Assembly: GCA_042219045.1 (NCBI GenBank)
Contig: JBDGQO010000027.1
Coordinates: 1-15,838, forward strand
Origin: Candidatus Bipolaricaulia bacterium
GTDB lineage: Bacteria; Bipolaricaulota; Bipolaricaulia; RBG-16-55-9
Direction of reading: 5' to 3'
Length of the DNA: 15,838 nt
A model generated the notes under the pieces. The model ran no database searches. It worked only from the letters and a program-made list of their open reading frames with translations, and was not told the origin of the DNA. The position numbers were made by a program, and so were the translations under genes. Positions 1 to 15,838 of this stretch are shown here, one piece after another (position 1 is the stretch's first letter; every line of letters starts with the position of its first letter).

Positions 1-1014
1 TCGCTCCGCGTCCCACTCGGCATCGGCACGATGTTCTGGGGCGACACCCGGCTCGACGAGCGGATGGCCGGCCACATCATCCCGGACGATACGCTCGCGC
101 GCGTTCGCGACCGGGCGCATGAGGCGGGCGTTACGTTCTTCGACACCGCGGAAGGCTACGGGGTCGGCAGCTCGGAGGAGCGGCTCGCCCGGCTCGGCTT
201 CGTCCAGCCCGGCAACCTGATCGCCACCAAGTTCCTGCCCACGCTGGGGCGCTGGTCCCCGCGGGCCTTCGTGCGCGCCACCGACGCGTCCAATCGCCGG
301 CTCGGCCAAGACGAGTGCGCCCTGTCGTTCATCCACAGCCCGGTCCATCCCAGATCGCCGGCGGTCTGGGTGCGCGGGGCCGCCCAGGCCATGCGAGCGG
401 GCAAGCTGCGCGCGCTGGGCGTGTCCAACTTCGACGCCGAGCAAGTTCACACGGCATGGGCCGTGGCCCAGAAAGAGGGGATTCCGCTCGCGGCCAACCA
501 GCTAATGGTCAGTCTCCTTGTCTACGATTCCACGGAGCTCCAAGAGACAATGGCGGCTTGCCATGAGCTCGGGATCGCGGTGGTCGGCTACGGCGCCTTG
601 GGCCAGGGGCTGTTGACCGCCACGCTCACGCCAGAGCGCCTGGCAGCCAGCCGCATTGCGCGTCGCTTGGATCTGTCGGCCGAGGATCTGGATCCATTGC
701 GCGAGGCCATCCGTGCGGCGGCCGATCAGCACGACAAATCCATGGCCCAGGTATGCCTGCAGTGGGTCCGGAGCAAGGGCGTGATCCCGCTCGTCGGGAC
801 CCGCACCGTGGAGCAACTGGAGGACACGCTTGGCGCGCTCGAGTTCTCGCTGCTTCCGGACGAGATCGCCCGACTGGACGACGCGGCCTTCGGGGGATCG
901 ACGCTGGAGCGGCCGCTCGGGCAACGGGCGCGCTTTCTGGTGTTCCTCTCCGGCCTGATCCCGGGCGTCAAGCTGGCGCGCGCCGTGGGACGCCTAAGGT
1001 CGGGCTCGTCCTAG
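1..1014 (+). CDS. Aldo/keto reductase, probably 5'-truncated by the window edge; resembles the pyridoxal reductase-like AKR branch
   Basis: Frame is open from base 1 (SLRVPLGIGTMFWGD), so the ATG at 31 is probably internal. AKR motifs FFDTAEGYG (Asp/Tyr), IATKF (Lys), FIH (His), GVSNF, NQL..SLL, QVCLQW, VIPLVG. Confidence 0.85.
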   Translation, partial: SLRVPLGIGTMFWGDTRLDERMAGHIIPDDTLARVRDRAHEAGVTFFDTAEGYGVGSSEERLARLGFVQPGNLIATKFLPTLGRWSPRAFVRATDASNRRLGQDECALSFIHSPVHPRSPAVWVRGAAQAMRAGKLRALGVSNFDAEQVHTAWAVAQKEGIPLAANQLMVSLLVYDSTELQETMAACHELGIAVVGYGALGQGLLTATLTPERLAASRIARRLDLSAEDLDPLREAIRAAADQHDKSMAQVCLQWVRSKGVIPLVGTRTVEQLEDTLGALEFSLLPDEIARLDDAAFGGSTLERPLGQRARFLVFLSGLIPGVKLARAVGRLRSGSS

Positions 1015-1072
1015 CGCAGCCGACCTGTCGGGGACGTTCGCTCCTCAACCCGCGATCGCCCACAAACGGCCC

Positions 1073-1426
1073 TCAGAACGTCACCGTCGTGTCGTGTTGG
1101 CCAGCCTGCTTGGCCAGATCCGGCGTGTTGCCCAGTTCCGCAATGTCCAGCAGGTCGTCTTCGGTGATGCCGCGGGCCTCCGCGCACGGCTGGCAGACGA
1201 CGAGGCTGTTGATGTAGGGGCGGATCTCGTCCAGGACCGCTTGAGCCGTGGGCAAGCCCGGCGACTTCAGCTCGTTCAGGTCGATCTGCCGGGTGCCCAC
1301 GTAGGTCGCTTCCTGCATGAGGAAGAAATCGACGGTCTCCCCGTTCGCGACGGCGCCCTTGGCGGCGGTGAACGGCAGGACGGCCTTGGTGGTGTTGTCC
1401 GGGCCGACGGTGGCGACGATGTGCAT
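1073..1426 (-). CDS. DsrE/DsrF-like family protein (117 aa)
   Basis: Start reassigned to ATG at 1426 behind a strong RBS (GGGAGGAG). DsrE-like pattern: VDFFLMQEAT, VVCQPCAEARGI, C-terminal TTVTF. Confidence 0.75.
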   Translation of the reverse strand: MHIVATVGPDNTTKAVLPFTAAKGAVANGETVDFFLMQEATYVGTRQIDLNELKSPGLPTAQAVLDEIRPYINSLVVCQPCAEARGITEDDLLDIAELGNTPDLAKQAGQHDTTVTF

Positions 1427-1615
1427 GGTAACTCCTCCCTTGGCTGGGGATGGTTCCCCCAAGGGTAGCATCTGATCCTGCCGTGCGCCTGGAATAGCGA
1501 ATAGGAACGCAATTGCCATGCAAGCTCCAATGCCTCACACGAACATGCATGTGGCGGCGACGTCCAGGATTGAGAGTTTCCGGGAAGAGCGGGGCGTTTG
1601 GCGTGAGTCCCTTCG

Positions 1616-1813
1616 TTACGACGCTCGCCCAATCGCCCACGCGCTGGCGATCGCGACCAGGAGCCCGACGCCGACGCTGACCATCCCCATGTAGACCCAG
1701 AACACCTCGCCGGTCATGAACGAGCCGGGCAGCAGCCCGCTTCCCTGCAGGATCCAGATCACGCCCACGCCCTGCAGCAGGATCGCCAATACCAATCCAA
1801 GCCACTTCACCAT
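1616..1813 (-). CDS. Small two-TM membrane protein of unknown function (65 aa)
   Basis: GGAGG RBS upstream of ATG 1813. Two hydrophobic segments flank WILQGSGLLPGSFMTG. Lies 32 nt downstream of the cyclo-ligase stop on the same strand. Confidence 0.7.
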   Translation of the reverse strand: MVKWLGLVLAILLQGVGVIWILQGSGLLPGSFMTGEVFWVYMGMVSVGVGLLVAIASAWAIGRAS

Positions 1814-1845
1814 GGGATCGCCTCCGCCGTTCGAGGAATCATCGG

Positions 1846-2445
1846 CTAACCGTCGGGTTGGCCACAGATGAGGTGATCGTTCTCGGTCACGATCAAATCC
1901 ACGGGCACGTCGTCGTTCCTTGCGGGCACGTCGGCCACGACCTGGAAGGCATACGCCAGCGCCACCTTGAGGCCGCTCGTCGCGTGCGCGCCGAAGAAGG
2001 CGTCAAAGTAGCCAGCGCCTTGCCCGATGCGCACGCCGCGCTCGTCGAAGGCGAGCCCCGGCATGATCCAGAGGTCAATCGCCGTCGGGTCGACGAAACG
2101 GGGCTCGGCCGGTTCGGAAACGCCGTAAGTCCCCTCGATTAACTCGTCCGAGCTGACGATCTCGGCCACCCGCAGCGTGTGTGCCTCGCGATCGGTGACG
2201 GGCACGTAGGCCGCCCCGTGCACGTCCAACAGCATGTCCACCAGCGGCATCGTGTTGACCTCGGTGGCCAAGGGGAGATAACAAAAGACCTGGCTGGCCG
2301 TCTGGAAGCTCGGCAGCGACATGACGCGCTCCAGGATGCGCTGATCGTAGTCGGTCTTCTGGTCCGGATCCAGGGTCTCCAGTTCAGCTCTCATCTCGGC
2401 CCGGATCCGCGCCTTTTCGGTCCTCGCGTCGTTGTCGTCTGCCAT
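1846..2445 (-). CDS. ygfA: 5-formyltetrahydrofolate cyclo-ligase (199 aa)
   Basis: K..IR N-terminus, CYLPLATEVNT, IDLWIMPGLAFDERGVRIGQGAGYFD, DVPVDLIVTE. Start taken at ATG 2445 (MADDND), with GGAGG upstream. Confidence 0.9.
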   Translation of the reverse strand: MADDNDARTEKARIRAEMRAELETLDPDQKTDYDQRILERVMSLPSFQTASQVFCYLPLATEVNTMPLVDMLLDVHGAAYVPVTDREAHTLRVAEIVSSDELIEGTYGVSEPAEPRFVDPTAIDLWIMPGLAFDERGVRIGQGAGYFDAFFGAHATSGLKVALAYAFQVVADVPARNDDVPVDLIVTENDHLICGQPDG

Positions 2446-2458
2446 GGAGCGGGCACCC

Positions 2459-2617
2459 TCCGTCGCAATATCGCCTGCGAAGGGCCATCTTGGCACCTGC
2501 CGCCCGGCCCCATCAAGCCCCGTCCATCGAGATCGACATGGAGATGAAGACATTGTCGGAATTCTGGGTCCATCGCCTGGGCCTTGGCACAGGTGGGCCT
2601 TGCGGAATGGCTGACGG
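2459..2617 (-). ncRNA. Candidate 6S RNA-like long irregular hairpin
   Basis: Nested complementary segments span the whole intergenic gap: 2460-2464/2613-2617, 2477-2486/2596-2603 (bulged), 2494-2499/2590-2595, 2506-2510/2579-2583, and apical TCCAT 2523-2527/ATGGA 2538-2542. Position immediately upstream of ygfA is the known ssrS-ygfA arrangement. Not verified with a covariance model. Confidence 0.4.
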
Positions 2618-2618
2618 G

Positions 2619-3206
2619 TCACGGTTGGAGCCGCACGCGGCGCCAGCCCGCCTCGTCGCGCTCATAGCGGATCCGCTCGTGCAGCCACGGGTCCCCTTGG
2701 CGCCAGAACTCGACCCGCTCGGGAACGAGGCGAAACCCCACCCACTTGGGCGGCCGCGGCACGGGGTCGTCGGGGAACGCCTCGGCCTGCTCGGCGAAGC
2801 GGGCCCGCAGCTCCGCCTCGGACGCCAGGACCTCGCTCTGGCGCGAGGCGCGATCGCCCAGCTGGCTCGCCCGCGAGCGCCGGGCCCAGTAGGCGTCGGC
2901 CTCCTCATCCGGGATCCGCTCGATCGGCCCGCCGACGCGGATCTGTTCGCCGAGCGGGCGCCAGTGGAAACAGAGTTCGGCGCGGGCCCAGCGTCGTAGG
3001 TGCTCGCCCGTGGGGCTGTGGAGGTTGGTGAGAAACGCCAGGCCGCGCGCGTCAACGAGCCGGACGTTGACGACGCGGGCGGCGGGATCCCCCGCTTCGT
3101 CGACCGTGGCCAGCACCGCCGCCTTCGGCGTCGACACGTCCGCCTGGACGGCCCGATCGATGGCCGCCTGCAGCAGTTGGAGCGGGTCGTGGGCCGCGTC
3201 GCTCAT
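2619..3206 (-). CDS. pdxH: Pyridoxamine 5'-phosphate oxidase (PdxH)-family protein with a divergent active site
   Basis: LATVDEAGDPAARVV, F.TN, QIRVGG, SQLG..ASRQS, VPRPPKWVGFRLVPERVEFW, LHER, RLQP C-terminus. The family is clear but several conserved residues differ (see findings). Confidence 0.75.
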   Translation of the reverse strand: MSDAAHDPLQLLQAAIDRAVQADVSTPKAAVLATVDEAGDPAARVVNVRLVDARGLAFLTNLHSPTGEHLRRWARAELCFHWRPLGEQIRVGGPIERIPDEEADAYWARRSRASQLGDRASRQSEVLASEAELRARFAEQAEAFPDDPVPRPPKWVGFRLVPERVEFWRQGDPWLHERIRYERDEAGWRRVRLQP

Positions 3207-3246
3207 CGGATGGGGCCCGTTCGTGGCATCATGGTCGGCCCTAGGG

Positions 3247-3264
3247 TCGCGACTGGGGTCGCGA
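3247..3264. other. 7-bp perfect inverted repeat just downstream of hemY (possible terminator or stability hairpin)
   Basis: TCGCGAC-TGGG-GTCGCGA, 11 nt after the hemY stop. No U-tract on the minus strand. Confidence 0.35.
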
Positions 3265-3275
3265 AACGGGACCGC

Positions 3276-4736
3276 CTAGCTCGCGGCCGTCTCCGCCACC
3301 GGCGCCTCGACCTCGATCAGCCGCTCCGCGGCCTGATGGCCCTGCTTGACGCAGTCGGAGAGCCCGATGCCCCGATACCCGGATCCGGCGATCTCCAGGC
3401 CGGGGAAGGGCTCGAGCGCGGCGTCGATGCGGGCCAGCTTGTCGAGATGGCCCACCTCGTACTGGGGCATCGCCCCCTCCCAGCGATGGACGCGCGTCAG
3501 CACGGGCTCGCCCGAGGCGCCGACCAGGTCGCCCATCTCGCGCGCGGCCGCGTCCACCAGCTCGGCGTCGCTTGCGTTGAGGACGTTCTCTGCGGAGCCG
3601 GACCGTCCGAAGAAGCAGCGGAACAGCGCGTAGCCCTCGGGGGCTCGCCCCTCCCACTTGGACGAACTCCAGGTGCAGGCGGTGATCTCGCGCGGCTCGC
3701 TGCGCGGCACGAGGAAGCCGGTGGCGTCGAGCGGATGCTCGACGTTGTGGCGCGGATAGGCGAGCGTCGCGATCGCGGTGCTCGCGTAGGGGATCTCCGT
3801 CAAGCGATCCGACGCCTCCGGACTGACCGAGTCGAGCAGCTCGGCGGTGACGAACGCCGGCGTCGTGAACAGCACGCGATCGGCGTCGATCGTCGCCTCG
3901 TCCAGGTGGAGCCGATACGCGGCGTCGCCGATCCGCTCGAACGCCCGCACGGGCTGGCCTTGGAGGATCCGTGCGTCGGTGAGCTGGGCCGCCAACGCGT
4001 CGATCCAGCTGTGCAGCCCCGAGCGCAGCGAGGCGAAGACGGACCTGGGCTTGGAGGGGCTGTCCTTGCTCGAGGAGGCCGACTGGCGACGCTTGCGGGC
4101 CGCCACGGCCCCGCGCACCAGGCCGCCGTCCTTGCGCTCCAGCGAGGCGAACTGCGGGAACGTCGCGTTGAGGCTCAGTCGGTCCGCATTGGAGGCGTAC
4201 ACGCCCGCCAGCAGGGGCTCGGCGAGGCGTTCCATCGGCTCGCGCCCCAGCCGGCGCCCGACGAACGAGCCGAGCGACTCGTCGCTGTCGTCCTTTTTGG
4301 GGGAAATGAACGGCTCCAGCCCCATGCGCAGCTTGCCCCGGACGGAGAAGAGGTTGCTGCCGAGAAACGCCATCATGGATTGGGGCGTCGGGATGAAGCC
4401 CATCGCCCCGCGCGGCAGCACGTGGAGTCGGCCGTTGTAGAGGATGTAGGCCGTCTTGCCGGACGGCGGATGGATGAGCTCCTCGCCGAGGCCGAGCTCG
4501 CGGCAGAACTCCATGCCTTGGGGCTTCATCGTCGCCATGGAGTCGGGGCCGCCCTCGACGAGGAAGCCGCTGTCGGTCCGTTCGGTGACGATCTTGCCGC
4601 CGAGGCGCTCGGCCGCCTCGATGACGGTGATCTCCATCGGCTCGCCCCGCTCGCGGGCCAGGGCTTGCAGTCGGTACGCCGCCGACAGGCTCGTCATGCC
4701 GCCGCCGACGATCGCAATGCGTGTCGCGTCGCTCAT
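3276..4736 (-). CDS. hemY: HemY-type FAD-dependent coproporphyrinogen/protoporphyrinogen oxidase (486 aa)
   Basis: RIAIVGGGMTSLSAA, RLGGKI, VEGGPDS, EPLLAGVYA, TGFLVP, ACTWSSSKW, AMPQYEVGH, GIGLSDCVKQG. ATG 4736 overlaps the hemE stop (ATGA). Confidence 0.92.
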   Translation of the reverse strand: MSDATRIAIVGGGMTSLSAAYRLQALARERGEPMEITVIEAAERLGGKIVTERTDSGFLVEGGPDSMATMKPQGMEFCRELGLGEELIHPPSGKTAYILYNGRLHVLPRGAMGFIPTPQSMMAFLGSNLFSVRGKLRMGLEPFISPKKDDSDESLGSFVGRRLGREPMERLAEPLLAGVYASNADRLSLNATFPQFASLERKDGGLVRGAVAARKRRQSASSSKDSPSKPRSVFASLRSGLHSWIDALAAQLTDARILQGQPVRAFERIGDAAYRLHLDEATIDADRVLFTTPAFVTAELLDSVSPEASDRLTEIPYASTAIATLAYPRHNVEHPLDATGFLVPRSEPREITACTWSSSKWEGRAPEGYALFRCFFGRSGSAENVLNASDAELVDAAAREMGDLVGASGEPVLTRVHRWEGAMPQYEVGHLDKLARIDAALEPFPGLEIAGSGYRGIGLSDCVKQGHQAAERLIEVEAPVAETAAS

Positions 4737-5791
4737 GAGGAGACTCCTTCGGCTTGGAGGAACGAGGGACTCGCCTCGTGGATCAGGTCCACGAGGTCGC
4801 TCAGCTGCTCGGGATCCGTGTCCGGCACGATCCCGTGGCCGAGGTTGAAGATGTGGCCCGGACCCGGCCCGGCACGCCGGAGCACATCCAGCGCCCGCTC
4901 GCGCAGCAGCTCCCACGGCGCCAGCACGGTGATCGGGTCGAGGTTGCCCTGCACGGGCACGTCGTGGCCGAGCCGCTCGCGCGCGTGGTCGAGGTAGACG
5001 TGCCAGTCGACGCCCACCACGTCGCCGCCGGCATCGCGCATGCGCTCCAACAGGGCCGCGGAGCCGACGCCGAAGTGGATGACGGGCACGTTGAGGTCGA
5101 GCGAGTCGAACAGTTGCTCCATGTGGGGCTTGACGAACTCGTCGTAATCCGTCGGGCCGAGCGCGCCGACCCAGCTGTCGAACACCTGCACGGCCTGGGC
5201 GCCCGCGTCCACTTGGGCTTGGAGATAGCGCCCGACGGCGTCGGCCAGTCGGCCACAGAGGTCGTGCCAGGCCTCGGGCTCCTGATACATGAACGCCTTG
5301 ACCTTGGCGTAGTTCTTCGACGGGCCGCCCTCGACGATGTAGCTCGACAGCGTAAACGGCGCGCCGACGAAGCCGATCAGCGGCACGGTCAGCTCCTCGC
5401 GCAGCATGCGGATGGCGTCCAGGACGTAATCCAGGTCGGCCTCGGGCTGGTCCAGAGGCCGAACGCGGGCCACGTCGCCCGGGGCGCGCACGGGCCGGTC
5501 GACGACGGGGCCCACGCCCTTGCGCAGCTCCACGTCGATGCCCATGGGCCGCAGCGGAATGATGATATCGGAGAACAGAATCGCCGCGTCGACCGCCATC
5601 TGGCGAATGGGCAGCAGGGTCACCTCGGCCGTCAGCTCCGGCGTCGTCGCCAGCGTCATCATGTCGTAGCGCTCGCGCAGCTGGCGGTATTCCGCCTGGT
5701 AGCGGCCCGCCTGGCGCATGAACCAGACGGGGGTGCGATCGACGGGCTCGCCGCGGCAGGCGGTCAGGAAGCGATCGTTGGCTCCGCTCAT
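4733..5791 (-). CDS. hemE: Uroporphyrinogen decarboxylase (352 aa)
   Basis: [59 protein letters not shown] 5791 overlaps the hemL stop (ATGA). Confidence 0.95.
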
Positions 5792-7080
5792 CCCAGCTCC
5801 TTCAGGGCTTCGTAGGCCGCGTCGACGGTCGTCTGGATGTCCTCCTCGCTGTGGGCCAGCGACGGGAACCAGGCCTCGTAGGTCGAGGGGGCGATGTAGA
5901 CGCCACGGTTGAGCAGGCCCCAGAAGAACCGGGCGAACCGCTCGGTGTCGACGTTCTGGGCGTCCGCGTAGTTCCGCACGGGCCGCTCGCTGATGAACGG
6001 CGTCAGCATCGGGCCGACGCGCTGGACGACCAGGGGCACGCCCGCGTCCTGGGCGGCTTCGCTCAGCCCGTCCGCGAGCTGTTGGGAGCGCGCTTCGAGC
6101 TCCTCGTGGACCCACGGCTCGCTCAGCTTGCGCAGCGTGGCCAACCCCGCGGCCATGGCGAGCGGGTTCCCCGACAGCGTCCCGGCCTGATACACGGGCC
6201 CCGTCGGCGCGACGTGCTCCATGACGTCGAGGCGGCCGCCGTAGGCGCCCACGGGCAGGCCGCCGCCGATGACCTTGCCGAAGCACGTCAGATCGGGCGT
6301 GACGCCGACGCGCTCCTGCGCGCCGCCGTACGCCACGCGGAACCCGGTCATGACCTCGTCGAAGACGAGCAGCGCGCCGTGCGCCTGCGTGATCTCGCGC
6401 AGCTCTTCCAGAAACCCGGGATCCGGGGGCACGAGGCCCATGTTGCCCGCGACGGGCTCGATCACCACGGCGGCGATCTCGTCCGGGAACTGCTCAAACA
6501 ACGCCCGGACGGACCCGGCGTCGTTGAACGAGGCCGTCAGCGTGTCCGCGACCGCGGCTTGGGGCACCCCGGCGGTTGCGGGGAGCCCGTGCGTGGCGAC
6601 CCCCGAGCCGGCCTCGGCCAAGAGCGCGTCCACGTGGCCGTGATAGCACCCGGCAAATTTGACGATCTTGTCTCGATTGGTGAACCCTCGGGCCAATCGG
6701 ACCGCGCTCATCGCCGCCTCCGTGCCGGAGTTGACGAACCGGACCATCTCGACGGACGGAAGCGCCTCGATCACGGTCTGGGCGAGCTCGCTCTCCATCG
6801 CGGTCGGCGTCCCGAAGCTCGTCCCCTTGGCCGCGGCGTCCTGGACGGCCTGGACGACGTCCGGATGGGCGTGGCCCAAAATCATGGGGCCGAACGAGCC
6901 GACGTAGTCGAGGTACGCGTTGCCGTCGACGTCCCAGATCCGCGCGCCCTCGGCGGAATCGACGAACACGGGCGCGCCGCCCACGCCGGCGAACGCGCGC
7001 GCGGGGCTGTCGACGCCGCCGGGGATCAGGCTCTGCGCCTCGTCGTAGTGCGCCTCGGAGCGGGTGTAGACGCGGGTCAC
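5788..7080 (-). CDS. hemL: Glutamate-1-semialdehyde 2,1-aminomutase (430 aa)
   Basis: [51 protein letters not shown] (PLP lysine), [13 protein letters not shown] 7080 with GAGGTG RBS overlaps the radical SAM stop (GTGA). Confidence 0.95.
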
Positions 7081-8246
7081 GTCACCACCTCGCCGCCGCG
7101 GGGCTGGTAGGGACAGAGCGGGTCGGCCGCGAGCGGGTCGCCCGTCGCGGCGAACGCCCGCGCGCGCGAGCCGCCGCAGATATAGCGATACTCGCACTCG
7201 CCGCAGTCGCCCCCGAACCGATCCGGGTCGCGCAGGTCGTTGAACAGCTGGCTGTCGCGATAGATCTCGACGGGGCTCGTCTGGCGCACGTTGCCGGCCG
7301 AATAGGGCAGGAAGCCGGTCGGATAGACGTCGCCCGTGTGGGAGACGAACATGATCCCGTTGCCGTCGCGTATGCCGAAGCCGTGGCCCACGGAGGTCCG
7401 CTTGATCTCCTCGGGGCTGAGCCCCTCCAGCCGCATGCGCTGATACGCCACGCGGCGGTAGCTCATCGCCTCGGTCGTCTTAATGGCAAATGGCGACTCC
7501 TGGGATTTGTCATAGACCCAGTGGAACAGCCGCTCCGCTTGGGCGTCCGTGATGGGCTTGAGGACCTTGCCGCGGCCGACCTGTACGAGGAAGAACAGGC
7601 TCCAGCGCGAGACGTCCAGCTCGCGCATCAGCTCGTGGATGTTGCCCAGATCGGGCAACGTGTCGGCAGTGACGAGCGTGTTCACCTGCAAGGGGAACCC
7701 CATCCCGCGGATCTCGCGCGCGGCCCAGACGGTCTGATCGAACGTGCCCTCGACGCCGCGGAAGTCGTCGTGCCACTCCGCGTCCGAGCCGTCGATGCTG
7801 AGCGAGAAGCCGTGGACGCCCAAATCCCGCAGCTTGCGCAGCTTTTCGCGCGTGAGTCGATTGGTGGCGCTCGGCGCAATCGAGAGCGGAAAGCCGCGGT
7901 CAAGCGCGGCCTCCACCAATTGGAATAGATCCTGGCGGTGCATGACGTCGCCGCCGGTCATCACCAGGTGCGGCGGCGGGTCGCCGAACGTTTTCAACTC
8001 GTCGAGCAGCGCCAGGCCCTCGTCGGTGCTGAGTTGGTACGGATGCGGCTCGCGCTGCGCTTCGGCGCGGCAGTGCTGACAGGCCAGGTCGCACGCGAGC
8101 GTCGTCTCCCAGTAGATGAGGATGGGGCGCTCGTCGAAGACGCGCGTCCCGTCCATGCCGGGATGGAACGCCGTCGTTGGCCGAGGGCCGGCTCTGTGGA
8201 TCTGTGCTTGCGACTCGGTCTCCGGAGTCATTTCTGAGGTGCGCAT
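7077..8246 (-). CDS. Radical SAM/SPASM protein, AhbD/NirJ-like (resembles the TIGR04053 family); candidate coproheme decarboxylase
   Basis: [19 protein letters not shown] (Cx3Cx2C), [68 protein letters not shown] before ATG 8246. Embedded in the hem operon. Confidence 0.8.
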
Positions 8247-8250
8247 CGTG

Positions 8251-9246
8251 TCAGCTCCTTTCGCGCAGCGCCCGGGCGGCGTCCTTGGCGAAGTACGTCA
8301 AGATCATGTCGGATCCGGCTCGTCGCATCGCGGTCAACGCCTCCAGCACGGCCGCCGTCTCGTCGATCCAGCCGCGCTCGGCGGTCGCCTTGATCATCGA
8401 ATACTCGCCGCTCACGTTGTAGGCAGCGACCGGCACATTGGAGACCTCGCTGGCTGCGTGGATGACGTCGAGATACGCCAGCGCCGGCTTGACCATGACC
8501 ATGTCGGCCCCTTCGTCGAGGTCCAGCTCGATCTCGCGCACGGCCTCGCGGACGTTGGGCGGGTCCATCTGATAGCCGCGCCGGTCGCCGGCCGCGGGCG
8601 CGGACTCCGCCGCGTCGCGGAACGGGCCGTAGAACGCCGAGGCGTACTTGGCGGCGTAGCTCATGATGGCCGCGTTGGCCAAGCCAGTGCCGTCAAGCGC
8701 CTCGCGGATCGCTTCGACTTGGTGGTCCATCATGGCGCTCGGCGCGAGGACGTCGGCGCCCGCGTCGGCATGCGAGACGGCCATGCGGGCCAATAGCTCC
8801 AGGGACGCGTCGTTGTCGATTTCTCCATCCTCGCGGAGCACCCCGCAATGGCCGTGCGGCGTGTAGCCGCAGACGCAGACGTCGGTCATGACGACGAGCT
8901 CGGGGGCTTTCGCCTTCAGCTCGCGGATGGCCCGCTGGACGATGCCGCCGTCGTCGTAGGCCGACGAGGCCTCGTCGTCCTTGCGATCGGGCAACCCGAA
9001 GAGCAGGATCGCCGGAATTCCCAGATCGAGCAGCTCGTCCGCGACGCCGGCCAACTCGTCGATCGACAGGCGCGACTGGCCCGGCATCGACGGGATCGGC
9101 TCGCCCTCGCCCTCCTGGACGAAGACGGGATAGATCAAGTCGGACGGCGACAGTTCGGTCTCGCGCGCCAGGCGGCGCAGGCCGGGCATGCGGCGCAGGC
9201 GCCGCGGCCGCGTCTCAAACGCGCGCCTGGTCCTGATCTCGTGCAC
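8251..9246 (-). CDS. hemB: Porphobilinogen synthase (ALA dehydratase), Zn-binding type
   Basis: [68 protein letters not shown] start behind a GGAGGTG RBS. 32-nt overlap with the hemD 3' end. Confidence 0.95.
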
Positions 9247-10015
9247 TCGGGGTCACCTCCCGCAGGATCGCATCGGTCAAACCGTCAATCGTGTGCACCT
9301 CGGCCACGATGTCGACATCGACGCCCAGCTCCCGAACGACCTCGGCCGTGATCGGGCCGATGCACGCCACAGTCACGCCATCCAACCGCGAGCGCTCGGC
9401 GCCGAGCGCCTCGATGAACGCCCGCGCCGTCGAGCCGCTCGTGAACGTGGCGACGTCGATGCCGCCGTCGAATAACTCGTCAATATCGTCCGCGCCCAGC
9501 GAGCGATGCTCGGTCCGGTAGGCCGTGACCTCCTCGACCCGAGCGCCACGCTCGGCCAGCTGGTGCCGCAGGTCCTCGCGGGCGATGTCGGCCCGCAGCA
9601 ACAGAAACGACGCCCCCGCAACGTCGGCAAGCTCGTCGGAAATGGCGTCGGCAATAAATCGCGACGGGACGAAATCCGGCTCCACGCTGTGAGATCGCAG
9701 CGCTCGGGCGGTGGACGGCCCAATGACGGCGATCTGCGCGTTCGTCAGCTCCGCGCTCGAGCCCCCGAGCGCCTCCAGGCGCTCCATCGTGAACCGCACG
9801 CCGGCCGGACTCGTGAAGACGATCCAGTCGTAGCTCGACAGGCGCCCGAGCGCCCCGTCCATCTCGGCCCAGTCGGCCGGCGGCACCAGCGCGATCGTCG
9901 GCCGGATCACGGGCTCGGCGCCCAGGGACGCCAACTTCCGCGCAAAAACCTCGGCCCGCTCACGCGGGCGGGTCACCAGAACGCGGCGTCCCTCCAGAGG
10001 GGGTTCCCGAGTCAT
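9215..10015 (-). CDS. hemD: Uroporphyrinogen III synthase (266 aa)
   Basis: [52 protein letters not shown] 10015 overlaps the hemA-hemC stop (ATGA). Confidence 0.92.
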
Positions 10016-12357
10016 TGGAGGGCCTCCTTCAGGATCTCGTCCGCGCCGGCGTTCCAGAGCGTCGTGCCGAGGTGCCAGCCGATCTGGGGCGCGTGGTCCG
10101 GATGGCCTTCGATCGCGTCGCGCAGCACCGTCTGGCCGTCGAGGCTGGCGACCAGCCCGGTCACCACCAGCTTCCCGTCCGCGATGCGGCCGTACGCCGC
10201 AATCGGCATGCGGCAGCCGCCGCCCAGTGCGGCCAGACACGACCGCTCGGCCACGACCGCCGCGTGCGTCGTGGGATCGTCGATGGCGCCGAGGATCTCC
10301 TGCACGGCCTCGTCGTCCGCGCGCGCCTCCAGGGCCAGCGCGCCCTGGGCGGGCGCGGGCAGCACCTGCGTCGGGTCGAGGAACTGGCTGACAACGTCCA
10401 GCCGATCGAGGCGTGCCAGGCCGGCCGCCGCCAGCACGATCGCGTCGACGACGCCGTCTGTCAGCTTCTGGAGCCGGGTGTCGACGTTGCCCTGGATGAA
10501 CGTCGTCGCCAAGTCGGGACGTCGGGCCAACAGCTGGGCCGCCCGGCGCGGGCTCCCCGTCCCGACCGTCGCGCCGGAGGGCAAGCCGTCCAGCGTCGTG
10601 CCGTCGCGGGTGATGAGCACGTCGCGCGGGTCGGCCCGCTCGGGCACCGCCACGATGCGCAGATCCGCCGGCGTCTCCGTCGGGAGGTCCTTGTGGCTGT
10701 GGACGGCCACGTCGATCTCGCCGTCGTCGAGCGCCCGTTGGAGCTCCGTCACGAACGCGCCCACGTCGCCGACCTGGCCCCGATCGCCGCGGGTCTTGAC
10801 GATCTCGGTCTTGGGGGCGAGGCCCGGGTGGCGCGCCCGCAACGCGGCAATGACGTGGTTCGTCTGCGTCCGGGCAAGCGTGCTGCCGCGCGTGCCGAGC
10901 ACGAGCTCGCGCTTGGGGCCGCCGTCGGAGCGCGCACGAGAGAGACCATCGGGGGATGCGTCCGTCTGGGACGGGCCGTCGACGTCGTTCAGTTCGGCCA
11001 TCTCCGCCTGCAGCGACGGGTCGAAGTGCGGGTGGTCGACGTCGTCCAGCTCGAAGAGCTCCCGGGCGACCGTGAACGGCTCGCACGTCTCGGAGCGCTC
11101 CGCCAGCGCCTTCAGCTGGACCGTCGGCGTGTGGAGCCACTTGTTCATCATGCGGTGCGTGAGCGCCTGCAGCGTCTCCTCCTGGTCCTCGCTGAGCGGG
11201 CCGAGCTTGGAACGGGCCCACGCGAGCTCGTGCTGGCGAATCTCCTCGGCTTGATGGCGCAGCGACTTGATGAGCGGGATCGCCCGACGCTGGCGCAACC
11301 AGCTCATGAACGCCTCGGTCTCCTCCTCGACGATCCGCTCGGCGTCGGGAACGGCCGAGGCGCGCTTCTGCTGGCTGGCGTCCTTGACGGCCTTCAGGTC
11401 ATCCAGGTCGTGGATGTGAGCGTTCGGCACGTCGCGGATCTGGGGATCCAGCGTGCGCGGCACGGCCAGGTCGACGAGCAGGAGCGGGCGGCCGCGGCGC
11501 TCGTTCATAACCGCCTCGACTTGCTCCGAGGTGACGACGTAGTCCTTGCCCGGCGCGGTGGCGCTGATCAGGACGTCGGTGGTGGAGAGAACGTCCGGCA
11601 GCTCGTCCGCGCCCGTGGCTTGGCCGCCGAACTCCGCGGCCAGCTCCGTCGCTCGCTCGCGGGAGCGACTGGCGATCCGAACGTCGCGCATGCCGTTTTT
11701 GTGGAGCTGGCGGGCGACGAGCTCGCCCATCTCGCCGGTGCCCAACAGCATCGCCGAGGCCTGGCCGAAGTCGGGATGGATCTGCGCGGCGAGATCGACG
11801 GCCACGGAGCCGAGCGACGCCGGATGGCGCCCCAGGTCGGTCTCGGTGCGGACGCGCTTGCCCACCTGGATGGCCCGCCGGAAGAACGTGTCGAACAGGG
11901 GCCCGAGCGCGTCGGCGTCCCGAGACCGGTCGTAGGCGTCGCGGATCTGGCCCAGGATCTGGGGCTCCCCCAAAACTTGGGACTCCAAGCCGGCGGCCGT
12001 GGCAAACAGATGCCGCACCGCCTCCCGATTCTCGTAGACGTTCAGGTGGCGCCGCAGTTGGGCCGGGACCGACCCCTGTCGGCCCGCGAGAAAGCGCGCC
12101 AGCGGTTCGGCACAGCCGCCCACCGCGTAGAGCCCGGTCCGGTTGCACGTGGAGAGGATCGCGGCTTCGCCGAATTGGGCGCGCGAACAGCGATCGCAGT
12201 CCTCGTCGCATCCCAGGTGCAGAATGGGGATCGTGGCGAGGCCGTGCCCCTGGAGGAGCTGGCCGAGCGTATCGGGGATGTCATGGGCGTCAAGGCTCAG
12301 CTGTTCGCGCAGCTTCAGCGGCGCGGCCTTGTGGTCGATCTCCACGCTCACGATCAT
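10012..12357 (-). CDS. hemA-hemC: Fused glutamyl-tRNA reductase (HemA, about 11047-12357) and hydroxymethylbilane synthase (HemC, about 10012-10914); 781 aa
   Basis: HemA: HKAAPLKLRE, LSTCNRT, GLESQVLGEPQILGQ, GTGEMG, DLAVPR, DLDDL, NKWLHTPT. HemC: LGTRGSTLARTQ, DVAVHSHKDLP, VGTGSPRR, GNVDTRL, PAPAQGALALE, GGCRMPI. One uninterrupted frame; AAGGAG RBS before ATG 12357. Confidence 0.92.
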   Translation of the reverse strand: MIVSVEIDHKAAPLKLREQLSLDAHDIPDTLGQLLQGHGLATIPILHLGCDEDCDRCSRAQFGEAAILSTCNRTGLYAVGGCAEPLARFLAGRQGSVPAQLRRHLNVYENREAVRHLFATAAGLESQVLGEPQILGQIRDAYDRSRDADALGPLFDTFFRRAIQVGKRVRTETDLGRHPASLGSVAVDLAAQIHPDFGQASAMLLGTGEMGELVARQLHKNGMRDVRIASRSRERATELAAEFGGQATGADELPDVLSTTDVLISATAPGKDYVVTSEQVEAVMNERRGRPLLLVDLAVPRTLDPQIRDVPNAHIHDLDDLKAVKDASQQKRASAVPDAERIVEEETEAFMSWLRQRRAIPLIKSLRHQAEEIRQHELAWARSKLGPLSEDQEETLQALTHRMMNKWLHTPTVQLKALAERSETCEPFTVARELFELDDVDHPHFDPSLQAEMAELNDVDGPSQTDASPDGLSRARSDGGPKRELVLGTRGSTLARTQTNHVIAALRARHPGLAPKTEIVKTRGDRGQVGDVGAFVTELQRALDDGEIDVAVHSHKDLPTETPADLRIVAVPERADPRDVLITRDGTTLDGLPSGATVGTGSPRRAAQLLARRPDLATTFIQGNVDTRLQKLTDGVVDAIVLAAAGLARLDRLDVVSQFLDPTQVLPAPAQGALALEARADDEAVQEILGAIDDPTTHAAVVAERSCLAALGGGCRMPIAAYGRIADGKLVVTGLVASLDGQTVLRDAIEGHPDHAPQIGWHLGTTLWNAGADEILKEALQ

Positions 12358-12379
12358 CCGGTCTCGCTCCTTTCCGCGG

Positions 12380-12436
12380 TTCGACTGTCCGGTCGGATTT
12401 CGACCCAAAAATTGAATTCCGACCTTACGGTCTAAA
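12380..12436. promoter_or_regulatory. Two pseudo-palindromic GAC-N6-GTC operator sites in the hemA-hemC leader (putative TetR operators)
   Basis: TTCGACTGTCCGGTCGGA (12380-12397) and TTCCGACCTTACGGTCTA (12417-12434). Related sites at 13167-13185 and 13334-13351. Confidence 0.6.
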
Positions 12437-12497
12437 ATAGGCCCGGCGGCCGACCGTCACAATGACGAAGGTCATCTTAACATTTGATCCGGCTCAG
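12434..12497 (-). promoter_or_regulatory. Putative sigma70 promoter of the hem operon with tandem FNR/CRP-like boxes
   Basis: Minus strand TTGTGA (12462-12457), 17 nt, TATTTT (12439-12434). Palindrome ATGAC-GAAG-GTCAT at 12462-12475 (about -41.5) and TTGAT-CCGG-CTCAG at 12484-12497 (22 bp further upstream). Confidence 0.6.
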
Positions 12498-12549
12498 GCC
12501 CATGCGGTGGGCCAATAACGGGATTCGGGCGAGTCCGGTCGGACAACGC

Positions 12550-12577
12550 ACACGGCGGAGTCAGGGCTCCGCCGTGT
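12550..12577 (-). terminator. 11-bp perfect hairpin after the cytochrome gene (terminator or processing/stability element)
   Basis: ACACGGCGGAG-TCAGGG-CTCCGCCGTGT, 26 nt past the cytochrome stop. Only a weak U-rich tail (GCGUUGU) on the minus strand. Confidence 0.55.
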
Positions 12578-12603
12578 CGACCATTGGCAGCTTGGGGTTG
12601 GGC

Positions 12604-13155
12604 TCAGTTCGCGTGGCAGGACGTGCAGAACTCGGCCTTCTGGCCTTCGGTGTCCTGAGCGCTCGGGTGTTGGGCGACGACGCCGAGGTTGTGGCAGCGG
12701 GCACAGAAGCTGGCCGGTTCGTCCCCGTCGAGCGGCACCTCGCCCGCGGTGTGGCAGGTGGCGCAGAACTGGCCGCCTTGTTGGCCCTGAGTGACGTTGT
12801 GGGTTGCGGTCTTGCCGTTGTGTTGTAGCCGATGGCACTCCGCGCAGTCACTGGAGGTCCAATCCATGTCGATCGTGTGCGGCGGGTCCGGTGCGGGCTT
12901 CACCACGGGTTGATTCGCGGCAAACCGGACGTGCAAGTTGACGTGACAGCTGTTGCAGAACGAGGTCTGGTCCTGAGGCGGCTGCTCCATGGACTGGTGG
13001 CATTGCCAACAGGTTGCGGCATCGCGATTCGGGTCCACCGGCACGGGGTGGTTATCCGGCACGGGCGGCGGGGATTGCGCAATCGCGACGATGGTCAAAC
13101 CGGCGATCGCGAGCAGGGCCATGGTTGCGAGGACGAGCTTCTTGCGTTTCACCAT
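12604..13155 (-). CDS. Exported six-heme c-type cytochrome (183 aa)
   Basis: Six CXXCH motifs (CWQCH, CNSCH, CAECH, CATCH, CARCH, CTSCH). Sec-type signal MVKRKKLVLATMALLAIAGLTIVAIA-Q. AGGAGG RBS 5 nt before ATG 13155. Confidence 0.9.
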   Translation of the reverse strand: MVKRKKLVLATMALLAIAGLTIVAIAQSPPPVPDNHPVPVDPNRDAATCWQCHQSMEQPPQDQTSFCNSCHVNLHVRFAANQPVVKPAPDPPHTIDMDWTSSDCAECHRLQHNGKTATHNVTQGQQGGQFCATCHTAGEVPLDGDEPASFCARCHNLGVVAQHPSAQDTEGQKAEFCTSCHAN

Positions 13156-13166
13156 CGTCACCTCCT

Positions 13167-13248
13167 TTCCGAGGATTGCGGTCTATTCTAGACAGGCACG
13201 TCCGTTATCGACATGATGTCCATCAGATCCCGGATTGAGATGGATCAT
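13167..13248 (-). promoter_or_regulatory. Putative cytochrome promoter with tandem FNR/CRP-like boxes and an operator
   Basis: Minus strand TGTCGA (13213-13208), 17 nt, TAGAAT (13190-13185), then AGACCGCAATCCTCGGAA. Boxes ATGAT-GTCC-ATCAG (13213-13226, about -41.5) and TTGAG-ATGG-ATCAT (13235-13248). Confidence 0.6.
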
Positions 13249-13293
13249 GCCGCGCGAAGGGAGGGGGCATCGCAATCTGGATAATCCGATGCG

Positions 13294-13351
13294 TTGATCT
13301 CGATCATGGACGAGGCCGATCGCCGCCCGTATACTGACCGGCCAGTCGGAA
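13294..13351 (+). promoter_or_regulatory. Putative tetR promoter with an FNR-like box and a likely autoregulatory operator
   Basis: TTGAT-CTCG-ATCAT (13294-13307, one mismatch to the FNR consensus, about -41.5). TGGACG (13307-13312), 17 nt, TATACT (13330-13335), directly followed by GACCGGCCAGTCGGAA (13336-13351). Confidence 0.65.
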
Positions 13352-13372
13352 CCCGAATCGGCGGTCGAGACC

Positions 13373-13981
13373 ATGGGAGTCTCCGAACGACGCGAACAAG
13401 AGCGCCACGAGCGCACCCAGCGTATCCTGGAGGCCGCGCTGCGGGTCTTCGCCCGCGAGGGCCTGCGCCCGGCGACGATCGAAGCCATTGCGGGCGAGGC
13501 CCAGCTCGGCAAGGGGACGATCTACTACTACTTCTCCTCCAAGGAAGCGCTTCTGGAGGAACTGGTCGCCAACCTCTCCGACGAATACTTCCGCGGGCTC
13601 CTGGCCGGCGCGTCCGGGCATGCGACGCCCCTGGCCATCGCACAGGGCATCGTCGAGCGGCTCATCGAGCACTATCGCGGGAAACCCGAGCTGTTCCGCG
13701 TCATCCACATGGTGTTGGGCGAGCCCGAGCCCCGTCCGCAGAAGGCGCTGGAGGCGTTTGTCGACTCCCACCTGAGCTGGATCGAGAACCTCAAAGACGA
13801 GACGGCCGAGGTGCTCCAGGCTCACGGCGTTCCCGAGGACGCCTTCCTCTATCTCGTCAGCACGTTCAGCCACGGCGTGCTCTTCGAGGCCGTGTCGGGG
13901 CGCGACCCCGATCGGCTGCTGAATGAAACCCGTGTGGCGCTGGAGGCGTTTCTGGCGTCTTTTTCGGGAACAACGTCGTAG
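13373..13981 (+). CDS. TetR/AcrR family transcriptional regulator (202 aa)
   Basis: N-terminal HTH: ILEAALRVFAREG..ATIEAIAGEAQLGKGTIYYYFSSKEAL. Divergent from the cytochrome/hem genes. Confidence 0.92.
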   Translation: MGVSERREQERHERTQRILEAALRVFAREGLRPATIEAIAGEAQLGKGTIYYYFSSKEALLEELVANLSDEYFRGLLAGASGHATPLAIAQGIVERLIEHYRGKPELFRVIHMVLGEPEPRPQKALEAFVDSHLSWIENLKDETAEVLQAHGVPEDAFLYLVSTFSHGVLFEAVSGRDPDRLLNETRVALEAFLASFSGTTS

Positions 13982-14059
13982 CACCGACAGCGACCGGCTG
14001 ACGGCGCAGATTACCCACGGCGTCGGTAGGCTTGCCCGTGACGAGGCCTCGCTTGTCGG

Positions 14060-15838
14060 TTATGGCAGCTCCCCCAGCTCCGCTAAGACGTTCGCGCGCC
14101 GCTCTTCCACGTCCGCCAACAGTTGCTGGAACCGCGCCTCGCCGCGCAGCGGTTCAAGGAACGGATCATGCTCGCTCAGAAAGGGATGGTTGAGGAAGCC
14201 GCAGTCGACCGCGTGCTCCAGCCAGCGATAGGCTTGGTCCTTGTCGCCCAGGAGGGCGTAGGCGTCGGCCATCAGATGGGAGAATTGGGCATCTTGTGCT
14301 GATATGGTCATCAACTCCGGGGTCACGCAGGTCAGTGCTTCATCATTATTCCCTTCGATGACCTCCTTGAAGAAGCGTCCGAACAGGGCAAAGAAATCTT
14401 GAGACGTTTGGGTTTCATATTCGTCAAGTCTGGCCGAAGCTTCGGCAAACCGTCCGAGCGCGGCCAGCACGTAGGCTGCCGAGAAAGGAAGCCGAAAGCT
14501 TGACGCCTCACGCTCTCGGACAACCTGAAGCGCTTGCTCCCATTGCCCCTGGTAAGCGTGACAGAGTGATCTTGAGAGTATGGGACTGACATCGAGGGGA
14601 TCGATCCGCTCAAGCCGCTCACAGATCCTATTCGCTTCGGGATGACCAAGGGTGATGCTTAGCATAGCGCTAAGCCAAAAGAGTGTGTCCGGGTCATTCG
14701 GATTCTGCCGATAAGCCCGTTTCACATAGCGGGCCCCGGTGATGACGTTCCCGCGATGGACCCCTTCAATTTGTCCCATCAGGAGCAGTCCACGCTCTGC
14801 ATCTGGGTCGATGGCGAGGATTTTCTGGGCGTACGCTTCGGCGGTCTCCAGATGCCCCTCATCTTGGCGCACGCCGATGTTGTGATACTGCCAGTGGGCG
14901 TAGCCGAGGCCGGCGTACACGTGCACGTTCGGCCCCACCACCTCGAGGCTTTTCTCCAGCAGATTGAGCGCCCGATCGATTCCTTCCTCGGTGAAGCTGT
15001 TGATGTCTTGCCGGGCACGCAGATAATAATCGTAGGCTTGAACGTCGGCCATGGGCTCTTCCCCAAGGGCCTCGCTCTCGCTCTCGGTCAGCTGGACCGC
15101 CAGCTCGTCCACGATCGCCTGGCCCACGCGCTCTTGGATGGCGAAGACGTCCTCCAGCGTGCCCCGGTAGGTCTCGGCCCACAGATGGGCGTCCTGGGGC
15201 GCGTCGATGAGCTGGGCCGTGATGCGCAGGTCGTCGCCGGCCTTGCGGACCGTGCCCTCCAGGACGTAGCGGGCGCCCAGGTCGCCGGCGATCGCCGGCA
15301 TGGGCTGGTCCGTGCCCTTGAAGCGCATCGCCGAGGTGCGCGAGATGACCGTCAGCGAGTGGATCCGCGACAGCTTCATGATGATCTCCTCGGTCATGCC
15401 GTCGCTGAAGTACTCGTTGTCGCGGTCGGGACTGAGGTCGGCTAAGGGCAGCACGGCGATGGATTGATCGTCCGCTTGAGTCGGAGGGGCTTCCGCAGTT
15501 GGCGCCGGCGTCTCCGCACCGGATTGATCCTGCCACGGCATCCGGACTTGGAAGACCTCAACGGGATGCTGGATGTTCTTCAGATCATGCTCACCTTGGC
15601 TGACCAGGGCGAGGTCGAGCCGCTTGGCGACGTGATCGGCAACCTGTCGGGTCACGCAGACCCCTTCGGCCGGCGCCAAGGGCTCGATCCGCGAGGCGAT
15701 GTTGACGCCGTCGCCGAAGACGTCGTCACTTCGGTGCTCCACGTCGCCGAGGTGAATCCCGATGCGGATCCGGATCTGACGGTCATTCTCGGCGGAGAGG
15801 TTGTGGATGTGGAGCCCCTTCTGGATCTCGACCGCGCA
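14060..15838 (-). CDS. Class III adenylate/guanylate cyclase + TolB-N-like domain + TPR repeats, 5'-truncated by the window edge
   Basis: Frame is open to 15838: CAVEIQ..IRIRIGIHLGDV..DVFGDGVNIASRIE (cyclase); SIAVLPLADLS..NEYFSDGMTEEII..VISRTS..YVLEGTVRK..LRITAQLID..HLWAETY (TolB-N-like); AYDYYLRA followed by helical TPR-like repeats; DPFLEPLRGEARF C-terminus. Confidence 0.88.
   Translation of the reverse strand, partial: CAVEIQKGLHIHNLSAENDRQIRIRIGIHLGDVEHRSDDVFGDGVNIASRIEPLAPAEGVCVTRQVADHVAKRLDLALVSQGEHDLKNIQHPVEVFQVRMPWQDQSGAETPAPTAEAPPTQADDQSIAVLPLADLSPDRDNEYFSDGMTEEIIMKLSRIHSLTVISRTSAMRFKGTDQPMPAIAGDLGARYVLEGTVRKAGDDLRITAQLIDAPQDAHLWAETYRGTLEDVFAIQERVGQAIVDELAVQLTESESEALGEEPMADVQAYDYYLRARQDINSFTEEGIDRALNLLEKSLEVVGPNVHVYAGLGYAHWQYHNIGVRQDEGHLETAEAYAQKILAIDPDAERGLLLMGQIEGVHRGNVITGARYVKRAYRQNPNDPDTLFWLSAMLSITLGHPEANRICERLERIDPLDVSPILSRSLCHAYQGQWEQALQVVREREASSFRLPFSAAYVLAALGRFAEASARLDEYETQTSQDFFALFGRFFKEVIEGNNDEALTCVTPELMTISAQDAQFSHLMADAYALLGDKDQAYRWLEHAVDCGFLNHPFLSEHDPFLEPLRGEARFQQLLADVEERRANVLAELGELP

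Follow-up and report, generated by a model that had tools for sequence, protein, structure and literature searches.

A lineage-specific insertion with four invariant cysteines, a putative metal-binding site, in a GluTR-HemC fusion protein

One gene of the window (the whole 15,838-nucleotide stretch of DNA analysed here) encodes a GluTR fused to HemC, and a cysteine-bearing segment is inserted in the catalytic domain of its GluTR part. We propose that this insertion is probably a four-cysteine metal-binding site, grafted onto an otherwise ordinary, active GluTR and serving its structure or stability. That the four cysteines C50, C54, C57 and C82 hold a metal centre of some kind appears likely from their conservation. 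As for the identity of the metal, and taking each option in absolute terms, an Fe-S cluster ([4Fe-4S] or [2Fe-2S]) is a serious but somewhat less than even possibility, and structural zinc is a rather unlikely one. The grafted metal site is the best reading because the four cysteines are invariant while the residues around them vary. An earlier, sequence-only reading of this DNA had suggested a grafted Fe-S, zinc or haem-binding sensor that may gate ALA synthesis; its metal site stands as the best reading, with the cysteines kept in 21/21 relatives, and haem binding is not supported, the Cys-Pro haem motif being absent from the protein studied here (P0001). The features discussed below are collected in Table 1.

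Table 1. Position of the hemA-hemC fusion gene, its catalytic domain, the insertion and the cysteine codons in the window
Feature	Positions	Strand	Remarks
hemA-hemC fusion gene (P0001)	10015..12357	minus	781 aa; Pfam, TIGR01035 and TIGR00212
Layout of P0001			GluTR, residues 1-437; acidic linker, about 438-484; hydroxymethylbilane synthase, 485-767
GluTR N-terminal catalytic domain, residues 5-173	11839..12345	minus	Pfam, AlphaFold2, Foldseek; contains the insertion
Lineage-specific insertion H38-A60, ~23 aa	12178..12246	minus	Alignment; loop between helix 1 and strand 2
Cys50 codon	12208..12210	minus	Proposed ligand 1; invariant 15/15; 21/21 allowing for the shifted spacing of P0017
Cys54 codon	12196..12198	minus	Proposed ligand 2; N-terminal Cys of the constant CxxC; 21/21
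Cys57 codon	12187..12189	minus	Proposed ligand 3; C-terminal Cys of CxxC; 13 residues ahead of the catalytic Cys in all; 21/21
Cys71 codon	12145..12147	minus	Catalytic nucleophile, S-T-C-N-R; T70 C71 N72 R73 invariant in 101 sequences
Cys82 codon	12112..12114	minus	Proposed ligand 4; motif GGC[AP]EPLARFL, clade-specific; 21/21

Results

Domain organization of the fusion protein

The ATG codon of the hemA-hemC gene is located at 12355-12357, with the sequence AAGGAG 8 nt upstream. The encoded protein contains the three GluTR domains in the expected order: the catalytic N-domain (GlutR_N, PF05201, residues 5-173), the NADPH-binding domain (Shikimate_DH, PF01488, 188-324) and the dimerisation domain (GlutR_dimer, PF00745, 339-437), followed in the C-terminal half by both HemC domains (Porphobil_deam, PF01379, 485-686, and Porphobil_deamC, PF03900, 700-767). 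It scores 362.5 bits against TIGR01035 (cut-off 209.55) and 296 bits against TIGR00212 (cut-off 164). All of the family-invariant GluTR residues, defined as columns invariant over 101 sequences, are present in P0001: E18, T70, C71, N72, R73, S126, G130, E131, Q137, T173, G206, G208, D296, P300 and R301. The HemC part retains the cofactor-binding GGGC, in which G235, G236, G237 and C238 are invariant (18/18). A scan of the whole window against Rfam gave no match.

When genomes of insert carriers were searched with P0001 as the query, the insert-bearing protein was the only GluTR found in three relatives, namely G020 (93% complete), G004 and G026. Since it is the sole GluTR found there, the insert-bearing GluTR-HemC protein is probably a working enzyme and, as far as its residues allow a prediction, an otherwise ordinary GluTR. 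The genomes G000 and G001 each also encode a second, canonical GluTR, and that of G000, the genome of the window, lies on contig 40 and adjoins a chlorite-dismutase-family gene and a ferrochelatase.

The insertion in the catalytic domain

The initial suggestion of an insert of about 20 residues that moves the catalytic cysteine to residue 71 is borne out by the Pfam and TIGR01035 alignments and by motif spacing, and its length is about 23 residues. The GlutR_N profile, which has 151 positions, is stretched across residues 5-173, and the TIGR01035 alignment begins at residue 60, which corresponds to profile position 37. The catalytic cysteine is residue 71, compared with about 50 in canonical enzymes, because the insertion precedes strand 2. 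Among the 254 GluTRs in which the distance from the H..AP...RE motif to the catalytic cysteine was measurable by script, the mode of this distance is 30 (154/254); it is 52 in P0001, and values of at least 49 are confined to P0001-P0023 (23/254). Shorter, Cys-free insertions of about 11-14 residues occur at the same place in nine of these 254 proteins (spacing 41-44; for example, P0025, P0035 and P0078).

Conservation of the cysteines

The positions first given for C50, C54, C57, C71 and C82 are exact by translation, and these five residues are invariant in all 15 aligned N-termini. Within the larger set of insert-bearing sequences of the same form as P0001, termed here type 1 (n=21, 51-96% identity), C50, C54, C57 and C82 are kept in 21/21, which answers in the affirmative the question, raised with the original observation, of whether the insert cysteines are conserved among insert-bearing homologues. 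Every type-1 sequence has at least three cysteines in the insert, the last two of which form a CxxC, plus a cysteine 11 residues after the catalytic one, and the latter (C82) has no equivalent in the canonical GluTRs compared in the alignment. The neighbours of the cysteines vary: at insert positions 49-56 other than cysteine, the commonest residue is found in just 4-9 of the 21 sequences. The spacing of the first cysteine varies as well, from x3 to x7, with x3 in 8/21 and the others having x4, x6 or four cysteines spaced x3/x5-7/x2, so that the overall pattern across type 1 reads C-x3..7-C-x2-C-x24-C. As all insert carriers belong to one order, part of this cysteine conservation reflects shared ancestry.

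The two histidines of the insert, which had also been singled out as a feature, are not conserved: position 38 is most often R (10/21), and H47 is found in 6/21. With both residues variable among the 21 type-1 sequences, histidine ligands were rejected.

The cysteines of P0001 are clustered beyond chance (p about 5e-4). Five of its eight cysteines (781 residues) fall within residues 50-82. In 100,000 random placements of eight cysteines, at least five fell inside a 33-residue window with a frequency of 0.00054, and in the same placements a CX3CX2C arose with a frequency of 0.00048.

A second form of the insertion and its distribution

A rarer form of the insertion, type 2, was found in three sequences (P0022, P0023 and an ORF of L014), compared with 21 of type 1. 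It is devoid of a C82 equivalent and has four cysteines inside the insert, in the pattern W-C-x6/9-C-x3/4-C-x2-C. The absence of C82 together with the presence of a fourth cysteine in the loop is what a four-ligand site predicts. A search for more type-2 proteins at E<=1e-15 returned only P0022 and P0023. Type 1 is rare as well: of 4316 matches among 1.84 billion representative proteins, only two fitted the insert-bearing profile at E<=1e-30, and no more than two 50%-identity clusters among these representatives carry it.

In a quick tree, type 1 (SH-aLRT 98) and type 2 (99) fall within one clade of support 100. Also within this clade is a group lacking the insert, whose junction with type 1 has a support of only 80, and a long-branch insert-less fusion, P0047, was joined to type 1.

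Predicted structure and proposed site

The AlphaFold2 model built from a mixed alignment has a pLDDT of 90.5 and a pTM of 0.88, and its best Foldseek matches are 5yjl, 1gpj and 4n7r (E 1.5e-26 for 5yjl_A; TM 0.78/0.85 for 4n7r_A); the predicted fold of the GluTR part is that of a plain GluTR. In both models the insert has the lowest confidence, with pLDDT block means of 70 and 66 from the mixed alignment and of 77 and 62 from an alignment of insert-bearers only, which did not raise the confidence of the loop. Most of the insert is modelled as coil, broken by two short helical turns (residues 54-56 and 58-60). A search of the ESM Atlas with the features of residues 36-92, in which GluTR families were skipped, gave no usable match.

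Both models contain a strand at 64-69, a four-residue turn with C71 and a second strand at 74-79; the helical turns begin at C54, and C82 is situated three residues beyond the end of strand 3. With this secondary structure, C57 and C82 flank the same end of the strand 2-strand 3 hairpin. The insert and C82 are thus probably located at the end of the hairpin far from C71, and we infer from the hairpin topology that C50, C54, C57 and C82 are near one another in space. The description of the insert as lying just before the catalytic cysteine therefore holds for the sequence and probably not for the structure, where the secondary structure of both models puts the insert and C82 at the opposite end of the hairpin.

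In the proposed mechanism, three ligands would be contributed by the inserted loop (C50, C54 and C57) and the fourth by C82, just past strand 3. The metal would pin the loop of 23 residues to the far end of the hairpin, about 20 A away from the C71 thiol of the active site as judged by strand length, and would play no part in the thioester or hydride chemistry. The catalytic domain may need the bound metal to fold correctly or to remain stable.

Discussion

Nature of the putative metal and alternative explanations

The four conserved cysteines of type 1 (21/21) equal in number the ligands of a Cys4 Fe-S site. Three clustered cysteines and a remote one, with a single CxxC among them, make a pattern that is more usual for Fe-S sites than for zinc knuckles. 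Two observations point the other way: haem-copper oxidases are encoded in four of the five carrier genomes, which counts against an exposed, oxygen-labile [4Fe-4S], and the loop of P0001 is very acidic (C-DED-C-D-R-C), surroundings that are unusual for a negatively charged Cys4 centre and count against a metal site.

Structural zinc is one of two more specific forms of the metal-site reading. A Zn(Cys)4 knuckle would stiffen a lineage-specific surface loop and may add a contact with the tRNA acceptor arm or with a partner. Although we regard it as rather unlikely, it is consistent with the four invariant cysteines, two of them in a CxxC that opens a helical turn, with the aerobic lifestyle of the carriers and with the three carriers in which the insert-bearing GluTR is the only one found, as would fit a constitutive structural element. 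The arrangement of the cysteines argues against it. One CxxC together with two single cysteines, of which one is variably spaced and the other remote, is less typical of zinc ribbons. Type 1 has neither the two CxxC pairs nor the CPxCG-like signature of zinc ribbons and knuckles: a single CxxC, which counts against a classical zinc ribbon, is accompanied by two single cysteines, one at the variable x3-x7 spacing and a remote one at +25, and a C-P-x-C-G knuckle is absent.

The other specific form, which we consider unlikely, is an iron or redox sensor, in which assembly or oxidative loss of an Fe-S cluster would switch the activity or stability of GluTR and make ALA synthesis follow the iron, Fe-S or oxygen status of the cell. 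The four invariant cysteines in their 3+1 arrangement would suit such a sensor, as would the SufBD genes present in four of the five carrier genomes, and the second, canonical GluTR of G000 and G001 would permit a division into regulated and unregulated isoenzymes. The same pathway offers a precedent in the [2Fe-2S] cluster, of unclear role, of some ferrochelatases. It is also at GluTR that the pathway is accepted to be controlled (PMC4726326; PMC13564367). Against a sensor, the site would probably lie far from C71, so that direct gating of catalysis is unlikely, the carriers respire oxygen, and G020, G004 and G026, with only the insert-bearing GluTR found, point to a housekeeping role in these genomes, not to an accessory sensor isoform.

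A bolder version, to which we give still less weight, would make P0001 an Fe-S GluTR with no earlier counterpart: the C50/C54/C57/C82 cluster would tie the amount of folded, active enzyme to the supply of iron or Fe-S or to oxidative stress, and it would have arisen in a branch that respires oxygen, within a phylum that is otherwise largely devoid of haem, in two forms with a rearranged ligand set.

The remaining explanations dispense with a Cys4 metal site. By analogy with the thioredoxin-dependent control of plant GluTR, reversible disulfides might inactivate or stabilise the enzyme upon oxidation. The CxxC is invariant among type 1, the carriers live with oxygen, and thiol-based control of tetrapyrrole enzymes is described for plants (PMC3778395); nevertheless, a metal-free switch of this kind appears improbable, as the invariant cysteines number four, not two, and type 2 keeps four with one moved into the loop, which suits the counting of ligands better than the pairing of disulfides. 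A role of the loop in end-product feedback, with haem bound by a Cys thiolate, is very improbable. In plants, feedback by haem on GluTR is established (PMC4726326), and a proline follows the third insert cysteine in 10/21 relatives and the cysteine at the C82 position in 11/21; P0001 has C57-S and C82-A and hence neither Cys-Pro, so that this motif was rejected for it as a conserved feature, and what is invariant in the family is the four cysteines and not the proline, the histidines being variable too. Equally slight is the chance of a neutral insertion into a tolerant helix 1-strand 2 loop, with cysteines kept through shared ancestry only, as the Cys-free inserts at the same site (9/254) and the restriction of carriers to one order might suggest: in sequences only about 50% identical, the loop has diverged outside the cysteines and its spacing has been changed by indels, yet all of the cysteines are kept in 21/21.

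Implications of the proposed metal site on GluTR

In most bacteria, archaea and plants, GluTR catalyses the rate-limiting and most heavily regulated step of tetrapyrrole synthesis, and it is known to be controlled by haem feedback, by proteolysis and through partner proteins (FLU, GBP and HemX). Should the four cysteines bind an Fe-S cluster, they would provide a direct post-translational link from iron or redox state to ALA synthesis, in parallel to the unexplained [2Fe-2S] of certain ferrochelatases, which act at the opposite end of the pathway; were the Fe-S GluTR reading true, iron, which haem itself requires, would act after translation as a throttle on the committed step of haem synthesis. 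Should zinc be bound instead, the protein would show how a structural metal knuckle can be grafted onto an enzyme that depends on tRNA. In either case the metal-site prediction is sharp, as it names four residues and one loop.

Comparison with known systems

The closest reference is the canonical GluTR (HemA/GtrR), with structures from Methanopyrus kandleri (1GPJ) and Arabidopsis (4N7R, 5CHE and 5YJL). P0001 shares with it the three-domain architecture, the S-T-C-N-R nucleophile, the family-invariant residues and the fold (TM 0.74-0.85 to 4n7r/5yjl). P0001 departs from it in the Cys-bearing insertion of 23 residues ahead of strand 2, in C82 beyond strand 3, in the position of the catalytic cysteine (71 instead of about 50) and in its C-terminal HemC fusion. 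In the portions of the GluTR literature covered by our search, including those of a 2026 review (PMC13564367), no protein-bound metal centre on GluTR is described.

The literal C-x3-C-x2-C spacing of P0001 is shared with radical SAM enzymes, and the sequence-only reading had drawn this analogy. It does not extend to the family, in which x3 occurs in only 8/21, nor to the fold, which is that of the GluTR N-domain. Radical SAM clusters have three cysteine ligands and leave the fourth iron free for SAM, unlike the insert-bearing proteins, in which a fourth cysteine (C82) is invariant in 21/21 or, in type 2, four cysteines lie in the loop. A radical-SAM-like cluster was rejected on the variable spacing, the lack of a PF04055 (Radical_SAM) match in P0001 and this fourth cysteine. 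Elsewhere in the window, a neighbouring gene (7080-8246) does match PF04055.

Zinc-binding inserts are known in several aminoacyl-tRNA synthetases (e.g., E. coli GluRS) and in the lids of adenylate kinases, where the usual site is built from two CxxC or CxC pairs. Like the insert of E. coli GluRS, the one described here is a small Cys-rich insertion, probably structural, in a conserved enzyme that binds tRNA(Glu); it differs from the zinc sites of GluRS and adenylate kinase in having one CxxC and two single cysteines.

Structural or regulatory, non-catalytic [4Fe-4S] sites of the 3+1 type are found in FNR, endonuclease III/MutY and the RNA methyltransferase RumA. P0001 resembles them in pattern only, with three close cysteines including one CxxC plus a remote cysteine, and is related to them neither in sequence nor in fold. 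In the [2Fe-2S] ferrochelatases, which occur in some lineages only, the Cys4 cluster is not needed for the chemistry, its role is unclear, and its ligands come from a lineage-specific segment and a remote cysteine. GluTR is a different enzyme, with a different fold and at a different step, and its site is putative; like these ferrochelatases, it is an enzyme of the haem pathway with a lineage-limited set of cysteines.

Haem operon and the fused GluTR

In the window, steps 1 (glutamyl-tRNA reductase, GluTR) and 4 (hydroxymethylbilane synthase) of the pathway are fused in a single protein, P0001, by an acidic linker of about 48 residues. Its gene, hemA-hemC, is part of a haem operon whose genes all lie on the minus strand (Table). 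P0001 exceeds the NCBIfam cut-offs for TIGR01035 (362.5 bits against 209.55) and TIGR00212 (296 against 164), and has the conserved residue at each of the 15 positions that do not vary among 101 GluTRs. An AlphaFold2 model of residues 1-445, built with 101 sequences, has a pLDDT of 90.5 and a pTM of 0.88, and Foldseek places the Arabidopsis and M. kandleri GluTRs as its top matches. By each sequence and fold criterion tested, P0001 belongs to the GluTR family.

Table. Features of the haem operon, its surroundings and the second GluTR locus
Feature	Location	Strand	Details
hemA-hemC fusion gene	10015-12357	minus	ATG 12355-12357; AAGGAG 8 nt upstream; product P0001, 781 aa
GluTR half of P0001	residues 5-437		complete; GlutR_N 5-173, Shikimate_DH 188-324, GlutR_dimer 339-437
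Hydroxymethylbilane synthase half of P0001	residues 485-767		complete
Cytochrome c7-like gene, six CXXCH	12607-13161	minus	haem operon; directly upstream of hemA-hemC
hemD	about 9218-10015	minus	haem operon
hemB	8254-9246	minus	haem operon
TIGR04053 radical SAM/SPASM gene, AhbD-related	7080-8246	minus	haem operon, between hemB and hemL
hemL, hemE, protoporphyrinogen/coproporphyrinogen-oxidase-type flavoprotein gene		minus	rest of haem operon
TetR-family regulator gene	13373-13978	plus	divergent from cytochrome/haem operon
Open frame antisense to hemA-hemC	10015-12435	plus	806 aa
Open-ended ORF	14063-15838	minus	adenylate/guanylate cyclase catalytic-domain fragment, then TPR repeats
Canonical GluTR gene of the same genome (L016)	contig 40, 1405-2784	minus	460 aa; no Cys insertion; 38% identical to window GluTR
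Cluster neighbours of L016	contig 40, 710-1405 and 2-628	both minus

The cytochrome gene encodes 185 aa with cytochrome c7/c3 matches and an N-terminal hydrophobic segment, and a similar gene likewise lies upstream in a related locus (L005). The TetR-family protein may control transcription of the operon; another relative (L003) also has a directly upstream, divergent TetR gene. The TIGR04053 protein scores 464.8 bits, above the cut-off of that model, and its next-best match is the haem b synthase AhbD (306 bits, under the cut-off of 500). The window also has several other long overlapping frames; in a G+C-rich genome, these and the 806-aa antisense frame are probably shadow ORFs rather than genes.

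An insertion ahead of the catalytic cysteine

A reading of the sequence alone had pointed to an extra cysteine-bearing loop ahead of the catalytic Cys, and this observation was confirmed as a whole. Every codon was checked in the DNA, and C50, C54, C57, the catalytic C71 (S-T-C-N-R) and C82 stand where that reading had placed them. The loop itself is supported by profile alignment, spacing count and sequence alignment. The 151 positions of the GlutR_N profile are stretched across 169 residues of P0001, the TIGR01035 alignment begins only at residue 60 (profile position 37), and HMMER alignments to solved GluTRs begin at residue 67 (1gpj) or 55 (4n7r). The spacing between the H..AP...RE motif and the catalytic Cys, measurable in 254 of 268 collected GluTR-like proteins, is 30 in 154 of them, 41-44 in nine and 52 in P0001; values of at least 49 occur only in P0001-P0023 (23 of 254). 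By alignment, the inserted stretch spans about H38-A60. Five of the eight Cys of P0001 fall within residues 50-82; under random placement such a cluster has a frequency of 0.00054, and CX3CX2C one of 0.00048.

Conservation of the cysteines

A word-based search with residues 1-200 of P0001 gave 1863 matches at E<=0.001 among 5277 candidates, of which the best 120 were listed. Among these listed matches, the insertion is found in each of P0002-P0021 (51-96% identity), which together with P0001 form the 21 proteins of type 1. All 21 have at least three loop Cys. The final two are always spaced CxxC and always lie 13 residues before the catalytic Cys, and a further Cys stands at catalytic+11, the C82 position, within a clade-specific motif, GGC[AP]EPLARFL. 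Canonical GluTRs in the comparison alignment have no Cys at that position. A clean alignment of 15 N-termini shows C50, C54, C57, C71 and C82 in every sequence. The spacing of the first Cys varies: x3 in eight sequences, x4 in seven (one with an additional distant Cys) and x6 in two, and the remaining four carry four Cys in the loop (x3, x5 or x7, x2).

The rarer type 2 (P0022, P0023 and the ORF of L014, a tandem paralogue in genome G011) has a different Cys-rich insertion in the same place, W-C-x6/9-C-x3/4-C-x2-C, with an extra Cys five residues before the catalytic one and no C82 equivalent. Type 2 is very rare: a dedicated search recovered just P0022 and P0023 at E<=1e-15. Type 2 thus also has at least four candidate ligands outside the active site, at other positions; a count kept while positions move is the pattern expected of a four-ligand site. 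In G011, two type-2 genes with four loop Cys and no C82 (L006 and L014) lie about 1 kb apart on contig 40. Another Cys-rich variant of the same place is P0226, a GluTR of canonical length without insertion (catalytic Cys at 50), in which the 17 residues ahead of the catalytic Cys include four Cys (M-C-G-C-V-S-E-C-C).

Distribution and genomic background

The Cys4-insert GluTR is a rare form, restricted to a single uncultured order. Among 1.84 billion representatives (50% clusters), a profile of the 15 aligned N-termini gave 4316 matches at E<=0.001 and only two at E<=1e-30, both of type 1 (P0009 and P0004); the type-2 protein P0023 followed at 1.2e-17. Among the best 150 of the 4316, 145 align in two or three stretches, and in all except one of these the best stretch begins only after the insert; the remaining single-stretch matches, P0196 and P0265, were not flagged by the Cys/spacing screen. 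Among 184 genomes of the phylum, type 1 was found in five (the window's own genome G000, and G001, G004, G020 and G026) and type 2 in G011, all six belonging to one order. P0014, a relative 56% identical to P0001, bears the source name Candidatus Bipolaricaulia. The HemC fusion is present in 18 of the 21 type-1 proteins. Since the other three are unfused and one fusion, P0047, is insert-less, fusion and insertion are separable, yet strongly associated within one clade.

With the query used for the genome search, any GluTR was found in 11 of 35 genomes searched of the carriers' order. Of 41 related genomes searched, just 13 yielded a GluTR, so it seems that only part of the group makes haem and respires oxygen. 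The type-1 gene is the sole GluTR found with that query in G020 (93% complete), G004 (85%) and G026 (84%); a second, canonical GluTR is present in G000 (L016) and in G001 (L015). L016 is distant from type 1 in a quick tree and is therefore not a recent duplicate. It adjoins a chlorite-dismutase-family (ChdC/HemQ-like) gene and ferrochelatase; given this ChdC-like gene and the AhbD-related gene of the operon, G000 may have both peroxide-dependent and oxygen-independent last steps of haem synthesis. Four of the five type-1 genomes encode haem-copper oxidase subunit I (in G000 on contigs 89 and 50), which was not found in G026 (84% complete); SufBD occurs in four of five and was not found in G004 (85% complete). 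By these genes, type-1 carriers respire oxygen and are able to make Fe-S clusters.

Position of the putative site and a possible regulatory role

DSSP assigns to the model strand 2-7, helix 24-36, coil 37-53, short helical turns at 54-56 and 58-60, strand 64-69, a four-residue turn T70-C71-N72-R73, strand 74-79 and helix 84-95, which puts C71 in a hairpin turn. C57 lies seven residues before the second strand and C82 three residues after the third, flanking the hairpin end opposite the catalytic Cys. From this arrangement, C82 should be able to reach the loop Cys, and the putative site would be separated from C71 by some six residues of strand, or roughly 20 A. Three loop Cys and C82 would serve as ligands, and the metal would pin the inserted loop onto the end of the hairpin away from C71. 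Model confidence is lowest in the loop (pLDDT block means 70 and 66; 77 and 62 in a second fold of residues 1-180 using only insert-bearing sequences), as expected for a metal-dependent loop modelled without metal and equally compatible with flexibility.

The sensor suggested by the sequence-only reading, which would gate ALA synthesis according to the state of its cofactor, is an attractive idea, since GluTR is where tetrapyrrole synthesis is controlled (PMC13564367 and PMC4726326). However, direct gating of C71 is unlikely at the predicted distance, and a sensor, if right, would more plausibly work by way of the catalytic domain's folding, stability or proteolysis. Neither a metal centre in GluTR nor a HemA-HemC fusion was found described among the papers listed by full-text searches of the open literature, in the GluTR passages of a 2026 review (PMC13564367) or in passages of PMC4726326.

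Nature of the putative metal centre

The insert together with C82 is best described as a putative grafted Cys4 site, which probably holds some metal centre. The interpretation offered by the sequence-only reading is partly supported: a conserved Cys4 site has support; the radical-SAM analogy has none, as P0001 is not a radical SAM protein and the clade shows several spacings, of which the literal CX3CX2C is just one. The leading candidate, tentatively, is an Fe-S cluster: one CxxC, a single Cys at variable spacing and a remote Cys resemble 3+1 Fe-S sites more than two-knuckle zinc ribbons. The aerobic lifestyle of the carriers, and the type-1 protein being the sole GluTR in some of them, favour zinc or at least a robust cluster; zinc itself is a somewhat less likely occupant than Fe-S. 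A metal-free thiol switch of these cysteines is improbable. The two His of the same reading (H38 and H47) are not kept across the 21 type-1 sequences and drop out as ligands; a haem motif is scarcely credible. Around the invariant Cys the loop core is variable, the commonest residue being common to just 4-9 of 21 sequences at non-Cys positions within 49-56, and a neutral insertion is highly improbable.

Sites of the 3+1 type are known from FNR, endonuclease III, RumA and ferrochelatase, and the type-1 GluTRs resemble them in Cys pattern only. Zinc ribbons have two knuckles, whereas type-1 GluTRs have a single CxxC.

Follow-up and report, generated by a model that had tools for sequence, protein, structure and literature searches.

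The stretch of DNA analysed here (the window) comprises 15,838 nucleotides from a Candidatus Bipolaricaulia bacterium and carries genes for heme synthesis, a multiheme cytochrome and a putative repressor in close vicinity. The fused hemA-hemC gene (10012..12357, reverse strand) encodes a protein of 781 aa in which Pfam models identify glutamyl-tRNA reductase and porphobilinogen deaminase; it heads a heme operon that also comprises hemD, hemB, a gene for an AhbD-like radical SAM protein (NCBIfam TIGR04053), hemL, hemE and a hemY-like gene. A multiheme c-type cytochrome gene (12604..13161, reverse strand; Pfam Cytochrome_C7/c3) codes for 185 aa from a GTG at position 13161, with an alternative ATG at 13155 that is better spaced to the AGGAGG, and an orthologue is encoded by 21 of 41 related genomes. 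Between the cytochrome gene and the hemA promoter, 27 nt beyond the stop codon of the former, lies a GC-rich hairpin with an 11-bp stem (12550..12577, reverse strand; −28.8 kcal/mol, z = −2.46), which is terminator-like; it is devoid of a U tract and was missed by a scan for T-run terminators. On the forward strand, positions 13373..13981 encode a TetR-family regulator of 202 aa, recognised by the Pfam model TetR_N with 62.5 bits versus a cut-off of 24. To our knowledge, no promoters have been mapped in the phylum Bipolaricaulota, and we know of no experimental work on transcription control in Bipolaricaulota/Fraserbacteria; all start sites given below are predicted from sigma-70-like −10 hexamers.

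Upstream of hemA-hemC, the cytochrome gene and tetR, direct reading confirmed three TGAY-N4-RTCA palindromes at precisely the positions given in the original prediction, namely 12462-12475 (ATGACGAAGGTCAT), 13213-13226 (ATGATGTCCATCAG) and 13294-13307 (TTGATCTCGATCAT). The hemA box is of the form TGAC...GTCA, and the cytochrome and tetR boxes are of the form TGAT...ATCA. As had been described, the −10 hexamers TATTTT, TAGAAT and TATACT each begin exactly 23 nt past the 12-bp core in the direction of the gene, with a 17-nt spacer and an overlap between the palindrome and the first base of the −35; this fixed distance implies a box centre at −41.5, if transcription starts 7 nt after the −10. The −35 hexamers read TTGTGA (hemA-hemC), TGTCGA (cytochrome) and TGGACG (tetR). 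A consensus promoter scan accepted only the tetR promoter, while those of hemA and the cytochrome failed on the −35, as is expected of activator-dependent promoters.

In the hemA-hemC promoter (reverse strand), the proximal CRP/FNR-type box (12463..12474; TGACCTTCGTCA on the gene strand) is centred 41.5 nt from the start predicted near 12427, with the −35-like TTGTGA at 12457-12462 and the predicted −10 TATTTT, conserved in the same-genus genome G001, at 12434..12439. This box is identical in G001, and an equivalent one is found at equal distance from the −10 in G004, G020 and G011. The proximal box of the cytochrome promoter (13214..13225, reverse strand), 23 nt upstream of TAGAAT (13185-13190) and with a start predicted near 13178, is perfectly conserved in G001 with a variable spacer. 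In the tetR promoter (forward strand), the box at 13295..13306 (TGATCTCGATCA) is followed by the −35-like TGGACG at 13307-13312 and the −10 TATACT at 13330-13335, with the start predicted near 13342. The hemA and cytochrome promoters each contain a second, distal box on the same strand as the first, with one mismatch and displaced upstream by exactly 22 bp (12485..12496 for hemA; 13236..13247, TGATCCATCTCA on the gene strand, for the cytochrome); that of the cytochrome is unchanged in G001. G004 and G012 also have tandem boxes with this offset. The distal boxes were not part of the original prediction.

The same arrangement recurs throughout the genome. TGAY-N4-RTCA occurs 87 times in noncoding DNA (i.e., the ~405 kb outside crude in-house gene calls), and the remaining spacings between N0 and N10 yield 20–44 occurrences each; this specific enrichment of the N4 spacing, together with the presence of the core at all three promoters, agrees with an inverted repeat of the TTGAT-N4-ATCAA / TGTGA-N6-TCACA type. 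The class II geometry of FNR/CRP proteins in the original prediction is supported. Among 174 oriented noncoding flanks, a TANNNT starts exactly 23 nt past the box in 19, at 24 nt in seven and at 22 nt in three, versus ~0.5% per position in control flanks. Box, 22–24 nt and TANNNT combined yield 29 matches in the genome, all 29 of them noncoding according to the crude gene calls, which places the full geometry far above chance genome-wide. The base after the box is T in 26 of these 29 sites and G follows two bases later in 20, a T-n-G pattern that appears to be an asymmetric −35 remnant. Six of the 29 class II promoters possess a distal box at the 22-bp offset, compared with none or one for each of the remaining offsets between 10 and 35, and the outer T of the TTGAT consensus is not conserved among the class II boxes of the genome. 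Given that the boxes overlap the −35 position and that CRP/FNR proteins are able to repress, they might also be read as repressor sites occluding the −35 instead of activator sites; we regard this as very unlikely, since the precise phasing of the box relative to the −10, to the single base across 29 promoters, the weak −35 hexamers and the asymmetric T-n-G are all expected for class II activation and unneeded for occlusion.

In orthologous loci of related genomes, which are non-independent samples, 19 of 20 tetR promoters have a class II box, as do five of seven hemA loci of the window type, in line with the conservation anticipated for this motif; for the cytochrome, the strict rule finds it at 5 of 17 loci, and an exact box lies within 300 bp at 11 of 17. 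The original prediction had placed all three promoters, including that of the cytochrome, under one dual control, forming a dedicated regulon for heme supply and the cytochrome. Class II boxes at two further multiheme cytochrome genes are in favour of such a regulon. However, ~29 promoters of very mixed function share the architecture—the targets include those of rhodopsin, GDH, PPDK, IspH, Fur, Rrf2, ScdA and others—so that the notion of a dedicated heme/cytochrome regulon is not supported, and the three promoters would belong to a broad CRP/FNR-type regulon of ~29 promoters.

The predicted activator encoded elsewhere has many candidates, as 14 HTH_Crp_2 genes of the genome exceed the Pfam cut-off. 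A box within 250 bp upstream is found at four of these 14 genes, compared with 92 in the full set of 1952 genes (Fisher p = 0.003), and a recognition helix of the E/Q-x-x-(S/I)-R type is discernible by eye in at least eight of the 14 paralogs. None of the 14 proteins reaches any named NCBIfam cut-off and, with best FNR-model scores of 27–72 bits versus a cut-off of 228, none classifies as FNR proper. N-terminal Cys motifs occur in some paralogs (e.g., CxxCx4C in the gene at C34:6214), with a putative equivalence to the FNR cluster. This abundance raises the possibility that different paralogs, responding to different signals, read the boxes and that the three promoters are not co-regulated. 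Besides the number of paralogs and the helix type seen in at least eight of them, the TGAC...GTCA form at hemA versus TGAT...ATCA at the cytochrome and tetR and the very mixed target functions would be compatible with this. However, Y and R variants are freely mixed among the hemA boxes of relatives, making TGAC versus TGAT an unstable discriminator, and tandem boxes within one promoter combine both types; we therefore consider separate control of the three promoters a tentative possibility, on the unlikely side.

In Escherichia coli, FNR class II promoters carry the consensus TTGAT-N4-ATCAA at −41.5, and Anr and Dnr are said to control the hemA promoter of Pseudomonas aeruginosa, as reportedly described by Krieger et al. 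in 2002. The sites investigated here resemble these systems in their inverted repeat, which has a 5-N4-5 layout and TGAT/ATCA as its core, in their fixed position overlapping a weak −35, and in the co-occurrence of a CRP/FNR repertoire with hemA as a predicted target. In contrast to the E. coli consensus, the outer T/A is not conserved, and the frequent second box exactly 22 bp upstream also sets these promoters apart. Unlike in the FNR and Anr/Dnr systems, there are 14 paralogs without a match to a named NCBIfam model, and the host is an uncultured Bipolaricaulota/Fraserbacteria-clade MAG. Fnr is also listed among the regulators of heme homeostasis in the review PMC11442138.

The second motif of the original prediction, GACCG-N4/5-[GC]TCGGAA, was found as described at all three promoters, 0–1 nt after the −10; genome-wide, there are six matches, three of which are at these promoters, with ~2 expected according to hand arithmetic on base composition. 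Its conservation at orthologous promoters did not hold, given that 7 of 49 positions change in G001, at approximately the background rate. The motif turned out to be an off-register reading of a different element, the predicted TetR operator TTCGAC-N6-GTCGAA, which spans 18 bp and is arranged in tandem at a 19-bp period. In this register, the changes in G001 fall into the spacer at hemA and tetR and into the half-sites at the cytochrome. Tandem operators directly follow the tetR −10 in 18 of 20 orthologous loci, and operators are present upstream of hemA in G001, G004, G011 (both copies), G024 and G026. Overall, an operator upstream of hemA is found at 10 of 11 loci in genomes with TetR versus none of five in genomes without it; G014 possesses TetR but no operator at hemA.

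When the present genome (G000) was scored with an operator matrix derived from 43 sites in relatives, picked by consensus likeness, the best windows were those at hemA2 (26.2) and in the hemA leader (19.6, 18.6 and 18.6), with all three hemA leader operators among the five best scores. The first of these (O1; 12418..12435, reverse strand; TTAGACCGTAAGGTCGGA) has two mismatches in 12 half-site positions, overlaps the end of the hemA −10, corresponds to the previously described GACCG...GTCGGAA site, and its score of 19.6 is the second best among 2.42 million genome windows. O2 (12399..12416, reverse strand; score 18.6) is located 19 bp from O1, and O3 (12380..12397, reverse strand; TCCGACCGGACAGTCGAA, one mismatch) another 19 bp from O2 and 23 nt ahead of the hemA start codon (ATG, 12357), with CTCGACCGCTCAGTCGAA at the equivalent place in G001. 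O2 and O3 had been overlooked in the original prediction. A second operon, hemA2-chdC-ferrochelatase (hemA2 promoter at C40:41420-41480), is preceded by a perfect copy of the operator; two predicted operators are assigned to it in total. In the tetR leader (13333..13369, forward strand), two degenerate operators at the 19-bp period, 13333-13350 (score 12.3) and 13352-13369 (score 4.2), are the positional homologues of the relatives' tandem operators; each has four mismatches in 12 half-site positions, and autoregulation of tetR is, thus, uncertain in this genus.

Genome-wide, TTCGAC-N6-GTCGAA is, overall, no more enriched in noncoding DNA than its counterparts of different spacing, and several single matches are attributed to chance. 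These are the 17-mer GACCGCAATCCTCGGAA recurring in a different context, between an RBS and an ATG, at C94:46090 (BLAST E-value 0.14; no Pfam family in the downstream ORF), an operator-like site with two mismatches at C80:41918 upstream of a LysW-aminoadipate kinase gene, the matrix matches C80:6567, C29:43497 and C49:7201 inside crude gene calls, and C68:34539 and C50:16022 between calls, distant from called gene starts.

Since the two halves of each TTCGAC-N6-GTCGAA unit could pair into a 6-bp hairpin and the units lie within the predicted transcribed leaders, the inverted repeats after the −10 might alternatively represent leader RNA hairpins affecting attenuation or stability, or start-site context, and not TetR operators. 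Against this, the half-site sequence is nearly invariant and the spacer variable, without compensatory changes; the presence of the repeats tracks the TetR gene (10/11 versus 0/5), and they occur in the promoter of the regulator itself, as is usual for TetR. Moreover, the fold of the hemA leader is unremarkable (z = −0.83), and no Rfam family was found at E <= 1 in 12300-13450. Either alternative is, in our estimation, very unlikely indeed.

At the cytochrome promoter, the string GACCG-N5-CTCGGAA (13167..13183, reverse strand) departs from this operator in its N7 half-site spacing, and no operator-matrix score in this promoter exceeds 3 bits. In G001, the string is GGCCGTAATCCTGGGAA, altered at GAC and CTCGG at approximately the background rate, and no such string is found in the cytochrome promoters of G004 and G002, which belong to other genera. 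The site is, hence, probably not a functional TetR operator, and this part of the original prediction is not supported. In favour of one dual control of all three promoters, the strings that follow the −10 at the three promoters resemble one another strikingly, and those of the cytochrome and hemA both begin behind the −10 with AGACCGYAA, an agreement that chance alone is unlikely to produce; against it stand, in addition to the mixed box targets, the deviant spacing, low score and drift of the cytochrome string and its absence from G004 and G002, as well as a paralogous cytochrome promoter at C34 without such a string. Taken together, a dedicated dual-control regulon appears improbable.

The TetR protein combines an N-terminal HTH with an all-helical ligand domain, and its structural model consists of ten helices (pLDDT 91.5). 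According to alignments, H133, W136 and H167 of the ligand domain are invariant. The Foldseek matches listed are all TetR-family proteins of generic fold (TM 0.53–0.73); sequence matches in the PDB mainly cover the N-terminal DNA-binding domain, with a few of the weakest spanning most of the protein. No heme sensor by name is among the 60 PDB matches listed or the Foldseek matches listed, and no NCBIfam model exceeds its cut-off. HrtR ligates heme through two histidines, and the present TetR resembles it in having two invariant histidines in the ligand domain, with heme binding being putative; that its ligand is heme or a tetrapyrrole is a guess.

With regard to gene context, tetR lies next to hemA, or in divergent orientation to it, in G004 and G020, but the TetR orthologue is also present in 20 related genomes in which hemA and hemB were not found, and in one of these, G012, it is the first gene of an operon that includes an MMPL transporter; for this reason, TetR is not strictly a regulator of heme synthesis. 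The protein encoded downstream of tetR in G012 has no Pfam family and falls only into "hypothetical" Atlas clusters; used as a query, it found no homologue in the present genome, the MMPL proteins of which are distant relatives only.

The observed sites, with their geometry, enrichment and conservation and the co-occurrence of operators with TetR, suggest a circuit that we consider likely as a whole, i.e., class II CRP/FNR activation of the three promoters within a broad regulon, TetR operator arrays on the heme operons, and activator input only at the cytochrome gene. One or more of the 14 CRP/FNR regulators would bind the boxes ~41.5 nt upstream of the hemA-hemC, cytochrome and tetR starts, often with a second dimer site 22 bp further upstream, and binding would bring about class II activation of promoters with a weak −35. 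The local TetR would bind its 18-bp operators, which are lined up head to tail in 19-bp steps that run from the −10 into the leader. Of these, hemA-hemC has three, hemA2-chdC-ferrochelatase two, and tetR itself two that have decayed; occupancy would block initiation or early elongation. In this scheme, we infer the identity of the binding proteins, whether they activate or repress, the transcription starts and the signals from the comparison of sequences.

Dual control, as originally proposed, would thus persist at hemA, be weak at tetR in this genus and probably not extend to the cytochrome, considering the N7 spacing, low score, drift and absence of its string. In the type-1 incoherent feed-forward loop, X activates Y and Z, and Y represses Z. 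With the activator as X, tetR as Y and hemA as Z, an equivalent loop on heme synthesis would result from activation of tetR and hemA and repression of hemA by TetR, and the required motifs are conserved in G000, G001 and G004. The loop postulated in the original prediction is therefore supported for hemA, where boxes at tetR and hemA meet TetR operators on hemA, and not for the cytochrome. Unlike the textbook loop, the present one is deduced from binding sites, Y is putatively also ligand-controlled and is predicted to be autoregulated in relatives, and the cytochrome gene would lie outside.

Among TetR-family proteins, HrtR, HatR and FhtR are heme-sensing repressors (PMC11442138; PMC6303022; PMC7858072) which, according to the review PMC11442138, govern pumps for heme efflux and leave the DNA in response to heme. 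The present TetR would resemble them as a repressor tied to heme homeostasis and in its palindromic operator at its own promoter, which is clear in relatives and decayed here. In contrast, its predicted targets are heme-synthesis operons and not an efflux transporter, a situation in which release by heme would give positive feedback, and the PDB and Foldseek matches listed reveal no specific likeness in sequence or fold. Other transcriptional regulators of bacterial heme synthesis comprise Irr (Fur family), HbrL (LysR family), the two-component systems HrrSA/ChrSA, and PerR (PMC11442138; PMC5189952). As with these, control in the present case would be dedicated to genes acting early in the heme pathway (hemA, hemB), but a member of a different family would exert it. 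A TetR-family regulator of hemA or glutamyl-tRNA reductase was found neither in the literature searched nor in the passages of PMC11442138 covered; nothing on heme regulation in Bipolaricaulota was found in the literature searched, and PMC13258150 contains no mention of TetR.

A more far-reaching interpretation would see in TetR the founder of an undescribed subfamily and, for Bipolaricaulota, the master repressor of the supply of heme. The invariant H133 and H167 would hold heme or a late tetrapyrrole as co-repressor, and the loaded protein would polymerise over the arrays of 18-bp operators (19-bp period) on both heme operons. An FNR-type activator would drive both the repressor and hemA, so that a shift in oxygen or NO would elicit a self-limiting heme pulse timed to the cytochrome; in the many relatives with cytochromes and without hemA/hemB, TetR would govern an MMPL-type operon supplying or disposing of heme. 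We regard this combination as doubtful.

From a methodological point of view, the locus teaches that a motif derived from three paralogous sites of one genome may be in the wrong register, which orthologous promoters set right. The components appear to belong to ordinary regulator families, and the interest of the system is, to that extent, moderate. If true, however, a TetR repressor of hemA would add a new family to the regulators of heme synthesis. With its phased class II box, the second box at 22 bp and the predicted TetR arrays on both heme operons, the locus would offer the first concrete, testable circuit for Bipolaricaulota/Fraserbacteria.

The MAG (2.43 Mb, 105 contigs, 89% complete, 64% G+C), of which the window is an entire 15.8-kb contig (C26), carries a fused hemA-hemC gene (10012-12357, minus strand) encoding, according to Pfam, GluTR domains and then porphobilinogen deaminase domains in one frame of 781 aa. 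It is followed on the minus strand by hemD, hemB, a radical SAM gene, hemL, hemE and a gene for a HemY-like oxidase. Orthologous hemA genes in the same-genus genome G001 and in three further relatives (G004, G020, G026) are long open frames of 735-829 aa, and the sequences suggest that the fusion is conserved among relatives. The radical SAM/SPASM gene (7077-8246, minus), located within the heme operon beside the HemY-like flavin oxidase, matches NCBIfam TIGR04053 above the cut-off, with a relation to the AhbD heme b synthase below the cut-off, which is a hint that one step of a pathway otherwise of coproporphyrin type may be independent of oxygen. Upstream of the heme operon lies a multiheme cytochrome c gene (12604-13161, minus, 185 aa), from which the tetR gene (13373-13981, plus) diverges. 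Since a GC-rich hairpin (12550-12577, minus) comes 3' of the cytochrome stop codon, an own promoter for hemA is plausible. In the N-terminus of window-type HemA (residues ~48-70; ~12150-12215, minus), three close cysteines (GCDEDCDRCS) stand just ahead of the catalytic STCNR; with canonical HemA proteins, including the second copy of the host genome, alignment to the window query begins only at about its residue 58-64.

The 14-bp palindromes that the original prediction had placed at the hemA, cytochrome and tetR promoters are present at 12462-12475, 13213-13226 and 13294-13307, and their predicted phasing is confirmed: exactly 23 nt from the 12-bp core (TGAY-N4-RTCA, hereafter box) toward the gene follow TATTTT, TAGAAT and TATACT, respectively. 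The -35 hexamers are weak at all three promoters, of which a consensus promoter scan accepts that of tetR only. Two distal boxes had been missed, at 12485-12496 (hemA promoter) and 13236-13247 (cytochrome promoter), each 22 bp upstream of the proximal one.

Raw whole-genome counts of TGAY-Nx-RTCA (223 for N4, 242 for N7) are confounded by codon periodicity; therefore, noncoding DNA was isolated by crude gene calls (1952 genes, 83% of bases), leaving 405 kb. Here, boxes are far above chance, with 87 at N4 versus 20-44 at each other spacing from N0 to N10. Of the 174 oriented noncoding flanks, 19 have TANNNT starting exactly 23 nt past the box, 7 have it at 24 nt and 3 at 22 nt, compared with ~0.5% per position in control flanks of boxes with other spacings. 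All 29 genomic instances of this class II architecture (box, 22-24 nt, TANNNT) are noncoding. Directly after the box, 26 of them have T, and 20 have G two bases further on, with no base preference at the mirror position upstream. A -35 remnant would be expected to show such an asymmetry. A second box (≤1 mismatch) stands exactly 22 bp upstream in 6/29 promoters, including those of hemA and the cytochrome in the window, versus 0-1 at other offsets of 10-35. The best reading of the palindromes is that they are class II CRP/FNR boxes belonging to a broad regulon; start sites, binders, signs of regulation and signals are what we infer from sequence throughout.

Conservation at orthologous loci, asked of the original prediction, is borne out at 19/20 tetR loci (≤1 mismatch, TANNNT at 22-24 nt), 13 of these 19 with a distal box (≤2 mismatches) 22 bp upstream, and at hemA by the class II architecture in 5/7 window-type loci and 1/9 others. 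Cytochrome loci show it in 5/17 by the strict rule; an exact box occurs ≤300 bp upstream in 11/17, and the remaining six, judged by eye, directly abut the end of another ORF. G001 retains the three proximal boxes as well as the distal one of the cytochrome promoter, with varying box-to-(-10) spacers. Between the cytochrome and tetR promoters, the block ATCTGGATAATCCGATG (13275-13291) is conserved in G001, with one change, amid variable surroundings. Its counterpart there shares bases with a further box, located 22 bp upstream of the tetR box; this further box has one mismatch in G001 and three in the host genome.

As to the predicted activator encoded elsewhere, the 2.4-Mb host genome holds 14 CRP/FNR-family genes (HTH_Crp_2 over the Pfam cut-off), none of whose products reaches a named NCBIfam model. 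Compared with the E. coli FNR residues, about eight of the 14 show, by eye, an E/Q-x-x-(S/I)-R recognition helix, and several have N-terminal cysteine motifs. A box lies ≤250 bp upstream of 4/14 of these genes versus 92/1952 genes overall (Fisher p = 0.003). The proposal of a dedicated heme-supply and cytochrome regulon is not supported, since the targets of box promoters are functionally mixed. Of the 28 ORFs downstream of class II promoters, Pfam was run on 25, the other three being hemA-hemC, the cytochrome gene and tetR of the window. The products of the 25 include a ferredoxin, two AhpC/TSA-redoxin proteins, IspH, Fur- and Rrf2-family regulators, a succinate dehydrogenase cytochrome b subunit, a Rieske protein, two further multiheme cytochromes, a bacteriorhodopsin-like protein, glutamate dehydrogenase, a large oxidoreductase fusion, a multicopper oxidase, ScdA, a NosD-like protein, riboflavin synthase and PPDK. 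The box regulon is global and redox-flavoured; heme and cytochromes do not define it. A hot spot is contig C34, with 14/87 noncoding boxes, two divergent CRP/FNR genes and two multiheme cytochrome genes. The bacteriorhodopsin-like gene (C34:32063-32922; Bac_rhodopsin, 144.8 bits) stands behind a class II promoter (box, 22 nt, TAGAAT). At C53:1234-4950, a multicopper oxidase gene and a ScdA/hemerythrin gene follow a CRP/FNR gene whose product is cysteine-rich at the N-terminus, each with a class II box promoter, an arrangement reminiscent of NO-responsive clusters.

The second motif of the original prediction, GACCG-N4/5-[GC]TCGGAA, occurs at all three promoters 0-1 nt past the -10, but had been parsed wrongly: tetR and hemA loci of relatives reveal GACCG...GTCGGAA to be an off-register TTCGAC-N6-GTCGAA, with GAC and GTCG as half-site bases and 'CG' as spacer. 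Outside the genus of the host genome, two perfect or near-perfect copies of this operator, spaced 19 bp apart, directly follow the -10 of tetR; post-(-10) tetR operators have ≤2 mismatches at 18/20 loci, the exceptions being the host genome and G001. The operator also lies upstream of hemA in G001, G004, G011 (both copies), G024 and G026, and of a second host copy, hemA2, on C40. The window hemA leader has three units (O1-O3), at 12418, 12399 and 12380, exactly 19 bp apart. A matrix built from 43 sites of relatives (≤2 mismatches from consensus; 18 tetR and 6 hemA loci; host genome and G001 left out) was scanned over 2.42 million windows of the host genome. It ranked C40 hemA2 first (26.2), O1 second (19.6) and O2 and O3 fourth to fifth (18.6 each); the first tetR unit scored 12.3, reached by 36 windows, and the second a weak 4.2. 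Of other high-scoring matches looked at, three were inside called genes and two between the crude gene calls, at a long distance from every called start. Noncoding DNA of the host genome is not generally enriched in the operator (29 sites with ≤2 mismatches for N6, 22-41 for other spacings), which fits a small local regulon. Over all 16 hemA loci found, which come from kin and are not independent, an operator (≤2 mismatches within 500 bp) accompanies 10/11 in genomes with a TetR orthologue and 0/5 in those without. The second heme operon (C40:37500-41480) comprises hemA2, a chlorite-dismutase-family gene (chdC/hemQ type) and ferrochelatase; its sigma-70-like promoter lacks a CRP/FNR box and contains the genome's sole perfect operator and, 19 bp from it, a second unit. 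Together, the two operator-bearing operons cover the coproporphyrin-type pathway, and the second motif is best read as a TetR operator array on heme operons.

The second control site at the cytochrome promoter could not be upheld. An operator reading of its GACCG...TCGGAA string demands N7 spacing, nothing in this promoter scores above 3 bits with the matrix, the G001 string (GGCCGTAATCCTGGGAA) has GAC and CTCGG altered, and the cytochrome promoters of G004 and G002 contain no operator; at the hemA and tetR operators, changes between the host genome and G001 are confined to the spacer. The cytochrome promoter is, judging from these comparisons, probably outside TetR control. Past the -10, the first ten bases of the cytochrome (AGACCGCAAT, 13167-13192) and hemA (AGACCGTAAG, 12417-12441) strings, both minus, are nearly identical and share AGACCGYAA. 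Only the hemA string is a credible operator; that of the cytochrome is possibly a decayed or recently copied site. The proposed incoherent feed-forward loop probably does not extend to the cytochrome, but appears reasonable for hemA, where motif evidence in the host genome, G001 and G004 points to its conservation.

The TetR protein has a TetR_N domain (Pfam) and a confident, all-helical structure model (pLDDT 91.5), for which 16 sequences were used, with L034, L039, L045 and L047 (tetR loci with unclear starts or in-frame stops) left out. Its fold matches are generic TetR proteins, and matches to PDB sequences are mostly limited to the N-terminal domain. Alignments show H133, W136 and H167 to be invariant in the ligand domain, with P105, F108, P118, F129, T164, G168, G176 and R177. 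The known heme-sensing TetR proteins HrtR, HatR and FhtR act as repressors of efflux pumps, and heme releases them (PMC11442138). The same sign at hemA would give positive feedback; heme, if it is the ligand here, should act as co-repressor.

TetR orthologues were found in 28 of the 41 related genomes, and hemA and hemB in the same 13/41. In many relatives without detected hemA/hemB (G002-G034), the multiheme cytochrome and TetR have orthologues. In G012, homology searches found neither hemA nor hemB; its tetR (C2:134500-140110 of that genome) is the first gene of an operon that also encodes a secreted hypothetical protein, not assigned to any family, and an MMPL transporter of 830 aa. Upstream of this tetR are a tandem box and two perfect operators, which extend up to the ATG, with no visible Shine-Dalgarno sequence. 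From this operon and the unequal distribution of TetR and hemA/hemB it follows that the regulator is apparently not linked to heme synthesis in every genome. Gene content suggests, moreover, that heme auxotrophy combined with cytochrome use may be widespread among the relatives.

Follow-up and report, generated by a model that had tools for sequence, protein, structure and literature searches.

The tetR-hem locus

The stretch of DNA that we analysed, hereafter the window, is 15,838 nucleotides long and makes up the whole of contig C26 of a MAG of 2.43 Mb, which is 89% complete (genome G000 in our set; G001 is its sister genome). It carries a tetR gene and one of the two hemA operons of this genome, with a gene for a multihaem cytochrome c between them:

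13373..13981, plus strand: tetR (P0001), 202 aa; Pfam TetR_N (E 3.2e-17), all-helical TetR-fold model, dN/dS 0.106
12604..13161, minus strand: multihaem cytochrome c gene, 185 aa, between tetR and hemA; Cytochrome_C7/c3 matches
10012..12357, minus strand: fused hemA-hemC frame of 782 aa, which heads the operon; GlutR_N, Shikimate_DH, GlutR_dimer, Porphobil_deam and Porphobil_deamC in a single frame
3276..10009, minus strand: hemD, hemB, a radical-SAM/SPASM gene (TIGR04053, AhbD-like), hemL, hemE and a gene for a HemY-like flavin oxidase; from Pfam and NCBIfam, with approximate gene starts

The tetR gene is divergent from the cytochrome c gene, which precedes hemA and shares its strand, and a hairpin (12550-12577) follows the cytochrome c stop codon. 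Since a convergent cyclase/TPR gene lies downstream of it, tetR is a stand-alone gene in the window, where Pfam revealed no transporter gene 3' of tetR. The second hemA operon (hemA2) is found on another contig, C40, and the two operons combined comprise hemA, hemL, hemB, hemC, hemD, hemE, the HemY-like oxidase, hemH and hemQ. An Arg-rich frame between hemA2 and hemH (P0006) was considered spurious, and the hemQ frame was preferred.

Judging from its HTH domain, its fold and the palindrome at its own promoter, the 202-residue protein is a TetR-family (PF00440) repressor. The TetR_N domain spans residues 18-64 (62.5 bits; cutoff 24), and the AlphaFold model (pLDDT 91.6) has 10 helices, arranged in the all-helical two-domain fold of the TetR family. 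With this model, Foldseek retrieved 411 PDB chains at E ≤ 0.001; every one of the best matches listed is a TetR-family regulator (TM ~0.65-0.76), and the closest solved folds among the matches listed are generic or acyl-CoA-binding TetRs, including acyl-CoA sensors of the FadR/FasR type. HrtR was neither among the best 60 of 168 PDB sequence matches nor among the Foldseek matches listed.

Of the 41 related genomes, 28 contain an orthologue of this TetR (38-93% identity), and all 28 belong to one order. The protein has no Cys and seven His (12, 83, 100, 112, 133, 151 and 167), of which six belong to the ligand domain, a count already given in the initial annotation. Across the orthologues, F73, F108, F129, H133, G168, G176 and R177 are invariant and W136 and H167 near-invariant; in the model, H133 sits in helix 123-150 and is kept in all sequences, and H167 sits in helix 155-174 and is kept in 23 of 24. 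The comparison of tetR between G000 and G001 gave the dN/dS value of 0.106 at a dS of 0.36, indicating purifying selection.

Predicted operators at tetR and hemA

The GAC-N6-GTC pseudo-palindromes that the initial annotation had reported at 13336-13347, 12421-12432, 12383-12394 and 13191-13202 are present exactly as described. Over the whole window, the bare pattern shows a mild enrichment: 16 matches were counted where 7.9 ± 2.9 are expected, and 2 of 200 shuffles reach 16. Twelve of the 16 matches lie in coding DNA. An 11-nt half-site to which attention had also been drawn, GTCCGGTCGGA, does recur at 12533-12543, but its count is near chance (2 matches, with up to one mismatch, against 1.06 expected; 55 of 200 shuffles reach 2), and this second copy, which has no left half-site and is not conserved in G001, was rejected as a site. 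With a 6-base pattern that is mildly enriched and an 11-mer close to chance, the window alone is unable to settle the operator question.

We therefore rely on the orthologues, for which 26 larger tetR loci were taken from 25 genomes and the DNA 5' of tetR was read for the 24 loci outside the genus, plus those of G000 and G001. All 24 loci of other genera have at least one GAC-N6-GTC with TTC/GAA flanks, located between a tacaat-like -10 box and the ATG, and the predicted operator consensus is an 18-bp palindrome, TTCGAC-N6-GTCGAA, of which GAC-N6-GTC is the core. In total, 42 such sites are found over these loci, mainly as tandem pairs 1 nt apart (19-bp period) that span from the last bases of the -10 box to a few bases 5' of the tetR ATG. 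A palindrome in this position in all the tetR loci read is what is expected of an autoregulatory TetR operator. The initial annotation had likened the site to a NemR-type box, TAGACC-N4-GGTCTA; the consensus obtained here reads TTCGAC-N6-GTCGAA. The promoters and operator copies of the window are as follows:

13307..13335, plus strand: tetR promoter, TGGACG (-35), 17 nt, TATACT (-10); consensus scan with 9 of 12 matches, at the position of the orthologues' tacaat -10
13333..13350: predicted tetR operator copy 1, ACTGAC-CGGCCA-GTCGGA, 12.5 bits; lies over the predicted start site, in a position homologous to the tandem operators of the orthologues
13352..13369: putative tetR operator copy 2, degenerate, CCCGAA-TCGGCG-GTCGAG; in the 19-bp register and ending 3 nt before the ATG, from the sequence read against the tandem layout
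12434..12474, minus strand: putative hemA1 promoter, with box TGACCTTCGTCAT (12474..12462), -35 TTGTGA (12462..12457), 17 nt, -10 TATTTT (12439..12434); from reading of the sequence
12418..12435: predicted hemA1 operator copy 1, TTAGAC-CGTAAG-GTCGGA on the minus strand, 15.8 bits; shares bases with the -10 box and the predicted start site; half-sites kept in G001, N6 changed
12399..12416: predicted hemA1 operator copy 2, a weak one of 10.5 bits; keeps the register, with the triple layout also seen in G001, G004 and G020
12380..12397: predicted hemA1 operator copy 3, TTCGAC-TGTCCG-GTCGGA, 20.2 bits; 23-40 nt upstream of the hemA ATG

The hemA1 leader (minus strand) thus has three copies with a 19-bp period, the first beginning inside the TATTTT -10 box and the last ending 5 nt 5' of the ribosome-binding site GGAAAGGAG. 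We treat the hemA1 promoter as putative because its hexamers have 8 of 12 matches, under the threshold of the scan, and the second copy at tetR (13352-13369) likewise, because it scores below 5 bits. The first copy at tetR is weak in this genome, where its rank is about 50, and the operators predicted at the hemA genes are stronger than those at tetR.

A symmetric matrix derived from 38 unique tetR-promoter sites, none of them from the window's genus, was scanned over the whole 2.43-Mb genome; the GAC/GTC core of the matrix is fixed by the selection of the training sites. The extended 18-mer is far beyond chance. The highest-ranking site of the genome, C40:41434, is a perfect palindrome of 25.3 bits with a second copy (16.0 bits) 1 nt away, and it ends ~24 nt upstream of the second GluTR gene (hemA2, 437 aa), which is followed by hemQ/chdC and hemH (ferrochelatase). 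Rank 2 is held by 12380-12397 of the window, in front of hemA1, and rank 14 by 12418-12435. No further credible promoter site was found in this genome among the top 40 matches besides those at hemA, the others being located within or at the ends of coding frames, or corresponding to two identical sites beside TetR paralogues on contig C45; the two C45 paralogues have their own palindrome.

Over the 41 genomes, the perfect palindrome occurs at 47 sites, against 13 for a reversed-pattern control, and from our own reading of the table of places 19 of these are at tetR and 4 at hemA. The remaining ones were rejected as regulon sites, since they lie in coding-like frames or at the 5' end of tmRNA (G002, G007), as were six extra candidates inspected in the relatives, five of them in coding DNA and one between convergent gene ends. 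When one mismatch is allowed, the counts equal the control in four of five genomes (45 against 6 in the fifth, G011), so that no conclusion can be drawn from them on extra regulon members. The predicted regulon, formed by the tetR operon and the hemA operons, is small and clean, and haem biosynthesis is most likely the main target of the operator system in the window's genome.

The repeats are palindromic and lie within the transcribed leader, which could also be expected of hairpins in a 5' leader RNA, and sites for another factor or chance matches would be further alternatives to TetR operators; we consider this whole group of explanations extremely unlikely. In the hemA1 and hemA2 leaders, the substitutions between G000 and G001 affect mainly the N6 spacers, with most half-sites retained. 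Considering 57 sites and their 342 half-site position pairs, 276 are consensus, 57 have a one-sided change and 4 have compensatory changes (a GAC/GTC core having been required when picking the tetR sites), and no Rfam family matches 12300-13450 at E up to 1. The large excess of one-sided over compensatory changes, together with the lack of an Rfam match, argues for protein-DNA recognition and not for an RNA stem. Moreover, ranks 1 and 2 of a whole genome at hemA are not a chance outcome, and the motif accompanies the promoter of each tetR orthologue examined but is absent at hemA exactly where the TetR is absent.

This last point comes from the distribution of the operator in the related genomes. 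A hemA gene is present in 13 of the 41 genomes, the same 13 that have hemB. Eight of these also have the TetR (G000, G001, G004, G011, G014, G020, G024 and G026, with 11 hemA genes) and five do not (G005, G006, G019, G035 and G036, with 5 hemA genes). In the matrix scan, 10 of the 11 hemA genes in TetR genomes are preceded, within ~210 nt, by a site that scores 19.8 bits or more, whereas none of the five in genomes without TetR has one of 14 bits or more (the best has 13.6 bits, at -392), counts that come from relatives and are therefore not independent samples. The single exception is a hemA-like gene of G014, found beside a PAPS-reductase-like gene. The initial annotation had proposed tetR-hem synteny and co-conservation of the operator as a check, and the two parts gave different results: physical linkage is limited to 5 of 26 genomes examined (G000, G001, G004, G020 and G024), in three arrangements, whereas the operator is kept at hemA even when tetR is on a different contig (G011, G026 and the hemA2 of G000 and G001), indicating that the regulatory link is independent of gene adjacency.

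The operator defined in the orthologues, its top two genome ranks at hemA and its co-occurrence with the TetR make direct repression of haem biosynthesis, as originally suggested for this locus, well supported, the comparative part being strong. The operator, its positions and the co-occurrence are computed, and from them we infer binding and repression. Overall, we find it highly probable that the predicted TetR represses haem biosynthesis through 18-bp operators at both hemA operons, and that it binds its own promoter more weakly. TetR dimers would occupy two to three head-to-tail copies with a 19-bp period, which together extend from the -10 box almost to the start codon. The transcription start and the early transcribed region would thereby be covered, and either initiation or promoter clearance blocked. 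Such a block at hemA1 (three copies, 12380-12435) and hemA2 (C40, two copies) would switch off haem synthesis at its committed step, and the weaker binding at the tetR promoter would add control of the repressor gene itself.

The cytochrome promoter was also considered as a TetR target and was rejected. The degenerate operator copies claimed there (13167-13185 and 13191-13202) score below 5 bits, the second is broken in G001, and apart from the tetR-proximal operators there is no matrix match of 5 bits or more at this promoter in G000, G001, G004, G002 or G007. The three other genomes with the same cytochrome-tetR arrangement (G004, G002 and G007) lack the cytochrome-promoter site.

The ancestral transporter module and the effector

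In the orthologous loci, tetR is followed by the gene of a conserved 320-aa protein, here called x, and then by that of an RND protein of ~850 aa. The RND protein is assigned to MMPL by Pfam in all 11 cases tested, and is HAE3/HpnN-like by NCBIfam, below the cutoff. For x there is no Pfam or NCBIfam match; it has a hydrophobic helix at the N-terminus and another at the C-terminus, and its model (pLDDT 83) resembles the Treponema pallidum lipoprotein TP0453, both in Foldseek (E 1.4e-7) and in VIA (Z 13.6, rmsd 3.9 over 221 residues; next entry Z 8.9). An Atlas search also gave TP0453 (PF20740) as the closest named family. The gene for x is present in 26 of the 41 genomes, next to tetR on all contigs that continue. 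G000 and G001 gave no match to x, and in G000 the orthologous MMPL was not found either, but only MMPL paralogues of ~25% identity, suggesting that the genus lost the transporter module. That tetR is nevertheless under purifying selection fits a role retained at hemA, with haem synthesis as the remaining target. Distant homologues of the TetR (24-31% identity), found in MAGs of Calditrichota, Cytophagia and Clostridia, precede MMPL genes and have no hem gene nearby, so that the control of hemA looks like an innovation of the TetR-bearing order.

Regarding the effector, the initial annotation had reasoned that a tetrapyrrole ligand would require co-repressor logic, and the reasoning is sound. 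Both hemA and tetR-x-RND carry this operator, in each case 3' of the -10 box, and thus a tetrapyrrole acting as inducer would make haem synthesis self-amplifying, while one acting as co-repressor would exert feedback on haem synthesis and, in other genomes, on a module for haem acquisition. The most coherent guess, which we put forward tentatively, is that haem or another tetrapyrrole is the co-repressor, in a case of end-product feedback, and the two conserved His of the ligand domain, H133 and H167, lend it support. A possible precedent for co-repression in the TetR family is given by DesT and FabR, repressors whose DNA binding is promoted by acyl-CoA/acyl-ACP, although their ligands and their targets, the genes of fatty-acid desaturation, are different. 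Several observations count against a haem or tetrapyrrole ligand, namely that the conserved partner of the TetR is an RND exporter-type protein plus the TP0453-like x, that the distant homologues lie beside MMPL and not hem genes, that the fold neighbours listed are of the generic or acyl-CoA type, and that 20 of the 28 TetR genomes have neither hemA nor hemB.

These same observations favour another reading, in which the operators work as proposed but the effector is an inducer, either the hydrophobic substrate of the RND/TP0453-like module or an acyl-CoA-like lipid, and hemA was recruited to an envelope or lipid regulon. The constant association of the orthologues with x and the HAE3/MMPL transporter agrees with it, as do the MMPL genes that follow the distant homologues, the FadR/FasR-type sensors among the closest folds listed, and the fact that most TetR genomes make no haem; in addition, x resembles TP0453, which is described as a lipid-interacting lipoprotein. 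We regard this reading as a real possibility, but it does not explain why, in all haem-making lineages with the TetR, the regulon should have taken in hemA and apparently nothing else apart from the tetR operon, and it leaves the selection on tetR after the loss of the transporter unexplained. It is much less probable, and in our view very unlikely, that the system works as in HrtR, with haem releasing the TetR and inducing efflux by x and the RND protein, and with the hemA sites as a side effect or unused. In the accessible parts of the sources, the known haem-sensing TetRs (HrtR, FhtR and HatR) all behave in this way, often in auxotrophs (PMC11442138, PMC12670364), and most of the relatives considered here are apparently haem auxotrophs. 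However, both hemA operons carry strong operators, so that haem would then induce its own synthesis, and the hemA operators outscore that of tetR and persist in the window's genome without a pump.

If a tetrapyrrole is indeed the co-repressor, the TP0453-like/RND module becomes a candidate for haem trafficking in organisms where c-type cytochromes are made without haem synthesis. The tetR-x-RND module also goes together with haem use, a further point in favour of a tetrapyrrole ligand: a gene for cytochrome c maturation of the CcsA/CcmC family (PF01578) is present in 27 of the 28 TetR genomes (33 of the 41 genomes overall), and among the PF01578-positive genomes x is found in 19 of the 20 without hemB versus 6 of the 13 with hemB, counts which are confounded by shared ancestry. 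One may then picture the TetR as a coordinator, co-repressed by haem or a porphyrin, which in one order of Candidatus Bipolaricaulota would govern both synthesis, through hemA, and haem acquisition or trafficking, through a module, unrecognised so far, of a TP0453-like periplasmic carrier and a HAE3 RND protein. We consider this extended proposal doubtful; if true, the acquisition module would explain the haem supply of relatives that have cytochrome c maturation genes and lack hemA and hemB. For a role of RND proteins in haem uptake, the precedent described in the accessible part of the source, that of the mycobacterial MmpL11/MmpL3, is disputed (PMC7058343).

Known haem regulators and CRP/FNR-like boxes

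HrtR from Lactococcus lactis, FhtR from Enterococcus faecalis and HatR from Clostridioides difficile are, as far as the accessible text of the sources goes, similar to the system described here in being TetR homodimers with a palindrome at their own operon and an operon-encoded transporter. All three control efflux (PMC11442138, PMC12670364, accessible parts), through ABC or MFS pumps, and are themselves released by haem, whereas the TetR orthologues here are accompanied by an RND protein (HAE3/MMPL) and the TP0453-like x. No control of haem synthesis is reported for them in these parts, in contrast to the TetR of the window, for which the hemA operons are the predicted targets. The same review describes, in its accessible part, haem ligation by HrtR through two His, His72 and His149 (PMC11442138); in the matches listed, no likeness of the present TetR to HrtR was seen beyond the family fold.

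Few transcriptional regulators act specifically on haem synthesis in bacteria. Those named in the accessible part of this 2024 review are Irr, HbrL and two-component systems, and the HbrL-haem complex represses hem transcription (PMC11442138). The haem-responsive regulators HbrL (LysR family, Rhodobacter capsulatus) and Irr (Fur family) would be comparable to the TetR in exerting transcriptional feedback by the end product if haem is its ligand, but they belong to protein families unrelated to TetR and recognise different DNA sites. The TetR-MMPL/RND cassettes are another point of comparison: the orthologues have the same organisation, tetR-x-HAE3/MMPL with the operator at the promoter, whereas the window's genome differs from it, as the transporter and x were not found there and strong operators are present at the hemA operons. 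In the freely accessible part of the literature searched, we found no TetR repressor of haem synthesis or of hemA, and nothing relevant on Bipolaricaulota and haem. The present results provide a defined operator and a small predicted regulon for an uncultured phylum, which are directly testable; should the ligand be a tetrapyrrole, the protein would be a TetR using co-repressor logic for end-product feedback.

A second element is present at the same promoters. The pattern TGAY-N4-RTCAT has four matches in the window, at three sites, against 0.20 expected, and none of 200 shuffles reaches four. It is similar to the CRP/FNR box, TTGAT-N4-ATCAA, and each of the three sites is fused to the -35 position of a promoter:

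12462-12474: CRP/FNR-like box of hemA1
13213-13225: CRP/FNR-like box of the cytochrome gene
13295-13307: CRP/FNR-like box of tetR

At hemA1, the box TGACCTTCGTCAT is fused to the -35 hexamer. Similar boxes occur 5' of tetR in many orthologues, and 5' of hemA in G004, G020 and G006, the last of which has no TetR; the window's genome encodes about 14 Crp/Fnr-type HTH proteins. Since both the box and the TetR operators are present at hemA1 and tetR, these two promoters seem to be under dual control, whereas the cytochrome gene has the box only.

Haem genes of the window and of related genomes

Two genes on the minus strand of the window extend the picture of its haem operon:
10012-12357, minus strand: fused hemA + hemC frame of 782 aa (GluTR domains followed by porphobilinogen deaminase domains)
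7077-8246, minus strand: radical-SAM/SPASM gene inside the haem operon (TIGR04053, 464.8 bits)

No stop codon separates the hemA and hemC parts of the 782-aa frame, and the hemA matches in four related genomes (G001, G004, G020 and G026) also lie in open frames, of 735-829 aa, which suggests that the fusion is conserved and makes an assembly error an unlikely source. The radical-SAM/SPASM product is also AhbD-like, with a score of 306 bits that falls under the cutoff of the AhbD-like model, and may act as an oxygen-independent coproheme decarboxylase alongside HemQ.

Among the 41 genomes compared, PF01578 (cytochrome c maturation) was found in 33, and hemA and hemB in 13 each. Cytochrome c maturation genes without hemA or hemB are the state of most relatives (G002-G034). 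As far as these incomplete MAGs allow, such relatives can be read as apparent haem auxotrophs in which c-type cytochromes would nevertheless be produced.

Predicted operators at other hemA genes and related palindromes

The genome of the window (G000) carries a second haem cluster, and a pair of palindromes on another contig:
G000 contig C40, locus L058, 3281-6471: hemA2 (437 aa)-hemQ/chdC-hemH
G000 contig C45, 10249 and 12215: TTTGACTGACTGGTCAGT(CAAT), a palindrome present in two identical copies about 2 kb apart

A perfect tandem copy of the predicted TetR operator is found at the hemA2 cluster and, since an alpha/beta-hydrolase gene lies divergent from this cluster, the predicted site could in principle serve either direction. 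In G011, two hemA paralogues share a strand and are separated by about 1 kb (contig C40, loci L147 / L155), each with its own predicted tandem operators (24.0 + 18.9 and 26.1 + 17.2 bits).

The orthologous TetR is absent from G005, which has a different TetR-family gene (L149, 2760-3347, minus strand) with 31% identity confined to the HTH. The stop of this gene and the start of hemA share a 4-nt overlap, so a second predicted TetR-hemA pairing, unrelated to the orthologous TetR, exists in this genome. One of the two C45 palindromes adjoins a TetR paralogue (29% identity), and together they probably represent a distinct TetR system whose half-site is related.

The conserved tmRNA 5' end (GGGGGTGACTGGATTCGACGGGGATGTCGAA...) also fits the perfect operator pattern (L184 / L185 around 1501, in G007 and G002). 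This match was rejected as fortuitous, and tmRNA is thus a predictable false positive for the motif.

A CRP/FNR-like box at the promoters

The pattern TGAY-N4-RTCAT gives four matches, at three sites, in the window, against 0.20 matches expected, and three promoters carry such a box fused to the -35 element:
12462-12474: hemA1 (the hemA of the window)
13213-13225: multihaem cytochrome c gene
13295-13307: tetR

Similar boxes are present in the promoters of tetR orthologues, and one is found at the hemA of G006, a genome without the TetR. G000 encodes about 14 Crp/Fnr HTH genes.
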